Below, in pieces: positions 1 to 64,000 of a stretch of DNA of 64,000 nt. The stretch lies in the IMG/VR virus record IMGVR_UViG_3300047160_007939, positions 55,515-119,514 of that record. One strand, given 5' to 3'. The DNA is from a virus. How positions within the stretch are numbered: the first letter of the stretch is position 1; each line of letters opens with the position of its first letter. A model generated the notes under the pieces. It was not told the DNA's origin. It was given only the letters and a program-made list of their open reading frames with translations, and ran no database searches. The position numbers and the translations under genes are program-made.

Positions 1-197
1 ATCCAGCCGGCGCATTGTCAGCTTGCCCACCCAGGTTCGTCTCCACGCCCGTCTTACCTGACGGCCCCGCATTGCTATCCACACCCGCACTATTCGTGGC
101 TTCGCCGGCTGGCCGGCTTTCCAGCTCGGCCAGCTCGCGCAGGAGCCTCGGGATCTGCTCACACTGCTCGCACCAGTGTTCGGGGTCGCCGTGCTAA

Positions 198-542
198 TTA
201 ACTTTCGCTTCCGGCATCCAGACACCTCTCGATCTGGCTGATCAGCCATACAGCCATCTCCGGCGTCAGCTCGGTCATACAGCGGCCAGGGCTGGGTTCG
301 ATCTTCATATTCTCCGGCCCGTCATACCAGAAGGTCTTCTTCGGCCAGAAGCTGAAGGCCAGCTTCACCTCGCCGGGCTTGTCGCTCGGCCACACCTCAA
401 GCAGCATCCCATCATTGGTGATGAACTGAAGGCCCCGCCGGTCCAGCGGCTTATACCGGCGTGCCTCGGGGATCGTCCCCTCCTCCGGCGATCCGCCCAC
501 CTCCGCCATTGCCATTCTTCCCTTTCCACGCGCCAATGCCAA
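198..542 (-). CDS. hypothetical protein
   Basis: ORF co-oriented with the minus-strand operon; protein-like composition; start uncertain. Confidence 0.5.
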   Translation of the reverse strand: MALARGKGRMAMAEVGGSPEEGTIPEARRYKPLDRRGLQFITNDGMLLEVWPSDKPGEVKLAFSFWPKKTFWYDGPENMKIEPSPGRCMTELTPEMAVWLISQIERCLDAGSES

Positions 543-687
543 GCGCGGCCAAGCCAGCCGGCACAGTCACGCTTGCCTGTCCTTCGAGGAACATCCGGGC
601 GCGGTCACTCAAGCTCTTCCTCGTTGAACACCAGAAGAGCACGATGCCCACCACGATGATCACAATCCCAGGCAGATAGGCTTTCAC
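451..687 (-). CDS. small membrane protein with two hydrophobic segments (holin-like topology)
   Basis: GTG start after GAGGGG; hydrophobic stretches LPGIVIIVVGIVLFW and VTVPAGLAALGIGAW. Confidence 0.45.
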   Translation of the reverse strand: MKAYLPGIVIIVVGIVLFWCSTRKSLSDRARMFLEGQASVTVPAGLAALGIGAWKGKNGNGGGGRIAGGGDDPRGTPV

Positions 688-719
688 CGCGTTCCCCTCC
701 CAGGAAGAACGTCGGCTTA

Positions 720-1421
720 TCAAGCGTCGAGCACCGCGTCTATCGCGGCCAGCAGGTCATCGTAGCGGCCCGCCGAAGCCAGTCGGCTGCCGTCCGCGAA
801 GTCGTAGACAAAGGTATCCCGATTGGCTTCCCGCAGCGCGCCGCGCGCTGCCGTCAGGTGCTCGCGCAGAACGTCGTGGCTGGGCCAGCGGGTTGAGAGC
901 GTCGGCCCGCTCCCCCACGGGATGCGCTCACCGGGCGGCACGAGGTCGAAGCTCTGGCTCTCCACCACACACTCGAAGCTGCCGTTATGCCAGCCACGGG
1001 TCTGACGGTTCACCACGATCAGGTCTTCGGGCATCGCCGACGCCACCTCGCAGCCCGTCTCCGGCCCACGTAGAGATACCTGGAACCCGGTTCGCGCGTG
1101 TAGGAACAGCTCGGGACTGAAGGCCACGATCCGCCACGGCTGCGGGTAGTTGGTCCAGTTGTGGGTCCAGTAAAGCGCGCCCGCTTCCATCCCATCCGGC
1201 AGCGGCCTACTGCCGAGATTGATCGGCTCTTCCCACGTCTTTCGCAGGGCAAGCCGGAACTCTTCGAGCTGCTCGGGTGTCCACGTTGCGCTTTTCAGCG
1301 TCAACACGCCCAGCGGCGGCACAGCCGGCCTGCCGGCCCGATGGATGCCGAGATAGGCCAGGGGCGCTGTCAGCACGCCCAGAATGGCTCCCAGCACACT
1401 TCTACGGTTGGTCTGTTCCAT
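720..1421 (-). CDS. hypothetical protein with twin-arginine-like signal/anchor
   Basis: N-terminus MEQTNRRSVLGAILGVLTAPLAYLG (RR followed by hydrophobic helix); starts just downstream of array 1. Confidence 0.55.
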   Translation of the reverse strand: MEQTNRRSVLGAILGVLTAPLAYLGIHRAGRPAVPPLGVLTLKSATWTPEQLEEFRLALRKTWEEPINLGSRPLPDGMEAGALYWTHNWTNYPQPWRIVAFSPELFLHARTGFQVSLRGPETGCEVASAMPEDLIVVNRQTRGWHNGSFECVVESQSFDLVPPGERIPWGSGPTLSTRWPSHDVLREHLTAARGALREANRDTFVYDFADGSRLASAGRYDDLLAAIDAVLDA

Positions 1422-1434
1422 CGCTCTATACTCT

Positions 1435-1844
1435 CGGTTCTCTCGCGCGAAACGGCTCACTCCTACTCGTCGGTTCTCTTGACGATTGCGGCTCCGCTCC
1501 TACGGCTCGGTTCACTCCCAATGGACGGCTCGCTCCCAATGGACGGCTCGCTCCCAATGGACGGCTCTCTCCAGTACCTCGGCTCGCTCACGCGGCCCGG
1601 TTCTCTCTCTCCGCAGACGGCTCGCTCTCGATCTTCGGTTCTCTAGTACGGGTCGGCTCGCTGCGCTCATTCGGTTCTCACGCGCCATTCGGCTCCGCTA
1701 GGCTCTCTCGGTTCTCTCACCCCCACTGGCTCGCGCATAAGGTGCGGTTCTCTCCACCGACACCGGCTTGCTCACGACGTTCGGTTCCCTCCACTTCAGC
1801 GGCTCGCTTCTTCCACGCGGTTCACTCTTTAGCAACGGCTCACA
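1435..1844 (-). repeat. TIGR-like dual-repeat guide array 1 (23 repeats)
   Basis: + strand repeats CGGTTCTCT/CGGCTCGCT start at 1435,1453,1471,1489,1508,1526,1544,1562,1580,1598,1618,1636,1654,1672,1690,1709,1727,1745,1764,1782,1800,1818,1836, with ~9-nt variable spacers (18-nt period, 36-nt unit). Confidence 0.9.
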
Positions 1845-4800
1845 GGATGACACCCCCACGGCCACGGAGCTTGCCGATCTTACCGAGTGTATCACCCACT
1901 ACACTATACTCCGGTCGCGGGTCGTTCTCGTGATCCTTCCCCGTCATCTCCCTGCCGGCGAGGAACATCTGGTGATCGGCACGGTCGGTCCCCAGGTAGC
2001 TGATGTCCCCCACGTTGGCGTAGTAGGTCGCCGAGAGCTGCCACGCGATCATCTCGGCATCGCAGAGGTCTTTGGCTCCCTTTCCCCCATAGGCTGATGT
2101 AGCAGGGTGGTCGATCTTCCGGTTGTTGATGAGCTGCACCTCGCGGAGCTGGTTCCTGGCCCGCTCGTGCTGGGGGTAGCCCGGCTTTGCGGGGAGCAGC
2201 CAGAGCAGGTTGTTGTTCAGCAGCGTCTTACCGTTCCGGTACATCCCGAGCTGCTCCGGATTGGACATGTCTTTGGCATCGCAGGGGATGCCCCACGATC
2301 GTACTTCCTGGATGATGCTCTCCGCCTGCCAGCGGTCGAACTTCATACCACCGACACTGGCCCCGCCTGCTTGAACGACATCCACGAGCTGGCGGAGCAC
2401 ATCTCGCACGTTGCCGAAGTCCACGGCCAACCGGTTCCGTTTGTCGGGCTTCCACTCCAGGAGTAGATCCTCAACAACGACCGCACGTCGCTGCTCTTCA
2501 ATGATGTCGTTGCCGAGGAGGTCTTTCGCGTAGACGGGCGTTCCGTCGTCTTCGAGGCGTAGAACCTTCGGGGCGGCGATCTTCTGGCCCGTCTCTTCAG
2601 CCAGCCCCCAGAACTGGTCCTCATTCGCATTCGGAACTCTCCCGCAGTGGTCACAGCGCCACATCGACGGCTCCCACGGCTTCTTCCTGAAGAGCGGCTG
2701 CTTCTTCGGGTCACTGCTTCGCGGGATCTTCCTGGGCCGGTAATGCTTCGCGTAGCGGCGCTGCCGGATCAGCCAGCACGCCGGGCAGCACTTCCCACCC
2801 TCTTCGCTGGGGACGATGTGCGAGATACAAAGGGCGAAGCTGTCCTGCTCCAGCCCCGCGTCCCCACCCACGAAGTAGATGATGCCCGGCCTGATACGCC
2901 AGTCCGAGAGAAGGAGCGCCACGTAGCGGTGCGTCTGCTGGTCCGAGGTGAGGTGCTCGGTAACCGTGTTCTCCACCTGCGCCATCGGCTCGATCATCGC
3001 CCGCCTGCCGGCTGTCGCCGCTTCCTCGATCTTCTCCGGCTGGGAGATGAACGCGCCCTCGGCTGCCGGCGGGTTCGTCTCGTAGACTGCTTCGTAGAGG
3101 TCCGGGTCGTCGCGCTTCACCTGCGCCATCACCGGATCGGCTGCGTGCCACTCGCCGAGATAGTAGACCTTCTGCCAGTCGCGCCAGGGAATGACGATGC
3201 GCGTCGGAGCACGGTCGCCCCACCACTCGGGCGTGGCCCCGCCGAGGTTCTCACACTGCCGCAAGCCTCCCAGGATGAAGCCGTTCAGGGCGCGCGGCCA
3301 GGAAATGACGAAGCCCCACTGGAACGCGCCGAAGCGGTTACTGGTACGGAGCGTGTTGAAGCACGCCGTTGCCGCATCGTGGCCTTCGGCATCGCGGAGC
3401 GCATCCGCTTCATCCAGCACCCAGCCGAGGGTGTTCTTGCCTTCCGCGCTCTCGTTCTTCGAGTTCAGCGAGTGGACGCGCACGCAGGGAACCCGGTAGT
3501 CGTAGCCGGGCATCAGCTTCCAGAACTGCGTGACGTTGGCCTGGATGTCGCCTCGCGGCCCACGGTCGATCAAACCATCGAAGCAGGGCTTGCCGATGTG
3601 CCGAACGAAGCGGTCGTAGAAGTTGGACTTCGCGGCCCGAGCGTCCTGGGCCATGTTGATGAAGTCGAAGTAGTCGCCGTTGGCGTGCCGGAAGTGGACC
3701 CACGGATTGACCATCTGCTGGATCACCCACGCCGCATAAGCGTAGATCCAGGATACGAGGGTGTCTTTGCCCGAGTTGGCGTGTAACGTGCCCCCGGCAT
3801 CGAAGTAACAGTGTGTCCCACCCACGGTGAGGCTGTAGAAGTCCGCTACCCTGGTTGGCTCGATGGCGGTTATCTTGCTATACTTGGTGTATGCCAGTCC
3901 CACTAGACCACGAACTTCGCGCCCGTATCGTCGCCCTCTATGCCGAGGGGAAAAGCTCCCCCGAGATAGGCCGCATCGTAGGCAAGCACGCAGAGACGGT
4001 GCGCTATCACCTCCGAGGAGCCGGCGTGCGCGTCCGCACGAAGTCGGAAGCGAAGCTTCTGCTCGGACCCCGCCCACTGCCAACCCCCGTTGAAGTGATC
4101 GTCCAGGCTTACGAAGAGGGCTGGCCGCTAACCGCGCTATCCGCCGCGTTCGGCATCGCCGAAGAGACACTACGCCGACATCTCCATCGAGCCGAACTAA
4201 AGATGCGAGCGCGGGGCCATGTTCCGGGCCGCTACGCGCCGCAGATCGAAGAGGCAGGCGACTACGTGTCTGTGACGCGCCGCGATCACCCTCTTGCGGA
4301 CGCAAATGGACAGGTGATGGCACATCGGCTGGTAATGGAAGCGCACCTGGGGCGCTTCCTGACGGCTGAAGAGGTCGTCCACCACGAGAACGGCATCCGA
4401 GACGACAACCGGATCGAGAACTTACGCCTCTTCCCCAGCGACCGAGAACACGCTCTTCATCACTGGCAAGAGTGGAAGACGCGACAACTATCTCGTCCCC
4501 CACTTCCAGATCCACCAGCTTCTGCCAGCCAGCCGGCGAAAGAAAGCGATGCTCTCCCGTCACCTCGCTCTCCCGGCCATCCGCCAGCGTAACGCGATAG
4601 AGCTGGGCCGTGCCCTTCCGATAAACGGGTGACGCCTGCCGGTAAACGACGCGCTCCCCATCCCACGACCGCACCAGAAGCGGCGTGCCCAACTGCGCCC
4701 ACTCCCCCATCGTGCGCGTAATTCCCGTGACCGCCGTGCTATAATCAGTCAGAAGACTTGTCTTTGATGTGCAACCTTTGCCCCAGCACAGCCACGCCAC

Positions 4801-5103
4801 GTTGACGTGCCTCGGCCTGACGTACCAATCCGAGGCGTGCAGGCCGATGGACTGCTCTAGCGCCCACTCTTGCCGGGGGGTAAGCGGCGGATCGCCGAGG
4901 TACTGCGGGGAGGTGACGAACTCCGGCAAGCTGGGAATGTGCATCCCCACCGGCCACGGCCACTGCCGGAATGCCTTTCTCAGCATCTGCCGGCCAGCCG
5001 GCAGCGATGCCTCGCGGATGACGCTTGAGAGCGCGCCGCGCCGGATCGCCTCTTCTTTCATCTGCCGGCGCAGGTCTTCGAGCTGCGCTTCCGAGACGGG
5101 CAT
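1840..5103 (-). CDS. terL: terminase large subunit, interrupted by an intein
   Basis: Walker A GKG|SGKDT split by the intein, Walker B WVLDEAD, C-terminal RNase H-like nuclease motifs (FVGGDAG, KFDRWQ, KDLCDA). Confidence 0.85.
3876..3884 (+). promoter_or_regulatory. extended -10 promoter (TGcTATACT) for a leaderless antisense HNH mRNA
   Basis: TG-n-TATACT at 3876-3884, ATG at 3891, no Shine-Dalgarno; the same TGcTATACT occurs in the promoter at 31528-31536. Confidence 0.6.
3891..4592 (+). CDS. HNH homing endonuclease with two N-terminal HTH domains, antisense inside the intein
   Basis: HTH-like [19 protein letters not shown] and [19 protein letters not shown]; HNH motif [35 protein letters not shown]. 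Confidence 0.85.
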
Positions 5104-5260
5104 TCCTCACTCCGGGAGATTGGTTCCGGTAGCGTGTTCACTACCGGAACCGGCTTCTCCTACCTGCCAGCCGGCTGGCCGGCCTGCTGCATCGCCCAGA
5201 CGAAGAGGGCAAGCCCCCACGCCCAGACTACGAAGCAGCCCAGCACGACGTAGAACGCCT

Positions 5261-6700
5261 TCACGACGCTCCCACCGGCCCGTTGCGGTATCCCGCGCTG
5301 ATGTCAGAGAGCATCGCCCTGATCGTCTCGGTGTCGTCCGCGAACCGCTGGCGCTGTCTTTCGGCTTCGGCTTCCAGCTCTCCGATGCGCGCCTTCAGCC
5401 GGTCGTTCTCCGCCGCTATCTCTTTGGACGCCTCGTTGACCGCCTCAAGCGCGCCCCAGAGACGCACGCGCGGGTCCATCCCACCGATGAGCAGCAGCTC
5501 TCCGTGGCCGTTCCCTTCGTCCAACACGACGACGGACGTGTTGGCTTCCTCATCGTCGTGCCACTCCTCGGCTCGCTCTTCCTCCGGCTCTGTCTCATCC
5601 CAACCTGTGTTGGCAGGCGCGAAGACATCGCTCACGTCTACCGCTGCCAGTTCTTCCTCGGTCGGCGGCTCGAACTGGCGCTCGCTGTCAACGGTTCTCT
5701 CGATAGTAGCGGCTTGCTCGTGGATGTCGGTTCTCTCATCGTGGTCGGCTCGCTCGTCGGGGTCGGTTCTCTCCGGTCGGACGGCTCGCTCTTGCGGCTC
5801 GGTTCTCTCCACTGCACCGGCTCGCTCATCTGATACGGTTCCCTCGTCTACGACGGCTCCCAGAGCCTGCTGTGCCAGTTGGGTGGACAGGTCAGGGAGC
5901 GGGGCAAGCCCACACATCACCAGCGGATCGACGTTGAGTGCCGCCGACACCTGCTTCAACCGCTTCTGGCCGCAGCCGGTGTAGCGGCCATTCTCCCAAC
6001 AGTCGAGGCTGGCTTTGTTGATGCCGCTGATGTCGGCCAACCCCCAACGGGTCAGGCCGGCTCGCTCTCGCAGCTCGCGGAGCACGTCGCCGTCAACGTG
6101 CTCCAGGTCCTTCGGGGGTCCACGGTGGGCTGCCGGCTTGCTGGCCGGCTCGGGCAACACGGCGGCTGCGCCGTTCGGCTGGGGAGGCGCGGCATCCACC
6201 TCCTGAAGATACTCCACGTTGGTCTTCAGCACGCTCGCCAGCTTCGCCCACCGGTCGGGCATCGGGGTATACAGCCCCTTCTCCCAACAGCGGATGACTT
6301 CCGGCGAGACGCTCATCCGGCTCGCCACCTCACGCCGCTCCATCCCGGCATCCTTCCTCGCCTGGATGATCCGGTCAGGGTTCAGCGGCGGCACAGGCGA
6401 AGGGTCTTCCGTCGCACCCGTGCAGTAGTCCACGGACACGTCCAGGAGCTTGGCGACCTTCACCAGCATCCCGGTACGCATACTCCGCTCGTGCGTCTCC
6501 CATCGCTCAACCTGGGTCGCCATCCCGCTACTGTGGCCCAGCCTGCCGGCAAGCTGGGCGCGGGACCATCCCTTCTTCTGCCGGGCGTTGGTCATCCGCT
6601 CCGGCAGCGTTCGCAGTGTCGTCAGCAGCTCGGCGCGCGTGCCCGCCTGGGAAGGCGTGGGCGCGGGCCGGCCTGCGGCCTGGCCTGCGGCCTGGGTCAT
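5261..6700 (-). CDS. multi-domain XRE-family HTH regulator (three HTH domains, repeat linker, coiled coil)
   Basis: Three Cro/C1-type segments (ARQKKGWSRAQLA..WETHER, ARKDAGMERREVA..WEKG, LRERAGLTRWGLA..WENG); RBS AAAGGAG. Confidence 0.8.
   Translation of the reverse strand: MTQAAGQAAGRPAPTPSQAGTRAELLTTLRTLPERMTNARQKKGWSRAQLAGRLGHSSGMATQVERWETHERSMRTGMLVKVAKLLDVSVDYCTGATEDPSPVPPLNPDRIIQARKDAGMERREVASRMSVSPEVIRCWEKGLYTPMPDRWAKLASVLKTNVEYLQEVDAAPPQPNGAAAVLPEPASKPAAHRGPPKDLEHVDGDVLRELRERAGLTRWGLADISGINKASLDCWENGRYTGCGQKRLKQVSAALNVDPLVMCGLAPLPDLSTQLAQQALGAVVDEGTVSDERAGAVERTEPQERAVRPERTDPDERADHDERTDIHEQAATIERTVDSERQFEPPTEEELAAVDVSDVFAPANTGWDETEPEEERAEEWHDDEEANTSVVVLDEGNGHGELLLIGGMDPRVRLWGALEAVNEASKEIAAENDRLKARIGELEAEAERQRQRFADDTETIRAMLSDISAGYRNGPVGAS
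5692..5862 (-). repeat. TIGR-like array 2 (10 repeats), in frame inside the HTH regulator gene
   Basis: Repeats at 5692,5710,5728,5746,5764,5782,5800,5818,5836,5854 with exact 18-nt spacing and strict A/B alternation. Confidence 0.88.
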
Positions 6701-6763
6701 CGGGAAAGTCTCCTTTCTGTTCCCGAGTGGCGGGGCGCTAGTGCCCCTGGCACAATTATAACG

Positions 6764-7018
6764 TCAACGAGCCTGCGTTACAACGCTATCATTGTGCCTT
6801 TTGGCTCTCTGCCGCTCAACAGACGGCAGAAGAACACCGGACTTCCGGCAGCGCCGGAAGTAAGCCTCACGGCACGGATGCGAGCAGTACAGCCCACGCC
6901 CAACAGTAGAGAACTGCCTGCCACACTCCAGACAGATCCGGTTCTTCAGCCTTCTCCTGGCTGCCAGCTCGCGGCCCTGCTCGGGCGTGCGGACAATGTG
7001 CGGGTTCGACTTTCTCAT
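6764..7018 (-). CDS. small zinc-finger protein
   Basis: CLECGRQF..YCSHPCR motif. Confidence 0.55.
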   Translation of the reverse strand: MRKSNPHIVRTPEQGRELAARRRLKNRICLECGRQFSTVGRGLYCSHPCREAYFRRCRKSGVLLPSVERQRAKRHNDSVVTQAR

Positions 7019-7053
7019 AACGCTATCATTGTCACTTGCGACACTGCCGGCTG

Positions 7054-7542
7054 TCAAGCAGCCTGCCGTCCACCACGCTTCTTCTCGAAGATCCGCGCCC
7101 ACCGCTCGTCCTTCGCGCCCTCAATACAGGCTTGCCGGTCTTTGCAGTACTTCACGTTGTAGCTGGCACAGCCCACCGGCAAGCCCATCGTGTGACTGAT
7201 GTCGTGCGCGTGAACGCCGATCCGACTGTCGGGCCGCTCCTCTTTGCACACGTCGCACACCCAGGTTACGTTCGCCCACCAGTCTACGTGCCCCGTCACC
7301 TCTGCCTCCGGCTTCTTCTCTCGTCTACCCTGGTAGCGCGTGTAGATGCACGGCTTCACGTAGGGCGGCAGCGCCGGCTTCGTCTTCTCCAGCTCGCCAC
7401 GAAGCACCCGCCGCATCCGACTGCAAAAGGCACAGTCGCAATCCCACGCCGTTTCCCAATACCCCAGCCGCGCACATCGAAGCGTCTTGAGCGCCTCCTG
7501 GAAGTGAAACTCCAGCGTATCCGCTTCCGGCTCTCTTCTCAC
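7054..7542 (-). CDS. hypothetical Cys-rich protein
   Basis: CDCAFC and CDVC motifs; overlaps the upstream stop. Confidence 0.5.
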   Translation of the reverse strand: MRREPEADTLEFHFQEALKTLRCARLGYWETAWDCDCAFCSRMRRVLRGELEKTKPALPPYVKPCIYTRYQGRREKKPEAEVTGHVDWWANVTWVCDVCKEERPDSRIGVHAHDISHTMGLPVGCASYNVKYCKDRQACIEGAKDERWARIFEKKRGGRQAA

Positions 7543-8162
7543 CAGTCATCGTCGCCTCTCCCCTTCGTCCGTTCCGTGGCGACTTCCTGAACCTTCTCAT
7601 CCACGTTATCACTCGGCCTTTCGGCGTCTTCATCTTCTTCGCCGGCCTGCCGGCTTATCTCCATCGACTGCCGCTTCAGCACTTCCGCCAGAGCGATGCC
7701 TTCTTCGATCCGCAGGTCAATCTGCACGTCTGCGTCATCATCCGGCGGCATCCCCGCCGCCCAGCGTGCCCCTGCATCGATCCCCACGAAGAGCACCGTG
7801 CTCCGCTCGTTCCCGCGACCGCTCTCGATGGCTTCCTTCGTGAGCACCTGCATCGCTCTCCGCAGTATCTCCACCTCTTCGGGCGTCCTGCTCGTGTCGA
7901 GCCTCGGTACGAGGACCTCTCCGGCGTCACACCCTGCTGCGTTCGCTGCCTGGGCCATCTGGACGGCCTGCTGCGCGTGCGCGTCTTCTTTGTCCTGCGG
8001 CGGCAGATGCAGCGCCCACTCCAGGGCACAGCGCATCGCTCTCACGATTGCCACCGCTTCCCGCTTCACACCGCTGCCGTCTTCGTTCCGGTGCTCCATC
8101 TGCCGAGCCAGCATCGACCCCAGACCCTCATACGCCTGGATTATCTCGACCTCATCCCTCAT
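7539..8162 (-). CDS. hypothetical protein
   Basis: RBS AAAGGAGAAC; coupled to neighbours. Confidence 0.6.
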   Translation of the reverse strand: MRDEVEIIQAYEGLGSMLARQMEHRNEDGSGVKREAVAIVRAMRCALEWALHLPPQDKEDAHAQQAVQMAQAANAAGCDAGEVLVPRLDTSRTPEEVEILRRAMQVLTKEAIESGRGNERSTVLFVGIDAGARWAAGMPPDDDADVQIDLRIEEGIALAEVLKRQSMEISRQAGEEDEDAERPSDNVDEKVQEVATERTKGRGDDDW

Positions 8163-8934
8163 CCCCGTCGTTCTCCTTTCCTTCGTCGTCCGTCTCCACT
8201 ACGGCCTGCGCTTCGATGACCTCGGGTGGGCCATTCCTCGCGGCAAGCCGCTTCTCTTCCAGCTCGACTTCCCCGAGGAACTGCTTCAGGAAGCCGTCAA
8301 TCGCCCTGTCCAGCAGCTCTTCCCCGATCACCTCTGCCGGCGCGGTGTCCGGGTTCAGCGTACCGATGCTTGGTCCCGCCGCCAGCCCTGCCACGGCTCC
8401 CGTCTGTACCAGCACCGTCTGCTGCATCGGCATCGCTGCCGGCTGGCCGGCTCCGACCTTCGGCGGGACCACCGGCCAGCCTACCAGCGGTGCGATGATC
8501 GTGGTGAACTCCTTCAACATCGCTATCCCACGCTCAAGATCCGAGAGCGTCAGCTTCGCGTTCTCGTCTCCCCACTCCCGCCGGAACAATCCGAAGAGCC
8601 TCTCCTGCACGTCGCGGGCCATCACCACGCTGTCCGCGACCAGCAGCTCCCGCTCCACCGCAGCTTTTCTGCCCCGCTCTTCCGTCTCCTTCACGTCGGC
8701 ATCGACGGCCTTCTGCTGCATCCAGGCATCGTAAGCCGCCGCTCTCGCCGACCAGTCGTTGTGGCTCTGCCACTCGTAGAGCGAGCTTTTCGCGTTCTTG
8801 CTCCACTTTTCCGCCACTTTTGCTATGCTTCGCCTCGGTCCTAACTCCAGGTAACGCCGGAAGGCTTCGTAGGCTCTCTGGCTCTCGTGGCTTTGTTTCT
8901 CCCACGCCGCTGGGATGTCGGATGCTTCGCTCAT
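8152..8934 (-). CDS. terminase small subunit-like HTH protein
   Basis: N-terminal WEKQSHESQRAYEAFRRYLELGPRRSIAKVA..W..RAAAYD pattern typical of phage TerS-like proteins; upstream of terL. Confidence 0.6.
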   Translation of the reverse strand: MSEASDIPAAWEKQSHESQRAYEAFRRYLELGPRRSIAKVAEKWSKNAKSSLYEWQSHNDWSARAAAYDAWMQQKAVDADVKETEERGRKAAVERELLVADSVVMARDVQERLFGLFRREWGDENAKLTLSDLERGIAMLKEFTTIIAPLVGWPVVPPKVGAGQPAAMPMQQTVLVQTGAVAGLAAGPSIGTLNPDTAPAEVIGEELLDRAIDGFLKQFLGEVELEEKRLAARNGPPEVIEAQAVVETDDEGKENDGDEG

Positions 8935-8940
8935 AGGGTT

Positions 8941-9149
8941 CGGTTCCCTCGTACTTCCCGGCTTCGCTCGTCCGCTACGGTTCTCTAGCCCGCTATCGGC
9001 TCACTGCTCTGGCCCGGTTCTCTCGCGCTTCACGGCTCGCTCTTATTCTTCGGTTCTCGCAGCAACTTCGGCTCGCTCCCACGTTTCGGTTCTCTCGCGG
9101 AAGGTGGCTCGCTCCCGCTGCCCGGTTCTCTCTTCAGCGCCGGCTTCCT
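8941..9149 (-). repeat. TIGR-like array 3 (12 repeats)
   Basis: Repeats at 8941,8959,8978,8997,9015,9033,9051,9069,9087,9105,9123,9141; intergenic. Confidence 0.9.
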
Positions 9150-9492
9150 ATCGCCTGTTAAGTAAGCCCGATACCAGCACCCGCGCTGTCCACTCCTCTC
9201 CCATCACGAAGGAAAGCGCCTTCTCGAAGAGCGCGAGGTGCTGGCCTTCATCCACGATGGCAAAGAGGTGCGCGCTCTCCTCGTCAGGAAAGCGCAGGTA
9301 GAGACGCTTGTCCTTTACCCGCTCGGGTTTCACGTCGTACTTCGTCAGGATGTTGACCGCCGCCTGCCCACCCAGCCGCCGCAGCACTTCCAGCACGCGC
9401 CGGCCACTCGCCTGGATGCGCTGGATGTCTTCCGCGTCCCCCACCGGCTGATCCTCAACCGGCGTGAGAGTGATGCCGACCAGCCGGCTCAT
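9148..9492 (-). CDS. hypothetical protein
   Basis: ORF in operon; stop codon abuts array 3. Confidence 0.55.
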   Translation of the reverse strand: MSRLVGITLTPVEDQPVGDAEDIQRIQASGRRVLEVLRRLGGQAAVNILTKYDVKPERVKDKRLYLRFPDEESAHLFAIVDEGQHLALFEKALSFVMGEEWTARVLVSGLLNRR

Positions 9493-9862
9493 CTGCCGCG
9501 CTACCCGCCGGCTCCGGCCTACCTGCCGTCTGTCTACTCGTATCAGTGCCGTGTTCTCCTTTCAGCCGCGCCACTTCTTCCCGCAGTGCGGCAATCTCGT
9601 CCCCGATGGCTGCCACCTTCACTGCCTCTTTGTGCGACCTTCGGAGCGGTCCCAGGATACGGCGCAGCGCGCCCGTGAACTGCTCCGAAGTCCAGGGCTT
9701 GCCCGCTTTGGCGTGCCGCTCCGCCATCGTAATCATCGGCCAGAGCATCGCGTCGGTCCACTCCAGGGCTTCCTGGAGCCGCTGCCGCTCGGCTTCGCTG
9801 GCTTCCAGGCCCGCTCGAAGCCCGCTGATCGTAAGCCGCGAGGCGTCGATCACCCGCGTCAC
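9455..9862 (-). CDS. hypothetical coiled-coil protein
   Basis: GTG start overlapping the MTase stop; helical composition. Confidence 0.45.
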   Translation of the reverse strand: MTRVIDASRLTISGLRAGLEASEAERQRLQEALEWTDAMLWPMITMAERHAKAGKPWTSEQFTGALRRILGPLRRSHKEAVKVAAIGDEIAALREEVARLKGEHGTDTSRQTAGRPEPAGSAADEPAGRHHSHAG

Positions 9863-10605
9863 CGGCGCAGTTCCCCCACCACGAGGTACGAGTGGTTCTT
9901 CCTCGCCGTCTTCTGGAAGTCGTAGCGCATCGCCGGAACCGTCTCTTGCACCAGCACCAGGATGTCCACAATCCTGAAGCCGAAGAGTTCCAGGAGCTGG
10001 ATCACCTCGCAGTGGGTCAACCGCTGCCGGTTGCTCTCTATCTCGTCCTGACACTTGACCAGTACCTTTCCGCCAATCACCAGGATGCGCGCCGCCGAAA
10101 GTAACCCCGCCCCGTAGAGGCGAATGATACTTTCGTGGCTCTCGTTCTCGTTCAGGTAGCATTTATTGATCGACTGCTTGACCGTCTGCCCGCCGTGCAT
10201 ATAAGGCGGATCGAAGAGCACGGCATCGAAGTAGCGGCTCTCGCAGCAGTCCAGCCAGCGAAAATCCGCTTCTACTACATCGTAATCGTCTGCTTTAACA
10301 GGATGAAGGTCGAACTTCTCCAGCAGGTAGTCCCGCTCGTCCAGCTCCTTCCACCACACCCCGCGACCGTAGGTGATGTCCGCGACCTTCGTACCCTTTG
10401 CGACATACAGCTCGAAGGCGTCCGCAATCAGTCTCGCGTTCCCACCCACCCTCGCGGTAAGTACCGGGCCGGCCTGCCTGCCATTCCTTCCGGCTGGCAG
10501 GTCAGGCTGGACCGGCTCTGCTTCCTCTCCCCGGTTCTCTACACCCCTAACGGCTTGCTCTGCCACAGCGGTTCTCTCGTCGCCAACGGCTCGCTGCCGG
10601 CACAC
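9859..10605 (-). CDS. DNA amino-methyltransferase (DPPY motif)
   Basis: SAM-binding ADITYGRGVWW and catalytic VLFDPPY; start uncertain and possibly inside array 4. Confidence 0.75.
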   Translation of the reverse strand: MCRQRAVGDERTAVAEQAVRGVENRGEEAEPVQPDLPAGRNGRQAGPVLTARVGGNARLIADAFELYVAKGTKVADITYGRGVWWKELDERDYLLEKFDLHPVKADDYDVVEADFRWLDCCESRYFDAVLFDPPYMHGGQTVKQSINKCYLNENESHESIIRLYGAGLLSAARILVIGGKVLVKCQDEIESNRQRLTHCEVIQLLELFGFRIVDILVLVQETVPAMRYDFQKTARKNHSYLVVGELRR

Positions 10606-10667
10606 GGTTCTCTCTGATGGTTCGGCTCGCTCACGGACATCGGTTCTCTCGATCTACGCGGCTTGGT
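10513..10667 (-). repeat. TIGR-like array 4 (9 repeats), directly downstream of the Tas gene
   Basis: Repeats at 10513,10532,10551,10569,10587,10605,10623,10641,10659. Confidence 0.88.
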
Positions 10668-11820
10668 CACCCCGTCGCCGGTGCTCCCTCGCTTCCCGCA
10701 GGCCGGGGAAGAAGTGCTCGTTCGGCGGCGGGATGTAGTCGATGTGCCCCAGGATCCCGATCACGTAAGGAGCTGGCGTCGGCGTCTTGAACCTCTCCCA
10801 GAACATCACCTCATGAAGATGCGAGAGGAAGAGCTTCACCGCGTACCGGCGTGCCCGAAGATCGATCCGGCCATCCGGCAGCCGGCCCTCTTCGTAAACG
10901 CGCTTCGTCGCCGTGTCCCGGCTCCAGTCCTTCTCGGCCAGCGTGCGCTGGGCAGTCTCGGCAAAGCGGCCTGCCGCGTTCCTCTCCATCTCCAGCTCCT
11001 TCCGCTGCTCGTAGACTTTCCCGTAGAAGCAGTCGGGCCAGTTGTGGAACTTCACGAAGCAGTCGCCTGCCTTCCAGCAGAGGGTCTTGAAGCCGTCGTG
11101 GTAAGGCCGGCGGGCAAGAGCTGCCGCCACGTTCTCCCTGGAGAGCTTCCGCTGCTTCCCGTCCTTATCCGTCTCGGCAAAGCGCAGCACGGTCGCCGGG
11201 TTCAGGCCGGCGTGCGGGCACGCCCGGCGTACCACCTCTTTCCAGTAGGCATCGCCGTCTTGCCCCCGCTTCTTTCCGTGCCCCTCGCGCTCCATCTCGC
11301 CGATCACGCGCGCCAGCACCACCGCGCCGTCCTTCTTGCCCAGCCAACGCTGGGTCGGGTCCAGGCCGGCGTGCCGCCAGATGTCGCCCACCGTGCTCGC
11401 TCGCTCGATGTCGATGTAGGCCATCAGCCCCGCGCTGATCACCGGTCCCACTCCTCGTTGGCTCTTCAGCCACCGGCCCACCGGCTGCCCATCCGTCCAG
11501 ATGTCGAGCATCGTCTTCACCTGATGCTCCTGGCGCATATCCTGGCCGGCCAGCCACTTGATGAGCGTGCAGGGTTCGCCCGATGCCTCCAGCGCACGTA
11601 CCTGGTTGCAGGCTGTCGCGCGCAGGTGCTGCATCGCGTAGTAATAGTCCACGAGGTAGCGCACCTCGCGGGGCTGAAGCGCGATACCCGCTTCCTTCAG
11701 GTCCCTCTTCAGCTTGTCGAGGGGAAGCAGCATAGCCACCCACTCGGGATCGAGGCTTGCCCGCACCGCCGGGTCATCCAGATCCGGCGGCTCCTCAAAC
11801 GGTCTTCGCTCGTCACTCAC
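10654..11820 (-). CDS. TasA-like Nop-domain (IS110/Nop-related) RNA-guided protein with no evident nuclease domain
   Basis: Coiled coil (YLVDYYYAMQHLRATACNQVRAL), IS110/Nop-type core WLKSQRGVGPVISAGLMAYIDIERASTVGDIWRHAGLDP, FYGKVYEQRK and RARRYAVKLFLSHL; no RuvC or HNH motifs; flanked by dual-repeat arrays; RBS AAAGGAG. Confidence 0.8.
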   Translation of the reverse strand: MSDERRPFEEPPDLDDPAVRASLDPEWVAMLLPLDKLKRDLKEAGIALQPREVRYLVDYYYAMQHLRATACNQVRALEASGEPCTLIKWLAGQDMRQEHQVKTMLDIWTDGQPVGRWLKSQRGVGPVISAGLMAYIDIERASTVGDIWRHAGLDPTQRWLGKKDGAVVLARVIGEMEREGHGKKRGQDGDAYWKEVVRRACPHAGLNPATVLRFAETDKDGKQRKLSRENVAAALARRPYHDGFKTLCWKAGDCFVKFHNWPDCFYGKVYEQRKELEMERNAAGRFAETAQRTLAEKDWSRDTATKRVYEEGRLPDGRIDLRARRYAVKLFLSHLHEVMFWERFKTPTPAPYVIGILGHIDYIPPPNEHFFPGLREAREHRRRGDQAA

Positions 11821-11871
11821 GGTCTATTCTCCTTTCATCACAGTCCGAACAATCTCGGCGCTCCAGTCATT

Positions 11872-12044
11872 CAGTTCTCTATTACACCACGGCTCGCTAC
11901 TCGTGGACGGTTCTCTCGTCGCCTGCGGCTCGCTCGAAGGCATCGGTTCTCTCGTAATCGTCGGCTCCGCTCCGATTAAGCGGTTCTCTCCATCCGGGCG
12001 GCTCGCTCGTAGCGTCTCGGTTCACTCCACAACAACGGCTTTCG
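11872..12044 (-). repeat. TIGR-like array 5 (10 repeats), directly upstream of the Tas gene
   Basis: Repeats at 11872,11890,11908,11926,11944,11962,11981,11999,12018,12036. Confidence 0.88.
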
Positions 12045-12930
12045 CGGCTTCCAGGTAGTCTTCGACAATCTCGAAGCCCACGAAGTCCAATCCCAGGCTG
12101 ACGGCAGCAGCTCCGGCGTGCCCGATGCCGAGGAACGGGTCGAGTACGGTCTTCACCCGCTCCCTGCCGTGGAGCAGGATGCACTTCCTCGCCAGCTCGG
12201 TCGGGAAGGTGGCCGGGTGCGGACGCTGCCCGGCCCGGCTCTTGATCGTCTTGTAGGGTACGAACCAGACGTTCCCACGGCAGCGCCGGTCCACCCCACC
12301 GGGCTTTGCCCAGCGGGTCACGTTGCTCTTGTCCTGGTAGGGCACGCCCACGGCCAGCCGGTCCAGCGGCACGTCCCCCCGCTTCGTGAAGTGGAAGACG
12401 TACTCGTGGCAGTCGGAGAGGAAGCGCGGGCTGCTGATCGGCTTCAGGTGACCTATGGCTATATCACCTGTGATCCCAGGATAATCGCCCACGTCCTTCT
12501 TCTCGATGGCGATGCTCTTCACCCAATGGATGACATTCTGGAGTTCCAGGTGCTTCCCCACCACCATCGACACCAGGAACGGGACCCACGGATCGGTCGG
12601 CTTGCTTCCCAGCACCAGAAAGAGCGAACCATTCGGCGCAAGCACCTCATTCGTTGCCCTCGCCCACCGGTCCATCCACTCCAGGTACTCGCCTCGCGGC
12701 CCACGGTCATCGTAGCCGCTGTACTCCACGCCGATGTTATAGGGCGGCGAGGTCACCACCACGTCCACGCTGCCGGGGTCCAGCCGGCGGCGCATCCCTT
12801 CCACGCAATCCTCGTGGAAGAGACGCACCCACGACCGGCCTACCCGCGCTTCATACGCGGGCCGCTCTAGGGTCACGGTTCTCTGCTGTATCACGGCTAG
12901 CTCGGTTGACACGGTTCTCTCTGATAACAC
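12022..12930 (-). CDS. DNA methyltransferase, N4-C/N6-A beta class
   Basis: VVVTSPPYN catalytic motif, HPATFP, VLDPFLGIG SAM-binding motif. Confidence 0.88.
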   Translation of the reverse strand: MLSERTVSTELAVIQQRTVTLERPAYEARVGRSWVRLFHEDCVEGMRRRLDPGSVDVVVTSPPYNIGVEYSGYDDRGPRGEYLEWMDRWARATNEVLAPNGSLFLVLGSKPTDPWVPFLVSMVVGKHLELQNVIHWVKSIAIEKKDVGDYPGITGDIAIGHLKPISSPRFLSDCHEYVFHFTKRGDVPLDRLAVGVPYQDKSNVTRWAKPGGVDRRCRGNVWFVPYKTIKSRAGQRPHPATFPTELARKCILLHGRERVKTVLDPFLGIGHAGAAAVSLGLDFVGFEIVEDYLEAAKAVVVE

Positions 12931-13139
12931 GGCTCGCTTCTCTGTCTCGGTTCACTCGCTATGGCCGGCTTCGCTCGCGCGTGACGGTTCGCTTCGCTGA
13001 CGTGGCTCGCTCCCACTTAACGGTTCCCTCTGGAACAACGGCTCGCTCGTACCGAACGGTTCTCTCGTGGTTTGCGGCTCGCTCATGTACGGCGGTTCTC
13101 TATCTGATTGCGGCTCCGCTCCTACTGCACGGTTCTCTC
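12858..13139 (-). repeat. TIGR-like array 6 (16 repeats)
   Basis: Repeats at 12858,12876,12894,12912,12930,12948,12966,12985,13003,13021,13039,13057,13075,13093,13111,13130. Confidence 0.9.
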
Positions 13140-13528
13140 TCTCTCTCGCCCTCCGGCTCCGGCAAGCCCAACCTGCGCCGGATCACCTGCTTCTCAATCT
13201 CCATCCTGGCTTGGCAGGGTGGACACTGCCGGCAGTCTTCCGGTATCCACAGGTCGGGCCGCTCGATGAACTGGACCTTATGGCCGGGATTGCGACACGC
13301 CTTCGCGCTCTCCAGTGTCTCGGGAATGCCGCGCGACTTCAGGACCTCCACCGGCCCGCCGGCCAGCCCGCCGGGAAGGTTCTGCCAGCCAGCCGGCAAG
13401 CCGGCTTTCTCTGCCTCGGTCAAAGCCCTATGTAAGCAGAGGGTGATGTTCATTCGGAACAACCGCTCGCGCTCCAGGTCACCGACACCTGCGAGTGTTC
13501 GGGCCAGATGACGCTCGCCGCTCTCCAT
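13100..13528 (-). CDS. hypothetical protein with CxxCxxC motif
   Basis: GGAGG RBS; stop lies inside array 6. Confidence 0.55.
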   Translation of the reverse strand: MESGERHLARTLAGVGDLERERLFRMNITLCLHRALTEAEKAGLPAGWQNLPGGLAGGPVEVLKSRGIPETLESAKACRNPGHKVQFIERPDLWIPEDCRQCPPCQARMEIEKQVIRRRLGLPEPEGEREREPCSRSGAAIR

Positions 13529-13746
13529 TGCCTCCGGGGTCCAGTCGCCCGTGGCAATCAGCTCCCCGTTCCCGTCCCGACGTGATATGCTTGCTAACCA
13601 TACGGGGGACCCCCCGAAGGCGTCACTTCATATATTCACGCTGATGACGGTCCAGACGCCGGGGGCAACCTCCTTCGCCATCGGTCGGCACACCTCGGCG
13701 GCTCCCTCGCCCCAGATGTGCCGGTACGCATACTCCTGCTGCCCTG

Positions 13747-14079
13747 TCATCCCTCTCGCTCCTTTCTCTCCCTGGCCTTTTGGCCCAGCTCCGTCCCGAT
13801 CTTGATGCAGTCTTCGGTACTCGGGCGTCCCACCTCGGCGATGGGTCCGAAGAACGGGTGCGCGCACCGGAACAGCCGCTCCACCCGCTCCCGCGTCTCG
13901 TCGCTGTAGTATCCGGCCTGATAACCCAGGTTGTGGCGCACCACGTCTTCGGCCTTCTTCCGCGTGAAGGCCGGCTCCTCGGCCAGCACCTCGGCCACCA
14001 GCACCTCGAAGACGCGATCCGCCTCTTCTTGCGTCTCGGCGCGCATCGCCGGCCCGTAGCGGTCATCGTCGGTCATCAT
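13747..14079 (-). CDS. hypothetical phage protein
   Basis: ORF in operon; NLGYQAGYYS..RVERLF motif. Confidence 0.55.
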   Translation of the reverse strand: MMTDDDRYGPAMRAETQEEADRVFEVLVAEVLAEEPAFTRKKAEDVVRHNLGYQAGYYSDETRERVERLFRCAHPFFGPIAEVGRPSTEDCIKIGTELGQKARERKEREG

Positions 14080-14220
14080 CGCCGCGCCCCTCTTCTTCCT
14101 CGCGCTCCATCAGCTCCCGCTCGCAGTCCCTGCACATCAGGAAGCCGGTGCGCGTCCATACCTCGTCCTTCGGGTTGGGGATCGGCTGGCCGCAGCTCTC
14201 GCAGTTGTGGGGGACGGCCT

Positions 14221-14532
14221 TCACTTATGAAACCTCTCCGAGTAGGTCATCCCCGTCGCCTTCGCAATCTTGTTTGTCAGTTTGATGGCCGCTATTGCTC
14301 GCTTCGCATCCTCGGGCATCTCGGCCAGCTCCTCGGGCGTGGCCGGCCTGCGCCGCATCTCCTCGTCAAAGAAAGTCACGTCGCCACACTCGACACAAAC
14401 CGAGGCATCCCCCGGCTGGGGACCCCGCTCTCCCGTGGCGTTGCTCGCCAGATCGAAGTGGTGGCCGCAAACAACGCAGACGCCGTGCGGCACGACGTAC
14501 TCGCCCTCTTTCAACGGCCTGGGGTGGCTCAC
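14221..14532 (-). CDS. hypothetical zinc-ribbon protein
   Basis: CVVCGH..PQPGDASVCVECG. Confidence 0.55.
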   Translation of the reverse strand: MSHPRPLKEGEYVVPHGVCVVCGHHFDLASNATGERGPQPGDASVCVECGDVTFFDEEMRRRPATPEELAEMPEDAKRAIAAIKLTNKIAKATGMTYSERFHK

Positions 14533-14936
14533 AATCGCATCTCCTCACTACTCGGCTGCTCCCACTCCTCAATCATCCGGTCAATGGCAATCAAGAGGTC
14601 CGAGTTACAGGCGGCTCTCGCTCGCTGCCGACACACCTCGGGGTCGGTGTCGAAGAGCTTGAAAGTCGTCTTCCATTGAGGAGACAACCATTCCCGCCGC
14701 CGCTTCTCGGTCACGTTGCAGGCATCCAGTATCACTTTCTCGTGACCGCTTCCAAAGAGCGCCCTGACCATCACCTGGGCAACATACCAGACCATCGGCT
14801 CCGCTGGCGGATAGAACTCGCGCCCGTGAAGAGCAAGCCGGATCTGGTCGGGACAGACTACCGGACACCCCTGCTGGGATGCCCAGGTGCTTTTCCCGCT
14901 CCGAGGCAGACCGACCGTGAGCACCAGCACCTTCAC
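14529..14936 (-). CDS. P-loop kinase (polynucleotide kinase-like)
   Basis: VLTVGLPRSGKSTWA Walker A, CPDQIR, VILDACN..RR. Confidence 0.75.
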   Translation of the reverse strand: MKVLVLTVGLPRSGKSTWASQQGCPVVCPDQIRLALHGREFYPPAEPMVWYVAQVMVRALFGSGHEKVILDACNVTEKRRREWLSPQWKTTFKLFDTDPEVCRQRARAACNSDLLIAIDRMIEEWEQPSSEEMRL

Positions 14937-15163
14937 TGCTTCACCCCATCGGCCACCCGAACGGCCACGATCTGCCCGTTGCAGGTCCCGCAGAGGATCC
15001 GCAGGACGCCGTTCTGGTAGGTAGCCACCACCTGACTGCTCATGTGGCAGCGCCCGTGAAGATACATCGGCCCGTCGTGGCCGGTGTGGTCGCAGCCGGG
15101 AATGGCGCATCCGGCAGCGAGCGCCGCGTCCAGCTCCTGGCGCGTGCTGATCTTACTCACCAT
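14933..15163 (-). CDS. hypothetical Cys/His-rich protein
   Basis: Coupled ORF; YLHGRCH and CGTC. Confidence 0.5.
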   Translation of the reverse strand: MVSKISTRQELDAALAAGCAIPGCDHTGHDGPMYLHGRCHMSSQVVATYQNGVLRILCGTCNGQIVAVRVADGVKQ

Positions 15164-15584
15164 CCGGCCCGCTTTCTTGCTTCTCGAACGTAGCCGGCTG
15201 TGTGCCGAGAGCCAGCGTCTTCTGGGCTGCTTTCAAAGCCCCAAGCGCATCCGCAGGGCAGCCGTGCGAGAGCACTGCAATCAGGTCCGAAAGCGCGCCC
15301 TCGGCACGCATCATCCGCTCACGCACCCTCGCCAGCATCGTGAAGGTGTCGCCCGTGACGGCTCCGCCGCGCGCTCGAACAGCCTGCGCCCTGATGTTGT
15401 CGGAGAGCGCATCCGCCTGATCGGGATCCATCGCAAGCCACGCCACCGGATGCCCGAAGTCAATGATCACCTTCTTGCACGCCAGGCCAGCTCCCACCGC
15501 GAGGCGTATCTCACCCTCGTCATCCTTCGTGTACTGCCCCTGCGGAAACTGCCCTGTCTCCCCCAGGTTTCGCTCATCACTCAC
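15153..15584 (-). CDS. hypothetical protein
   Basis: RBS AAAGGAGAAC and GTG start; GQFPQG..DEGEIRLAV motif. Confidence 0.55.
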   Translation of the reverse strand: MSDERNLGETGQFPQGQYTKDDEGEIRLAVGAGLACKKVIIDFGHPVAWLAMDPDQADALSDNIRAQAVRARGGAVTGDTFTMLARVRERMMRAEGALSDLIAVLSHGCPADALGALKAAQKTLALGTQPATFEKQESGPDGE

Positions 15585-16117
15585 GGTCTGTTCTCCTTTC
15601 TGCCTGCCTTCACAGGCCGGTAACCCACCATTGATCGTAGTAAACCTCGGCTCTCCGCCGTACTGCCTCTTCACTCTCCCACCGGTCGGCGTAGACAAAG
15701 CCGCGCACCGGCTCCGACTTCCTCGCCTTACCGTTCGAGCGCACCCGTCCTTCGCTAAAGCGCGGCCAGTGCTCGAACGGCTGGTCGAACTCCGGGTCGT
15801 CAGGATGCTCGGCCTGCGCCGCGCTCCCGCTCACGGCCTGCGCGGTAGCCGAAACCCCGCTGCCCTCGTAGTCCCACTGCTCGACTTCCCGCAGCTCACA
15901 GTCAGAGCAGTGGTCCGCGTACCGGCTCACCACCGCGCCGCACGAGAGGCAGCCCCGCTCTCCCGTCCCCACGCTCCGCAGCTTCTCGAACCGAACCCGG
16001 TGGCCGTTCTCGTTCCGAAGCGATTGTCGGTGCTCCGCCTCAATCTCCAGCAAGTCAATATTCTGGCTTGCCGAAGGTGCGATCACCGTGATCGAGCCTG
16101 CCGGCCAGCGGCCCATC

Positions 16118-16306
16118 TCACTCTTTCCCGAACTCCAGGGCATCCATATTGACCCTTACCCGCTGGATCGCGTCCGCAAAGGCCACACCATCATCGTAGA
16201 AGCCCTGGAAGAGCGCGATCACCCGCCGCATCGCTTTGAGCTGCCGCGCCTTATCCTCGGCTTTGAGCAGCTCTTCAATGTCTTTCGGATCCAGACGCAC
16301 CGTCAC
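16118..16306 (-). CDS. hypothetical protein
   Basis: Short ORF with GAGGAG RBS. Confidence 0.4.
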   Translation of the reverse strand: MTVRLDPKDIEELLKAEDKARQLKAMRRVIALFQGFYDDGVAFADAIQRVRVNMDALEFGKE

Positions 16307-16448
16307 CCACTTTCTCCTCTCTGCCTCAATCGCGTTGCGCTACCGCCAGTAGTGATACTCGGTTCGGCAGCCGTCCGAGCAATAGACCTGCCGCTTCCCG
16401 CCTATCCTGGGAATGAATGGCCCACCGCAATAGCGACACGCCCGCGTT

Positions 16449-16781
16449 TCACTCACTCCGGTTGATGCTCCGCTCGCTCTCAAAGCCCTGCGGGTAACGC
16501 TTTGCCAGCTTGCCGGAGTTCGCCTGGGCCACTTCTTCCAGGGTGAAGGCCAGCTTATGGGCCAGCCACGCCGTATAGAAGAGCAGGTCGCCCAGCTCCA
16601 GCTTCAGCTCCTGGCGCTTCTCCTCGGTCAGCTCGTGGTCGTGGAAGATCCAGTGCTTCAGCGGCTCGGCAATCTCTCCGACCTCACTTGCCAGCCCGAA
16701 GACGCAGTTACTCACCTCGGTCTTCAGGTCGGACATTCGCGCCGTCTTCAGCACCCCATTCTGGAACTCATCGAACGTCAC
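16449..16781 (-). CDS. MazG-like nucleotide pyrophosphohydrolase
   Basis: GLASEVGEIAE..ELGDLLFY..N..KLAKRYP signature. Confidence 0.85.
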   Translation of the reverse strand: MTFDEFQNGVLKTARMSDLKTEVSNCVFGLASEVGEIAEPLKHWIFHDHELTEEKRQELKLELGDLLFYTAWLAHKLAFTLEEVAQANSGKLAKRYPQGFESERSINRSE

Positions 16782-17161
16782 TGCCTAATCTCCTTTCTGA
16801 CTGCCGGCTGGCCGGCTATCTTCGTCCACTCGGCCATCCGCTCCGCGCACTGCCGCGCATCGTCATCCTCGATGGCCGTGTAGAACGCCTTCGCCCGGTC
16901 ACCCCACTCGACACCCCAGCCGAGGGTCACCACGGCTGGCACGTCGGAGCAGCAAGAGAAGATGTTCGCCGCTTCGATCACCGCTTCGGCCTTCACCTGC
17001 CCACGCTCCAGCATCCCGCCCAGAAAGATGCCCACGGAGAGCAGGTACGGGGCCAGCGGGGGGATGTCGTTCCAGGGCGGCGGCGGGCCGTTCGCCCGCA
17101 GCCTGTCGAACAGCTCATCCGCCGTTTGTGCCGGAACGCGCCTCTTCGTCAACACCGTCAT
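16778..17161 (-). CDS. hypothetical protein
   Basis: RBS AAGGAGAAC. Confidence 0.5.
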   Translation of the reverse strand: MTVLTKRRVPAQTADELFDRLRANGPPPPWNDIPPLAPYLLSVGIFLGGMLERGQVKAEAVIEAANIFSCCSDVPAVVTLGWGVEWGDRAKAFYTAIEDDDARQCAERMAEWTKIAGQPAVRKEIRQ

Positions 17162-17414
17162 CGTTCTCCTTTCGTGTCTCAATCGTGTGGTTCACGGTCG
17201 CCGTGTCACCCTCTTTCAACGACCGCTCTTCGCCCTGGAACATCAGGTGGATGGGAAAGCAAGGGATCAGGCAGATCCAGAGGTCCAGCTCGCGGTGACC
17301 CACCATCCGCTGGTCCATCGCATCTTCGTAATTCAGCCGAACGATGTCGCGCCAGTAGACGCCCATCCAGGCGTCGTGCGGCTCGAACTCCACCTGACAA
17401 AGAGCCAGTTTCAT
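17115..17414 (-). CDS. hypothetical protein
   Basis: FEPHDAWMGVYW..WICLIPCFPI motif; coupled start. Confidence 0.5.
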   Translation of the reverse strand: MKLALCQVEFEPHDAWMGVYWRDIVRLNYEDAMDQRMVGHRELDLWICLIPCFPIHLMFQGEERSLKEGDTATVNHTIETRKENDDGVDEEARSGTNGG

Positions 17415-17596
17415 AGTCGCTCCATCTTGAAGCCGGCCTGCCGGCGCATCCAGACAATGAGCGCCGAAAAGGGCTTGCCCACGAAGCAGCGGACGATGGG
17501 TGCGGCTTCGATCACCATTCCGGCTCTCACCTTTACCCTCACCGTCATCTTCTCCGTGGACATCCACCACTCTGTTTCATCAGGCTGGGGCGTCAC
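17411..17596 (-). CDS. hypothetical protein
   Basis: Short coupled ORF (AAPIVRCFVGKP). Confidence 0.45.
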   Translation of the reverse strand: MTPQPDETEWWMSTEKMTVRVKVRAGMVIEAAPIVRCFVGKPFSALIVWMRRQAGFKMERL

Positions 17597-18776
17597 CTTC
17601 CAACCCCAGCCCGTCGAGCGCCGCTTTCGCCTCTTCCGGGTCCAGCTCCGGCTTGTACGTCCCGAGCTGCTGCGCCGCCAGCTCCCCCACCCGCGCCAGC
17701 TTGCCCTGGAAGTTGCCGCTCTTCCCTCTTGACGTTCTCACCACCCGATGGGCCGTGCGCTTCACCATCCGCAGCCGCCGGCCCTCATCAATCAGGCACT
17801 GCGCCTGAAGGTAACGGACGAGGTTCTGGAACCCACCCTCTCCCGTCACCGGACTGCCCAGCAGCTCCCGCTCCGCTTCGTCCAGCTCAATCTCCACCCA
17901 GATGTTGCCGACCCTCGGTCCTATCGGCTCGGGGAAGTGGTAGAAGAACCGGTGGCCGTGCGGATCGATGCAGATGTGCCAGTCCCGGCTCGCCTGCTCT
18001 TCCTCTGCCGGCTGGCCGGCTGTTGCGTCAGCCTCGGTCGGCTGCGGCGCTATCTCCCTGCCTGAAGCCGCTGCGCTCGCTTCGTCTGCCGCCGCTATCT
18101 CGGCATCAAAGTTCTCGTCAATGGCTGCCATCGCATCGAGAGCATCCATCGGTTCGAGGTCTTCGTGGCCGTTCATCGCTGCCTTTGCCAGCCTCTCCAG
18201 GTGGTCGCGCAGGCGCGTGTAGGGCTTGCCCAGGACGCGCTCACAGTGCTCCAGCCCCAGCTCCCTGCCGTACTCCATCGCCTGCCGGATACACTCCAGG
18301 TCGCACCAGACGTTCTCGGGATGCACCGGCAAGCCCCGCTTCTTCGAGAAGCGGCCTTCCAGGTCTTCCCGCGTTGGGTGACCGGCCAGCAGGGTGTAGC
18401 TCACTTCCCCCAGGCGACGAACGTGATGCCTGCGCCCCTCCATCCACTGCGCCGGCATCCCGTTCATCGCCGCGTTCCTGAACCAGCGGATGAGCGCGTT
18501 CTGGCTGTCGCTGAACACGCGCCCGCTCCACCCGTCAGGAAGTCCCCAGAGCGCCCGAGCAATCGCATAGAACTCCACCACGTTGTTGGAGACGGCAGGC
18601 AAGCCAATGGCTTCGGGCGTGAGGATGCCGCTCCGCTCGTGGAAGCGTCTCCCCTCGGCATCCAGGTAGCAGAACGCCCAGGTCCCGCCGAGGGGAGACG
18701 GGTTCACGCCCATCACCCCACCGTCTGCTACCACAGCCACAGGGATCTGCGCTTCGAGCTTCATCCGCTCGGCCAT
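17580..18776 (-). CDS. RNase HI-like protein with C-terminal extension
   Basis: RNase H catalytic pattern VADGG..SNNVVEFYA..VFSDSQ..GH..NVWCD. Confidence 0.7.
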   Translation of the reverse strand: MAERMKLEAQIPVAVVADGGVMGVNPSPLGGTWAFCYLDAEGRRFHERSGILTPEAIGLPAVSNNVVEFYAIARALWGLPDGWSGRVFSDSQNALIRWFRNAAMNGMPAQWMEGRRHHVRRLGEVSYTLLAGHPTREDLEGRFSKKRGLPVHPENVWCDLECIRQAMEYGRELGLEHCERVLGKPYTRLRDHLERLAKAAMNGHEDLEPMDALDAMAAIDENFDAEIAAADEASAAASGREIAPQPTEADATAGQPAEEEQASRDWHICIDPHGHRFFYHFPEPIGPRVGNIWVEIELDEAERELLGSPVTGEGGFQNLVRYLQAQCLIDEGRRLRMVKRTAHRVVRTSRGKSGNFQGKLARVGELAAQQLGTYKPELDPEEAKAALDGLGLEGDAPA

Positions 18777-18805
18777 CGCCGCATCTTCGACTTCGGTTCC
18801 GATGC

Positions 18806-20905
18806 TCACTCTTCGGACAGCTCCTTCCGCACCAACCGCCGCTCCCGCTTCGGAGCGTCTACCACCGTGTCCAGCTCCAGCCGCGCGCCCCGCTGCCGCT
18901 CCTGCCAAACCGAAGGCTTCGGCGGCGGGATCGGGTCGTTCGCCTTTGCGAAGGCGTAGGGTTCGAGCACCGCCTGGGCCGGCAGCCCGCACGCCTCGGC
19001 AAGATAGGCAATCGCGTCGTGGGTCCGCATCCCATCGAGCGCATCCGTGGGTGGGGTCCGCACCACGTTGTTACCCGCGTACCCCACCCCCACCGTCGAG
19101 ATGTCGGCGAGGCGCTGCGGCCTGGGCGCGCTCGGATCGGGCGCGTACCAGATGATACCGCGCCGCACGTCCACGAGCTTCACAGGCCGGTCGGTTATCT
19201 CCACCCCGTTCAAGAAGACCTTCACCTGATCGTGCCCCTGGAGCAGATAGGGCGCGGTGATCCGCTGCGCGTTGGCGAAGAGGTCGCAGGGATCCGGCAA
19301 GCCCGTCTCCCGGACCACCTCCACCCGGTCGGTGCTCTGGAGCGCCATCGTCGTCTGCCCGATGGTCAGGAATGCGCCAATCAAACTCGTGTCGTCGGGG
19401 TCCATTACTGCTGCCCCCCTCGCGTAGTTGTTGGTCAGGTTGCTCGGCACGGTGTCCGAGACGCCAGGGAAGAAGTGCTGCCACGTCAACCGCTGCCGCC
19501 GGAGCGCCACCGTCTTATTGATGCGCGAGAGCAGCGCCTGCCGCCGGTCGCTCGACTTCAACGCGCCGAGGTAGCCCTGGAACTGGCGGAGCTGCCCCAT
19601 CGTCCACCAGAAGCAGTTCTCGGTCGCCTCTTCAGGAGACAGCCCCCACCAGTCGTTGGTGAGCATGTGCCGCGCTTCGTCCACCACCTGCTGGGCAGCC
19701 CGGTACTCCAGCCGCGCCAGCTCAAGCGCCTTCTGGTGGCCCGTCTCCTTCCCGAAGACCGCTCGCCGCATCTCCTCGTCGCTCGGGAGAGCCGGCAGCT
19801 TCCGCTCCGGCCAGAGCCGCTCGGCCATCCGGCGCTGCGCCTCGGTGTTGCCGGGGTTCACCGGCTTATCCCAGGCGAACGGCTGCCCACCGTGGCGCAT
19901 ATCACCATCGCTCGCGGTCACGGTAAGATAGCCGTCGCCCTCGGTCCAGGTCGAGGCATTCTGGATGCCCTCAGCCAGCATCCGGTACGGACGGTGGCTG
20001 CTCCGCTGCACAATCTCGGAGAGCCGCTCCCTGGAGCGCACCTTCTGCATCAACGTCTTGATGGTGGTCGAGACTTGCTTCTCCTGGTTCTTGACCAGCT
20101 CCGTCTCTTTCTTCTGGCGCTCCCAGGCGATGGCGCGCTCACGCTTCTCGGCGCTGCTCATCGTGCCGCCCCTGACGTTGGTAACCGCATTCTGAAGTTG
20201 TGCTTCCCTGCTCCGCATCTCGGTTACCGCTACGTGCCACTTCGCCGTACCCGCAATCACCTCGTAGCCGGGGACCTGATCCAGCCCGCAGTCATTCGGA
20301 GCAAGCGCGTAGCCATCCCAACCAAAACTGACCTTCGAGGCTCCTTCCGGCTTGTGCCCATCGGGGCAGGTGATAATCTTGCCGGCCTGCTCGACATTCT
20401 TCAGCACGTACTGCTCGGTGGCCGCGAGCTGGGCAACGTCGGCGGGGGTTTCATTCCCCTGCGCCACCCGGTCCAGCAGCCGGTTCTCACTCGTGCCCAC
20501 AGCCGCCGGGTTCGGGTAAGTCCCGGAGAGGTCGCCGCCGGCTCCACCCGTCAGCGTAACCATCCCGCCGCTGCCTCCCTGTCCCGCCAGTGTCTGCTTC
20601 AACGTCTCGGCCAGCCGCTTCTCAATACTCGCAAAGTCGATGCTCCCGAACACGCTCGGGGCTTTGAACGCCACCTTCTTCGGCTCACTCTTCTTCTGCT
20701 CGTCCTTCAATTGCCGCAGTTGCTCTTCCAGCTCGTTCAGCTCCGCCTGCTCTTCGGCAAGCCCGATGAGCTGCATATCAATATCGACACTGCCTTCCGC
20801 CGTCCCCGCCGCTTCCTGGGCGAGCTGGGCGTCCGCACGGTCCAGGCACGCCTGGAGCAGCGGGTTCATCACCAGCGGCTTCAACTTCTTCTTGCTCTGC
20901 GCCAT
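18806..20905 (-). CDS. large hypothetical protein (coiled coils, one GGDLSGTYPNP motif)
   Basis: 699-aa ORF in operon. Confidence 0.6.
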   Translation of the reverse strand: MAQSKKKLKPLVMNPLLQACLDRADAQLAQEAAGTAEGSVDIDMQLIGLAEEQAELNELEEQLRQLKDEQKKSEPKKVAFKAPSVFGSIDFASIEKRLAETLKQTLAGQGGSGGMVTLTGGAGGDLSGTYPNPAAVGTSENRLLDRVAQGNETPADVAQLAATEQYVLKNVEQAGKIITCPDGHKPEGASKVSFGWDGYALAPNDCGLDQVPGYEVIAGTAKWHVAVTEMRSREAQLQNAVTNVRGGTMSSAEKRERAIAWERQKKETELVKNQEKQVSTTIKTLMQKVRSRERLSEIVQRSSHRPYRMLAEGIQNASTWTEGDGYLTVTASDGDMRHGGQPFAWDKPVNPGNTEAQRRMAERLWPERKLPALPSDEEMRRAVFGKETGHQKALELARLEYRAAQQVVDEARHMLTNDWWGLSPEEATENCFWWTMGQLRQFQGYLGALKSSDRRQALLSRINKTVALRRQRLTWQHFFPGVSDTVPSNLTNNYARGAAVMDPDDTSLIGAFLTIGQTTMALQSTDRVEVVRETGLPDPCDLFANAQRITAPYLLQGHDQVKVFLNGVEITDRPVKLVDVRRGIIWYAPDPSAPRPQRLADISTVGVGYAGNNVVRTPPTDALDGMRTHDAIAYLAEACGLPAQAVLEPYAFAKANDPIPPPKPSVWQERQRGARLELDTVVDAPKRERRLVRKELSEE

Positions 20906-21044
20906 CAGATGAAAGGAGCCGGCTGTGGGTTATGCGTATCCAACGAACCCACAACCGGCCAAAGAAGCAGAACGAAAACCGAAGCACAGCACCACACCGA
21001 CATCCTCGGGCATCCGCCGGTATGTTGCCTAACTTCCAGGCGAA

Positions 21045-21842
21045 TTATACCACGGCCATACGCCTCCTGGCAAGCTCTACATAGTCGAAGTTCAGGTCCC
21101 CGCCGAGGTAGCTCCTTCCCATCTCTCTTGCCACGTAGGGCACGGTCCCACTTCCCATCATCGGGTCCAGCACCACGTCTCCCGGCTCGCTGAACATCTC
21201 GATGAGCCTGCCGGCCAGCCGGTCGGGAAACGTAGCTGGGTGACGCATCTTCAGCGGGTTCGCCTCGGTATTGCTCGGCGGGATCTTCCAGACCGTGCCG
21301 CTGCACTTCAGCGCGTTGACACGCTTTCTCTTGATCGGCTTCATCGTCCCCGCCGTCGTCCGCACCGTGCCGCTGAAGTAGCGGCCAGCGTGCTTGCTCG
21401 GCGTGCTCTTGTCCTTCTTGAAGACCCTCGGCGGGCCGCTGTCATTGTTCACGAAGACCAGCACGTACTCGTGGTCGGGCCTGGGGCAGTCCCGATACCA
21501 GGGTCCATCCCGTCCATCACGCTGGTATATCAGCGTGGTGAACAGCCGCCAGCCCTTTGCCAGCCAGCCGGCAGCCAGCCGGAAGCTGTCGCCGGTCTGC
21601 GCGTGGTCGATGCGCTGGTCCTGGATGACGACGCAGGCGATACCGCTGTCCACCGTGGCGAAGCGGAGCAGCCCGCCAAGTTCCACCAGCTCCTCCAGGC
21701 TGGCATTACAGCCGTCACGGATCGTGCCGTAGTTCGGGGAGAAGACCGTGAGGTGGACCGACCGCTCGGGCAGCCGGCCCACCAGCTCACGGCAGTCTTC
21801 GCAGGACAGCTCGCCGGTGAGAGTTACCACCGGTCCCACCAT
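21045..21842 (-). CDS. DNA methyltransferase, beta class (SPNY variant)
   Basis: TVFSPNY, HPATFP, VLDPMMGSGT motifs. Confidence 0.8.
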   Translation of the reverse strand: MVGPVVTLTGELSCEDCRELVGRLPERSVHLTVFSPNYGTIRDGCNASLEELVELGGLLRFATVDSGIACVVIQDQRIDHAQTGDSFRLAAGWLAKGWRLFTTLIYQRDGRDGPWYRDCPRPDHEYVLVFVNNDSGPPRVFKKDKSTPSKHAGRYFSGTVRTTAGTMKPIKRKRVNALKCSGTVWKIPPSNTEANPLKMRHPATFPDRLAGRLIEMFSEPGDVVLDPMMGSGTVPYVAREMGRSYLGGDLNFDYVELARRRMAVV

Positions 21843-22984
21843 CAGGCGACCTTCTTCGCGCTCGCTCCAAGCGCCTCACTGTCCCACACGTAGGAACGGT
21901 TGCCGAACGGCGTGCCCAGGATCTGGATCGGGTCCTTCAACGTGCGGCCCTGAAGCCCGCGCTGAAGCAGTACCGGGGTTTCCCCCAGCGGCCCGCCGGC
22001 ACGCCGGTACTCGCGGTAGTAGCGGTTGAACAGGCCGGCCAGCCGGTAGGCATCCTCAATGTTATCGGACGCCGTGATGCGCCGGAGCTTTCTCCCGTCG
22101 AGGATCAGCTTCGATGCCTTCCGGCGCACGTCATCCTGGCGCAGCGACATCTCGTCGGAACGCAGCACCTCGCCCCAGAAGGCGTGCGCCGCTTCCTGGC
22201 TTCCCTTCCCCGCCAGGGTCGCCAGCATCACTGCGAGGCTGGGTGGCCGCAGCACCGCTTCACGGTAGCTGGCAGGGCCGGCATCCACGATCTTGTTCGC
22301 GGCCTGGATCGGCTCCTTCCAACGCTCCAGCCAGCGGATGCGCGTGTCGTGGTCGAAGTCGGCCAGCTTCGAGCCGGCTTTGAACTCCTTCGAGGTGTAG
22401 CGAAAGCCGCTGATGAGAAGCGCCGCCGCGCCGATGGCCCGCATCTCCTCGCGGTGGGGCACGCCCAGGTGCTGGTCCATCGCATAAAGCCGCAGGGTGT
22501 CCCCGAAGGTCGCCTCGCGGCCACGGTTGCTCATCGCGTAGACCCAGCGAGCCTGCTCCATCGTGGAGAACTCGCTGTACATCACGTCGAAGTGGTATGC
22601 GAAGCGTCCCGACACCAGCATCGCCATTCGATGCTGCCCGCCGGAAAGCCACGGCTCCGGGTCCCCGACCACCGTGTAGAGGTCGATCACACTCTCGCGG
22701 AACAGACCCTTCCGCGCTTCCCCGATGTACCGCTGCACCATCGCATCGTTGATCATCCGGTTGCCGGGGATGCGCCGCTCCAGCAGCTTCTGGGCGCGGC
22801 GCGGTGTGAACAGCTCATCTCGCTCCAGCCACTTCCTGACCGGCTGGAAGCTGGGGCGCAACACTTCCGCCTCCTCGTCGGGAGCGACCGTCATCTCCAG
22901 GTAGCGGTTATCCCGCTCGTATCGGGCCGGCGCTGTCAACGCCTCCGGCATCACCATACCGGCTGGCCCGTTCTCGTTCGCCAT
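21842..22984 (-). CDS. hypothetical protein with DGQHR/ParB-like motif
   Basis: GNRMIN..LSGGQHRMAML; RBS AAAGGAGAAC. Confidence 0.55.
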   Translation of the reverse strand: MANENGPAGMVMPEALTAPARYERDNRYLEMTVAPDEEAEVLRPSFQPVRKWLERDELFTPRRAQKLLERRIPGNRMINDAMVQRYIGEARKGLFRESVIDLYTVVGDPEPWLSGGQHRMAMLVSGRFAYHFDVMYSEFSTMEQARWVYAMSNRGREATFGDTLRLYAMDQHLGVPHREEMRAIGAAALLISGFRYTSKEFKAGSKLADFDHDTRIRWLERWKEPIQAANKIVDAGPASYREAVLRPPSLAVMLATLAGKGSQEAAHAFWGEVLRSDEMSLRQDDVRRKASKLILDGRKLRRITASDNIEDAYRLAGLFNRYYREYRRAGGPLGETPVLLQRGLQGRTLKDPIQILGTPFGNRSYVWDSEALGASAKKVA

Positions 22985-23111
22985 CCGTCTTGTTCTCCTT
23001 TCAGCCCGTGAATAAGCGGGAAAATCCGCGCTAACAGGACTGTCACCACCAGTATAGCCCCCGAACAAACGTTTGTCCAGTTAAGAGCGCAAAACGGCCC
23101 TTAACCGCATC

Positions 23112-23792
23112 CTACGCGGCTCTCTTCTTCGGCTTACTCACCATCCCGCTGATCATCCCGATGTCGCCGAACACCACCGCGAACTGCCGCAGGATGTCGG
23201 GATCATCCGATAGGCAGAAGACCGCCGAGGGGAACGGCGCGACCTCTTCCGCGTTCGAGAAGCGCAGCCGGCCCCGCACGTAGCACCTGGGGTAGTCATC
23301 GAAGCGCGCAAACCACTGCGTATCCGTCCGCGCGCTCACCAGCACAATCGCCGCCCCTGTGTTCCCACACTCATACTCGCTCACGACCTTCTCTGCCCAC
23401 TTGCTTACTACACGACCATACGGTGGATTGAGGAAGACCGTCTTTGCTACCCACGGCTGCTTCAGCGCGTCCGTCTCCGGCGTCAGCCCGTCGAAGTGCC
23501 GGCTTGCCGGCACATTCCGCTCCGGGTGCTCGGGCGTCAGCCGGTCAGCAGCGGGATCCAGCTCGATGTGCCCCAGCACCTGGATGACCTTCTCCAGAAA
23601 GTCCTTCGGCGTCATCCAGTGCTCGCTGTCGCTGGAATGATGAACCTTCATCCGCTCCCAGGCCACGCGAGCATTATGCACGCGCTCTTCCGCTTCACAG
23701 GTGAGAGGGTCCAGCTCGCCCTTCTCCACGCTCTCCAGAAGCAGGCCCAGAGCCTGCTTCACATTCAGCCTGTCTTTCTTCTTCGTCGCCAC
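23112..23792 (-). CDS. phage DNA N6-adenine methyltransferase (Dam-like)
   Basis: WMTP, ELDPAA, VFLNPPYG, ARTDTQWF, GRLRF motifs. Confidence 0.85.
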   Translation of the reverse strand: MATKKKDRLNVKQALGLLLESVEKGELDPLTCEAEERVHNARVAWERMKVHHSSDSEHWMTPKDFLEKVIQVLGHIELDPAADRLTPEHPERNVPASRHFDGLTPETDALKQPWVAKTVFLNPPYGRVVSKWAEKVVSEYECGNTGAAIVLVSARTDTQWFARFDDYPRCYVRGRLRFSNAEEVAPFPSAVFCLSDDPDILRQFAVVFGDIGMISGMVSKPKKRAA

Positions 23793-23809
23793 GGTCGGTT
23801 GTTCTCCTT

Positions 23810-25795
23810 TCAGTTCTGCCAGTTGTCCCGCCAGCCGGCGTTCTTCGGGTCGTTCTCCCATTCCTGCCCGGCCCACGTCTCCCCGATCTGCACCTCGGCG
23901 TCCACCGGGACCGGCGCAATCATCGGCGTACCCGCTTCGATGAGCAGGCCGCGCATCCAGGCTCCCACCTCTTCAGCCCGGTCGGTGGGAGCGAGCGCCA
24001 CAATCTCGTCGTGGACCATCATAATCGGCGCGTAGGGTATCTCCTCGCGCCGCAGGTAGGCTTCCCCGAAGGCTGCCTTCAGAATGTCCGCTGCGCCGCC
24101 CTGGATGGGCGTATTGGCCCTTCGGGTGTTGGCGCGCATCCGATCGTACTCGGTGTTCTCATCGATCCAGCGGCGGCGACCGTTGGGCGTGCGCGTCTGC
24201 CGGCTCCCGCTCCGGCACAGGTTGATGTGCCATCGCTTGACACCGAAGTAGCCGTCGTCTTTGTCGAAGTAGCGGCTCTTATAGTCTTCGCAGGTGTTGA
24301 GGTGGAGCGCGATGCCGTACTCCGCGAGCGTGTTCCGCTGCAAGCCCTCGGCACTCATCATATAGATCAAGCCGAAGTTCACCGGCTTGGCAGCCTGCCG
24401 AAGCATCTTCCACTCGGACGGCTCGCAGTCGGCCTGGGTCTTGCCGGAGATGAGCTGCGCCGTCAACGAGTGGATGTCCAGCCCCTTCTGGTAGGCCGCG
24501 CGCATCTTCTTATCGCCTGTGATGTAAGCGCAGACACGCAGCTCGATCTGGGAGAGGTCCACCTTCACGTACCGGTAGCCAGCCGGAGCCTCGAAACAGC
24601 ACCGATAGCGTGGGTCCCTCGGGATGTTCTGAAGGTTCGGGTCCCCGCAGGCCATCCGCCCGGTGCTGACGAACTGCCGCCAGTCAGCGCGGATCCGCCC
24701 GTCGATCAGCCGGCTCACCCCTTTCTTGCCCTTCCAGTAGGTGTGGCCGTAGGTCGTCTCGCGCTTGCGGTGCTCGCGCCAGTGCCGCAGCTCCCCGGCG
24801 AACGGGTGCTCGCAGAAGGCAAGCGTCACGTCTTCCGTGTCGGCCAGCGAGACGCCCAGCTCGGCGAAGAGCTGCATCAGCTCCGTCTTGCCGTCTAGAT
24901 CCCACATCCAGCTCGGGCGCTTGCCGCGCGTGCCGTCCCAATCGGTGGCGAAGACGGTCCCCGCATCCTCGCCCCCCGGCTCGAACATCCCCTGCTGCTC
25001 CGGCCCGATGCGCTTCCCCTTCCCATCCACGTACTTCCGGGGCAGCATCCCGGTCAATGCCTTCTCGATCCCCAGCCGCTTTTCTTTGGCCTGGGCTTCC
25101 AGGGCGAGCCAGCGTTCCTCGTTGAACGGCACGCCGGCCTGGGCCATCACCACCAAGCCGGGGATCATCTTGTTCTCGATGACTGCCGTCGCCCAGAGGT
25201 TGTCGCGCCGGAGCTTCTCCGCCTGCTTGACGTGCAACCAGTGAAGGATCATCGCATCCTGGGCCGCGTAACGCCAGTGCTCCTCCGTCAGCTCGGGCGT
25301 GGTGGCAAACGTGAGCCGGATGGCCGGGTCCTTCTTCAGCGTGTGCCCCAGATGCGTCAACACCACGTCATCCAGCCCCAGGTCCAGCGAGCACTGATGG
25401 CCCTTCGCGTGGTTCTGGCAGAAGCGGCCCGAGTTCAACACCTGCTGCATCGCAATGCTATCCTGGACCCGGCCGGGTAGGAAGCCATAGTGCTTGTAGG
25501 CTACCCCCAGGTCGAACTCCAGGTAGTGACCGAGCAGCCGCTTCTCCCACAAGATGGGCCAGATCGGTTCGGGGTTGACTTTCCAGAGGTCGATGAGCAG
25601 CGTCTCATCGGGCGCGGACAGGGCCAGCAGCCGGGGAGCCGGCCACTGGTCCTGCGGCGTGATGAGCGCCGTCTCGAAGTCGAAGCCCAGGTTCGGAGCG
25701 CGCTCCAGGTATCCCATTGCCGTCAGCAGGTCGTCGTTATGCTCGACCCTGGTGATCCGGTGCTGGGTCTTCTGGGGCAGTGCCGTCGCCGTCAT
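23810..25795 (-). CDS. DNA polymerase family A (3'-5' exonuclease and polymerase domains)
   Basis: Exo I FDFET, YAAQDA; TGRMACGDPNLQNIP, motif A DLSQIELR, motif B RQAAKPVNFGLIY, motif C VHDEIV. Confidence 0.93.
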   Translation of the reverse strand: MTATALPQKTQHRITRVEHNDDLLTAMGYLERAPNLGFDFETALITPQDQWPAPRLLALSAPDETLLIDLWKVNPEPIWPILWEKRLLGHYLEFDLGVAYKHYGFLPGRVQDSIAMQQVLNSGRFCQNHAKGHQCSLDLGLDDVVLTHLGHTLKKDPAIRLTFATTPELTEEHWRYAAQDAMILHWLHVKQAEKLRRDNLWATAVIENKMIPGLVVMAQAGVPFNEERWLALEAQAKEKRLGIEKALTGMLPRKYVDGKGKRIGPEQQGMFEPGGEDAGTVFATDWDGTRGKRPSWMWDLDGKTELMQLFAELGVSLADTEDVTLAFCEHPFAGELRHWREHRKRETTYGHTYWKGKKGVSRLIDGRIRADWRQFVSTGRMACGDPNLQNIPRDPRYRCCFEAPAGYRYVKVDLSQIELRVCAYITGDKKMRAAYQKGLDIHSLTAQLISGKTQADCEPSEWKMLRQAAKPVNFGLIYMMSAEGLQRNTLAEYGIALHLNTCEDYKSRYFDKDDGYFGVKRWHINLCRSGSRQTRTPNGRRRWIDENTEYDRMRANTRRANTPIQGGAADILKAAFGEAYLRREEIPYAPIMMVHDEIVALAPTDRAEEVGAWMRGLLIEAGTPMIAPVPVDAEVQIGETWAGQEWENDPKNAGWRDNWQN

Positions 25796-26020
25796 CGCCT
25801 TTCCCTCTCCACCAGCCACTTCGCCGTCACTTCCACCCAGCGTTCAAACCAGATACACCAGCAAGCCCCCCACACCAGCCCCAGGAAGTTGAACCAGTGG
25901 CAGTAAATGCCGTAGGTCGTGAAAACACCCAGCATCAACCCCCAACCCGTCCAGAAGATGAACCTCACCGTCATCGCTCCTATCCGCATCTGGCGCTCCA
26001 CACGCCAGAAAGACGCCTCG

Positions 26021-28063
26021 TCATCGCAGCACATGCCAGATACCCTCGCTCGGCACACGCAGGGGCTTATCCGCCGGCCCTTTGATGTGGCCGTGCTGGT
26101 AGTAGACAACCGGCTCGCCGGTCTTCGTCCGCTTCGTGCGCTTGACCCAATGCCCGCGCACCGGCCAGCGGCACGTCCACTCTACTTTGCCCGGCTCGCC
26201 CCCGCCGGCCTGCCTGCCGGCTGGCGTCTCGGCACGGCGCATCTGGATCACCTGGACGCTGGGCGGATGCAATCCGCCTTTGATGGCCGTCTTTCGCCGC
26301 CCGCTCCCCAACCCGAGCCGGTCCTTCCGTTCATCCACCAGCGGCTCGCGCCGGAAGAGCTTGCAGGGTACGACCGTCTGCGCCCACGCCGGTTGGATCG
26401 GCTCGCCCACGCTGTAGTACGTGCATCCCCTGATCCGCAGGATCTTGTCGTAGCAGAGCACGTCGCGCTCATCTTCCAGTTCCAGCGCACGGCCTGCTTT
26501 GTAAGAGCGAGCGCATAGATCCGCGAACTTCGGGTTGACGGGCGAGTAGATGACTGCAAAGTGCATCAGGTAGTTGCTGTAGAGCGGATCGTCTATCGTC
26601 TCCAGGGCTGCCCGCGCCTCATCCGTCAGCTCCATCCCCCAGAGCACACACCCCAGCAGCTCACAGGACGTGTCGAGCAGGTTGCCCTCGCGGTTGTGCT
26701 CCTGCGCCTCGGGCCGCATACTGTGCGTGGAGAGAAGCGGCTGGACCCAGAACTCGGGAGCCTCGTCCCAGGCTTCCTGGGGAACCGGCTCGCCCAGGAA
26801 GCTCTCGAAGCCGGCCAGCGCATTGTGCTGCACTTCCTGGTCCCAGAGACACACCCGGCTGTTGGCTATCGCCTCGAAGATGCGCCAGTAGATGACCTCG
26901 GACATCGGGTCACCGTGATTGCGCCCGCCGAGGAGAACGGCCTTCTCAATCGTCTCCGGGTAGTTCGTAACCATCCCACGGAGAACGAGGTCCCTGATCT
27001 GCGCCGCGTACCGGGGAGAGAGCATCGGGTTCCCGATGATGCCGGCAACGTGCGTCTGCCTGACCGTGCCCACCACCCGCTCCCGCCACTTGAGCTGGTA
27101 GAGCGTCCGGTCCACGAGGTTTCGCACCCACTCCGGGTTCGCGCGACCCAGGTCTGCGCTGTTGGGGTCCAGGATCGGCATCTCCACCGCGCCCTTCGGA
27201 AACGGCTCGTGCCGGCGGGTCGAGACAGCCAGCGGCTGCCCGTGGACCTTAACTATCGTGTCACTCACGCCGTTGTTCTCCTTTCCGTTATCAGCTCCGA
27301 ACTTCTCGGGATGCCGCTTCTGCCACTCAAGAACCTGATCCATCACCTTCTCACCCATCACGCGCCACTCGTCATCCGTGGAGCCGAGCGTTTTGTCGCA
27401 GGCGGAGCATAGCAGGTAGGCAATCACCGTGCCGCTTCTCGGGAAGTAGATGCCGCAGCGTCCCCACGGCCCAAAGCTCACCTTCATACACGAAGCACAC
27501 GTCGCGCCGCCGGCCATCTTCTCAACAATCTCACGCCGGATCTGCGTATGCTCCACTGCCGAGAGCTTCCGCAACCGCTCGGCAGTCTCGTGCTGGCTCT
27601 CCGCCGTGACAGTCAGCGGATGTTCGAGGCTGCCGAAAACCGAAACCGCGAGCCGCATCTCCGGCGGCTCCGCTCGCTCCACAGCCTGCCGTGCATCCCG
27701 GTAGTCGAAGATATGCTTTCCTGCACGGTTCCGCAGCTCACGGTCGCCCGCTTCCGAGCGCCCGAGCTGCTTCGAGCAAGAGAAACAAAGCAGGTAAGCG
27801 AGAACCATCCCCTCTGTCGGGAAGTAAATGTCACACTTGCCCCATCCCTCGAACTGCGGCTCCAGACAGGCAGGACAGACCGCCCCAGGACCTACCTTCT
27901 CGGCAACCCCCGCCATGATCTGCTGGTGTCTCTCCGGCGAGGCGCTGCGAAACGCATCCCACAGAGCATCCCGCGTATCCGGCGTCGTCTCCAAGAATAC
28001 CTCACCGTCACCGAAAGCTGCTACGGCTAGGTTCATATCCGCCGTCACCACTCGCTCGCTCAC
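26021..28063 (-). CDS. large hypothetical protein with duplicated Cys-rich N-terminal module
   Basis: Two CxxC..W..C.IYFP..AYLLCxxC repeats; C-terminal WPVRGHW..HIKGP motif; RBS AAAGGAG. Confidence 0.6.
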   Translation of the reverse strand: MSERVVTADMNLAVAAFGDGEVFLETTPDTRDALWDAFRSASPERHQQIMAGVAEKVGPGAVCPACLEPQFEGWGKCDIYFPTEGMVLAYLLCFSCSKQLGRSEAGDRELRNRAGKHIFDYRDARQAVERAEPPEMRLAVSVFGSLEHPLTVTAESQHETAERLRKLSAVEHTQIRREIVEKMAGGATCASCMKVSFGPWGRCGIYFPRSGTVIAYLLCSACDKTLGSTDDEWRVMGEKVMDQVLEWQKRHPEKFGADNGKENNGVSDTIVKVHGQPLAVSTRRHEPFPKGAVEMPILDPNSADLGRANPEWVRNLVDRTLYQLKWRERVVGTVRQTHVAGIIGNPMLSPRYAAQIRDLVLRGMVTNYPETIEKAVLLGGRNHGDPMSEVIYWRIFEAIANSRVCLWDQEVQHNALAGFESFLGEPVPQEAWDEAPEFWVQPLLSTHSMRPEAQEHNREGNLLDTSCELLGCVLWGMELTDEARAALETIDDPLYSNYLMHFAVIYSPVNPKFADLCARSYKAGRALELEDERDVLCYDKILRIRGCTYYSVGEPIQPAWAQTVVPCKLFRREPLVDERKDRLGLGSGRRKTAIKGGLHPPSVQVIQMRRAETPAGRQAGGGEPGKVEWTCRWPVRGHWVKRTKRTKTGEPVVYYQHGHIKGPADKPLRVPSEGIWHVLR

Positions 28064-28581
28064 TTCTTTTCTCCTTTCTTCCCAGGCTGAACGGGATGCC
28101 GCCGGATCACCGCGATGGTCCATTCGTTACGCGCCCAGCTCTGGCCGGTCAGCATCCGCACGAACTCCGTCTCCACGTACTCACGGCTATCGTCATCCGT
28201 CACCCCATCCCCGTCATTCCACTTCCGCCGGAACAGCCCATCCTCAACCGGCTTGATGCCGGCTTCCACGTTCCGCTGGTCCATCACCCGTCCGCGCAGC
28301 ACCCACCACTGAACCAGCACCCGCTCATCCGTCTGGAAGCGGTCCAGCCGCCAGTAGTAGATTGCCAGCGTCTGACCGGCCTTCATCTCGCGCCCGAGCG
28401 CCTGGAAGTGGCCGGGCCGGGCGTTCTGGCAGGTACGCGCCGGATCCCACGGCACGGCAATCCGCGCCAGCTCATCCTCTGCCGGCGGCGGGACCTTCGC
28501 CATCTCGCGGTGCAGGTCGGCGTAGCTGGGCAGCTTCGGCGGCTTTGGCAGCTTGAGCGGCTTGATCCGGCTAGTCGTCAT
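28060..28581 (-). CDS. hypothetical protein
   Basis: Coupled ORF downstream of DnaB. Confidence 0.55.
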   Translation of the reverse strand: MTTSRIKPLKLPKPPKLPSYADLHREMAKVPPPAEDELARIAVPWDPARTCQNARPGHFQALGREMKAGQTLAIYYWRLDRFQTDERVLVQWWVLRGRVMDQRNVEAGIKPVEDGLFRRKWNDGDGVTDDDSREYVETEFVRMLTGQSWARNEWTIAVIRRHPVQPGKKGEKK

Positions 28582-29965
28582 CGAACACTTCGCTCCCCTG
28601 GCGCTCGTAGAAGCTCGCCAGCCGGCGTCGGAACACCACGTCGATGGCTCCAGTCGGGCCGTGCCGATGCTTCTCCAGGAAGAACTGCGCCTCTTCTCCG
28701 TGAGCCGGGTTGTCTTTGGAAGCCGCCATCGACTGCTTCAACTTGTCGTGGTCGTAGTAGGTCGGACAGTACGGGAAGATCACCGCATCCGCCGCTGCCT
28801 CGATCATGCCGCTTTCCCGTAAGTCGGAGAGCATCGGACGCTTGTCTTCTCTCTTCTCGACCATCCGCGAGAGCTGGGAGAGAACGACGCCGGCCACGTC
28901 CAGCTCCCGGAACAGCTCCACGAGGTTCCCGGTCAGCGCCGCCACTTCCTGATCGCGGGTATCACGCTGCACCGACAGCACCAGTTGCAGATAGTCTACG
29001 ACCAGCACATCCAGACCCTCATCCACCTTCAACCGGCGTGCCCGACTTCGGAGCTGCCCGAAGGTAAGGCGAGGCTGGTCGTCAATGAAGATCGGCAGCT
29101 CGCTGATGTCGGTGAGCGCCTGAACAATGGTCGCCCACTCGTCACCTTCTTCCCCCAGCTTGCCGGTTCGCATCCGATTGCTGTCAATCTCCGTCTCGGC
29201 GGAAAGCAGCCGAAGGCCGGCCACGCCTTCCTTCATCTCCAGGCTGACCACCCCCACAACATGACCAGCCTTCGCCGCCGTGCGCGCGATGTCCAGCCCG
29301 AGCGCGCTCTTACCCATCCCTGGCCTGCCGGCAATAACCGTCATCTGGCTCTTCTGAAGCCCACCCAGCATCTCATCCAGCGTCGGAAACCCGGTCGGGA
29401 TGCCAGTGATGCCGGTCCCCAGCGTGTGGGCGCGCTCGATGTTCTCGAACGCCTTCGCCACGGCCACGCTGATCGGTCGGAACCCACCCTCGTCCTGGCG
29501 ACGGCGGATCTTGAAGACCTCACGCTCCGCCTCTTCGAGCTGCTCATCCAGCGTCTTCTCGTGCCGCAGCGCCGCGCCCGCTATCCGCTGGCCCAGCTTC
29601 ATCAGCCGCCGCTCGTCGTAGGTGTCGCGCACCCGCTTCACGTACTCGTCCACGTTCGCCGGCACACTGGTCGCCGACGCCAGCTCTTCGAGGAAGGGTC
29701 GTCCCTGCGCCTGTGCTATCAGGTTCAACCGCTCCAGCTCGCTGTGAAGCGTCACCACGTCAACCGGCTTCTTCTGCCGAACCAGCTCCTGGATCCCGAT
29801 GAACACGCTGCGGTGCTTGGGTGTATAGAACTCGTCGCCCGTCAGCTTCTCCGCCAGCGTTTCGGCAGCCTCACCATCCTTCAGTGCCGCTGACAGCGCA
29901 GCAATCTCCGCCGGTACATCCTGGGGGATAATCTCCTCCAGGGTCGGTCCATTCTGCTCACTCAC
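28571..29965 (-). CDS. dnaB: replicative DNA helicase DnaB
   Basis: IAGRPGMGKS Walker A, SLEM, VVDYLQL, LSQLSR, SDLRESGMIE, KHRHGPTG. Confidence 0.93.
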   Translation of the reverse strand: MSEQNGPTLEEIIPQDVPAEIAALSAALKDGEAAETLAEKLTGDEFYTPKHRSVFIGIQELVRQKKPVDVVTLHSELERLNLIAQAQGRPFLEELASATSVPANVDEYVKRVRDTYDERRLMKLGQRIAGAALRHEKTLDEQLEEAEREVFKIRRRQDEGGFRPISVAVAKAFENIERAHTLGTGITGIPTGFPTLDEMLGGLQKSQMTVIAGRPGMGKSALGLDIARTAAKAGHVVGVVSLEMKEGVAGLRLLSAETEIDSNRMRTGKLGEEGDEWATIVQALTDISELPIFIDDQPRLTFGQLRSRARRLKVDEGLDVLVVDYLQLVLSVQRDTRDQEVAALTGNLVELFRELDVAGVVLSQLSRMVEKREDKRPMLSDLRESGMIEAAADAVIFPYCPTYYDHDKLKQSMAASKDNPAHGEEAQFFLEKHRHGPTGAIDVVFRRRLASFYERQGSEVFDDD

Positions 29966-31032
29966 CGTCTGCTCTCCTTTCTCGGGAAGTCTTCCCGACT
30001 GACACGGCCTGCTTTGACCGCCTGCCGCGCTTCATCCATCGTCATCGCACCACCCTGCTCAACCACCATCTCCAGGGTCTTGCCCCGCTTCCGAGCGTGC
30101 CGCGCTTCGGCGTCATCCAGCCAGTAGCGGTACACCCGCTCCGGCTCGCCCCGCTTCACTCCGACAGCCCTCACCCTCGCCATCGCGTCTTCCAGGTCCT
30201 GCTCGAACATCAGCAGCGTTTCAGGGTCGTGCCCTCGCTCGCGCGCCTTCGCGCTCGCGCGTTCCACTGTCTGCACCAGCAGCGTCAGCGTCAGCCCCTC
30301 GCCGGCCAGCCGGCAGAGCATTGCCCTCTCTCGGGCCAGCACCCGGCTCGCCGTGCCGAGGGTCCCTTTCAACGCCCGTACCTCGTCACCCCACCCATCC
30401 GGCAAACCATCCGCTAGGTCGCCAGTGCCGCGACCGAGCGGTGAGTACGTGTGTACCGGGCTTGTACCTTCTTCCGAGGGTGCGCCCGCTTGCCAAACCT
30501 CCCTATCGGGGTTTTCAGGTCGATTGGAACTCTTGCACCCAGCCCCATCCGAAAGGCCGGCGGGCTGGCGTACCTGCCGGCCTTGTACTCTAGTGGTACT
30601 CTTGTGGGCATGTAAGGGTTGGCACGTTTCGTCCCTCAAGTTGGCACGTTTCGTGCCAACTACAGTAGGCACGTTTCGTGCCAACTTGGAAGAAAGCACT
30701 AGCCTATCAAGCGCGTCTTCGTTTACGCGGAAGAAGAGACGGCACGGTTTGCCCGCTTCCTTCTCCTCCCAGAAGCCGGTAGCCCGCAGCCTCGCCCTCG
30801 CGTTCTCCTGCTGCTTCCGGTCGAGGCGGGTTTCCTCATACCACTCCTCGCGTGTCTTCCAGAACCATCCATCGGGAAGGGTACTGTGCTCGGTCCAGTA
30901 GAGCGCCTGGGACAGCATCAGCGCGGCATTGATCGAGCCGGTGATGTCTACGAGCGCCGGATGGAAGGTGACGGACCTTCCCAGAAGCTTCAGGACTGAC
31001 AATTGCTTGCTTCTCGAACTGCTTAACGCCAT
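29962..31032 (-). CDS. phage replication initiator (lambda O-like organiser)
   Basis: N-terminal wHTH AALMLSQALYWT..GWFWKTREEWYEET; internal iterons; directly upstream of dnaB. Confidence 0.75.
   Translation of the reverse strand: MALSSSRSKQLSVLKLLGRSVTFHPALVDITGSINAALMLSQALYWTEHSTLPDGWFWKTREEWYEETRLDRKQQENARARLRATGFWEEKEAGKPCRLFFRVNEDALDRLVLSSKLARNVPTVVGTKRANLRDETCQPLHAHKSTTRVQGRQVRQPAGLSDGAGCKSSNRPENPDREVWQAGAPSEEGTSPVHTYSPLGRGTGDLADGLPDGWGDEVRALKGTLGTASRVLARERAMLCRLAGEGLTLTLLVQTVERASAKARERGHDPETLLMFEQDLEDAMARVRAVGVKRGEPERVYRYWLDDAEARHARKRGKTLEMVVEQGGAMTMDEARQAVKAGRVSREDFPRKESRR
30618..30685. repeat. putative replication-origin iterons inside the initiator gene
   Basis: Three copies of GGCACGTTTCGT; the copy at 30640-30660 is GTTGGCACG-TTT-CGTGCCAAC with perfectly inverted 9-bp arms. 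Confidence 0.7.
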
Positions 31033-31054
31033 CGACCTAACTCCCGAGCAACAG

Positions 31055-31090
31055 AAAGCCCTAACCCGCTGGCGTTCGGGTTAGGGCTTT
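31055..31090 (-). terminator. 14-bp hairpin (terminator/attenuator-like) upstream of the initiator
   Basis: AAAGCCCTAACCCG-ctggcgtt-CGGGTTAGGGCTTT; minus-strand tail TTTCTGTT. Confidence 0.6.
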
Positions 31091-31205
31091 GGGCCTGCCG
31101 CCCCCGGCAAACCTTCGGGCGACCGAAAGCCGGGGGACGCTTTGACGACCGCACGAGCAACGCCAGATGCTCTAACGGTCTAAATTGTCGGTGCTACACC
31201 ACGGC

Positions 31206-31454
31206 CTACTCCACGATCCGCACCTCGCTCACGGGTGGGCGCGCGTTCAGCTTCAACGTGCCGTCGTCGCTCTCCTCTGCCCCGATCTTTCGGAGCCAGC
31301 TCCGAAGGGTGGCCGGCATCACGCCGAGGTGTCGCGCAACTTCTGCCGTGCCTCGATACTTCTGGTATAACAGGACGAGGGCTTCGGGCAGGTCACAACC
31401 CATCCGTTCTTCAATCTGGCGGATGGTCGGCGTCTTCAAAAGCAGGGCGGTCAT
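31206..31454 (-). CDS. small HTH (Cro-like) protein
   Basis: GTAEVARHLGVMPATLRSWL; first gene of the leftward block. Confidence 0.65.
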   Translation of the reverse strand: MTALLLKTPTIRQIEERMGCDLPEALVLLYQKYRGTAEVARHLGVMPATLRSWLRKIGAEESDDGTLKLNARPPVSEVRIVE

Positions 31455-31507
31455 CAGGTATGATATACCCGCTCCGGCAGGCCCGTGTCAAGCGTAAAAT
31501 CTGGTTC

Positions 31508-31536
31508 TTGACAATCATTGTGAAACCTGCTATACT
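31508..31536 (+). promoter_or_regulatory. sigma70-type promoter
   Basis: TTGACA (31508) -17 bp- TATACT (31531) with extended TG; at the strand-switch point. Confidence 0.8.
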
Positions 31537-31602
31537 ATGGTCAGCCTCGGGCTGGGGTTCCAGACCGAACGTATCACACTCGAAAGGAGAGCAAGCAGAC
31601 AG

Positions 31603-32307
31603 ATGTCACACATGACGACCATCAACACCAACCTGCGAAGCGAGCCGTTCATCCGAAAGGCTCTGGAGAAGCTGGGCTTCCAGGTGGAAGAGGATCAGAA
31701 GGTCCCCTACTACTACGGCCAGCCGAAGCAGAGCAGCCTCGTCTTCGGCGCGGGGACGGCCACCGACCACGAGAGCGGCATCGCTTACCGGTGCGGCCTG
31801 AACTACGAAGACACCGGGCGGGAAGCCGACAACGGCTACACCTTTATGACGGACTATTGGGGGATGGACTGCTCGAAGGAAGGGCAGGAAGTCCTGGACC
31901 GGCTCGGCTGCGAGCGCGTCAACCCGAGCGACCCCAACAGCGCCCACTGGAAGTGGGAGCGCGGCGGGCACGTCGGCGTCAGCGGGCCGAAGAAGCTCCA
32001 GCAGGTCTACGTGGGCGAGGTCGTGCAGTACGCGAGCCAGTACCAGGGCCGACGCTTGACGACCATCGAGATGCCGAACGGCGACGTGCGGCACGAGCAG
32101 CGCGGGGGCGACCTGGGCAATCAGGTCGTGGTGGTGACCGCGCTCAAAGACGGCTCGGTGAAGATCCACGTTGAGGGCGGGGACGGGGAGAGCTGCCTCG
32201 TCGCCACCAAGTTCCTCGAAGACATTCTCGGCACGTTCGCCTCGCGGGAGATGCTTCCCGAGAGCCAGCGGGCCGGCGTGCAGGCAGCGGCGCGAGCCTC
32301 GGCCTGA
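31603..32307 (+). CDS. DUF1257 (Ycf35)-like / DUF2997-like fusion protein
   Basis: N-terminal MSHMTTINTNL..KALEKLGF and C-terminal DGSVKIHVEGGDGESCLVATKFLEDILG; RBS AAAGGAG. Confidence 0.6.
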   Translation: MSHMTTINTNLRSEPFIRKALEKLGFQVEEDQKVPYYYGQPKQSSLVFGAGTATDHESGIAYRCGLNYEDTGREADNGYTFMTDYWGMDCSKEGQEVLDRLGCERVNPSDPNSAHWKWERGGHVGVSGPKKLQQVYVGEVVQYASQYQGRRLTTIEMPNGDVRHEQRGGDLGNQVVVVTALKDGSVKIHVEGGDGESCLVATKFLEDILGTFASREMLPESQRAGVQAAARASA

Positions 32308-32336
32308 CACAACAGGTAGAAAGGAGAACACGAGAG

Positions 32337-34256
32337 ATGGAAGAAGAGGTAACCCAGAGCAACTGGCGCGAGCGGCTCGCGCCCTACCCCAAGTGGGTGT
32401 CGCAGTTCTACGGCCTGACCAACAGCCAGAGCGCCCACATGTTCCTCTTGCACGGCGAGGGGGTGGACGACTACGTGATCGGGACAACGGCCCTGCGGCC
32501 CTTCCTGGAGAGCTTCCTGCGGCCCAGCGCAAAGGAGCGGGTCGCCCCTGGCGAGAAGAACCATCTACTGGTCTTCTATAACAGGGCGAGAGGCATCGTC
32601 TTCGGCGCGGATCCGAAGAACGCCGATCCGAGGGACACGCAGCGCGAAGCCGCGAGGAAGCTGTTCGAGAAGGTCATTGGCCGGCTCGAAGCGGCCCAGC
32701 AGCTCCAGAGCCTGCTGCCGGGTGGGGCAAGCCGGCAGGCCAGCCAGGAGAACGACCTTCCGGCACTGGAGAGCCAGCCGGCAGCGGTGATGCCGCTGTT
32801 CGACAAGCTCCTCGCGCAGAAGGAAGTCGAGGTGACCCTGGTCATCGAGGCTGCCGAGACGCTCTGCCCGAACGCGGAGTTCGCCGCGATGACCCCGGAA
32901 GACCGCAACATGCTGGTGCTCTTTCGCAGTTGGGGGCAGGACATCGGCATCGGCAACCGTGGGCACAGCATTCTCGTGACCACGGGCGACGTGTCCAACC
33001 TGCATCCGAGCCTGCGCGAAGCCACCAGCGGGGCGCGAAGCCTGGAAGCGCCGCTTCCCGACTTCGACCGGCGGCTGAAGTTCATCGGCGACCTCGCCGA
33101 CGCTTACGCGCAGGACGGGGAAGAGGTGCTGGCCGTGGAGCCGGTGGAGTTCGCCGGCATCAGCGCGGGGCTGCCGTACCGGGGCATCGAAGACATCGTG
33201 CTCCAGGCAGTCTACGAGGAGATGCCGGTGGACCGGGCGATGATCCTGGACCGGAAGCGAGACATGATCGCGCAGTCCTACGGCGAGGTGATCGAGGTGA
33301 TGGACCCGGAGAGCGGGTTCGAGGATGTCGGCGGGCTGGACCGGGTGAAGGACTGGTTTCAGCGAAACGTCATCCAGCCGCTTCGCACCGGCAACCGGAA
33401 GCGCGCGAAGAAGGGCGCAATCCTGGCGGGACCTCCGGGGACCGGCAAGACCAAGCTCTCGATGGCTGTGGCGCGAGAGAGCGGCGTGACCTGCTGCGTA
33501 CTCAACCCGGCGCTCATCCTGGGGCACTACGTTGGGGACAGCGAGAGGGCGATGCGCCGCGCGCTGAACCTCATCTGGAGCCTGGGCCACACCGTGGTCT
33601 TCGTGGATGAGTTCGACCAGCTCGGGTTCAACCGGAACTCGGAAGGCGACAGCGGCGTGGGGTCGCGGCTGATGAAGCAGCTCATGGAAGCGATGGGCAG
33701 CGAGAAGGGGCGAGGCAGGGTATTCTGGCTGGCAGCGACCAACCGGCCTGACCTGCTCGACGCTGCGATGATCAGGGATGGCCGCTTCGATGCGAAGATC
33801 CCGATCCTTCCGCCTGTGTTGGAAGAGCGAGAGAGCATCCTGAAGGTAATGGGGGTGCGCTTCTTCGGCGAGCTGCCGGAAGCGGTGATTAAGAAAGTCG
33901 CCGAGCAGACCGAGAGCTGGACCGGCGCGGAGATGGAAGCCTTCTGCCTGAAGGCGTGGGAGCTGCTCGAAGACGAGCGAGCCTCGGACGTGATGGGCGC
34001 GTTCGAGCTGGCCCGCCAGCTCTATCGCCCGACGACCAGGGAGATTGAGCAACAGAGCCGGTACGCGCTTGCCATCTGCAACGACTACGACCTGCTTCCC
34101 GAAGCGGTGCGGCAGAAGGCCGAGGCAGCGAAGGAGCAGGCCGGCCAGCCGGCTGGCGATGACGAAGACGACGAAGACGATGACTGGAGCGGCTTTGCCC
34201 GGCATAAGGGCAAAGGGCGCAAGTCCATCAAGCCCGAGAAAGGAGAAGAGCAGTGA
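32337..34256 (+). CDS. AAA+ ATPase (Ycf46/SpoVK-like; degenerate N-terminal AAA plus active AAA)
   Basis: FEDVGGL, GPPGTGKT, VFVDEFD, AATNRPDLLDAAMIRDGRFD. Confidence 0.88.
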   Translation: MEEEVTQSNWRERLAPYPKWVSQFYGLTNSQSAHMFLLHGEGVDDYVIGTTALRPFLESFLRPSAKERVAPGEKNHLLVFYNRARGIVFGADPKNADPRDTQREAARKLFEKVIGRLEAAQQLQSLLPGGASRQASQENDLPALESQPAAVMPLFDKLLAQKEVEVTLVIEAAETLCPNAEFAAMTPEDRNMLVLFRSWGQDIGIGNRGHSILVTTGDVSNLHPSLREATSGARSLEAPLPDFDRRLKFIGDLADAYAQDGEEVLAVEPVEFAGISAGLPYRGIEDIVLQAVYEEMPVDRAMILDRKRDMIAQSYGEVIEVMDPESGFEDVGGLDRVKDWFQRNVIQPLRTGNRKRAKKGAILAGPPGTGKTKLSMAVARESGVTCCVLNPALILGHYVGDSERAMRRALNLIWSLGHTVVFVDEFDQLGFNRNSEGDSGVGSRLMKQLMEAMGSEKGRGRVFWLAATNRPDLLDAAMIRDGRFDAKIPILPPVLEERESILKVMGVRFFGELPEAVIKKVAEQTESWTGAEMEAFCLKAWELLEDERASDVMGAFELARQLYRPTTREIEQQSRYALAICNDYDLLPEAVRQKAEAAKEQAGQPAGDDEDDEDDDWSGFARHKGKGRKSIKPEKGEEQ

Positions 34257-34714
34257 GCAGCCGCGACGAGCGAGAGAAGTTCGAGCGCCTGATGCGCGAG
34301 AGCGGCGTCAACATCCCTGACGACTGGCAGGGGAAGGCCAGGGAGCAGCATGAAGGTGAGGGCCATACGGTGGCCCTCACCGACCGGCCCGACGACCCGG
34401 AAGTGGATGCCGTCTTCGACAACGTGCTCGGCATCGTGCGGGAAGCGGGACTGAAGGATAGGCAGGTGGTGGAGCTGTTTGCCACCATCCTGGGTCGCAG
34501 CGTGGTGAACCGCGCCGTGAAGCGCGGGGCGATGGAAGGCAGCGAGGCGATGGTCGAGGTGATTGGCGCTGCCGCGATGCCGGGCTGCTTTGCCGGCTTC
34601 GTGATGCTGAACCTCACTCGTGGGAAGGCGTTCAGTCTGACCGCGAGCATCCATCATCTGCTCACCGACATGGTGGGCTTCGGCAAGCGTGGTGACGACC
34701 GAAAGGAGAGCTGA
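34253..34714 (+). CDS. hypothetical protein
   Basis: Coupled ORF with RBS. Confidence 0.55.
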   Translation: MSSRDEREKFERLMRESGVNIPDDWQGKAREQHEGEGHTVALTDRPDDPEVDAVFDNVLGIVREAGLKDRQVVELFATILGRSVVNRAVKRGAMEGSEAMVEVIGAAAMPGCFAGFVMLNLTRGKAFSLTASIHHLLTDMVGFGKRGDDRKES

Positions 34715-34718
34715 ACTG

Positions 34719-36185
34719 ATGACCGATGGAATGAAGGAGATGCTGGACAGTGACGGGATCGCGCGGCGCGTCTTCAAGCCGAACCTGAAGAAGCTCGCGG
34801 ACGAGAGCGTGCGGGTTTCCGTACACATCCGCTATTGGGTGTCCGACCGGGCGCTCGGGCTTCACGACCTGGGGCTTGATGCCGGCGGCGAAGACCTCCA
34901 GGCGTATGCCGACGAGTTCTTGAAGCTGGGTCGCCAGGGGCTGATGCCGCGCCGCTACACGAAGCGCCTGATGGCGATCTGCGAGCAGGGCCGGAACCTC
35001 AACCGCATCTACGGATACAAGTGGCCGGAGAGCGGCTACTTCGTGGCGAAGCGCGACTTCTTGAACTGGTATACCAGCCAGAAGCGCGTGCTGAAGGAGT
35101 TCCAGGCGTGGGTGGAGTGGGCCGTGAACACCTACGACGAGTGGGTGGCCGAGGTGAAGGAAGCCTACATCGGGCGTGCCCGGATGGTGATCGCCATCAA
35201 GCGCGGACGCTCCGTGAAAGAGGCGGCTCGCTGGATCAACAATCCCGAGGTAGAGGTCGGCCCGGAAGCCCTCTCGATGATCGACCGGCTGATGTCGGAG
35301 ATACCCTCGAAGGGCGAGCTGGCCGGCAAGTACTCCTACGACTGGATGGTTGAGGTCGTGGAGATGCCGGAGGTGCTGGGGAGCGGGCTGAACGTCACCG
35401 AGCTGGAAGCCAGGGCGAAGATGGCGGCGGATGCCGTCGCCTCGCTCGACATCCAGATCGAGCAGAAGGCGAAGACGCTCTACGACGATGAAGCCCGCCA
35501 GCAGATGCTGATCCGGCTCCAGACCGAGCGCGCGAACGCGGCAGCGGAGCAGGTGGCGGCACAGGCGAAGCTGGACGCCGAGGTAGCGATCCAGAAGGAG
35601 CTGCTGGAGCACACCGCTGCGACCCGGAAGGAGCAGATCGAAGACCGGTTGTCGCAGGCCGGCGCGCAGGTGATGCACCTCGTTTGGCAGGTGGCCGAGG
35701 GGATCAAAGAGAGCGACCGGGACAGCTCCTGGAAGCTGCACGGCAGACAGATGAGCAAGCTGGTCAATCTCGTCTCGCGGCTGCGGTCCTTCTCCGACAT
35801 CTGCGATGCGCCGGGGATTGACACGCTCGCCGCCGAGGTAGCGAAGATGGTGGACGATGCGAAGGAAGCGAAGAGCGCGAAGGATGTCCACGAGGCGCTC
35901 GCCGACCTCTCGCTCGTGGCCCAGGACGAGCTGATAGTGCTGCGACAGACCAGCCGCAGCCCGCTGGAAGTCGAGAACCTGCCCTCGGGCAAGATCGACC
36001 AGGGCGCGCTGCGGAAGGCCCGCGAGCGGTTCGCCCTGCCGGTGGATGCGCCGAAGATGGAGAAGCGCGCTCGCCGGAGCCGGGTGCGGCTGCCTCTCGA
36101 CGCTGGCGATGACGGCAACGGGAGAACGGACGCCGAGAAGGTGGCCGCGATCCACAGCGCCGTCGCCGCCGAGGTAGAAGCGTGA
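34719..36185 (+). CDS. coiled-coil protein, DUF3150-like
   Basis: Helical 488-aa protein in the AAA operon; RBS AAAGGAG; family assignment tentative. Confidence 0.55.
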   Translation: MTDGMKEMLDSDGIARRVFKPNLKKLADESVRVSVHIRYWVSDRALGLHDLGLDAGGEDLQAYADEFLKLGRQGLMPRRYTKRLMAICEQGRNLNRIYGYKWPESGYFVAKRDFLNWYTSQKRVLKEFQAWVEWAVNTYDEWVAEVKEAYIGRARMVIAIKRGRSVKEAARWINNPEVEVGPEALSMIDRLMSEIPSKGELAGKYSYDWMVEVVEMPEVLGSGLNVTELEARAKMAADAVASLDIQIEQKAKTLYDDEARQQMLIRLQTERANAAAEQVAAQAKLDAEVAIQKELLEHTAATRKEQIEDRLSQAGAQVMHLVWQVAEGIKESDRDSSWKLHGRQMSKLVNLVSRLRSFSDICDAPGIDTLAAEVAKMVDDAKEAKSAKDVHEALADLSLVAQDELIVLRQTSRSPLEVENLPSGKIDQGALRKARERFALPVDAPKMEKRARRSRVRLPLDAGDDGNGRTDAEKVAAIHSAVAAEVEA

Positions 36186-36631
36186 GCGGCAAGATCGAGG
36201 TGGGGGGCACGCCGGCCCCCCACCTGCTCACCAGCGGCCAAGTGGCCCAACGGTACGGCATCCCTCGTGGGCGTGTGAACGCGGACATCTCCGCCGGCAG
36301 GCTGAAGGCCACTCGCTTCGTACCGAAGGGCGCGGCCATCTCGGCCAACGTCTCGCCCTACTACATCAGGGCGGAAGACGCCGAGGCGTGGTGGACCGAG
36401 CTGTACCGTGGGGACGGCCTGCTCACGGTCGAAGCGGCGTGCCGCCGCGCGCAGTGTGATAGGAACACGATCACGCGCGCCGTGAGGGAAGGCCGGCTGG
36501 CCGTGGCTGCCACGGTCTTCGGCTACCCCCGCTTCGAGAAGGCCGACATCGACCTCTGGGCCAGGGAGCATCTGGAACCAGGACCTCGCCGGCAGGGAAG
36601 GCCACGCCGGAAGGACCTCGCCGCCGCCTGA
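36182..36631 (+). CDS. tandem excisionase/MerR-like HTH protein
   Basis: LLTSGQVAQRYG..GRLKA and LLTVEAAC..GRLAV repeats. Confidence 0.65.
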   Translation: MSGKIEVGGTPAPHLLTSGQVAQRYGIPRGRVNADISAGRLKATRFVPKGAAISANVSPYYIRAEDAEAWWTELYRGDGLLTVEAACRRAQCDRNTITRAVREGRLAVAATVFGYPRFEKADIDLWAREHLEPGPRRQGRPRRKDLAAA

Positions 36632-36706
36632 CCCCAGGCGGCGGGGCCTACCCCTTTGTTACGGAATTGTGACAAAACAATCCACACAAAGACAAAAGCA
36701 GGTATA

Positions 36707-36735
36707 TTGACATTGGTCGATGGATTTGGTATAAT
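36707..36735 (+). promoter_or_regulatory. consensus sigma70 promoter
   Basis: TTGACA (36707) -17 bp- TATAAT (36730), extended TG, A-rich upstream element. Confidence 0.88.
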
Positions 36736-37237
36736 GTAGTAGGCTCGAAATTGAGCCTCGGACGGACTTGACAATCGGGCAGCGCGGCTAGAGAGCCGCA
36801 TCGGAGACGAGCCGCTGGCGTCGTGATGGCGTGCAGCGTTGGACCCCGGAGACACAGGGAGCCGTGAGGTGACCGGACCCTGGTGAGCGGCAGGCGCGGC
36901 GCGGAACGCCCGATTGACGGGATTGACAACTGAAGAGCCGAAAGGCAACTGGTTCCCGGCCAGCGGGGGAGTGTGACCCCCGTCTCTTGTGGCCGGTGAG
37001 GGTGGGCGCGAGGTGTGCCCACCAACCGGGAGCACAGGGCGGAGCGCGTGGGCTTTCGATGGGTGCAATGCCCGCCACCGCGCAGGCGTGGTGCAGCTAG
37101 CAGGCTGGACCCGCGCGCTCCGCTCTGTGCTCCTCGCTCCCCGTGGTAGCCGACCTCTGCGCGGTGGGGAGTAGGCCACGCTATCAGAGCGTGGGCCAGT
37201 GGCTACCGAACTGTGGTGACAGAACGAGAGAACCGAT

Positions 37238-37417
37238 ATGTCTCAAGCACAAGCACAAGCCTACATCCAGAACGGCTACTCGTTCCCCGCGAGCGAGAGC
37301 GACTACGACCAGGACCTCATCGCCCTCATCGCCAGCGAGCGTGGGGGACAGGCGTGGGAAGATGCCCAGGCCAACGATGAGGTCTACGACCGGATGACCG
37401 GCATCGGATGGAGCTGA
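37238..37417 (+). CDS. small hypothetical protein (59 aa, below the ORF track cut-off)
   Basis: MSQAQAQAYIQNGYSF..; stop overlaps the next ATG. Confidence 0.5.
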   Translation: MSQAQAQAYIQNGYSFPASESDYDQDLIALIASERGGQAWEDAQANDEVYDRMTGIGWS

Positions 37418-38033
37418 TGAACAAGACAAGCAACGAGACACTGGTAGACAAGTTCGAGGCAGGCACGCACCTGCCCGAAGCGAAGGCCACGAAGCCGGCG
37501 ACGATCATCGCCAGCAACCTCTTCGGCCTGGATGAGACGACCATCGTCCGTACCCGCAAGCATCCCCAGGAAGGCTTTTCCATCTTCCTTCAGGTCGCCT
37601 CGCGGGAAGGGGGCGTGGTCCAGCTTGTCCTGGGCCGGCAGGTCTGCGATGCCATCTACCGGCAGCGTGACCGCCTGATGGACCGTTCGACGCCGGCCAG
37701 CCGGCAGCGAGCGAGAGCGAGCCGGGAGCGCGCCAGGGTGCGCGCAGCGAAGGCTGCGAAGAAAGCGGCGAAGGCCGCGAGCTGACACACAGGCCGGTGG
37801 GTGGAGAGCTGCCGCCCACCGACCTGACTTCCCAGAAAGGAGAACTGGATGTCAGTCGAAGAGCTGGAGCGGATGCGAGAGCGCATCCTGCCGGTGCTGG
37901 AGAGCGCGCAGCGCCTCTGGCGTGACCTGCCGGCGAATGCGCCGGTGGCGTTGGAGATGGAGCTGATTGAGGCAGGCAACAGCCTGCACCGAGCGATGGA
38001 CGAGGCAAAGCTCGCCATCAAGAAAGGAGACAG

Positions 38034-38819
38034 GTGACGACTATGGCTGGAATGATTGACGGGATGAGAGCTGACCTTCTGGCGCAAGACCAGGAGCGGT
38101 GTCTCGGGAGTGGCCGACCCTCGCCCGACTGGATCACGAGCGACGAGAGCCGGCCCCGGTACGGTGGAGCGGAGAAGCAGGTGCTGACCTCCGACCGTGG
38201 CAAGAGCGTGGAGACGAACCTCACCGACGACGAGGCGTTCGAGATACTGGTTGGGATCCGCAGGCCGAGCAACTTCGCCCAGGACCTGATCGTGGCTTAC
38301 CGCAAGAAGGGCTGGAGCCACAACCAGCGGGTATGGGGGCACATCATCGCCCTCGGCGAGTTGAACCCCGAGCCGAAGCCTGCCGGCGAGCAGGTGACGA
38401 ACGACATCGGCGGGCTGCTGGGTGTCTTCAAGCGTGCCCAGAGCCGCCTCAAGTTCCCGAAGGTGCGGCTTGCCGCAAGTGACGGAACGCCGGTGCGCTT
38501 TGGCATCGCCGGCCCGAGGAGCAAGCACGTCGGGACCATCGGCATCACGGACGACGGCGAGTACGGGTTCGACCAGAAGTGGTTCGGTCGCATCCATCTC
38601 GACGGCAAGTTCGAGAAGGGCCGGAACCTCACGCCGGCTGTAGAGCAGGTCATCCGCGACTTCGCCAGCGACCCGGCCGGGACAGCGGCAGCCTACGGCA
38701 AGAAGAGCGGCCACTGCTGCTTCTGCAATGCCGAGCTGACCGACGAGCGAAGCCGCTTCGTTGGATACGGCAAGATATGCGCCGGCAACTGGAAGCTGCC
38801 GTGGGGAGAGAAGGAGTGA
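38034..38819 (+). CDS. protein with C-terminal DUF6011-like zinc finger
   Basis: YGKKSGHCCFCNAELTDERSRFVGYGKICA. Confidence 0.7.
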   Translation: MTTMAGMIDGMRADLLAQDQERCLGSGRPSPDWITSDESRPRYGGAEKQVLTSDRGKSVETNLTDDEAFEILVGIRRPSNFAQDLIVAYRKKGWSHNQRVWGHIIALGELNPEPKPAGEQVTNDIGGLLGVFKRAQSRLKFPKVRLAASDGTPVRFGIAGPRSKHVGTIGITDDGEYGFDQKWFGRIHLDGKFEKGRNLTPAVEQVIRDFASDPAGTAAAYGKKSGHCCFCNAELTDERSRFVGYGKICAGNWKLPWGEKE

Positions 38820-41800
38820 GCCGGCTGGCCGGCCCAAGCCGGCTGCCCTTCGTTTCGTGGCGAGCCGCCGTTCACCGGCGGCAGCCACGGAACGGAAAGA
38901 AGACCCTCTGCGGCCTGACCATCCCCTCGCCGGTGAAGGTCGGGCCGGTGGGCTACTTCGAGCGGGTTACCCCGTTCCACCACTGCATCCACTGCCGGAG
39001 AAAGGAGAACCGATGATGGACAAGCTGGACTGGCTGGTGCTGGCCCGAAACATCCACCGCTACCTCTGCGTCTCGCCCACCACGGGCGAGGTGCTGTGCC
39101 GGCACAGAAGCGGCTGGGCGTGCGTCGGTCACCGGCCCGGCGCGAAGGTGGAAGCCGAGCTGACGAACGGAGCGCGCGTGCCGATCCGCTTCGAGCGGTT
39201 GCACGCGAGCAATGGGGAGAGGGCGCTTCTGCCCTACCCCGCGAGCGATGAGGCGATGGCCGTGGTGTGGGCTGCCGACCGAAAGGAGAGCAAGTGATGG
39301 CCTATCGCTACCGCAAGACCCCCAAGCAGCGGGGCATCGACGGAGTGGACGAGGTGCTCCGCTTCTGGCTCAACCGCGAGCCGAACAACAAGCGCGAGAT
39401 TGACATGCTCCGCAACGCTCTCGCGCTACCGAAGATGGACGTGGCCCAGCTTCAAGCGACGAGGATACTCCTCTGCCGGCTGATGGTGGCGAAGAACCAC
39501 GCTGCCGGCGAGTTCGCCGAATGGCTGGAGACAGGGGGCGACGATGCTTCGTGACCGTAACGGTATCCCGCTCTGGCGGGTGTTCATCCACTTCGTCACC
39601 GCAGACGGCAACAACGCGCTGCGGTGGCAGACGTGGAGCGGCGAGACGGCCCAGGATGCCCTGGACAAAGCCGCCGCCTATCTCACTGACTGGATGCGCG
39701 AGCATCTGGTAGAGGTCGGCGTTGAGCCTGCACCGGCCCCGGCGGGGTTCGTGGGCTACGAACCTCACTGGTATGCCCAGGCAGGAAGGTGACGACGATG
39801 AGCGTGATGCAGAGCAGCCACCAGGAGCGATGGGAAGAGATGCGCCGGGAGTGGGATGTCTACTGCCGCAACCTGGAGCGGCTGAAGCAGCAGAAGCGTG
39901 ACGAGCAAGAGCGGCAGCCGGTGGCGGGCCGCATCTACTACGGCCCGAAGTATGCCAGCGACTGCGATGGCTGCGGCTACGAGGGCGAGGGCTTCCGCCG
40001 CTACGACGAAGACCCGGCGCAGGTTCCCGTGGGGGAGCAGTGCTGCGAGCTGCTCGAATGTCCGAAGTGTGGCTACGGCCACTTCATCCGCTGAAGGGAG
40101 AACAACGATGGCACGATGGCGACGACGGGAGTTCGTGAAGCCGAAGACGAACGCGCCGATCCGTGACGGCGAGCTGGACATCACGGTGCGGCTGTCCGAC
40201 AACGGCCAACAGGCTGTGATCGAAGGTCCATCGGACAGGGTGCTCTCGCTCTTGGGCTTCGCATCCGACCGGCACGCAAAGGTGGCCGAGGAGGTGCGGA
40301 AGCGCCACAACGAGAGCAACAGTGAGGAGAGCGCGAACAAGCTGGTGAGCTGGAGTGGCCGGTTCGGAAAGCTCTACCACCGGGCGAGCACGAGAGCCGG
40401 CAACCTGAAGTTCGGACGAGACAGAAAGGAGAAGGTAGCGAGATGGCCGTTCCCCGTGAGCAGGTAGATGGCGACAACGGATTGATCACCGAGGGGGGTC
40501 TGCGGGTGCAGCTCTCCGAGGATGGGCAGCGAGCGATCGTACACCTGTCCGTACCGGAGCTGCTGGCGATGGTGGCCCACACCGCGAAGGCGAGGGTGGA
40601 CAACGCAGCGCAGTGGCGGAAGTCGGGCCAGCCCAAGCAGGCCAGCCGGCTCGACGCCTCGGCGGAAGATAATTGGGAGCTATCCCGGCGTATCGTCCGT
40701 CGCTCGCGGCGGCTGATGGCCGAGAAGGGGGTGGCGTGATGGCAGACACCATCCGGTTCGCCCCGCCCATCCAGCCGACGAAGCTTTCAGCGGAGACGCT
40801 GGCAGCGATGAACCCGGTGAGCCGGGGGTATCCCGACAGAATGCCCCTGGAGCGCGTCAGGAGCCGCAGGAAGGCCGCTGGAAAGCAGCGCCGCTACCGA
40901 AGGACCCTGCGCGACGATCCGGGATGGCGCAGGCGATGGATGATGACGGGTGAGTGAGAACCCTGCCGGCTGGCTGGCCGGCAGGTGGGGAGCGAGCTGG
41001 GTCCCGCCGCGAAGGTGCTCCCTGGACGCCCGCATAGGGCAGGCGACTGATCCCAGCATTGAGGTGACAAACGATGAGCGATCCCACAGAAGGCTTCCGC
41101 CGGCAGGCCGTGGCTGCCATCAACAGCCGTGTCGAGAGCGACGACGACGCTGCCGAGCGCGCCCGGCTGGAACCCATCCACGGTGAGGTCTGGAATACGC
41201 GGGAGCTGACCGAGGCGTTCGAGGTGCATAGCTTCCTCGCGCCCTTCGTGTCGGTGACGAGAAAGAGCGACGGGCAGAAGGGCTTGCTGGCGTTCCAGCA
41301 CATGCCCCGCTTCTACTTCGACTTCACTCCCGCCTGACATTACTACCCACCGGCCTGGGGTTCCAGGCCGGTGGGAGAAAGGAGAACGACCGATGGCAAT
41401 GATTGACACGCTGGACCGGAGCTGGAAGAACAAGCTGGCCGAGGCTGGCACGGTGGAGCAGGCGCTCAACGTGCTGGACGATTATCTCTGCCGCGAGCTG
41501 AACCACACCTACACCTGCCGCAACAGCGCCGAGATGCGCGAGCTGCGGAAGGTGCGGCACGCGGTACGGCGCGCAGCGGAGCTGGCCGAGGAGGTGAAGG
41601 TCTGATGGCGGTCTGTGACTTCTGCGGAACACCGGACAAGCCGGTGGTCCACACCTTCCCCGCCCACGACGTTGACTACAGGGCCATCGGGCTGCCGGGC
41701 GGGAAGACCAGTCAGGTGACCTCGGTGGGCGGCTGGTGCGCCTGCATCGACTGCAAGCAGTTGGTGGATGCCGGCGACCGACATGGGCTGACACGACACT

Positions 41801-44800
41801 GCGCGTCAGCCATCGTCAGCTACGACCAGGAAGCGGCTGCCGTGGACCGAGGCGAGCTGGAGCATCTGATCGACGCGCTCCACGTTGGCTTCTGGCAACA
41901 CAGGAAAGGAGATGAGTGGTGAGCGAGAAGGAGAAGACCGAAGGAGCCGGCCAGCCGGCTGGCGACGACGAGGATCCGAGGATCCAGGTGCTCTACGCTT
42001 TCGTAGGCATCAGGGATGGAGCCGAGGGGTTGATGACCGCCTGCACACCCAGCGGCGGGCACAAGCAGATGATCACGGCCAACCGTGGTGACCTCATTAC
42101 GATGGGGCTGCTCGCGCAGGCCATCGCCCAGACGGGCGAGCTGAAGGTCGAGCTGCGGGAGTACCGGCTGGAGAACGTCTTCCACGAGTTCGAGCCTGAC
42201 CCGGACGCGGAGATGGGCGTAGAGGTCGAAGTCATCAACCGGCAGGAAGCCGAGGCGCTCCTTCAGGCTGCGATGGCAGGGGGTGAGAACTTTGGCACAT
42301 CCTGACAAGCAGCCTGGGAAGGAGAACTACCGTGGCTACCACATCACGAACGTTTGGTTGTTCGTGAGCGTGGACACGGACGGGGACGAGGGGATCTGTG
42401 CCTTCAGAGGCACGGATGGGTGGATGCCGATGGTCGCCGCTGACGAGCGCCGGCTCCACCAGCTCATCCCCATCGCCCAGGAGCTAGCGAACGCCCGAGG
42501 CGTGAAGATCGAGGTGCGCGCCTTCGGGGGACCGGAGACGCACCTCGTCATCACACCGAGAAAGGAGAACGACGGTGGGACAGACAGTTGACTACACGGT
42601 ACACGACCTGGGGACGATGTGGCAGATCGTGGCCCACACCACCCAGGCCAGGGAGTGGGTGCAGCAGTTCGTCGGCGAGATACCCGACTACATGGGCAAC
42701 CACGAAGCCTTCTACGGCGACTGGCGACCGATGAGGGAGATTGCCAGGGGGATGCGCGATGCCGGGCTTGCCGGAGCCGGCCTGCCCTGGCACACCGACG
42801 AGAACGCGAGGTGGCCGGGTGAGAGCTGAAACTCGCATCATCTGGGATGCCAGCGAGATAGCTGGCTGGCAGTGGCAGATCATCGTGGAGATGTATCCGA
42901 AGGTCAAGACCTGCGGCAGCATCCGCCGGAAGTATCTGGCTGCCTTCACCTACGAAGAGCGAGAGGCGATCCGTGAGCTTTACGAGCAGTTCCGCCGGTG
43001 GGCGAACGTGACGGGTGCTCCCAGCGAGCACGAGGCGAAGCCCAACGAGGTAGCATTGATCCAGCGTGCCGTGGCTTTCTTCGGCACGGTGTAGAGAGGA
43101 GAGGTGATGAGCGAAGAGCTGACGACGGCGGAGTTGCGGGAGATGGCGTCAAGCGACTACTTCACCTTTGGTACGTCCGCGCCCTACGCGATGGGCGACG
43201 TGGTGATCGAGAAGGTGGGGTTCGGCTCCATCCCGATGTGCTGGGTGCGGGTGAACTGCCGTGAGCAGGACATCCGCGCCCTGGTTCCCGTGGTGCGGCA
43301 GAAGGTCTTCCGCTTCCTCGCGGCTGCCGGCGTACCGGATACGGTGCTCCAGTTCAGCCCGCGAGTGGGGGAGATACGCAGACGAGAACGGTTCGTAGAT
43401 GAGAACCCTTCCAGCCCGAGCCGGGGCAAGAACAAGTTTGGCGCTTGCTCCCGGTTCTCGTTCGAGATTGTCCCCAGCGGCCTGGGATACTTCGAGTTCG
43501 GCTGGCGAGGATCGACGTGGAGCCGTGGCCGCGTAAGAAAGGAGACGACCGATGAGTGAGAGCACGAGCACGCTCAACCCCACGCGCTTCTGGGCGGGGG
43601 AGCGAGCGGAGCAGCGGAGGATCCAGAAGTACGAGAACCGCCGGCAGCTCCTCTTCTTGTTCCAGGAGGTGGTGGGCCACCTCCTGGGCTGGGAGATTGA
43701 CGGCGACCAGCCGCACGAGGAGCAGGGGATGTTCGGCCTGCGCCATCTGAAGACGGGCGCGCAGGTCTGGTTCGAGCTGACCTCGGGAAGCATCCCCGAC
43801 GAACGACCGCTGGGGAAGGAGCACGGCGACCGGATCGCCCTGCGGGTGCGCTGGCCGAAGAAGCCCTCGAACCTGCGAGAACAGGCGAAGGAAGTCGTCT
43901 GGGTCGAGAACGGCAACCCCGGCGCGGTGCGGACGCAGATCAACATCGGCATCGACCGGACGCCGAAGCAGATCGCCGCGTCCTTCGAGAACCGCTTCGA
44001 GGTGGAAGCCATCGAGCTGTGGCAGAACGCCTTCGCAGAGGTCCAAAAGCAGAACGCTGCCGAGGCGACGAGGGATGCTTCCTTTCTCGACCTCGCCCAG
44101 CTCACGAAGGGCGAGCCGAACGAGCACGAGACGAAGAGCGGCCAGCTCTTCGTGCGGCGGGGCTTTGCCGGCTCGCCGGATGTTGCCGTTCACGGCGGCA
44201 ACGCCATCTACATCAACTTCAGGGGGCTGCGCTACGACGAAGCCGTGGCGATCCTGAAGGCTGCGAGAAAGGAGGGTGACGAGTGAACCGGATGCGCTAC
44301 CTGACGAACTGCGTCGAGGTGGGGATGTCCGAGCTGGAGCATCTCCAGGCGATGCAGGACGAAGGCCGCGAGGTGACGCTTGCCACGGTGCGGCGTCACT
44401 GCGACCCGGCAGACTTCCGTGCCTTCGAGCGCCGGATGGGGTACGACACCGGCGGCGAGCGCGGTGGCCTGCGGCTGAAGGACGACTGGCACGTTGGCTA
44501 CTTCAAGAGCACCTGGAAGGGCCGACCGTGCTACTACATCGTCCACTCCGCCATCGAACACATCTGGGTCCCGGCTTAACCGCCGGGACCCAGCCAGAAA
44601 GGAGAACACGAATGACGGTGGTGATGAATATGAGCACCGGTGAGCTGACCGGCTACACCTGCTCACCAGAGTTGGCTGTGCTCTGCGCTCACGCGCAGGG
44701 GTTTGGTGATTACAACACCTGGGCCTACGAGGAGACGTACCCAGGCGAGGTCCAAACGAGCAGAAGCGGTGACACGGTATGGGCCGGTCACTACTGCGCG

Positions 44801-44886
44801 CTCACCCGCCAGGGCAGGGAGAAGTACCCCATCGCCCACCGGCGGGAGCTGCGCGAGGTGCTGGACATCCGAGAGGTGGTGGAACG

Positions 44887-45156
44887 ATGAAGCGAGTGGT
44901 CTGGAAGTATACGATGGGTAGTCAGGACAGCACGTTCAGTGTGCCCATCGGGGCGAAGTTCCGACACGCCGACCTTCAGCACGGCAGCCTGACCCTCTGG
45001 CTTGAGGTCAGCCCCCGCTACGCGAAGGTGGACCGGCGCTTCGTCGCCATCGCCACGGGCGAGGAGTTCGACCCGTCGCGGCTGGAGTACCGGGCCACTA
45101 TCATCGCCGGTGGCGGCTCGACCGTGTGGCACGTCTACGAAGAGGTGCTCCAGTGA
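44887..45156 (+). CDS. small conserved phage protein (DUF7352-like)
   Basis: VWKY..PIGAK..LW.EV.P..RRF..ATG..VWHVYE pattern. Confidence 0.55.
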   Translation: MKRVVWKYTMGSQDSTFSVPIGAKFRHADLQHGSLTLWLEVSPRYAKVDRRFVAIATGEEFDPSRLEYRATIIAGGGSTVWHVYEEVLQ

Positions 45157-45620
45157 AGCGCGGCAAGCCCGATAGCGTTGGCAGGCCGGAGCAGCCGCTG
45201 GTGAACCCCTACCACGTCAACCCCCATCCGTGCTCTTCGTGCCCCTACGCGAAGAGCACCCCACCGGGGGTCTGGGCGGAGCACGAGTATGAGAAGCTTC
45301 GCCGCTTCGATGAGGGTTACCAGTTCATCCCCGAGATGTCTACCTTCCTCTGTCACCAGACAACCGCGACCGGCGTGGATACGCTCTGCCGTGGCTGGTT
45401 GACCGTCCACCGCGAAACGCCAGCCTGCCGGATCCTGGCAATGAGCGGGCACATCTCCTGGGACGAGCTGTACCGGGAGCCGGTGGTGGAACTCTACGAG
45501 AGCGGAGCCGCCGCCGCCGACGCAGGGCAGGCTGCCATCAAGAAGCCCGGTACGCGGGCAAAGAAGATGGTCAAGCGCCTGATGACGAAAGGCATCGGGC
45601 TGAAAGAGAGGGACCAATGA
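45153..45620 (+). CDS. DUF6283-like Cys-rich protein
   Basis: PCSSCPY..GVW..EYEKL..FLCHQ..LCRGW. Confidence 0.6.
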   Translation: MKRGKPDSVGRPEQPLVNPYHVNPHPCSSCPYAKSTPPGVWAEHEYEKLRRFDEGYQFIPEMSTFLCHQTTATGVDTLCRGWLTVHRETPACRILAMSGHISWDELYREPVVELYESGAAAADAGQAAIKKPGTRAKKMVKRLMTKGIGLKERDQ

Positions 45621-46146
45621 GCGAGATGTTCCCGAAGACCGACGAGGAGAAGCTCCGCTGGCTGACGGAGCGTCTCCATAACTCCACCATCCTGTTAGCC
45701 CAGACCAATGACCCAACGCGCCAGCGCAAGTGGGAAGCCTGGGTGCTGGAGTGGGCACGCCGGATCAAGCAGTTCCGGGAGACGGGCGAGTTCGACGCCT
45801 CGGCCACCATCAGAAAGGAGAACAAGAAGGTTGGCAAAGCGAAAGAAGCAGCCCAGCCGGGCTGACCGCTGGAACGACGCGCTCGGGCGAGCACGCCCGG
45901 CGCTGTCGGATCTGAAGTCCGCGCTTGAGGATCTGGAAGAGGTGCGCCAGGAGTACGTGGACTGGCGCGACAACCTGCCCGAGAACCTCGGGCAGTCTCC
46001 GGTGGGGGAGAAGCTGAACTACGTCAGCGACGAGCTGGACGTGGAGAACGCCGTCTCCGAGCTGGAAACCATCGAGAGCCTGCTGGACGACGCCGAGGGA
46101 GCTGACTTGCCGCTCGGCTTCGGCAGGGATTGACCAACCGCCTGGA

Positions 46147-46175
46147 TTGACGCTCGTCGTGAGGCGTGCTACAAT
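46147..46175 (+). promoter_or_regulatory. sigma70-type promoter
   Basis: TTGACG -17 bp- TACAAT with extended TG. Confidence 0.7.
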
Positions 46176-46216
46176 CCAGGCGGTTCCATCGAGCTGACAC
46201 GAAAGGAGAACAGACC

Positions 46217-46618
46217 GTGAAACGTATCGTGGCCTTTGGAGTGATCGCCATCGTGGTGGCGCTCCTGATTGCTGCCCTCGCTCCCAGCGCACACGCGCAG
46301 AACTCTCTGCCGGGCGGAAGTATCGTGGGAACCTGGACGGTGACCGTCACCTACCCCAACGGCGTACCGATCACCCAGAAGTGGGTGCTGGGGCGCAGCG
46401 GCACGGCGATGATCACGCCGATCTTTCCGTGGGTCCCCGTCTTCTCGTCCGCTACGTGGCGGCGCAACAGCGAGTACCTGGGAATGACGGATGACCTGGG
46501 CGGGCCGGAACTCTGGTATCGCTGCACCCTACGCGGCGACACCTTCACGCTGGTTCCGGTTGATATGAGCGGACGACGCCTCGAAGGTGAAACCTACGCA
46601 GGGCAACGACGCTGGTAG
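46217..46618 (+). CDS. secreted beta-rich protein
   Basis: Signal peptide KRIVAFGVIAIVVALLIAALAPSAHA; IVGTW motif; own promoter and terminator. Confidence 0.7.
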   Translation: MKRIVAFGVIAIVVALLIAALAPSAHAQNSLPGGSIVGTWTVTVTYPNGVPITQKWVLGRSGTAMITPIFPWVPVFSSATWRRNSEYLGMTDDLGGPELWYRCTLRGDTFTLVPVDMSGRRLEGETYAGQRRW

Positions 46619-46647
46619 CCGGCCAGCCGGCAAGAGAAGGATCGGAT

Positions 46648-46680
46648 GGGAGGGGGCCGCGAGGCTCCCTTCCTGTTTTG
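46648..46680 (+). terminator. intrinsic terminator
   Basis: GGGAGGGGGCC-gcga-GGCTCCCTTCC followed by TGTTTT. Confidence 0.6.
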
Positions 46681-47811
46681 TCAGACTGAAAGGAGACGAG
46701 CGACGATGAGCGAAGAGAGACAGGACTACGCTCGCGGCGGCTACATCGACAGTTGCCGGCCTGGGGACATTATCACCTGGAACGGCGAGAACTACCGGGT
46801 CACCTCGACCTGGGCAAACGCCGTTCAGGTCGAGCCGGTCTACGGTGGGTTGAAGACGCGGGTCTACTACCAGACGCTCCGCGAGAGCAAAGCGTTCTTC
46901 GCGGCCCGCCTCATTCCGTGCCTGCCGCCGGAAGGAGAGACGAAGCTGTGAGCAGCGAGTGTCCCTTCTGCGGCGAGCCGGTCTTGCCCGAAGAGAGCGT
47001 CGAGATTAACAACCGAACGGTGCTGGCACACCGCGACTGTCTCTTGCGGCAGGTAGTCGGCTCCGTAGCTCACCAGCAGGGGCGCTGCTCCTGCTACGGC
47101 GGAGACGAAGGCGACGACCCCGCGCTCACGCGCAGGGAAGCGGCAGCCGCTGCCGTCGCTTACTTTGAGCGAGAGAAAGGAGACGAGCGTGAAAATCCAG
47201 ACCTTTGAGCCTGGGGACGGGGTGTGCTACTTGATCGCCGTTGATCGCATCACGCCCGAGCAGACGGAGCGGCTGGGCCTAGCCGAAGTGATGTTCTTCT
47301 TCGGCCACTTCACGGCTCCCCTGATCGGCTGGGCGTTCCGAGACGGGGAGCACGCTGGCTGCCTGGAGTTCAACTACTTCGTCAGCAAGATGGTTGCAGG
47401 CCGTGCGCTGATGAACAGCTACGACACCTGCGCGGCCTACCACGTCGCCTGCGAGCTGCTCGGCAGGCGCGAGGATATGCCGCCGCAGCAGCCGGAGCAG
47501 ATGGACTGGCGAGCCGACTGGCGGGATCTGCTCGCCGAGCTGAAAGGAGAACTGAACCGTGAGCAAGAGTAGCGAGGTGCGTGGCGGCTACGTCACGCCC
47601 CTCAACCCGCCCAACACCGGCGACGTGCTGATCTACCAGAACCGGAGCTGGCGGGTCGATCAGGTGGTCGGTGGTAAGGGCGGGTTCATCACGTTGGACC
47701 AGGGCCGGCACGGACTGGCCGACTATAAGAACGTCACGCTGGACGACCTCGTGGGCCGTGCCTACTACAGCCATCGCAGCGTGGCCGTGGATCCGCCGAA
47801 GGAGGTGACGA

Positions 47812-48396
47812 GTGGCTAGGCTCCCTCGCCTCTGCAGCATCAACCTGACCGGGCGTGCGAGAGACAGCCAGCGGCAGAAGGTCTACGAGTGGGGATGGGC
47901 GATGGAGAAGCTGTCGCCTGTTCCCACCTACCGCTCGCTGATGAGCCTCGAAGATGCCGAGGCTTACGTGGCGAAGGTCTGGGCCGACTACCGGAGCAGC
48001 CCGCCGCCGCGCGTGGTGGACGGTAGGGGACGGGCCAAAGCCTCGGGCAGTATGCACCGCATCGCGCTCCCGAAGTGGGCGCGGCAGCCGGCCACCATCC
48101 TGCACGAGCTGGCCCACGGCCTGACGGATGCCATCTCCGACAACCACGCTTGGCACGGGCCGGAGTACGCCCGCTGCCTGCTGGAACTCTATGCCCGCTA
48201 CCTGAAGGTCCCGAAGCGGGCAGCCCTGGAGCTGGCGGCGAATTATAGGGTCAAGATCGCCGCCGTCGCCGCCTGCCCCCAGCCGCTGGACCGTGAGGAG
48301 AAGCGGCTCTCCGCCGAGGTGAGCCGGCTGCGAGCGGAGCTGAAGACGGCGGAGACGGCGCTGCGAGCGCACCGCGACAAGAAGAGAGGAGTATGA
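47812..48396 (+). CDS. SprT-like zinc metalloprotease-domain protein
   Basis: ILHELAH (HExxH) followed by WHGPEY. Confidence 0.7.
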   Translation: MARLPRLCSINLTGRARDSQRQKVYEWGWAMEKLSPVPTYRSLMSLEDAEAYVAKVWADYRSSPPPRVVDGRGRAKASGSMHRIALPKWARQPATILHELAHGLTDAISDNHAWHGPEYARCLLELYARYLKVPKRAALELAANYRVKIAAVAACPQPLDREEKRLSAEVSRLRAELKTAETALRAHRDKKRGV

Positions 48397-49644
48397 GTTG
48401 AGCAAGACGACCATCGTGGAAGAGCCGACCCAGCCGGAGGAGCCATCCAAGCATATCGTCACCTGGGCAATGTGCCCGACCGTGGGCTGTCACTGGCAGT
48501 GGGCCGTGGCCGTGACGAAGGAACCACCGCACACGCTCGCCGAGTGGGAGATACCCTACTGCATCCACTGCTCGACCGACGAGCATAAGGTGATGGGGAT
48601 CATCATCCCGCCCGATGAGAAGGACCACATCGAGTACATCGCCTCGACCTCGGAGCCAACCCAGGAGGAAGCGGCGCTGCTCCGTGACCTGCTCCTGATG
48701 CTGGGCCGGCGCTCGCCCGAGCTGAAGCTGCACCGGTTCCGCTTTGCCGGCCAGCCGGCAGGCGTGCTCTACGAGCACATCAATCCCGAGGGAACCTTCG
48801 GACGGATCCGCCCGATTGCCGTACTCCTCACCCCGACGCTCCTGAAGGCCCTGCGCCCGCCACGGGATTGGGCCATCCAGCCGGCGTCCATAACTCTGAC
48901 AGACCAGACCGAGAAAGGAGAGACGAACGATGACCCTGACAACGGATGAGGCGATGGCCGCGCGCCGCCGCCAGTGGGAAGAGCGCGACCGCAAGAACGA
49001 GGTGCGCGCGAAGAAGGCTGCCGACACCCGGCAGCGCCGCGACCGGGAGCACCGCGTCTGGAGCGGGGATCTGGCAACCCCCGTCCTGGAGTTCATCAGC
49101 GAGAACTTTGGCGAGGAAGCCGAGGAGCGGATCGTGCCCGAGGGGATCCTGGACCCCTTCGGCTACCGCATCCGCTTCTGGGCCGGCGACCGCAGCCGGC
49201 ACAGCCCTGCCGCTCACTTCGGCGAGGTGGACGTGGACTTCCGCTACGGCTCCGAAGCCGAGACGCTGGAGCACGCGAAGGAGATGCGCGAGGCGCTGCT
49301 CCACATCGGCATCCAGGCGACCCCCAGCGGTGAGGATGGGATCTACATCCAGCCGTCGCACCGCGAAGGGCTTCCGTACTGGGAAACCAGCCTGAACATC
49401 TCGCTCGCGGACGTGGCGACCCTGGTTGGCGTAGAACCGCCTGTGCCGGTGCGGTAAAGTCGGTACTTACACTGTAACGGTTGCCGACATATTATTAGTG
49501 GGGGTGTTGTGCGCGGCCAAGCCCAACAGTTAGCGCACGCACCCCCAAAATGTTGGCTACTAGGTAAGTGGCGGGTGAGCTGGCCCGCCCTTTGTAATGG
49601 GAGCGCGCCCTGCGCCCCCTGTAGAGTGAAAGGAGAACAGGACC

Positions 49645-50661
49645 GTGTTACTACGCTGCTACCAGCCGAAGAACTTTCGGCAGGCTACCCTGGCCGTCAT
49701 CGAGAAGGTGAACGGCATCGTGGAGCAGTACGCCCAGATGGGGTTCGACCTCACGCTCCGGCAGGTGTACTACCAGATGGTCGCTAGAGGTCATCTACCC
49801 AACAAGCAGACCGAGTACGATCGCCTCGGGCAGATCGTCGCGGATGGCCGGCTGGCCGGCTTGATCCCGTGGGACCGCATCGTGGACCGCACCCGGAACC
49901 GCCGGAGCGTCTCCCACTGGACCTCGCCTTCGGACATCATCTCCGCCCAGGCTTTCCACTACCGCATCGACAAGTGGAAGGGCCAGGAGTGGCGACCGTG
50001 GGTCTGGATCGAGAAGGAGGCGCTCGTGGGCGTCATCGAGCCGGTGTGCCGCGAGCTGGATGTCTCCTGGTTCGCCTGCCGTGGCTACGTCTCGCTCTCG
50101 GAGATGTGGGCAGCCGCGAGGGAAATGCCGGAAAGCCAGAAGATCCTGCTGGTCCACCTCGGCGACCACGATCCGAGCGGGATCGATATGACCAGGGACA
50201 TCCGCGAGCGGTTCCAGCTCTTCGAGCGGTGGAACGACCGGGTGAGGGTGAAGCGCATCGCGCTCAACATGCCACAGATCGAAGAGATGAACCCGCCGCC
50301 GAACCCGGCGAAGGAGACGGACAGCCGGTTCGGGACCTACCTCGACACCTACGGCGAGGAGAGCTGGGAGCTGGACGCGCTCCCGCCCGACTACATCGAG
50401 AACATCATCAGGGAAACGATCCTGGAGGTGCGCGACGACGAGAAGTGGGGCGAGCAACTGGCGAAGGAGAAGGAGCAGCGGCGGCTGTTGCGCGCCGTCT
50501 CCGAGAACTGGACCACCATCGCGGACGAGACAGGCGACCGCATCACGGACGAAACCTACGATGAGCCGGAGCAGGACCCTGCGCCGGAGCACCAGGAGGA
50601 GTTCGTGCCGCGAGGCTGGGACACCGGCGCAGACGGCGACGAAGACGAAGACGAAGAGTAG
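49645..50661 (+). CDS. Topo VI-A/Spo11-like wHTH-Toprim protein
   Basis: LTLRQVYYQMV, VWIEKEAL, GDHDPSG Toprim motif, ELDAL. Confidence 0.75.
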   Translation: MLLRCYQPKNFRQATLAVIEKVNGIVEQYAQMGFDLTLRQVYYQMVARGHLPNKQTEYDRLGQIVADGRLAGLIPWDRIVDRTRNRRSVSHWTSPSDIISAQAFHYRIDKWKGQEWRPWVWIEKEALVGVIEPVCRELDVSWFACRGYVSLSEMWAAAREMPESQKILLVHLGDHDPSGIDMTRDIRERFQLFERWNDRVRVKRIALNMPQIEEMNPPPNPAKETDSRFGTYLDTYGEESWELDALPPDYIENIIRETILEVRDDEKWGEQLAKEKEQRRLLRAVSENWTTIADETGDRITDETYDEPEQDPAPEHQEEFVPRGWDTGADGDEDEDEE

Positions 50662-50670
50662 GAGCTGCAC

Positions 50671-50723
50671 GAAAGGCCCGCTGCTGGGGGAGCTGAAACC
50701 CCGGCGGCGGGCCTTTTCGTTTT
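50671..50723 (+). terminator. intrinsic, probably bidirectional, terminator near the convergence point
   Basis: AAAGGCCCGCTGCTGGGG..CCCCGGCGGCGGGCCTTTT-CGTTTT. Confidence 0.75.
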
Positions 50724-50849
50724 GGTGGTGACGAACGATTGACAGGTTGGGGGTTGGACCGTAGAAAGGAGAACTTAACGCCGGCCCGAGGATCCCGCCC
50801 TGCCGCTCGTATTGTAGCACACCCGAGCCGTCCTGTCTTCGGGCGTGCC

Positions 50850-51116
50850 TCACTTCCGCCGCGTCACCCGGTACGCCAGCCCTCCCCTGCCGTGGCCGTG
50901 GCTCCCGTCTTTCCTGCCGGCCAGCCAGCCGGCCAGGGTGTAGCCGGCATTCCACCACCGCTCCTGGTAGTAGCGCCGCACCAGCCTCGGCAGGCTCGGT
51001 CGCCAGCAGTAGGCAAAGCCGCCGTCGCAGTGGACCCGGTAGTTGCCTCCGATGAGGAAAGCCAGCCAGCCGGGTCGCAACCGTTCTCTCCAACCCGAGA
51101 GGTCGTCCATCACCAT
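50850..51116 (-). CDS. hypothetical protein
   Basis: Short ORF with GGGAG RBS after the sigma gene. Confidence 0.4.
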   Translation of the reverse strand: MVMDDLSGWRERLRPGWLAFLIGGNYRVHCDGGFAYCWRPSLPRLVRRYYQERWWNAGYTLAGWLAGRKDGSHGHGRGGLAYRVTRRK

Positions 51117-51132
51117 CTCCCTTCACCTGGGA

Positions 51133-51954
51133 TCACAAGACCATATCCACCTGCCTCGCTTCTTCAAGCATTGCTTTCAGCAGCTCGTGCGCCTCGCGTT
51201 CGAGCTGCCATACTCGGGTACGCCCGAGCTTCACGCCTCGGGCTTTGTAGCGGCTGGAAATGGCGACGTAAGTCTCACCGGCCATCCGCAGCGAGAGTAT
51301 CTCGCGCAGGCGGGCCGGCAACTGGAGCAGCATCGCCTGGAGCGTCACCGTCGCCTCGTTCTGGGCCACCGCGCGAAACGGGTCACCGTCTTCGGCGACC
51401 AGGGTGGCGATCAGGGTGTCTTCCTCAAAGTCGCCGTCGCTGTTATCGGCATCAGGAGTACCGAGCGCGTCCAGGGAGCACACCTCGACAATGGCCCCGC
51501 GCTGCGCGTAGACCTCGAACTCGTCCATCGACATCTTGAGCGCCTGGGCACGCAGGCCGTTGGTGACGAAGCCGTGCCGCCGCTCCAGCCGGGCATCGAG
51601 CTGGCGCAGCTCTTTCTCGCGGCGGCGCGCGGAGCGCGTGGCCCAATCATCTTTGCGAAGGAAGTCCTTCAGCGCGCCGCGCACGAGGTCGGCTGCGTAG
51701 CTGTCGAACTTCAGACCACGATGGGGGTCGTAGCGGTCCACCGCGAGCGAGAGAGCGATCATTCCCTCTTGCTCCAGGTCCTGGGGGGAGATGTGCGAGG
51801 GAGCCGCGAAGCCTGGGAGCACGATCCTGGCGACGATATAGGCGTAGTGTGCCACGAGCACACCCTTCAGCCGGATGGCATCGGGCGTCTCTACCTGGGT
51901 CGCTGCCCAGAACCGTCTCCAGGTACGGTCTAGCTCAAAGGCGTCGAGTGTCAC
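51133..51954 (-). CDS. RNA polymerase sigma factor, FliA/WhiG (sigma28)-like
   Basis: Region 2 DLEQEGMIALSLAVDRYDPHRGLKFDSYA..RGALKDFLRKDDW..RSAR; region 4 LPARLREIL..RVWQLE. Confidence 0.85.
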   Translation of the reverse strand: MTLDAFELDRTWRRFWAATQVETPDAIRLKGVLVAHYAYIVARIVLPGFAAPSHISPQDLEQEGMIALSLAVDRYDPHRGLKFDSYAADLVRGALKDFLRKDDWATRSARRREKELRQLDARLERRHGFVTNGLRAQALKMSMDEFEVYAQRGAIVEVCSLDALGTPDADNSDGDFEEDTLIATLVAEDGDPFRAVAQNEATVTLQAMLLQLPARLREILSLRMAGETYVAISSRYKARGVKLGRTRVWQLEREAHELLKAMLEEARQVDMVL

Positions 51955-52066
51955 CTTCGCTCCACCGAGGGACCTCCCTCGCGTGGAGCATCAGGCTGGG
52001 ATAACAGGCGGAACTGTTACCTCAGCCGAAGCTCCCTAACTCCTATCGTGTGCCGAAGCTCGTGGG

Positions 52067-52327
52067 CTACGGCTTCTTTTCACCCTGCGGTACGGTGCTC
52101 TTCTGCTCGGTCACGCTGCGCTGCTCGGTGACCACGTTCTTCTGCTGGGTAACCACCCCACCCTTCTGCTCGGTGGCGGTCACCTCACCCTTTCCAGGAC
52201 CCTCGTCCTCATCCTCGTCTTCGTGGTGATGCTTGTGCTTCTTGTGATGGCCGGCAAGAGCGGCAGCCGGAAGAAGAGCGAGAAGGGCGACGGGTCCGAA
52301 CGATCCTACGAAGTGTCTGCGGGTCAT
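52067..52327 (-). CDS. small Tat-signal protein with His-rich and acidic tracts
   Basis: MTRRHF + hydrophobic helix + ALA, then GHHKKHKHHHEDEDEDE and TEQK repeats. Confidence 0.55.
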   Translation of the reverse strand: MTRRHFVGSFGPVALLALLPAAALAGHHKKHKHHHEDEDEDEGPGKGEVTATEQKGGVVTQQKNVVTEQRSVTEQKSTVPQGEKKP

Positions 52328-52339
52328 CTTTACTGCTTT

Positions 52340-52888
52340 CTACACGGAGGGTCCGAACAGGAAGGTGCATTCGAGGGGAGAGGTCTGACCGGAGTTCGCG
52401 CAGGCGAAGGCCAGCCAGGAGTTCGTGTTGTCCAGCGGCGTGTTCTGGCTGCCGTCTGGAATGTCTATCTCGGCTGTGGGGTTGAGCCGGATGACGATGC
52501 CGCCGGGGGTCCAGCCCCACTGCGTCAGCCCGTTGGTCTGCGGGAGCTGCATATCCACGTAGTTACCGGGTGTCGGGTCAGCGTTTCGGATCCGCAGCGC
52601 GCGAAGCACCTTCCCCGTCGTCTGATAGTCGTAGAGGGGAACGGACGTGCCGCCGGGTCCGAAGGGCGCAGGGTCAACGAGGTGTATCTCACGGACGGCG
52701 CTGCCTACGGCCACGAAGGTCCCGAAGAGCATCCCATCCACGTTGAGGTCGGGGGCTTTTAGACCCAGCCCGCCCTGGCGGATCATTCCCGCGCCGGATG
52801 ACGGCTGCCCACCCATGTCACCGGCGAGCGCAAAGCGCGCCGTGATCATATTCTGGACCTGGGCCGAGATAGTTGCGGTGACGGCCAT
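52340..52888 (-). CDS. putative virion structural protein
   Basis: MAVTATIS start, beta-rich composition, in the late block. Confidence 0.5.
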   Translation of the reverse strand: MAVTATISAQVQNMITARFALAGDMGGQPSSGAGMIRQGGLGLKAPDLNVDGMLFGTFVAVGSAVREIHLVDPAPFGPGGTSVPLYDYQTTGKVLRALRIRNADPTPGNYVDMQLPQTNGLTQWGWTPGGIVIRLNPTAEIDIPDGSQNTPLDNTNSWLAFACANSGQTSPLECTFLFGPSV

Positions 52889-52932
52889 CGACGGCTCCTA
52901 ACTCCCTGTGTCCCCAGGCGGGACGCTTCGCT

Positions 52933-53427
52933 CTAATAGTTCCTTCGCCCTGCACCCCTGAAGGTTCCTTTAGGCGCTTCTCCGTAAGGCCAAACCGTGG
53001 CTTGCCCGCACTTCTTACACTGGTCCCGCAGGCCGGTGGGAGCGCAGTCGTTACAGTGCCAAGTATGGCACATCACGCACAGGCTGCCAGCCGGCTGGCC
53101 GCAGTCGATGCAGACCTGCTCGGTATCGCGGAAGCTCGCCGTGTGCGCGGTGGGCGGCATCGGAGCGCCGTTCGGGTGGAAACCCGCATAGGCGAGCGCG
53201 CCCACGGGCCGGATCTGGGCCGGCCCGGTACGCATCATCAGGTTCTCGCCATCAAAGCCGCCGTCGCCCAGCTCCACCTCGCCGTCGTTGGGCCTGCCGG
53301 CTTCGGCGAGGAGAGCGAGGATCCGCTCCGCCTCCAGTATCTCCTGGATGGTCGGCTGCCTGGGTCGCGGCGGGATCTGCGGGCTGTCAGACGGCGGCTG
53401 CGGCTGGCCGATGTTTCGGGTTCGCAC
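52933..53427 (-). CDS. hypothetical protein with C-terminal zinc finger
   Basis: CIDC..CVMC..CNDC..CKKC; GGAGG RBS. Confidence 0.55.
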   Translation of the reverse strand: MRTRNIGQPQPPSDSPQIPPRPRQPTIQEILEAERILALLAEAGRPNDGEVELGDGGFDGENLMMRTGPAQIRPVGALAYAGFHPNGAPMPPTAHTASFRDTEQVCIDCGQPAGSLCVMCHTWHCNDCAPTGLRDQCKKCGQATVWPYGEAPKGTFRGAGRRNY

Positions 53428-56269
53428 TTAACCCTCCTCCAATCTTGCCGGCGTGCTGCTTCAGGATGCCGTCCCAGGTGACCGGCTCCTCGCTTCGCTC
53501 TGGCAACGCAGGCTGGTAGTTCACGTTGGCGACGAACGGGAACGCGAAGTTGAACGGCGTGATGTACTCCGCTCTGATGTTAGACCGAAAGCGCATCGAT
53601 CCTCCGAGGCAGGTCCAGACGAGTGAGTGGGCCATCACATAGAGTTGGTTCTGCCACACCCCGCTCTTGCTCTCCATCAGTTGGATCGACATCATCGGGA
53701 AGATGCCGGGTTGCATAAACGCCTCGAAGCCTGCCGAGTAGCCAGGGATCCGCATCATCCGGTAGTAGTTCAGGATGGCGCTCATCGCAAAGGGCAGGTT
53801 GGCGAACTTGCTGTCCATCTGCACGAAGGGCTTCCGGTAGCCGACATAGTTGAAGACGCCGGGCGAGTAGATGCTGTCGCTGTCGTTCGCCCAGGTCACG
53901 ATGGGGTTCCAGCCGCCGGCTCCGCCCACCGAGTTCACCCCGATCACCCGGAAGACGTTTCGGATGTCGTGGCCGTCCCAGGCAACCTCGGTGTTCCACA
54001 CCTCGGAGAGATTGGCTCCCTCGGGTCCGGTGGGAGCCTCGGTGTAGATGGCCTGCACCACGCCGGCCACCGGCGGGATCCACGGCTCGAAGTGGAAGTA
54101 GCCGTAGTTGTCGAAGTACATCAGAGCCTGGGCCGGCTGGCGGATGTAGTTGAGCAGGTCCATCACACTCGATACCCGGTCTACCGGGGTCCACGGCTTG
54201 CTGCCGAAGCCCATCGGCAGGAAGTAGCCCTGCTCCCCGGTCATCGGGTTATAGTTCGGGTCCGCTGGCGACACGCCGTCAGGATCGATCATCGCGTTCC
54301 AGTCGTCGCCGAGGGTTGTCTCCTGGCCGCTCATCGGGTCCACAGCCGGCACGAGGAAGCGGAAGGCCAGTTGGCTGGCGTGGAACCCGGCTACCTGGGC
54401 CAGATACGCGGCAGCGGCGTAGATGTTCCACCCATCCATATCCGGCGGGCTGAACGAGTAGCCGTCTTCGAGCTGGCCCATCTGGTCTTCGCAGTAGACG
54501 CGCAGGTTGGCCTGGGATGCCGAAGACCGCTCCCACTGGTAGCGGCGCGCTTTACCCACGAACCGTTGCGTCAGGCCCACGGGTGGGTCCGCGTACCCGA
54601 CGCTGAAGGAGACGGCACTCTCCCCGAAGGCTCCCGCCCACTCGCCGTGCTGGTTGTCCACCACGAAGGAGAAGGTGTGCCGGAGCGTCAGGTTCTGCTT
54701 GTCGAACTGCCAGTCTTCCTGCACCTCTTTCGGAATGAGCGCCCGAGCATTCGGGCCGAGGAGCTGATACCACGTCCCAGGCGCACCGATCCCTACTCTC
54801 GTGCATACGGCTGTTAAGTCAGCGTAATAGTCATCCGCCCACTGGATGGGCTGGCCGCTGGCGTCCGCAGCCGGCACGTTATAGATAGCGAGGTCGTACT
54901 GCTGGTCCTGGGAGTAGGACGACGTGCCGGGGGAGATGCCGCAGATGATCTGCGAGCCGTAGGGGAAAGCCAGGGTCCAGGGGTCGTAGCTGCCACGGAT
55001 CACCGCGTCCGAGATGCCGTTCATCCGGTAGACCAGCACCCCGTTCGTCGGCTCGCCCATGTTGATGGGCGTGCTGCGCCGCCACGCGAAGGTCCCCCAC
55101 TTGCAGAGGTGCGCGGCAGCCGAGAGATAGGTGAAGTTGGAAACCTGGACGGAAATCTCGGTGATGCGCGGCTCCTCGGAGTAGGGGATGTCGTACTCGA
55201 TGAGCACCGGCGTCGTCATCCCGCCGATGGAGACGCGCATCGTGAAGTTCAGGTAGAGCACCGAGACGACCGTGTAGTAGCCGCCGTCATCGGTGGTGTC
55301 GCTGGCCGTCCACTTGTACTGGTCGCTCTCGTTCTGGCTGGGCTTGACGCCGGCCACCAGGGTCTTCCACGTCTCCCCCTGGTCCACCGAGTACTGGATC
55401 TTCGGCAGGTCCCCACTGGTGAGGAGAGCCGAGAACATCACTCCTTTGCTCGGGTCCATCGAGCTGCTCTGGCCCCGCTGTCCCCGGTACGGAGGCAGGT
55501 TCCAGTTGCAACGGCACTGGCTCGGTACGCCTCCGTCGATGCTGGCTGGATCCCAGCCGACAAAGAAGGTCACTCCCTGCGCCTGGGCATTCTCGGTCTG
55601 GTCGCCCTGACCGCCGGTCCCACCGCTCCCGCCGGTGGTGTCGCGGGGAGTTCCGGCCTGCCGGCTTTTCCGGCTCCGCCGCCGGTAGCGGCGCATCTGG
55701 GGCGTGCCCGGTCCCCCGAACCCGCCGCCACCGCTGCCGCTGCCGTCGCTGCTGCCGCCTGTTCCGCTGCCCTGTGAGAAGCCGGTGAGCGGCGCGTATA
55801 TCTGGGCGAAGTTAGTCTGGTCGTCTGCCGAGGGGGTCCAGCTTCCGTTCGGCTCGATGCTGATCATATCCCCGCCCGGCGGGTGCGAGCCGGGGTCTCC
55901 GATCACCGTCGCCTCGTCGCCGGCATTGTCCAGCCCCACATCGAAGTTGAGCGGGAGGTCGCCCGAGCTGGGATCATCGCCGCCGCTGTCGTAGAACCAC
56001 GTCAACAGCTCGGGCGTGTCTCCCATATCGTTGACGATGGACGTGCCCGAGCCGGAGCTGTCGTAAATCTGCTGGCCGTGCGGCACGAAGATCGGTGTCG
56101 GCATACAGCCGGTGGCGTAGCCATCGATCTTGAGCTGGTCGCCGTCATCGGTGTTGCCCACCCCGAAGCTCATCGCGTAGTCGGAGACGATGATGCTGGG
56201 CGTCTGCTGAAGCGGAAAGACCGCTCCCACGGCATCCACCAGCAGCTCTCCGATGGGTACGGCTTTCAC
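53387..56269 (-). CDS. large tail/baseplate hub-like protein
   Basis: About 960 aa, G/D/S/T-rich, downstream of the tape-measure-like gene; YFDNYGYFHF..IRNVFRVIG resembles tail hub proteins. Confidence 0.55.
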   Translation of the reverse strand: MKAVPIGELLVDAVGAVFPLQQTPSIIVSDYAMSFGVGNTDDGDQLKIDGYATGCMPTPIFVPHGQQIYDSSGSGTSIVNDMGDTPELLTWFYDSGGDDPSSGDLPLNFDVGLDNAGDEATVIGDPGSHPPGGDMISIEPNGSWTPSADDQTNFAQIYAPLTGFSQGSGTGGSSDGSGSGGGGFGGPGTPQMRRYRRRSRKSRQAGTPRDTTGGSGGTGGQGDQTENAQAQGVTFFVGWDPASIDGGVPSQCRCNWNLPPYRGQRGQSSSMDPSKGVMFSALLTSGDLPKIQYSVDQGETWKTLVAGVKPSQNESDQYKWTASDTTDDGGYYTVVSVLYLNFTMRVSIGGMTTPVLIEYDIPYSEEPRITEISVQVSNFTYLSAAAHLCKWGTFAWRRSTPINMGEPTNGVLVYRMNGISDAVIRGSYDPWTLAFPYGSQIICGISPGTSSYSQDQQYDLAIYNVPAADASGQPIQWADDYYADLTAVCTRVGIGAPGTWYQLLGPNARALIPKEVQEDWQFDKQNLTLRHTFSFVVDNQHGEWAGAFGESAVSFSVGYADPPVGLTQRFVGKARRYQWERSSASQANLRVYCEDQMGQLEDGYSFSPPDMDGWNIYAAAAYLAQVAGFHASQLAFRFLVPAVDPMSGQETTLGDDWNAMIDPDGVSPADPNYNPMTGEQGYFLPMGFGSKPWTPVDRVSSVMDLLNYIRQPAQALMYFDNYGYFHFEPWIPPVAGVVQAIYTEAPTGPEGANLSEVWNTEVAWDGHDIRNVFRVIGVNSVGGAGGWNPIVTWANDSDSIYSPGVFNYVGYRKPFVQMDSKFANLPFAMSAILNYYRMMRIPGYSAGFEAFMQPGIFPMMSIQLMESKSGVWQNQLYVMAHSLVWTCLGGSMRFRSNIRAEYITPFNFAFPFVANVNYQPALPERSEEPVTWDGILKQHAGKIGGGLSANPKHRPAAAAV

Positions 56270-57273
56270 GACCTGCTCCTCTGGCGCGGAGGCGCGGTGG
56301 GCGGCGGATAGGCTGGCCCGATGCGATGCCAGGACAGGCCGCGATCCTCGCTCCACCAGTGGCTCGCGGAAGGCTCGCGCGTGAGCGTCCCCGCGCCGTC
56401 GTCATAGACCATCGTCGCCGCCATCCGAAACGTGCCGTCCGACGCCCGGTCGAGGGCAATGCTGTCACCGGTGGTGAGGAGCGGCCACATTGCGTCCGGG
56501 TCATCAGGCGGATTGTTCGGGTCCGGTGGTGGGTCCGGGTTATTCGGGTCGAAGGGTGGGTCCGGTGGGTTGGACGGGTCGGGGAGTACTGTGCCGCTGT
56601 CCGCGTCATAGCACCAGAAAGCCGGGTCGCTGGAGTTGTCGAAGCTGTCGGCATCACCGGAAGTGTTGGTCTGGTTGTCGTTCGGCCAGCGGTCGATCTT
56701 CCGCTGGATCATTCCCTTCAGGTAGACCGGATTGGCGAGGTCGGTCGGGTCGCCGATGGTGGGATCGGTGGGCGTCACCGCGAGGAGAAGCGCCGTGCCG
56801 TGGATGTCCTTCCTCACACGAAGATGCGTTGCGCCCTCGAAGCCTGCCACGGCTGTACTCCAGGTGAAGCCGCCATCATCGCTGTAGTTGAACAGCCCCC
56901 CGTGGCTGTTGACGCTGACCAGGATGATCTTATCTCCCGCCAGTTGTTCGAGGTCGGGATCGTTGCCCGACCAGCCTGGGGTAGCATACCGAGAGAAGTC
57001 GAAGTCTCCCGTCTCCTCCTCCGGCCCGAGGCGCTGCGCGAACTCGATATTGACGCCATCCGTAGCGAAGAGGTAGCGTCCCTCTCGTGTCTCCAGTACG
57101 GCCATCCCGCTGGCCGGCTGGGGAACCAGCGGGCCGTGGTCGAGCATCCAGCTTTCTTCGAGCACCGGCTGGCCGGTCCAGAAGACGGAAATCTTTCCGA
57201 ACGCGACGATTGGGGCCTGGGTGATCGAAACGTAGAGCGGCCCATCGGTTTCATCCGGGGCAAAGGTCGTCAT
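56266..57273 (-). CDS. tail-associated protein with Asp-box (BNR) motifs
   Basis: YSDDGGFTWS and WSEDRGLSW; P/D/N-rich linker. Confidence 0.6.
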   Translation of the reverse strand: MTTFAPDETDGPLYVSITQAPIVAFGKISVFWTGQPVLEESWMLDHGPLVPQPASGMAVLETREGRYLFATDGVNIEFAQRLGPEEETGDFDFSRYATPGWSGNDPDLEQLAGDKIILVSVNSHGGLFNYSDDGGFTWSTAVAGFEGATHLRVRKDIHGTALLLAVTPTDPTIGDPTDLANPVYLKGMIQRKIDRWPNDNQTNTSGDADSFDNSSDPAFWCYDADSGTVLPDPSNPPDPPFDPNNPDPPPDPNNPPDDPDAMWPLLTTGDSIALDRASDGTFRMAATMVYDDGAGTLTREPSASHWWSEDRGLSWHRIGPAYPPPTAPPRQRSRS

Positions 57274-58688
57274 CAGTGGAGCCGGAAGAAAATAAGCTCG
57301 GGCACAGTCACTGACGTACCCGCCGGTGTCGGCTTATCAGTCGAGCCGGGCAGCAGAAAGTATTGAAAAGACTTGCCGACGTTGGCTGGATCGTTGGGGT
57401 CGTCCTCCTGATACTGTGAGTTGGCGAGCAGAAGATAAAAGCCCGGATACCAGCCCACCTCGTCCACCACTCCGACCAGATAATCGGGGATCACGTAGTC
57501 CGTCATCGGCACATAGATCGAGACACCCCCCGTAACCATCTGCGCCGCGCCGTCGCCGCCGGTACTGAACGAGATGGTGGTCGCTACCCGCTGGTAAGCT
57601 TCCACGGGATGCACCGACCCGATAGGGATCGGATTGCCGTAGTAGTCTTTGACCATATCCCCCTGCCACATTGCCACGTAACCCGGCATCTCATCAACCG
57701 GCGGGGGTGGGAATTGACCGGGACCGCTGTACCCGCTCTCGTAGTCCCAATAGGAAGTGTAGGTCGCGCCCACGTACCAGACGGGTATCGAAGCCCATTT
57801 CGTAGGCACACGTATTTCCAGGTAATCCCCCTGCGCGGTAAAACCGGGAACATCAAGAGCGGTGACTTGCTCCCAGATGGTGTTCGTCGTGACGGTATCG
57901 CCCCAGCCGCCGCTGTAGGGCACGTACTCCGTAACCTGGTTGAGCGCCTCATCTACACCGTGGAACCCAATGGTGCCGCTCATCGTGCCGGAGCCGAGTG
58001 GAGATGGGTACAGGTAGACCGTAAACGGCGCAGGCGAGTAGGGCCGACCAGAGTAGAAACCACCAAGCGCGTAAGACCCGAAAGACAGCAGCATTTTGGC
58101 AAAGAAAAGGGTATCGCCTCCGTGCAGCCCGTCGAACGCCCGGTCATAGAACTCCGGGTGAGAGAAAAAGAATATCCGCCGATAGGGGTTGTAGTCTCCG
58201 CCGGTCGGAAACAGGTCGCTGTCGCCGTGCGCGCCGGGGCACGAGTTCGGATCTTCGGTGTACTCCATCGACAGGTATCCGCTCCCCGTAGCAGGCGTGC
58301 CGATCTGAAACGAATGGCCTGGGTAAACAGCCTGATGGTTTTCAAACTTCCACCACCAGAGCACCGTTCCCCCGGCATCGGTGAGATAGGGGTAGACATC
58401 GGTGTTATCATCCCACCACCCCACCGTCGGCTCGGGGAAATAAATCTGCATTGCCGGACTACGGCCCACCCAGGCTATCGGCACCGGCCTGTAGGTGTCA
58501 CCGCTGAACTCCGTCAAGCCGCCGCCGTTGTCGTCCGTGGCCGGGGTCATCGAGATGTGGATCTGAAACGGCAGGTTCGGCGTCTGGAGCACGCCGAAGC
58601 CGGCTTTGATCATCGTCATCTCGGCAGTGTCGGTGGCAGCACCGCAGTAGTGCCCGGCATACGGCCCACCTGGATCAGGAAAGCTCAT
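57273..58688 (-). CDS. putative minor tail protein
   Basis: Y/G/P-rich; N-terminus paralogous to the upstream gene. Confidence 0.55.
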   Translation of the reverse strand: MSFPDPGGPYAGHYCGAATDTAEMTMIKAGFGVLQTPNLPFQIHISMTPATDDNGGGLTEFSGDTYRPVPIAWVGRSPAMQIYFPEPTVGWWDDNTDVYPYLTDAGGTVLWWWKFENHQAVYPGHSFQIGTPATGSGYLSMEYTEDPNSCPGAHGDSDLFPTGGDYNPYRRIFFFSHPEFYDRAFDGLHGGDTLFFAKMLLSFGSYALGGFYSGRPYSPAPFTVYLYPSPLGSGTMSGTIGFHGVDEALNQVTEYVPYSGGWGDTVTTNTIWEQVTALDVPGFTAQGDYLEIRVPTKWASIPVWYVGATYTSYWDYESGYSGPGQFPPPPVDEMPGYVAMWQGDMVKDYYGNPIPIGSVHPVEAYQRVATTISFSTGGDGAAQMVTGGVSIYVPMTDYVIPDYLVGVVDEVGWYPGFYLLLANSQYQEDDPNDPANVGKSFQYFLLPGSTDKPTPAGTSVTVPELIFFRLH

Positions 58689-59683
58689 CAGTCGCAGTCC
58701 CAGACCAGCCCGCCGCTGGAAACGTAGAAGTAGCGATTATGGAGACCGCGATCATTCTGACCGCCGAACGCGAACCAGCGATTGCCGGAGCCGGGCGCAG
58801 CACTGTCGTACACCTCGGCAGTCATGTTCGTGTCCCAGGCCGCAGGGTTGGCGGGGTTCGGCTCGGTGGGCGCTCCGATCTTCCACTCGTAGTAGTCCTG
58901 GTTCCAGAAAGAAGCCATCCCGTTGCCGATGTTATGATCCGGCACGCTGAAGTTCTGGAGCTGCTTCCTCACGTAGTTCGGGTCCCCGCCGGCAGGATAG
59001 GAGCTGTCGCTCGGTTCCAGGTGGTTCGCATTCGTCATCGCCAGCCACCAGCTGGTGGGCGGTGAATAGCCGCCAAAGTTCACCGGCTGAAGCACCGTGC
59101 CGAGCGCGCCGTAGTACCAGTCCCTGCGGGTCCATCCACTGCCCTTTGATCCCTGCTCCAAAGAGAAGCCAATCCTGATGTCGCCGCCGGTCGCGTGCGC
59201 GTAGGGGTTGGTCATCTTGTCGAAGACAAGCAGGTGGTCCTTATCCACTCTCCCACAGAGCACCCTCCAGGTCCAGAGCGGTACGAGCACGCTGGGGTCC
59301 CAGCTATCCGCGAGAAAGGGGTAGATCCAGGTCTGGTCGGGCCACCAGTCCACGGTGGGCGTGGGGAAGACCACCGCATCCGTGGGCGTGCTCCAGATGC
59401 GCGTCCAGGAAGCCGTCACCGGGTCGGGTGCGTTCGGGTCGGCGTCATCCTTCACCTCGGCCCAATCCGGCATCTTCTGCGGCCAGTAGGTGTCCGGGTC
59501 GTAAGGCGTGTTGACCGGATCGGTGGTGAAGTTCGGGTAGGTGATGCCGTCGCCGTTGTCGGCCACCGGCGTCATCGAGATGTGTAGCCAGTACTCGTCG
59601 GGGATGTAGACCTGATCCCACCAGCCCATCCCGGCGGCGAGCAGGCTAATCTCGGTGTTGTTGAGTGCTGCGCCAAAGCCCAT
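58688..59683 (-). CDS. putative minor tail protein
   Basis: Directly follows the tape-measure-like gene; W/D/P-rich. Confidence 0.55.
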   Translation of the reverse strand: MGFGAALNNTEISLLAAGMGWWDQVYIPDEYWLHISMTPVADNGDGITYPNFTTDPVNTPYDPDTYWPQKMPDWAEVKDDADPNAPDPVTASWTRIWSTPTDAVVFPTPTVDWWPDQTWIYPFLADSWDPSVLVPLWTWRVLCGRVDKDHLLVFDKMTNPYAHATGGDIRIGFSLEQGSKGSGWTRRDWYYGALGTVLQPVNFGGYSPPTSWWLAMTNANHLEPSDSSYPAGGDPNYVRKQLQNFSVPDHNIGNGMASFWNQDYYEWKIGAPTEPNPANPAAWDTNMTAEVYDSAAPGSGNRWFAFGGQNDRGLHNRYFYVSSGGLVWDCD

Positions 59684-59687
59684 TGTC

Positions 59688-62600
59688 CTACTGGTTCTGT
59701 GCCTGCCGGCTGGCCCCGATGTTGGCAAGCTGGTAGTTCTGCTGCTGGTCGGCTTGATTGCCGGTCGGTCCTTTGTTCTGGGTCGTGGTCCCGGCGCGGT
59801 TCTGCTGGGAGATGTCCATAGACGCCTGCCCGATGATGCCGCCGCTCGGCAGCCGTACCGTCACATCCGCTTTGCCGTAGATGCGAATGCCCGGCCCTGC
59901 TGCGGCAGCCGGCCCTGCGTGGCCCGTGGGCGTACCGTAGACACCTCCTGCCTGGGCCGGGTGAGTGAGGTGATGGTGCGGCTGCGGTGGTGTAGAAGCG
60001 GCGTCTGCTACCGCACCGACACCGAAGTACGCACCACCCATTCTGGCTCGTGCCTGGGCCAGCACCGACTGCTGCCAGCCGACGTTTTGCGCCTGATCGT
60101 AGTGAGCCGGCAGCGCGCCGATGTCGTGGTAACCGCCCTCGGCATCCCTGCGCCAGAACGGTGTGTAGCCGCTGATCGCGCCGGCAGTCGGCCACATCTG
60201 GTGCGGTGGAGCGATTGCCGTGTCCAGCTCGTGCTGGTGGCGAGCCATCTGCGCCCGTTCGTTGGCCGCGCGCTGTCGCCACTGGTCCAGCATCGCGTTC
60301 CGCTGGTCTGCCCGGTGCGTGGCTTCTACGAAGCCAGGATCGCTGCGGATCTGCTGGTCCTGGATGCGATGGAGCGCGCCCCAATCGACATCGTGGATGG
60401 CTCGCTGGGTGTCGATGGCCTGACCGCCCGCGACGTGCCGGGCCGCAGCGCCGTCGCCGCCGTGCTGCCGCCGCCACTCGCGCTTGTCCCACTCGTCCTG
60501 ACCGGTGAGGTGGTAGAGGAAGGCTCCCACGGCCATTCCCCCGAACCCAAGCGCCGCTGTGCCGACGCCGGGGAAAGCACTGCCGATGATGGCTCCGGCA
60601 ATGCCGCCGGCAGTCGCCCAGGCTCCGGCGTGCGCGAGCTGCCAGCCCATCGGCATCTCGCCCCCTCCCTTATGGGCAGGATGAGGAGGTGTGGGAGCCG
60701 TGGTCCCCATCGGCGGCGGAGGTGGCTGCGGTGGTGGGGGCTGAACCCAATTCATCTCCGGGCCAGTGCCGCCCGCGATCCCCGCTTCCATCTCTCCGAG
60801 AGCGCCAGCCGCCAGCCCCGCCATCGAGTTGGGATCCACGGCACGGTGCTGATCCGTCACCGGCAACATCGGCAGGTCAGCCGGGTGCGCGCCGCTGCCC
60901 GGGTGAGGGATGCCGCCGCCGGAAACATCGTTCCAGCCCACGCCTGCGGGAACTCCGCCCTGCTCTGCCGTGAACGCTGCCGCCGGAGCGGAAGTGCCGG
61001 CTTGCCGGCTTGCCGGATGTCCGCGAGCAGCAGACGCAGGGCCAACACTCGGAGCGCCCTGCACCGCACCGCCGGGACCGTCGCCGGCTGTGGGTGTCGG
61101 AACAGGGACCTTTGCCGCGCTCGGGTGGTCGCCGCTCTGGAAACCCTGCGTTCCGCCGATCCCGCCGCCGACATTGTAACCGCTGGGAACGCCGAACTGC
61201 CCTGGAATGCCCCCTCTCCATCCTGGGATGAAAGCCGGATGAACGATGGGGCGAGCCTGCTGCATGTAACGGTCGCGCGTGCTTCTGCCCAGCCCGCCGA
61301 AGCCGGGGAAGTCCACGCCCCAGCCGGCTGCTGCGCGGAAGCTCGTGAGCGCGCCCGCGAGCGCGAAGCTGCTCGGCGCTCCGACAACCTCGCTCATCAA
61401 CCTGTGCTGCCAGCCATAAGAGAGCTGCTGGTAAGCCTGGAGCTGCTGAAGCTGGAGCTGGTGGATCTGCTGCTCCGCTGCGAATTGCTCCTTCGGAGCC
61501 ATCCCCTCGCGCTTTCCTCGTTCGAGCTGGTTCTGGGCGTCCTGAATGATCCGGCCACGGATGTTGGCTTCTTGAAGACCAATCGAGTAGATGTCGCCGG
61601 TCGCGCCGGGAACCGTCTCCAGCACCTGCCGCTGGAAGCTGGCATTGGCAAGCGCGCTCTGCATCGAGAGCGGAACTTTGTAGAGCCACGCCTGCGAAGC
61701 CATCCGCTGGGCTTTGAACTCCTTCTCGTCAATGGCTGCCTGCTGTGCCGCTTCCATATTCGGGTCGAGGTTGCCGGTGCTGCGGTCCTGATTGAGCTTC
61801 CACTTCATCATCTCAATCTCGGCCCGCATCGACTGCGCCTCGCCCTGCGCTACCTTTACGGCATCCATCCCGCCCAGGCCCTGCGCGTCCGCGCGCTGCA
61901 CCTCCAGGTTCGCCTGGGACTGCGCCGCCTGCGCGCCCAGCATCGGCATCTGGATCGCCATCGCGCTCTGCTGCATCGGCAGGCCGGCTCGCTGGACCTC
62001 GGCCTGGGTGAGCTGGAGCTGATAGCGGGCACGGTCCATCTCCGTGGTACGCGGATCGCCGATGGCCGCGTTCAGACCACGGATGTAGGTATCGAGGCTC
62101 GCGGTCTGCTGCTGGAACAGGCCAGGGAGCATCCCTGCCGGCACGATGCCCTGGCCGATGGCTCCCAGGATAGTCGCAGCCTGCTGGCCGGGGAGCTGTG
62201 CCTGCTGGAGCGCGCCCTGCGTGACCGCCTGCTGGTACTGGATCTGGTTGACCGTCATCTCCTTCAGGATGCCGGCATAGGCTTCCTGGGCTTCGGCCCG
62301 CGCTTTCGGGTCGTTGCTGTTTGCCAGGATGAACTCCATGTTCTGCTTGGCGGCTTTCATCGCGCCCTGGAGAGCCGCCTGGACCACATCCTGCGCCTCG
62401 GCAGCCATACCGGTGGCCTGGATACCGGTAGGGGTCACCATGCCCGCGAACTGCGTCATCGCGGCAATCTGCTGCATCCCCTGGCCGATCCGCAGCGCGC
62501 TGCCGGCGGGACCCATCGCCGCCTGGAACCGCTCGGCCTGCATCGCAAAGGGAGCACCTCCCAGGCTGGTCAGGACCTGCCCCTGCTCGACCTGATTGCG

Positions 62601-64000
62601 AAGTATCTCCTTTCGCAGCTCTTGCTGCTGGCCGGGGTCTTCTCCCGACTGCTGCATCAGTACATCGAGCTGCTGCCGGCGAGCGCGCAGCTCGTTGAGC
62701 TGGTTCGCCCACAGCCCCTGCTGGGTCCGCATCGCGCCGAGAACGGCTCCAGGCCCTGCCTGCCGCGCTCGCAGGGCGGCGATGTCCGTCTGCCCTACTT
62801 GTGAGGCAAGCCCGGTAATCTCAATCTCACCACGCGTCTCTTCCATCTGCTGGAACTGGCGACCGATGGCGATGGGGTCAAAGCCCGAGGTAACGTCGGC
62901 AAGCCCCGGTATTCCCTTCAACGCTTTGAGCGCCCCGAGCTGCTGCAAGCCGGCTGTTCCGCCGCGCACGAGCGCCGCGTTAACGAGGTGGCGGATGTCG
63001 GTCGCGGAGAGCGCGTCGGTTCCCGCACCGATGTCCATTGACGAGGCGAGGTCCGGGTCGGTCATCCGCATCTGGAGCACGCGCCCGTAGAGTTCTGATC
63101 TGGCCTGGAAGATGGCCGGGTCGCCGTGCGCGTCCTCATCCAGCTTGCGCTCGATACCGGCCACCGCTCGTGGAGCCAGGAACCAGTCTGCGCCCGCCAG
63201 TGTCTGGGTCGCCTTCGTGACATCGGTTTCGCCCATGTCCACCAGTCCGGGGTTCGTCTCGGCACGCAGCAGCTTCTCGCGTCGTTCCCTCGCGGCTGGG
63301 TTGACAGCCTGATTGACCGCCCAACCGACACCGGTAACCACCGCTCCGATGCCCGCACCGACAAGCCCGCCGGCCAGCGGCCCACCGAACAGCGAACCAA
63401 TCCCGAAACCCGCACCTGTTCCGGCGAGCACGGTCCTACCGAAGTCGAAGCCCATCTCCGTCGCCGCACCGCCGGGCCGGATACCGGAACGCGTGGCAAA
63501 GTCACGCATCTCCGCGCCTGCAAGCTGGGGAGCCAGCGTTTCGATCTGGGCGTTCATTCTCTCCCGCTCCAGATCACCACGAAGCCGCTGTATCTCCATC
63601 CTGGCTCCGACCCCGAAGATCGGAACCTCGCTCCACGGCTCCAGCATCGCCATCCGCCGCTCAAGCGGAGACTGCGCTCGACCGGTGAGCTGCGGCTCAA
63701 GCATCGCTTCCCCGGTACGCATCCCGATGTTGGTCAGGTAACCGGCAGCCATCGAAGCGAAGATCGGCGCTGCGGATGCACGGGTTGCTCCCTCAAGCGC
63801 GCCGAAGTAACGCTCCATGCCGGGGACCCCCTCGAAGATCCCCTGCAAGAACTCACCCATCACGGTGGGTTTCTCGTGCTCCGGCTTGCCGGAGGGTCCC
63901 GGCGTGCGTGAGCCGTGGCCCGTCTGGGTGGGATGCCCGCCACCCCCGCCGCCGCCACGACCACCCCCACCTCCGCCGCCACCACCTCCGCCGCCACCAC
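59688..64000 (-). CDS. tape-measure-like protein (5' part outside the window)
   Basis: More than 1400 aa, Ala/Gln/Gly-rich helical protein with hydrophobic GAG/GG segments; frame stays open (poly-Gly) to the window edge. Confidence 0.65.
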   Translation of the reverse strand, partial: GGGGGGGGGGGGGRGGGGGGGHPTQTGHGSRTPGPSGKPEHEKPTVMGEFLQGIFEGVPGMERYFGALEGATRASAAPIFASMAAGYLTNIGMRTGEAMLEPQLTGRAQSPLERRMAMLEPWSEVPIFGVGARMEIQRLRGDLERERMNAQIETLAPQLAGAEMRDFATRSGIRPGGAATEMGFDFGRTVLAGTGAGFGIGSLFGGPLAGGLVGAGIGAVVTGVGWAVNQAVNPAARERREKLLRAETNPGLVDMGETDVTKATQTLAGADWFLAPRAVAGIERKLDEDAHGDPAIFQARSELYGRVLQMRMTDPDLASSMDIGAGTDALSATDIRHLVNAALVRGGTAGLQQLGALKALKGIPGLADVTSGFDPIAIGRQFQQMEETRGEIEITGLASQVGQTDIAALRARQAGPGAVLGAMRTQQGLWANQLNELRARRQQLDVLMQQSGEDPGQQQELRKEILRNQVEQGQVLTSLGGAPFAMQAERFQAAMGPAGSALRIGQGMQQIAAMTQFAGMVTPTGIQATGMAAEAQDVVQAALQGAMKAAKQNMEFILANSNDPKARAEAQEAYAGILKEMTVNQIQYQQAVTQGALQQAQLPGQQAATILGAIGQGIVPAGMLPGLFQQQTASLDTYIRGLNAAIGDPRTTEMDRARYQLQLTQAEVQRAGLPMQQSAMAIQMPMLGAQAAQSQANLEVQRADAQGLGGMDAVKVAQGEAQSMRAEIEMMKWKLNQDRSTGNLDPNMEAAQQAAIDEKEFKAQRMASQAWLYKVPLSMQSALANASFQRQVLETVPGATGDIYSIGLQEANIRGRIIQDAQNQLERGKREGMAPKEQFAAEQQIHQLQLQQLQAYQQLSYGWQHRLMSEVVGAPSSFALAGALTSFRAAAGWGVDFPGFGGLGRSTRDRYMQQARPIVHPAFIPGWRGGIPGQFGVPSGYNVGGGIGGTQGFQSGDHPSAAKVPVPTPTAGDGPGGAVQGAPSVGPASAARGHPASRQAGTSAPAAAFTAEQGGVPAGVGWNDVSGGGIPHPGSGAHPADLPMLPVTDQHRAVDPNSMAGLAAGALGEMEAGIAGGTGPEMNWVQPPPPQPPPPPMGTTAPTPPHPAHKGGGEMPMGWQLAHAGAWATAGGIAGAIIGSAFPGVGTAALGFGGMAVGAFLYHLTGQDEWDKREWRRQHGGDGAAARHVAGGQAIDTQRAIHDVDWGALHRIQDQQIRSDPGFVEATHRADQRNAMLDQWRQRAANERAQMARHQHELDTAIAPPHQMWPTAGAISGYTPFWRRDAEGGYHDIGALPAHYDQAQNVGWQQSVLAQARARMGGAYFGVGAVADAASTPPQPHHHLTHPAQAGGVYGTPTGHAGPAAAAGPGIRIYGKADVTVRLPSGGIIGQASMDISQQNRAGTTTQNKGPTGNQADQQQNYQLANIGASRQAQNQ

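Follow-up and report, generated by a model that had tools for sequence, protein, structure and literature searches.

We describe here an intein in a viral TerL-like gene that, with good confidence, forms a composite selfish element together with a homing endonuclease gene on the opposite strand. In this element a class-1-type intein and an antisense HNH gene share the same DNA. The intein has no nuclease of its own other than this separate, intact HNH gene. The element lies in what we call the window, the whole stretch of 64,000 nucleotides of viral DNA that was analyzed (positions 55,515 to 119,514 of the IMG/VR record IMGVR_UViG_3300047160_007939). The region is composed of the following features, all given in window coordinates.

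1840..5103, minus strand: TerL-like P-loop gene, coding for a 1087-aa precursor that includes the intein (ORF list)
4774..5103, minus strand: N-extein, ending in ...WLCWGKG (homologue alignment)
1840..3774, minus strand: C-extein, starting with SGKD... (homologue alignment)
3775..4773, minus strand: intein, 333 aa, from Cys1 to His-Ala-Asn and followed by Ser (insert absent from homologues; profile; model)
4474..4773, minus strand: intein N-lobe, aa 1-100, with block B T-G-E-H (pLDDT 82-98 in 10-residue blocks; GC3 0.71 in the terL frame)
3898..4473, minus strand: intein linker, aa 101-292, the antisense translation of the HNH gene, predicted to be disordered (pLDDT, composition, GC3)
3775..3897, minus strand: intein C-lobe, aa 293-333, with blocks F and G (pLDDT; alignment A3 of intein relatives and alignment to 1mi8)
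3855..3884, plus strand: promoter-like site, TTGGCT-18 nt-TG-n-TATACT, inside the codons of the intein C-lobe (sigma-70-like consensus match)
3891..4592, plus strand: homing endonuclease gene of the free-standing type, 233 aa, HTH-HTH-HNH_3, antisense to the intein (Pfam, PHROG)
3903..4016, plus strand: first HTH unit, aa 5-42 (HTH_23, HTH_38 and HTH_20 matches)
4092..4208, plus strand: second HTH unit, aa 68-106 (matches to Sigma70_r4_2 over residues 68-105, Sigma70_r4 and HTH_28)
4317..4439, plus strand: HNH_3 nuclease core, aa 143-183, followed by His187 (Pfam)
4474..4592, plus strand: Pro/Ser/Ala-rich tail of the HNH ORF, lying over the antisense of the intein N-lobe (GC3)

The original prediction, made from the sequence of the window, had placed a 333-aa intein in the Walker A motif of TerL, and comparison with homologues bears this out. 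Five intein-less homologues of the TerL-like ORF (737-820 aa, 84-43% identity; precomputed family PF27249) all lack the insert and are contiguous across WGKG/SGKD. In the alignment with these proteins the insert at 3775-4773 falls exactly between ...WGKG and SGKD..., within the P-loop. The annotated TerL of Rhodococcus phage Weasels2 matches the TerL-like gene in tblastn (E 6e-10, about 180 aa), and the Atlas neighbours of the host gene are named terminase large subunit, with PF27249 MJ0330_N (score 0.98, TM 0.61). Pfam and PHROG gave no terminase match for the host gene, its exteins or the homologues P0004 and P0005. A profile of the host family gave chance matches only against PDB sequences, and the C-extein used as a query had no match among viral contigs.

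Judged by its structural model, the insert is a class-1-type intein in which the HINT fold is assembled from both ends. Cys1, Asn333 and Ser+1 are all present, and the first two are invariant in the 12 aligned relatives of A3. Block B reads T72-G-E-H75; H75 is invariant in A3, and the block pairs with TANH of the Ssp DnaB mini-intein, to which the N-lobe can be aligned over residues 46-98. In the modelled intein the pLDDT block means are 82-98 for residues 1-100 and 94-98 for the blocks from 301 onward, with 74 at 291-300 and 33-44 at 101-290; 186 residues lie below 50. When the model was compared with solved chains, 31 matched at Z of at least 8, nearly all of them inteins or intein-like (HINT) domains. 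The best match is the NpuDnaB intein (Z 22.7, rmsd 1.4 A, 137/142 residues), and others are Mtu RecA (Z 20.6), 7qsu (Z 18.6) and 1dq3 (Z 17.8). A profile of the intein family matches the solved DnaB and RecA mini-inteins in two stretches with E values of 1e-21 to 1e-16. As a single sequence the window intein reaches 29.0 bits with Pfam Intein_splicing, which is below the cut-off of 35.8, and an E value of only 0.005 against the PDB. The center of the intein had been described as an Arg/Gly/Ser-rich, stop-free stretch. Residues 101-294 indeed consist to 76% of R/G/S/P/A/L, with 38 R+K against 12 D+E and not a single stop, and the model has no secondary structure in the linker except for a short helix at 104-111.

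The intein ends in ...T-L-H-A-N, followed by Ser, and thus has no penultimate His, as had been noted before. Where the window has Ala, 8 of the 11 aligned relatives read H-H-N and one more reads N-H-N. The block-F position is Ser in the window and Asp in at least 90% of A3 and in 1mi8. Inteins without the penultimate His or the block-F Asp can still splice. Both residues usually assist in catalysis. Their replacement weakens the case for efficient splicing, not the case for intein membership.

The linker is the antisense reading of the HTH-HTH-HNH gene at 3891-4592, and this gene is as intact as had been proposed, a 233-aa ORF with HNH_3 and two HTH units. HNH_3 scores 48.1 bits against a Pfam cut-off of 24.8, HTH_23 has an E value of 3.8e-10, and the best of the matching PHROG HNH endonuclease families reaches 1e-21. 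The protein keeps every residue that is invariant in 13 family members. All 13 share H165, N173, N177 and H187, and H164 is nearly invariant among them. The HNH protein as a single sequence had no match in the PDB; a search with its profile matched the HTH part mainly to helical repeats and reached I-HmuI (1u3e) with an E value of only 0.072. Over the linker stretch GC3 is 0.69 in the HNH frame and 0.44 in the terL frame, and GC by codon position changes strand at the lobe borders. Over 4461-4592 the HNH frame has a GC3 of 0.455 and is not coding-like, while the intein frame is coding-like there. The 'SE.D' tails shared by HNH homologues were considered as a protein motif and rejected; the better explanation is that these ORFs run on across the antisense of intein block B. 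The HNH relative P0010 (60% identical) was not recovered in the metagenome scan.

About 700 bp had been predicted to be open on both strands, and this is what we find. Over the 233 HNH codons the terL frame has no stop, compared with 8 and 9 stops in the other two antisense frames and 4.7-6.0 expected in the terL frame over this gene. The probability of an open frame is 0.0047 under synonymous resampling with the codon usage of the window, 0.002 with the gene's own usage and 0.0006 when the codon order is shuffled. The genome has 64% GC, and chance antisense open runs occur in it. As a control, one of 28 gene-like window ORFs (17583..18992) has an open run of at least 233 codons in the equivalent antisense frame, and its antisense ORFs look like junk. 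Because an equally long chance run exists in one of 28 genes, the open terL frame is suggestive when the window is taken alone. Taken together with the family data it is decisive.

These family data come from 206 loci with HNH relatives. In 55 of them, which form 42 clusters at 90% identity, intein lobes are encoded opposite the HNH gene. In all 55 a single ORF runs without interruption through both lobes; there are no split cases, and no lobe is encoded on the same strand as the HNH gene. The offset between the HNH frame and the host frame is identical in every one of them, at GC contents from 0.28 to 0.69. Over the HNH gene the host frame of these elements contains no stop, while the other two antisense frames contain 0-16, and for the 14 of them that were subjected to codon shuffles P(open) is at most 0.003. 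The original prediction had named broken terL frames in homologues as a sign of an intron or a split gene, and such breaks do not occur in the 55 related elements. A terL gene that is fractured or split, or that carries an intron, with halves made separately and a frame left open by chance in a GC-rich genome, would fit the long chance antisense ORFs of the control and the gene call of the source record, which truncates terL early to the 687-aa product P0003. Zero stops where about 5 are expected, one frame kept in all relatives at GC contents down to 0.28, and lobes that are in frame and modelled as one HINT domain all argue against this reading, which we regard as extremely improbable.

Both reading frames carry traces of selection in the relatives. 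Substitutions by codon phase were counted in 4 independent close pairs, all of them drawn from the relatives. Summed over the 4 pairs, the substitutions at intein codon positions 1, 2 and 3 are 25, 15 and 90 in the N-lobe, 36, 136 and 35 in the middle, and 5, 5 and 33 in the C-lobe. Since intein position 2 corresponds to HNH position 3, it is the intein frame that is constrained in the lobes and the HNH frame that is constrained in the middle. The both-strand substitution check that had been suggested thus finds a constraint that switches frame between lobes and middle, and in these relatives the counts point to purifying selection, which acts on the intein frame where the lobes are encoded and on the HNH frame between them.

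The intein/HNH unit is found in terminases, helicases, AAA+ ATPases and kinases. The family targets the P-loops of terminases, helicases and other NTPases, and the window copy is a divergent member of this large family. This range of hosts bears on the idea that the HNH protein has been co-opted for a phage function, for example as a terminase-associated packaging nuclease, and does not serve homing. The HNH gene of Weasels2 is annotated as 'terminase associated' and directly follows TerL, which would agree with such a role; HNH genes adjoining terminase genes are common in phages. However, the occurrence of the unit in so varied host genes fits a mobile element and does not fit a packaging factor, and HTH-HTH-HNH_3 is the architecture of free-standing homing-type nucleases. 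Co-option seems very unlikely to us. The original prediction also held that a free-standing HNH gene had invaded a mini-intein in reverse orientation. Placed in this phage the event does not stand. The invasion looks old and common to the large family, because the same frame offset is found in all 55 elements.

The same layout is present, unannotated, in cultured lytic Pectobacterium phages, namely Ymer and 7 similar records, where the host gene is a bona fide TerL with Terminase_6N and 6C. 'Hypothetical protein' is all that the Ymer record gives, and the words intein, HNH and endonuclease are absent from the main text of the Ymer paper. Since the layout occurs in the TerL of cultured lytic phages, precursors of this kind must give rise to functional terminase. 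The HNH matches in Rhodococcus phage Shagrat, Pseudomonas phage BILI, phiH and podovirus MW202481 were set aside as ordinary same-strand free-standing genes.

How the nuclease gene is expressed is suggested by its start region. An extended -10, TGcTATACT (3876-3884), precedes the ATG at 3891 by 6 nt, in the leaderless geometry and over the codons that had been predicted; in antisense the promoter-like site reads K-Y-S-K in the intein. It is the only such site in 3500-5300, where shuffled sequences lead to an expectation of 0.1, and it is a consensus match only. Among 39 relatives TANNNT-N6-ATG is found at 10 of 47 candidate ATGs, compared with a mean of 1.7 per offset, and in most of the other relatives a candidate start is preceded by Shine-Dalgarno-like motifs. 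A scan of 3500-5300 revealed no terminator-like site, and the fold at 4560-4700 is not unusual (z 0.82). The sigma-70-like site and the recurrent TANNNT-N6-ATG support only indirectly the claim that the nuclease has its own promoter, and the HNH gene may be transcribed from this putative embedded promoter.

Natural variation bears on whether the nuclease is still active. The stretch is present in 24 listed sequencing runs, among which there is no RNA run, and the contigs of 4 soil runs were examined. All 4 have the intein-bearing allele, and no joint skipping the intein was found in these contigs. Seven single-base variants were detected in the 4 runs; 5 of them are within the shared stretch and none makes a stop in either frame. 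One variant changes the family-invariant Leu157 of the HNH protein to Gln, which possibly indicates decay in one strain. The intein could accordingly be functional and the antisense HNH gene a silent relic in this phage, so that the element is immobile and on its way to a mini-intein and the promoter match is fortuitous. The L157Q variant strikes an invariant residue, and the window protein has no C-terminal CPxWTxEG extension, which is found in most relatives. The lack of an intein-less allele in the 4 soil runs fits fixation, and once an intein is fixed the homing nuclease is no longer needed. On the other hand, the 233-codon ORF is intact with all family-invariant residues kept, the GC3 of the HNH frame is coding-like, the -10/ATG geometry is common to 9 other candidate starts in relatives, and purifying selection on the HNH frame of the relatives is clear. 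We therefore consider a relic unlikely, although less so than the two readings discussed above.

For the composite selfish element, we consider the following course of events likely. The N-lobe (100 aa) and the C-lobe (about 40 aa) form one HINT domain, which should excise the insert and rejoin the WGKG-SGKD P-loop. About 190 aa of disordered filler occupy the place of the in-frame nuclease domain of ordinary inteins, this filler being nothing but the antisense translation of the HTH-HTH-HNH gene. The nuclease gene is bound to have no antisense stop in the terL frame, and the C-lobe codons have to accommodate the putative nuclease start signals, here the TG-extended -10, the 6-nt spacing and the leaderless ATG. 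The nuclease, produced from its own transcript, would then cut intein-less P-loop alleles in co-infecting relatives, and repair would copy the intein and the nuclease gene as one unit. The anatomy, the fold, the selection on both frames and the recurrence of the layout are observed; splicing, transcription from the embedded promoter, the specificity of cleavage and homing are what we infer. A further step is more tentative, and we hold it at somewhat below even chances. The family may be a single old and widespread P-loop-targeting intein lineage with a permanently antisense HNH gene and its start signals in the C-lobe codons. In that case synthesis of the nuclease would not depend on the late terminase message and might precede it, and the nuclease transcript could serve as an antisense RNA against terL. 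The uncoupled timing of the nuclease and the control of terL by antisense RNA are speculation.

Antisense nuclease ORFs in inteins have been described before. Antisense LAGLIDADG ORFs are known from the inteins of Synechocystis DnaX and a Chloroflexus SpoVR-like protein (Gorbalenya 1998, Gogarten et al. 2002, cited by Gosselin, Arsenault and Gogarten, bioRxiv 10.1101/2025.01.02.630785). As far as that account describes them, they share with the element presented here an opposite-strand nuclease ORF between the splicing blocks, an open intein frame and a middle without recognizable structure. Here, in contrast, the nuclease is of the HTH-HTH-HNH_3 type, and the element belongs to a large P-loop-targeting family with many host genes and recurrent start signals in the C-lobe codons. 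The antisense intein nucleases found in print, in the part of the literature cited here, are LAGLIDADG and VSR-like (Gosselin et al. 2025 preprint, bioRxiv 10.1101/2025.01.02.630785). The survey in this preprint deals with phage inteins, many of them in the terminase large subunit, that have the nuclease in a separate reading frame. It proposes that they originate from a free-standing nuclease gene invading an intein, and it predicts that annotation overlooks such inteins. The separate frame and the terminase host are common to these inteins and ours. However, in the part of the survey that we draw on, HNH appears only as an in-frame domain, and an antisense HNH gene is outside its four non-canonical types. 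We found no report of an antisense HNH gene in an intein in the literature, and the supplements of the survey might contain more. The element is thus an HNH version of an antisense-nuclease intein layout that is known for LAGLIDADG and VSR-like nucleases, and it is not unprecedented.

Other systems resemble the element in single aspects. Canonical bifunctional inteins such as PI-PfuI, PI-SceI and TliVMA have the same HINT fold (Z 17.8 to 1dq3, 18.6 to 7qsu), their extra DNA at the same place between the lobes and, presumably, the same homing logic. Unlike in these, two proteins are encoded here on two strands, and synthesis of the nuclease would be independent of the translation of the host gene. 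Fractured genes, in which a free-standing endonuclease gene lies between the halves of a split intein (Dassa et al. 2009, PMC2677866), likewise have a free-standing-type nuclease gene that separates the N part of an intein from its C part in a host gene. As described in that paper they consist of two ORFs and rely on trans-splicing, whereas in the window, as in all 55 relatives, the frame runs through unbroken. The free-standing HNH_3 genes of Halobacterium phage phiH (PhiH1_365) and podovirus MW202481 share the HTH plus HNH build (41% identity over 125-230, 29.5% over 1-180), but they lie between same-strand genes and have no surrounding intein.

Antisense-nuclease inteins are no curiosity. 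About a quarter of the sampled HNH_3 relatives (55/206 loci) reside inside them, and annotation misses them. The element is a natural demonstration that an intein can tolerate about 190 arbitrary, disordered residues at the site of the nuclease. It also shows how about 700 bases can be shared by two strands when the functional part of one lies opposite the filler of the other, the only cross-constraint being the absence of stops. These observations support a model of intein evolution in which the splicing domain comes first and the nuclease invades later. The cultured phages provide a system in which the effect of separate nuclease expression on homing dynamics may be tested.

The original prediction, a terminase intein with an HNH gene on the opposite strand, proved to be a correct reading of a real layout. 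It lies in a virus record of 119.5 kb from IMG/VR that has direct terminal repeats, within a window of 64% GC, and involves the following features:

1840..5103, minus strand: terL ORF, 1087 aa
3775-4773, minus strand: 333-aa intein in terL (N-lobe aa 1-100, middle aa 101-292, C-lobe aa 293-333)
3891-4592, plus strand: HNH gene, 233 aa, with Pfam HNH_3 (48.1 bits, cut-off 24.8) and two helix-turn-helix units

On modest evidence, the product of terL appears to be TerL-like. Pfam, PHROG and PDB-sequence searches of the host protein gave no match. A tblastn comparison with the annotated terminase large subunit of Rhodococcus phages reached E 6e-10, and the Atlas neighbours of the host protein are named terminase large subunit, with PF27249 MJ0330_N; several of these clusters are also intein-bearing. 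A protein-collection search with terL returned six proteins, namely five homologues of 737-820 aa (identity 84, 57, 50, 48 and 43%) and P0003, the source's own gene call. P0003 has 687 aa and is 100% identical to only the C-terminal part of terL, and thus automatic annotation shortened terL at the antisense HNH gene. The protein encoded directly upstream on the same strand (5261-6700) has 479 aa and several HTH repeats of the XRE type; its best match among PHROG families of transcriptional regulators has E 2e-32. Elsewhere in the same phage (L209), about 5 kb before the window begins, lies another free-standing HNH endonuclease gene, unrelated to the first (L209:1370-1948; phrog_2255, E 3e-33), and there is an endolysin-like gene at L209:4241-4993.

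The insert had been placed in the P-loop of terL, and the alignment puts it exactly between WGKG and SGKD, where all five homologues are contiguous. It begins with Cys and ends in T-L-H-A-N, followed by Ser. The predicted lack of a penultimate His holds, since relatives mostly end in H-H-N and the window intein has Ala at that helper position; at the block-F position it has Ser, where at least 90% of the aligned relatives have Asp. Pfam Intein_splicing matches both ends of the insert with a gap between them (residues 49-327) at 29.0 bits, below the cut-off of 35.8. A profile of the insert and 11 relatives matches solved DnaB and RecA mini-inteins in two stretches (E 1e-21 to 1e-16), and the window sequence alone aligns with the Ssp DnaB mini-intein over residues 46-98 and 297-327 (E 0.005). 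In an AlphaFold2 model built from a 12-row alignment, block means of pLDDT are 82-98 for residues 1-100, 94-98 for 301-333 and 33-44 for 101-290, the last being modelled without secondary structure except for a short helix at 104-111. Compared with some 48,000 solved chains, the model has 31 matches at Z >= 8, nearly all of them to inteins or intein-like (HINT) domains; the intein of NpuDnaB ranks first (Z 22.7, rmsd 1.4 A, 137/142 residues), and the splicing domain of Mtu RecA is also among the best (Z 20.6).

The middle of the intein is, as described from the sequence, Arg/Gly/Ser-rich and stop-free: the terL frame consists of 76% R/G/S/P/A/L, has no stop and a net charge of about +26. Opposite to it the predicted HTH-HTH-HNH gene is intact, and its protein is matched by PHROG HNH endonuclease families with E to 1e-21. 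Over the middle, GC at codon positions 1/2/3 is 0.77/0.44/0.69 in the HNH frame and 0.76/0.70/0.44 in the terL frame; in lobes and exteins the terL-frame GC3 is 0.71-0.85. The last ~40 codons of the HNH ORF (4474-4592), antisense to the N-lobe, lose the coding signature (GC3 0.455), and hence the functional parts of the two proteins overlap little.

The terL frame is free of stops over the whole HNH gene, against 8 and 9 in the two remaining antisense frames. The equivalent antisense frame in 28 gene-like ORFs of the window has 0.0217 stops per codon, and resampling under three nulls gave P(open) of 0.0047, 0.002 and 0.0006. One of these 28 ORFs (17583..18992) served as the negative control for this GC-rich genome: by chance, its equivalent antisense frame stays open for 299 codons. 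Judged from the window alone, a double open frame beyond chance is therefore likely, not certain. The control, a 470-aa minus-strand gene, is faced by plus-strand ORFs of 250 and 264 aa that are Pro/Arg/Ser/Ala-rich and look non-coding (GC-rich junk). At the level of sequence, the family data settle the matter.

With the HNH protein or alignments of it as queries, 206 loci were obtained as the best matches of each scan (6 + 80 viral contigs, 80 metagenomes and 40 genomes), and profiles of N-lobe, C-lobe and HNH were run over all their six-frame ORFs. HNH matched at E <= 1e-5 in all 206 listed loci. Among the matches listed, both lobes flank HNH on the opposite strand in 55, and the other 151 have no lobe nearby; a same-strand lobe or a single lobe was found in none. 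A broken host frame in homologues, which the original prediction had named as speaking against it, was looked for; in 55/55 listed elements a single ORF runs through both lobes without a break. The 55, several of which are the same contig present in two collections, form 42 clusters at 90% and 38 at 70% HNH identity, and their loci range from 0.28 to 0.69 in GC. In every one of them HNH codon position 1 lies opposite intein position 1 and the shared frame is free of stops, with 0-16 stops in the other two antisense frames. Codon-order shuffles of 14 elements gave 5-11 expected stops and P(open) <= 0.003 in each. As far as can be reasoned, this uniform offset is not forced, since a codon-aligned frame would be easier to keep open, with synonymous changes alone sufficing; we therefore read the offset as probable shared descent. 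Lobe and HNH-protein distances of 41 elements correlate with a Mantel r of 0.41, reached by 0 of 2000 permutations and partly driven by close relatives. The window copy is divergent, its lobes being at most 38% and its HNH at most 46% identical to any other among the matches listed. Antisense frames of 240-340 aa also span the whole HNH match in L020, L031, L055, L069, L037, L060, L073 and other loci, some at GC 0.35-0.45. The intein-lobe profiles gave no match there, and these frames may belong to other families of inteins, reflect short contigs or have arisen by chance.

A check of selection on both strands, proposed with the original prediction, was run on pairs of relatives, not on the window copy, by counting differences by intein codon position in four independent close pairs (L137/L142, L152/L163, L146/L151 and L155/L141).

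Differences at intein codon positions 1/2/3, four pairs summed
N-lobe: 25/15/90
Middle: 36/136/35
C-lobe: 5/5/33

Because intein position 2 is HNH position 3, these counts mean that the lobes are evolving in the intein frame and the middle in the HNH frame. Ten further pairs have the same position trend, which weakens with divergence. Contigs of four soil runs carry the intein-bearing allele, and no joint skipping the intein was found in them. Their seven variants, five within the shared stretch (two silent in the HNH frame, three changing HNH, no stop in either frame), are too few to weigh. One of them, T>A at window 4360 in one soil run, is silent in the intein frame and gives L157Q in HNH, where Leu157 is invariant in 13 family members; it may reflect nuclease decay in one strain or a contig error. 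The first His of EVVHH, which almost all family members share, is Asp (EVVDH) in L050 and in Pectobacterium phage Ymer (L213:2453-3151).

The promoter-like site predicted before the ATG is present as TTGGCT, an 18-nt spacer and TG-n-TATACT, ending 6 nt upstream of the ATG. It overlaps C-lobe codons and is the sole such site in 1.8 kb around the HNH gene (0.1 expected). In 39 elements, TANNNT ends exactly 6 nt upstream of 10 of 47 candidate ATGs, the mean being 1.7 per offset (offsets 0-30), and most other elements have a Shine-Dalgarno-like word 5-12 nt upstream of a candidate start. This pattern fits an HNH gene that would be expressed independently, and leaderless in part of the family. The 24 runs listed as containing the stretch include no RNA run. 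A search for a terminator-like site downstream of the HNH gene found none.

In the family, GK occurs within the first 8 C-extein residues in 47/55 listed elements, mostly as [ST]GK[ST]; six further ones have variant sites (SSKT, SCKT, SSKS, SGTTT twice, or GK just before the intein), and in L004 and L005, two loci of one element, the intein precedes a Walker-B-like GFDE. Pfam-named hosts are terminase large subunits, Strawberry-notch-like and other SF2 helicases, an AAA+ ATPase, and AAA_33 and AAA_25 proteins. Three terminase genes (L024:83-3685, L120:3-3479 and L137:3-3476) have another intein downstream of the P-loop intein with antisense HNH (matches to Hint_2 or LAGLIDADG_3). In L200:3-3275 a single frame of 1091 aa without stops contains Terminase_3 with its intein and then, starting at residue 800, a P22-like portal; the two genes are fused, or they follow one another with no stop between them in that frame.

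A cultured example is Pectobacterium phage Ymer (OP748252.2), with at least seven similar phage records among the matches listed. Directly before its portal gene lies a 754-aa CDS annotated 'hypothetical protein', with Terminase_6N and Terminase_6C both above cut-offs and a 288-aa intein at ...GFG|C...HHN|TGKS.... The opposite strand has an unannotated 232-aa HNH_3 ORF at the frame offset of the window, across which the intein frame has no stops against 7 expected at 48% GC. The words intein, HNH and endonuclease are all absent from the main text of the paper on Ymer-type phages. Since phages of this kind grow lytically, working terminase must come from such precursors, which is the strongest indirect argument for splicing by inteins of this class. 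For the window element we infer splicing, transcription and cleavage, and likewise any regulation by the antisense transcript.

Gosselin et al. 2025 (bioRxiv 10.1101/2025.01.02.630785) describe antisense intein nucleases of the LAGLIDADG and VSR-like types, cite Gorbalenya 1998 and Gogarten 2002 for the antisense LAGLIDADG inteins, give HNH solely as an in-frame domain, propose that free-standing nuclease genes invade inteins and predict under-annotation of such inteins. A split-gene counterpart of the window layout is described by Dassa et al. 2009 (PMC2677866). In the literature open to full-text search, no antisense HNH intein was found. An antisense nuclease gene in an intein is thus already known and HNH as that nuclease is what is new; the window element belongs to a large family kept by selection.

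Follow-up and report, generated by a model that had tools for sequence, protein, structure and literature searches.

TIGR-Tas systems are a newly described family of RNA-guided systems. Their dual-repeat arrays alternate two repeats of 8-12 nt with spacers of ~8-12 nt, in units of ~36 nt (Faure et al. 2025, PMC12045711). SpTIGR holds 16 nt of spacer per unit; the two repeats of such arrays have start and end motifs in common, box D and box C, which covary, and the ends given are UG...CCA (PMC12045711). In the Salicola phage CGphi29, the array lies on the tasH strand and consists of the repeats AAGCGAGCCA and AAGACAACCA separated by 8-nt spacers. The accessible text on SpTasH assigns pre-tigRNA processing to a Tyr/His pair, which cuts the edge repeats (PMC13421893). 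Arrays may also lie inside tas itself: the accessible part of a preprint by Xu et al. (bioRxiv 10.64898/2026.09.09.750476) reports that such intragenic tigRNAs are expressed and recovered from the RNP, with Bifidobacterium longum TasA as an example, and proposes for these arrays that guide maturation is coupled to the host message. The same part of the preprint describes nuclease-less TasA as an RNA-guided transcriptional repressor.

We analyzed a window of 64,000 nt from a soil phage and found that a regulator gene carries a TIGR guide array in frame, within a predicted flexible linker. The relevant features are as follows.

5261..6700, minus strand: XRE-type regulator gene, 479 aa, with three HTH domains, an array-coded and acidic linker and a long C-terminal helix
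5924..6613, minus strand: the three HTH domains (approximately residues 30-97, 111-165 and 204-259), from Pfam and a phrog profile
5692..5863, minus strand: in-frame dual-repeat TIGR array, from repeat, TRF and translation analyses
5282..5473, minus strand: C-terminal helix, residues 410-473 (pLDDT 81-97), a probable coiled coil, from AlphaFold2
6710..6716, minus strand: RBS AAAGGAG, 9 nt upstream of the ATG at 6700, read from the sequence
6749..6798, minus strand: sigma-70-like promoter TTGTAA-17-TATAAT at 6783-6755, within the inverted repeat GGCACAATTATAACGT / ACGCTATCATTGTGCC, from the sequence

On the minus strand, the array has 10 repeat positions, with GAGCGAGCCG and GAGAGAACCG in strict alternation; GAGCGAGCCG is the C-type repeat, probably the edge, and GAGAGAACCG the T-type repeat, probably the loop. 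Nine good repeats start, in plus-strand numbering, at 5692, 5710, 5728, 5746, 5764, 5782, 5800, 5818 and 5836, and read there as CGGTTCTCTC or CGGCTCGCTC, with 7 exact matches and 2 with one mismatch. All eight steps between them measure 18 nt, and a tenth, degenerate repeat appears at 5854-5863 once 3 mismatches are allowed, which brings the count to 9/9. The ten exactly spaced repeats that a first-pass annotation had placed inside ORF 5261-6700 are thus nine good ones and a degenerate one. The spacers are 8 nt each and all unique, so that the array comprises ~4 full 36-nt units followed by a partial one at its 3' end. Both repeat types begin with GAG and end with CCG on the minus strand, and both ends are intact in 9 of the 10 repeats, the best GAG...CCG integrity of any array in the genome; by analogy, these ends may be equated with box D and box C of Faure et al. 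2025. At the array edges, the first repeat, CTGGGAGCCG, preserves only its 3' half, the 3' end shows only a displaced partial repeat match, and no terminator-like site was found downstream. TRF reported a period of 36 at 5692-5773 and 5710-5827. A degenerate repeat pattern matched the window 124 times, against 45.05 expected (sd 6.26, largest 65), and none of 100 shuffles of the window reached 124.

The same repeats recur in five non-coding clusters in the window and in one further array elsewhere in the genome.

1435..1845, minus strand: non-coding TIGR array cluster downstream of terL, same repeats
8923..9150, minus strand: non-coding TIGR array upstream of the small-terminase gene, same repeats
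10532..10688, minus strand: TIGR array directly downstream of tas, same repeats; its final two repeats, both degenerate, run into the 3' end of tas
10654..11820, minus strand: tas gene, encoding a 388-aa, TasA-like Nop-domain protein, from phmmer, Foldseek and alignment with SpTasH
11872..12045, minus strand: TIGR array directly upstream of tas, same repeats
12858..13139, minus strand: TIGR array upstream of an N6/N4 DNA methylase gene, same repeats

In total, the phage arrays form eight clusters spread over ~24 kb, and all of them lie on one strand: a pattern search found 29 matches in reverse orientation and 0 in forward orientation, the controls giving 0 and 0. Steps of 19 or 20 nt, which the first-pass annotation attributed to every intergenic array, were indeed present in 5/5 intergenic clusters of the window (one 37-nt step being 18+19). 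Repeat integrity was better in the regulator array than in the arrays flanking tas. Adjoining tas is a criterion for dual-repeat TIGR arrays; the regulator array shares the tas strand but lies 4.8 kb away; two other arrays with these repeats adjoin tas. The recurring repeats, the Tas protein encoded nearby and the likeness to the validated CGphi29 array identify the regulator array as a real dual-repeat TIGR array.

The closest described system is TIGR-TasH of CGphi29 (PMC12045711; PMC13421893, the latter in its accessible text). The two share alternating 10-nt repeats, identical at 8/10 and 7/10 positions, 8-nt spacers, 36-nt units, an array sense to tas and a Nop protein with a Y-x6-H pair. 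In contrast, Tas here lacks the HNH nuclease and carries a ~110-aa insertion, the arrays form eight dispersed clusters instead of a single array beside tas, and the regulator array sits inside a protein-coding gene. TRF missed the CGphi29 array, which our repeat search detected. We also compared four loci with Tas relatives, in all of which the arrays are co-oriented with tas (two of the loci, L011 and L012, are near-duplicates). The array orientation sense to tas is settled by CGphi29 and these four loci. A tblastn search of the phage ORFs of at least 120 codons against the four loci returned Tas, matches that stem from the arrays and a single unrelated gene, and nothing else.

In phmmer searches of the PDB, Tas matched 9mty, by its title a TIGR-TasR complex, with an E value of 2.6e-10, and TasH chains with 5.1e-05. 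The best 10 Foldseek PDB matches of its AlphaFold2 model (mean pLDDT 76.2) were all TasH or TasR, and phrog_4285 matched residues 32-368 on a 277-position profile. In the alignment, the Y-x6-H spacing of SpTasH Y289 and H296 recurs in Tyr352 and His359 of Tas; MAFFT sets the Tas Tyr one column off, and a one-residue gap shift aligns it. The HNH N-terminus is missing, as the ~95 residues ahead of the Nop match contain no HNH residues by comparison with SpTasH. No HNH or RuvC domain was found, and Pfam gave only a weak Transposase_20 match. These comparisons indicate that Tas is a nuclease-less TasA-type protein with a Tyr/His processing pair. It resembles the nuclease-less TasA repressor of Xu et al. 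in being a Nop-only Tas with guide arrays; in the accessible part of that preprint, however, the assayed TasA proteins use stem-loop guides and have no Y/H loop, whereas Tas here goes with dual repeats and keeps the Y/H pair. By analogy, Tas here likely binds DNA without cutting it. A ParB partner of TasA was sought with PF02195, which matched nothing in this genome.

The host gene is of a different kind. PF01381 (HTH_3) matched the regulator in three stretches (E 2.6e-22), the last at approximately residues 204-259, and phrog_8, "transcriptional regulator", matched it with E 2e-32. The AlphaFold2 model was made from a single sequence and has a mean pLDDT of 47.4, so it was used for the C-terminal helix only; the linker has a pLDDT of 31-49, making its disorder a low-confidence prediction. 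The Pfam HTH limits and this one confident helix place the array, which codes residues 280-337, between the third HTH and the C-terminal helix, in agreement with the first-pass description of a linker between the third HTH (ending at ~259) and a coiled coil (helix 410-473, coiled coil probable). The array peptide given there also reads exactly so in the ORF translation (residues 286-337). It consists of ERA/ERT motifs with a 6-aa period; read in sense, these repeats are free of internal stops in two of their three frames, and both frames encode hydrophilic peptides (ERA/ERT and SEP/REP). The promoter-like sequence and its inverted repeat probably constitute the promoter and operator of the regulator gene. 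The genome contains the operator-like 16-mer 7 times, with 0 copies near tas.

The regulator is an orphan. Apart from the regulator, a word-indexed search for homologues found a single protein, of 811 aa and with multiple HTH domains, which shares 27% identity across 42% of the query length; when residues 338-479 were searched with HMMER in 1.84 billion representatives, the sole match was a 68-aa fragment of the regulator itself; tblastn against 50,697 phage records and a scan of viral contigs found nothing. An array-free ancestor of the regulator was not found in these searches.

A second in-frame array lies beyond the window, in the linker of the primase, where the repeats are read in another frame than in the regulator. 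Here, relatives exist: the two closest (68% and 65% identical) lack the ~25 array-coded residues, and 18 further homologues have variable linkers without the 6-aa array period. An array was inserted into the primase, as the array-free state of its close relatives establishes. One phage thus has in-frame arrays at interdomain linkers of two independent genes. Xu et al. describe, in the accessible part of their preprint, the same arrangement of an array in frame, with the ORF unbroken, between structured parts (predicted ones in the regulator), but there the host gene is tas and the arrays are mostly stem-loop, whereas here dual-repeat arrays are hosted by genes for an XRE-type regulator and for a primase. 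The regulator array therefore differs from their intragenic definition in that its host is a triple-HTH regulator, tas being a separate gene. In-frame mobile repeat elements of bacterial genes, as far as the accessible text of PMC2759123 goes, likewise bring non-coding repeats into ORFs and add peptide segments, but are MITE-like and have no guide-RNA role. In the accessible portions of the literature searched, in-frame arrays were described only within tas; relative to these portions, in-frame arrays in non-tas genes are new.

We surveyed 86 arrays with the same repeat pair on 44 other viral contigs. Steps of 18 nt made up 1384 of 1525 steps, and 453 of 910 nine-step windows were all 18 nt. 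Windows of the same length were stop-free in the regulator's frame in 60 of 181 cases, mostly from intergenic arrays of this clade (the set includes the upstream arrays of L010 and L011, which sit in a frame open into tas). The earlier argument, that the lack of indels and in-frame stops is consistent with selection on both RNA and protein, is thus weak: both properties are common in other arrays and do not show such selection. What stands of the proposed dual coding is a TIGR-type guide array within a continuous, coding-like ORF. In-frame embedding between coding flanks was found in 1 weak case among the 86 arrays and, being rare elsewhere, provides no general rule in support of a function.

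We propose, with a probability of roughly 55%, that a dual-repeat array of about four 36-nt units arose in the regulator linker by insertion or expansion, that the mRNA is a guide precursor, and that the coupling of the two is a by-product. The most likely origin is that the array was inserted into, or expanded locally within, a tolerant linker; we know of no mobility mechanism for TIGR arrays. The regulator's own promoter would transcribe the array within the mRNA, and the regulator transcript would therefore also be a pre-tigRNA. Cutting of this mRNA by Tas is mechanistically plausible, because the same strand encodes, at a distance of 4.8 kb, a Tas with the Tyr/His pair. The nuclease-less Tas could free 36-nt guides from the transcript, and each cut would split the message at a point past the HTH-coding half and ahead of the part that codes for the C-terminal helix. 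The coupling of guide release to the regulator would then follow from the array's location rather than represent an established circuit, and the good repeat integrity and unameliorated codons could simply reflect recent insertion.

Two alternatives deny either the gene or the array. ORF 5261-6700 might be two genes, or a gene and non-coding DNA, joined by chance or misassembly: the C-terminal part has no homologues, open frames across such arrays are common, and GC3 falls from 0.82-0.90 ahead of the array to 0.60-0.70 across it. Yet GC3 returns to 0.80-0.85 past the array in the same frame, a coding pattern on either side, and no stop codon occurs from 6700 to 5264. Furthermore, the 479-aa product is predicted on 14 contigs, a strain variant retains the frame, and contigs from other soil runs agree, spanning 5711-6408 with zero differences. 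We consider a composite ORF very improbable; with its promoter-like site, RBS and coding GC3 on both sides, the ORF is predicted to be one real gene. Protein tandem repeats are the usual false positives of array finders, and a six-residue period is common in charged linkers, so that ER[TA]xxx could in principle be an ordinary repeat, selected as protein and merely resembling a guide array. This can be practically dismissed, as the primase carries the same 10-nt repeats in the other frame, five arrays with these repeats are non-coding, and the repeats match the CGphi29 array. Moreover, all 8 Arg codons in the regulator array are CGA or AGA, compared with 83 of 646 across 15 reference genes. Since these rare codons are fixed and the primase uses another frame, the DNA, not the peptide, is the repeating unit.

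The remaining alternatives accept an array within a gene but differ over its activity. An array or fragment might have landed in the linker as a dead passenger, yielding only a translated spacer peptide, neither bound nor processed by Tas and destined to decay. This array has no proper 3' edge repeat and no terminator, lies far from tas, and is carried on an mRNA whose translating ribosomes may compete with Tas binding; its open frame and exact register need no selection. On the other hand, the preservation of both end motifs in 9/10 repeats and of 7/9 good repeats exactly, which surpasses the tas-flanking arrays, and the retention of rare codons at 8/8 Arg positions argue against decay, although both would also fit a recent arrival. 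We find an inert array rather doubtful. Conversely, selection may act on both RNA and protein, with Tas cutting of the regulator mRNA as an adaptive feedback switch: rising Tas levels would leave, in place of full-length regulator, guides and a shortened message that has no stop codon. All the structural evidence behind our preferred explanation applies equally here, two in-frame arrays at interdomain linkers of one phage compare with 1 weak case in 86 elsewhere, the regulator array has the best-kept repeats in the genome, and the regulator gene is preceded by a promoter of its own, which includes an inverted repeat resembling an operator. A similar coupling is suggested by Xu et al., in the accessible part of the preprint, for arrays inside tas. 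However, non-coding arrays often show uniform 18-nt steps and an open frame as well, none of the 7 genomic copies of the operator-like motif is near tas, and strain variation, at 15 substitutions over 12 kb, does not suffice for measuring selection. An adaptive circuit is accordingly possible but unlikely. Extended to both genes, the idea is that arrays colonized the regulator and primase linkers and that Tas, by cutting edge repeats, serves as a post-transcriptional switch, which we regard as a speculative minority view. The cuts would detach the C-terminal helix of the regulator from the DNA-binding half, and the TOPRIM domain of the primase from the zinc finger, releasing guides in each case; with arrays in the linkers of working genes, both messages would also be guide precursors. 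If true, guide production would be tied to the timing of phage gene expression.

One stretch of DNA may serve both as a protein linker and as a source of guide RNAs. The phage has the same kind of in-frame array in two unrelated genes, which shows that coding sequence can take up arrays as ready-made modules for linkers, and the locus offers a concrete test case for an mRNA that doubles as a guide precursor and for guide processing that regulates a host gene. Annotation pipelines that discard arrays in ORFs, or search beside tas only, will miss such arrays.

Guide targets were sought in the phage's own genome. For 52 definable units, no spacer pair had a target with one mismatch or fewer, and 2 matches were found at 2 mismatches, versus 8-14 in reversed or shuffled controls. 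We estimate that a 16-nt target gives hundreds of chance matches in 596 billion bases, a problem for TIGR targets also raised in the accessible part of Xu et al. (bioRxiv 10.64898/2026.09.09.750476).

The 90% cluster of the regulator has 3 members; the differences among them are the position of the start, the loss of 4 aa close to the N-terminus and, in a spacer, V297A, and none of the 3 has another number of units. Among 24 runs listed for the stretch, none is recorded as RNA. Contigs from four soil DNA runs represent one strain, with 15 substitutions and 4 indels over 12 kb, and showed no gain or loss of array units. One of the 15 substitutions is non-synonymous and falls in an array spacer. 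Selection is not measurable from these strains because the variation is too low. One soil run had zero depth in the 5711-6111 bin, an observation from which nothing follows. We also observed three joints in contigs that link one array to another, with side lengths of 21-24 nt; repeats or other phages are their most likely source.

The regulator gene (ORF 5261-6700, minus strand; 479 aa, XRE-type) contains, on the plus strand of window 5692-5845, nine 10-nt repeats in which CGGTTCTCTC alternates with CGGCTCGCTC. Seven of the nine are exact and two carry one mismatch, all eight steps measure 18 nt, and a tenth, degenerate repeat lies in the same register at 5854-5863 when three mismatches are permitted. 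The first-pass annotation had described ten repeats with exact 18-nt spacing inside this ORF, which holds for nine good copies and one degenerate copy, and the translation it had written for the segment was recovered exactly. TRF called a period of 36. On the minus strand, which is that of the gene, the repeats read GAGCGAGCCG (C-type) and GAGAGAACCG (T-type), with 8-nt spacers that are all unique. The degenerate repeat pattern gave 124 matches in the window versus 45.05 expected, a number reached by 0 of 100 shuffles. Several arrays, the regulator array included, start with a C-type repeat reduced to its 3' half, and the regulator array has the best-kept repeats in the genome, with both end motifs in 9/10. 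All eight Arg codons of the array are CGA or AGA, compared with 83/646 in 15 reference genes and 6/35 in the remainder of the ORF; what repeats is the DNA, not the peptide.

The source virus record has 119,514 bases, of which the window is part, and its genome carries eight clusters of arrays with these repeats over ~24 kb, on one strand only (0 forward versus 29 reverse matches in the repeat pattern search; controls, 0 and 0). Dual-repeat TIGR arrays are described in the text of PMC12045711 as two alternating 8-12-nt repeats with short spacers in 36-nt units, with start and end motifs common to both repeats. At the sequence level the regulator array is such an array; of the further elements of the definition, its position beside tas and a terminator at its end are not clear. 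The product of the tas gene (ORF 10654-11820, minus strand) was compared with the PDB by phmmer and matched 9mty, titled TIGR-TasR complex (E 2.6e-10), and TasH chains (E 5.1e-05). Four sequences went into an AlphaFold2 model of the protein (mean pLDDT 76.2); when Foldseek compared the model with the PDB, the top ten were all TasH or TasR structures, with IS110-family recombinases lower down. The protein has no HNH or RuvC part and is therefore TasA-like, a nuclease-less Tas by its sequence. Aligned with TasH of Salicola phage CGphi29 (SpTasH, sequence from the CGphi29 record), Tyr352 and His359 have the Y-x6-H spacing of Y289 and H296, to which PMC13421893 ascribes catalysis when pre-tigRNA is cleaved autonomously. 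MAFFT sets the Tyr one column off and a one-residue gap shift aligns it; subject to that shift, the alignment gives the phage Tas the processing pair. Compared with SpTasH and with the relatives on contigs L010 and L011, the protein has a ~110-residue insertion in its Nop region (residues ~157-270), which is also present in the 46%-identical relative on L009.

The CGphi29 array, whose tigRNAs were detected by small-RNA sequencing as reported in PMC12045711, lies on the tasH strand and consists of AAGCGAGCCA and AAGACAACCA with 8-nt spacers; these repeats are 8/10 and 7/10 identical to those of the soil phage. Tas relatives on four viral contigs (46%, 33%, 31% and 31% identity, the last two near-duplicates) also have arrays in the orientation of tas, in every case dispersed and made up of GAGCGAGCCG plus GAGAGTGCCG or GAGAGTACCG. 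Since the arrays of CGphi29 and of these relatives lie on the tas strand, the regulator array is on the sense strand of the mRNA. The C-type repeat cut down to its 3' half at the start of several arrays fits the published "5'-truncated edge repeat," which suggests that GAGCGAGCCG is the edge repeat and the A-rich GAGAGAACCG the loop repeat.

We then considered whether the array lies within one real gene. Pfam identified HTH_3 three times (E 2.6e-22), with the last stretch at about residues 204-259, and PHROGs a transcriptional regulator (phrog_8, E 2e-32). The single-sequence AlphaFold2 model was poor (mean pLDDT 47.4) apart from one confident long helix at residues 410-473, which places the array between the third HTH and a C-terminal helix; the first-pass observation was thus borne out. 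GC3 in a single frame was 0.82-0.90 in the HTH part, falling to 0.60-0.70 across the array and returning to 0.80-0.85 over the final 80 codons, against a yardstick of 0.75-0.88 in ten reference genes. The following signals were found:

6749-6798: 16-nt inverted repeat, inside it the sigma-70-like promoter TTGTAA-17-TATAAT of the regulator gene
Ahead of the regulator ATG: RBS AAAGGAG
Window 6749-6798 and 7019-7037, genome 4730, 14029, 39589, and 42620: sites of the 16-mer GGCRCAATNATAGCGT

A consensus scan from the start codon to the array found no sigma-70-like site. An identical 479-aa product is predicted on 14 contigs, and 5711-6408 is covered without difference by contigs of other soil metagenomes. 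We conclude that the ORF is, as judged by these features, one real gene predicted to read through the array. No regulator homologue was found by protein searches, by tblastn against phage records, or in the viral contigs, so a comparison with an array-free regulator is impossible.

Such a comparison was available for a second array, at genome 44729-44828 (1483-1582 of the own-genome locus L008), which a whole-genome scan placed 10.7 kb before the window in a long open frame. Its six repeats lie in the linker between the zinc ribbon and Toprim of a 351-aa primase-like protein (DUF7146, Toprim, and a weak zinc-ribbon match below the Pfam cut-off) and are read one base later than in the regulator, as REP/SEP. 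Some 25 residues, precisely those at the array, are missing from the two closest primase relatives (68% and 65% identity). One of these is encoded on a metagenome contig with conserved synteny, and the primase linker in the DNA of that contig shows no repeats spaced at 18 nt; in 18 further, more distant homologues the linkers vary and do not have the period. In the primase the array has therefore been inserted into a variable linker that was already present.

A preprint of September 2026 (Xu et al., bioRxiv 10.64898/2026.09.09.750476) describes in-frame arrays within tas itself, whereas those of the soil phage lie in regulator and primase genes. In the passages covered of PMC12045711, PMC13421893, and two preprints, we found none in a non-tas gene. 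The exact pair GAGCGAGCCG-N8-GAGAGAACCG occurs in 47 other viral contigs, 44 of which have arrays at the thresholds used (86 in total). Many of these contigs carry multiple arrays at separate sites; array dispersal is thus a trait of this TIGR lineage. When embedding was defined as a stop-free frame across the array reaching 50 codons on both sides, 1/86 arrays was embedded, a weak case (174-codon frame; flank GC3, 0.65 and 0.57); an array in frame between coding flanks is thus rare outside the soil phage, compared with 2/8 arrays in that phage itself. Besides those of the soil phage, the only array inside a longer open frame is L057:10032-10113, the tail of a small membrane-like ORF.

The absence of indels and in-frame stops had been taken as a sign of selection on both RNA and protein, a weak argument, since both are common in other arrays. 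Among the 86 arrays, 1384/1525 steps are exactly 18 nt and 453/910 nine-step windows contain only such steps. As previously noted, the intergenic arrays of the phage do contain off-register steps (10/52), a rate at which nine clean steps have a chance of roughly 0.15. We also examined 181 windows of the length of the regulator array from this clade's arrays, mostly intergenic, omitting L012 as a near-duplicate along with both in-frame arrays, and keeping the L010 and L011 arrays just upstream of tas, where the frame is open into tas. The ERA/ERT frame was stop-free in 60, the SEP/REP frame in 32, and the third frame in 1, and the regulator and primase use the two frames left open by the repeats. 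To survive within a gene an array must have an open frame and keep a clean register, and neither is evidence of selection on the RNA. What stands of the dual-coding proposal is a segment that, by its sequence, is structurally dual use; the selection argument is weak.

The analysis shows an intact-looking array, a read-through gene, a Tas with processing residues, and sense orientation. The regulator transcript would be a Tas substrate, and cutting within C-type repeats would free about four guides and split the mRNA so that the HTH part is parted from the C-terminal helix. Xu et al. (bioRxiv 10.64898/2026.09.09.750476) report, by small-RNA sequencing, production of tigRNAs embedded in a tasA gene and raise the same coupling idea for tas. 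We predict guide production from the regulator array at somewhat better than even odds, since no other array in the genome has repeats so well kept; an inert array that had arrived recently would look no different. The adaptive feedback loop first suggested is hypothetical; the operator-like motif at the regulator promoter has seven copies in the whole genome, none of them near tas.

Spacer pairs of the whole genome gave 2 self-genome matches at two mismatches versus 8-14 for reversed or shuffled spacers, which may reflect self-target avoidance or a composition effect. In run X20, three short contigs joined different arrays (window 1444, 5791, 8632, 9066, and 10862; sides, 21-24 nt). Assembly joins induced by the repeats, or arrays of other phages, are the most likely source, and recombination from one array to another is less likely.

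DNA methyltransferase genes (phrog_24333, E 2.2e-32; PF01555, E 8e-38) flank tas at window 9859-10605 and 12022-12930 (minus strand). The three genes are separated by arrays, and for both methylases the longest ORF begins inside an array. At 10654-10690, the last ~10 tas codons run into the array downstream, where they overlap two degenerate repeats, so that the tail ...EHRRRGDQAA looks array derived, the kind of overlap that the text of Xu et al. reports for tas. Upstream of tas at L010:2086-2305 and L011:9572-9784, the stop-free tas frame extends into the preceding array, read ERA/ESA, and in L010 the first possible tas start codon is inside the array. For the large terminase ORF (1840-5103, minus strand; 1087 aa), Pfam gives an intein-splicing match that is weak and under its cut-off, and an HTH-HTH-HNH gene (3855-4592, plus strand; HNH_3, E 1e-12) lies opposite within this ORF.

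The 16-mer GGCRCAATNATAGCGT was counted with up to 2 mismatches. Two copies form the inverted repeat around the regulator promoter and one overlaps the second hexamer of a further promoter-like site upstream; the 16-mer could serve as an operator or as a promoter element of the phage. A small Cys-rich (zinc-ribbon-like) ORF (6764-7102, minus strand) directly follows the promoter-like TTGACA-18-GACAAT, its ATG ~9 nt past the second hexamer, so its message may be leaderless, and a terminator-like hairpin lies within it at 6850-6835.
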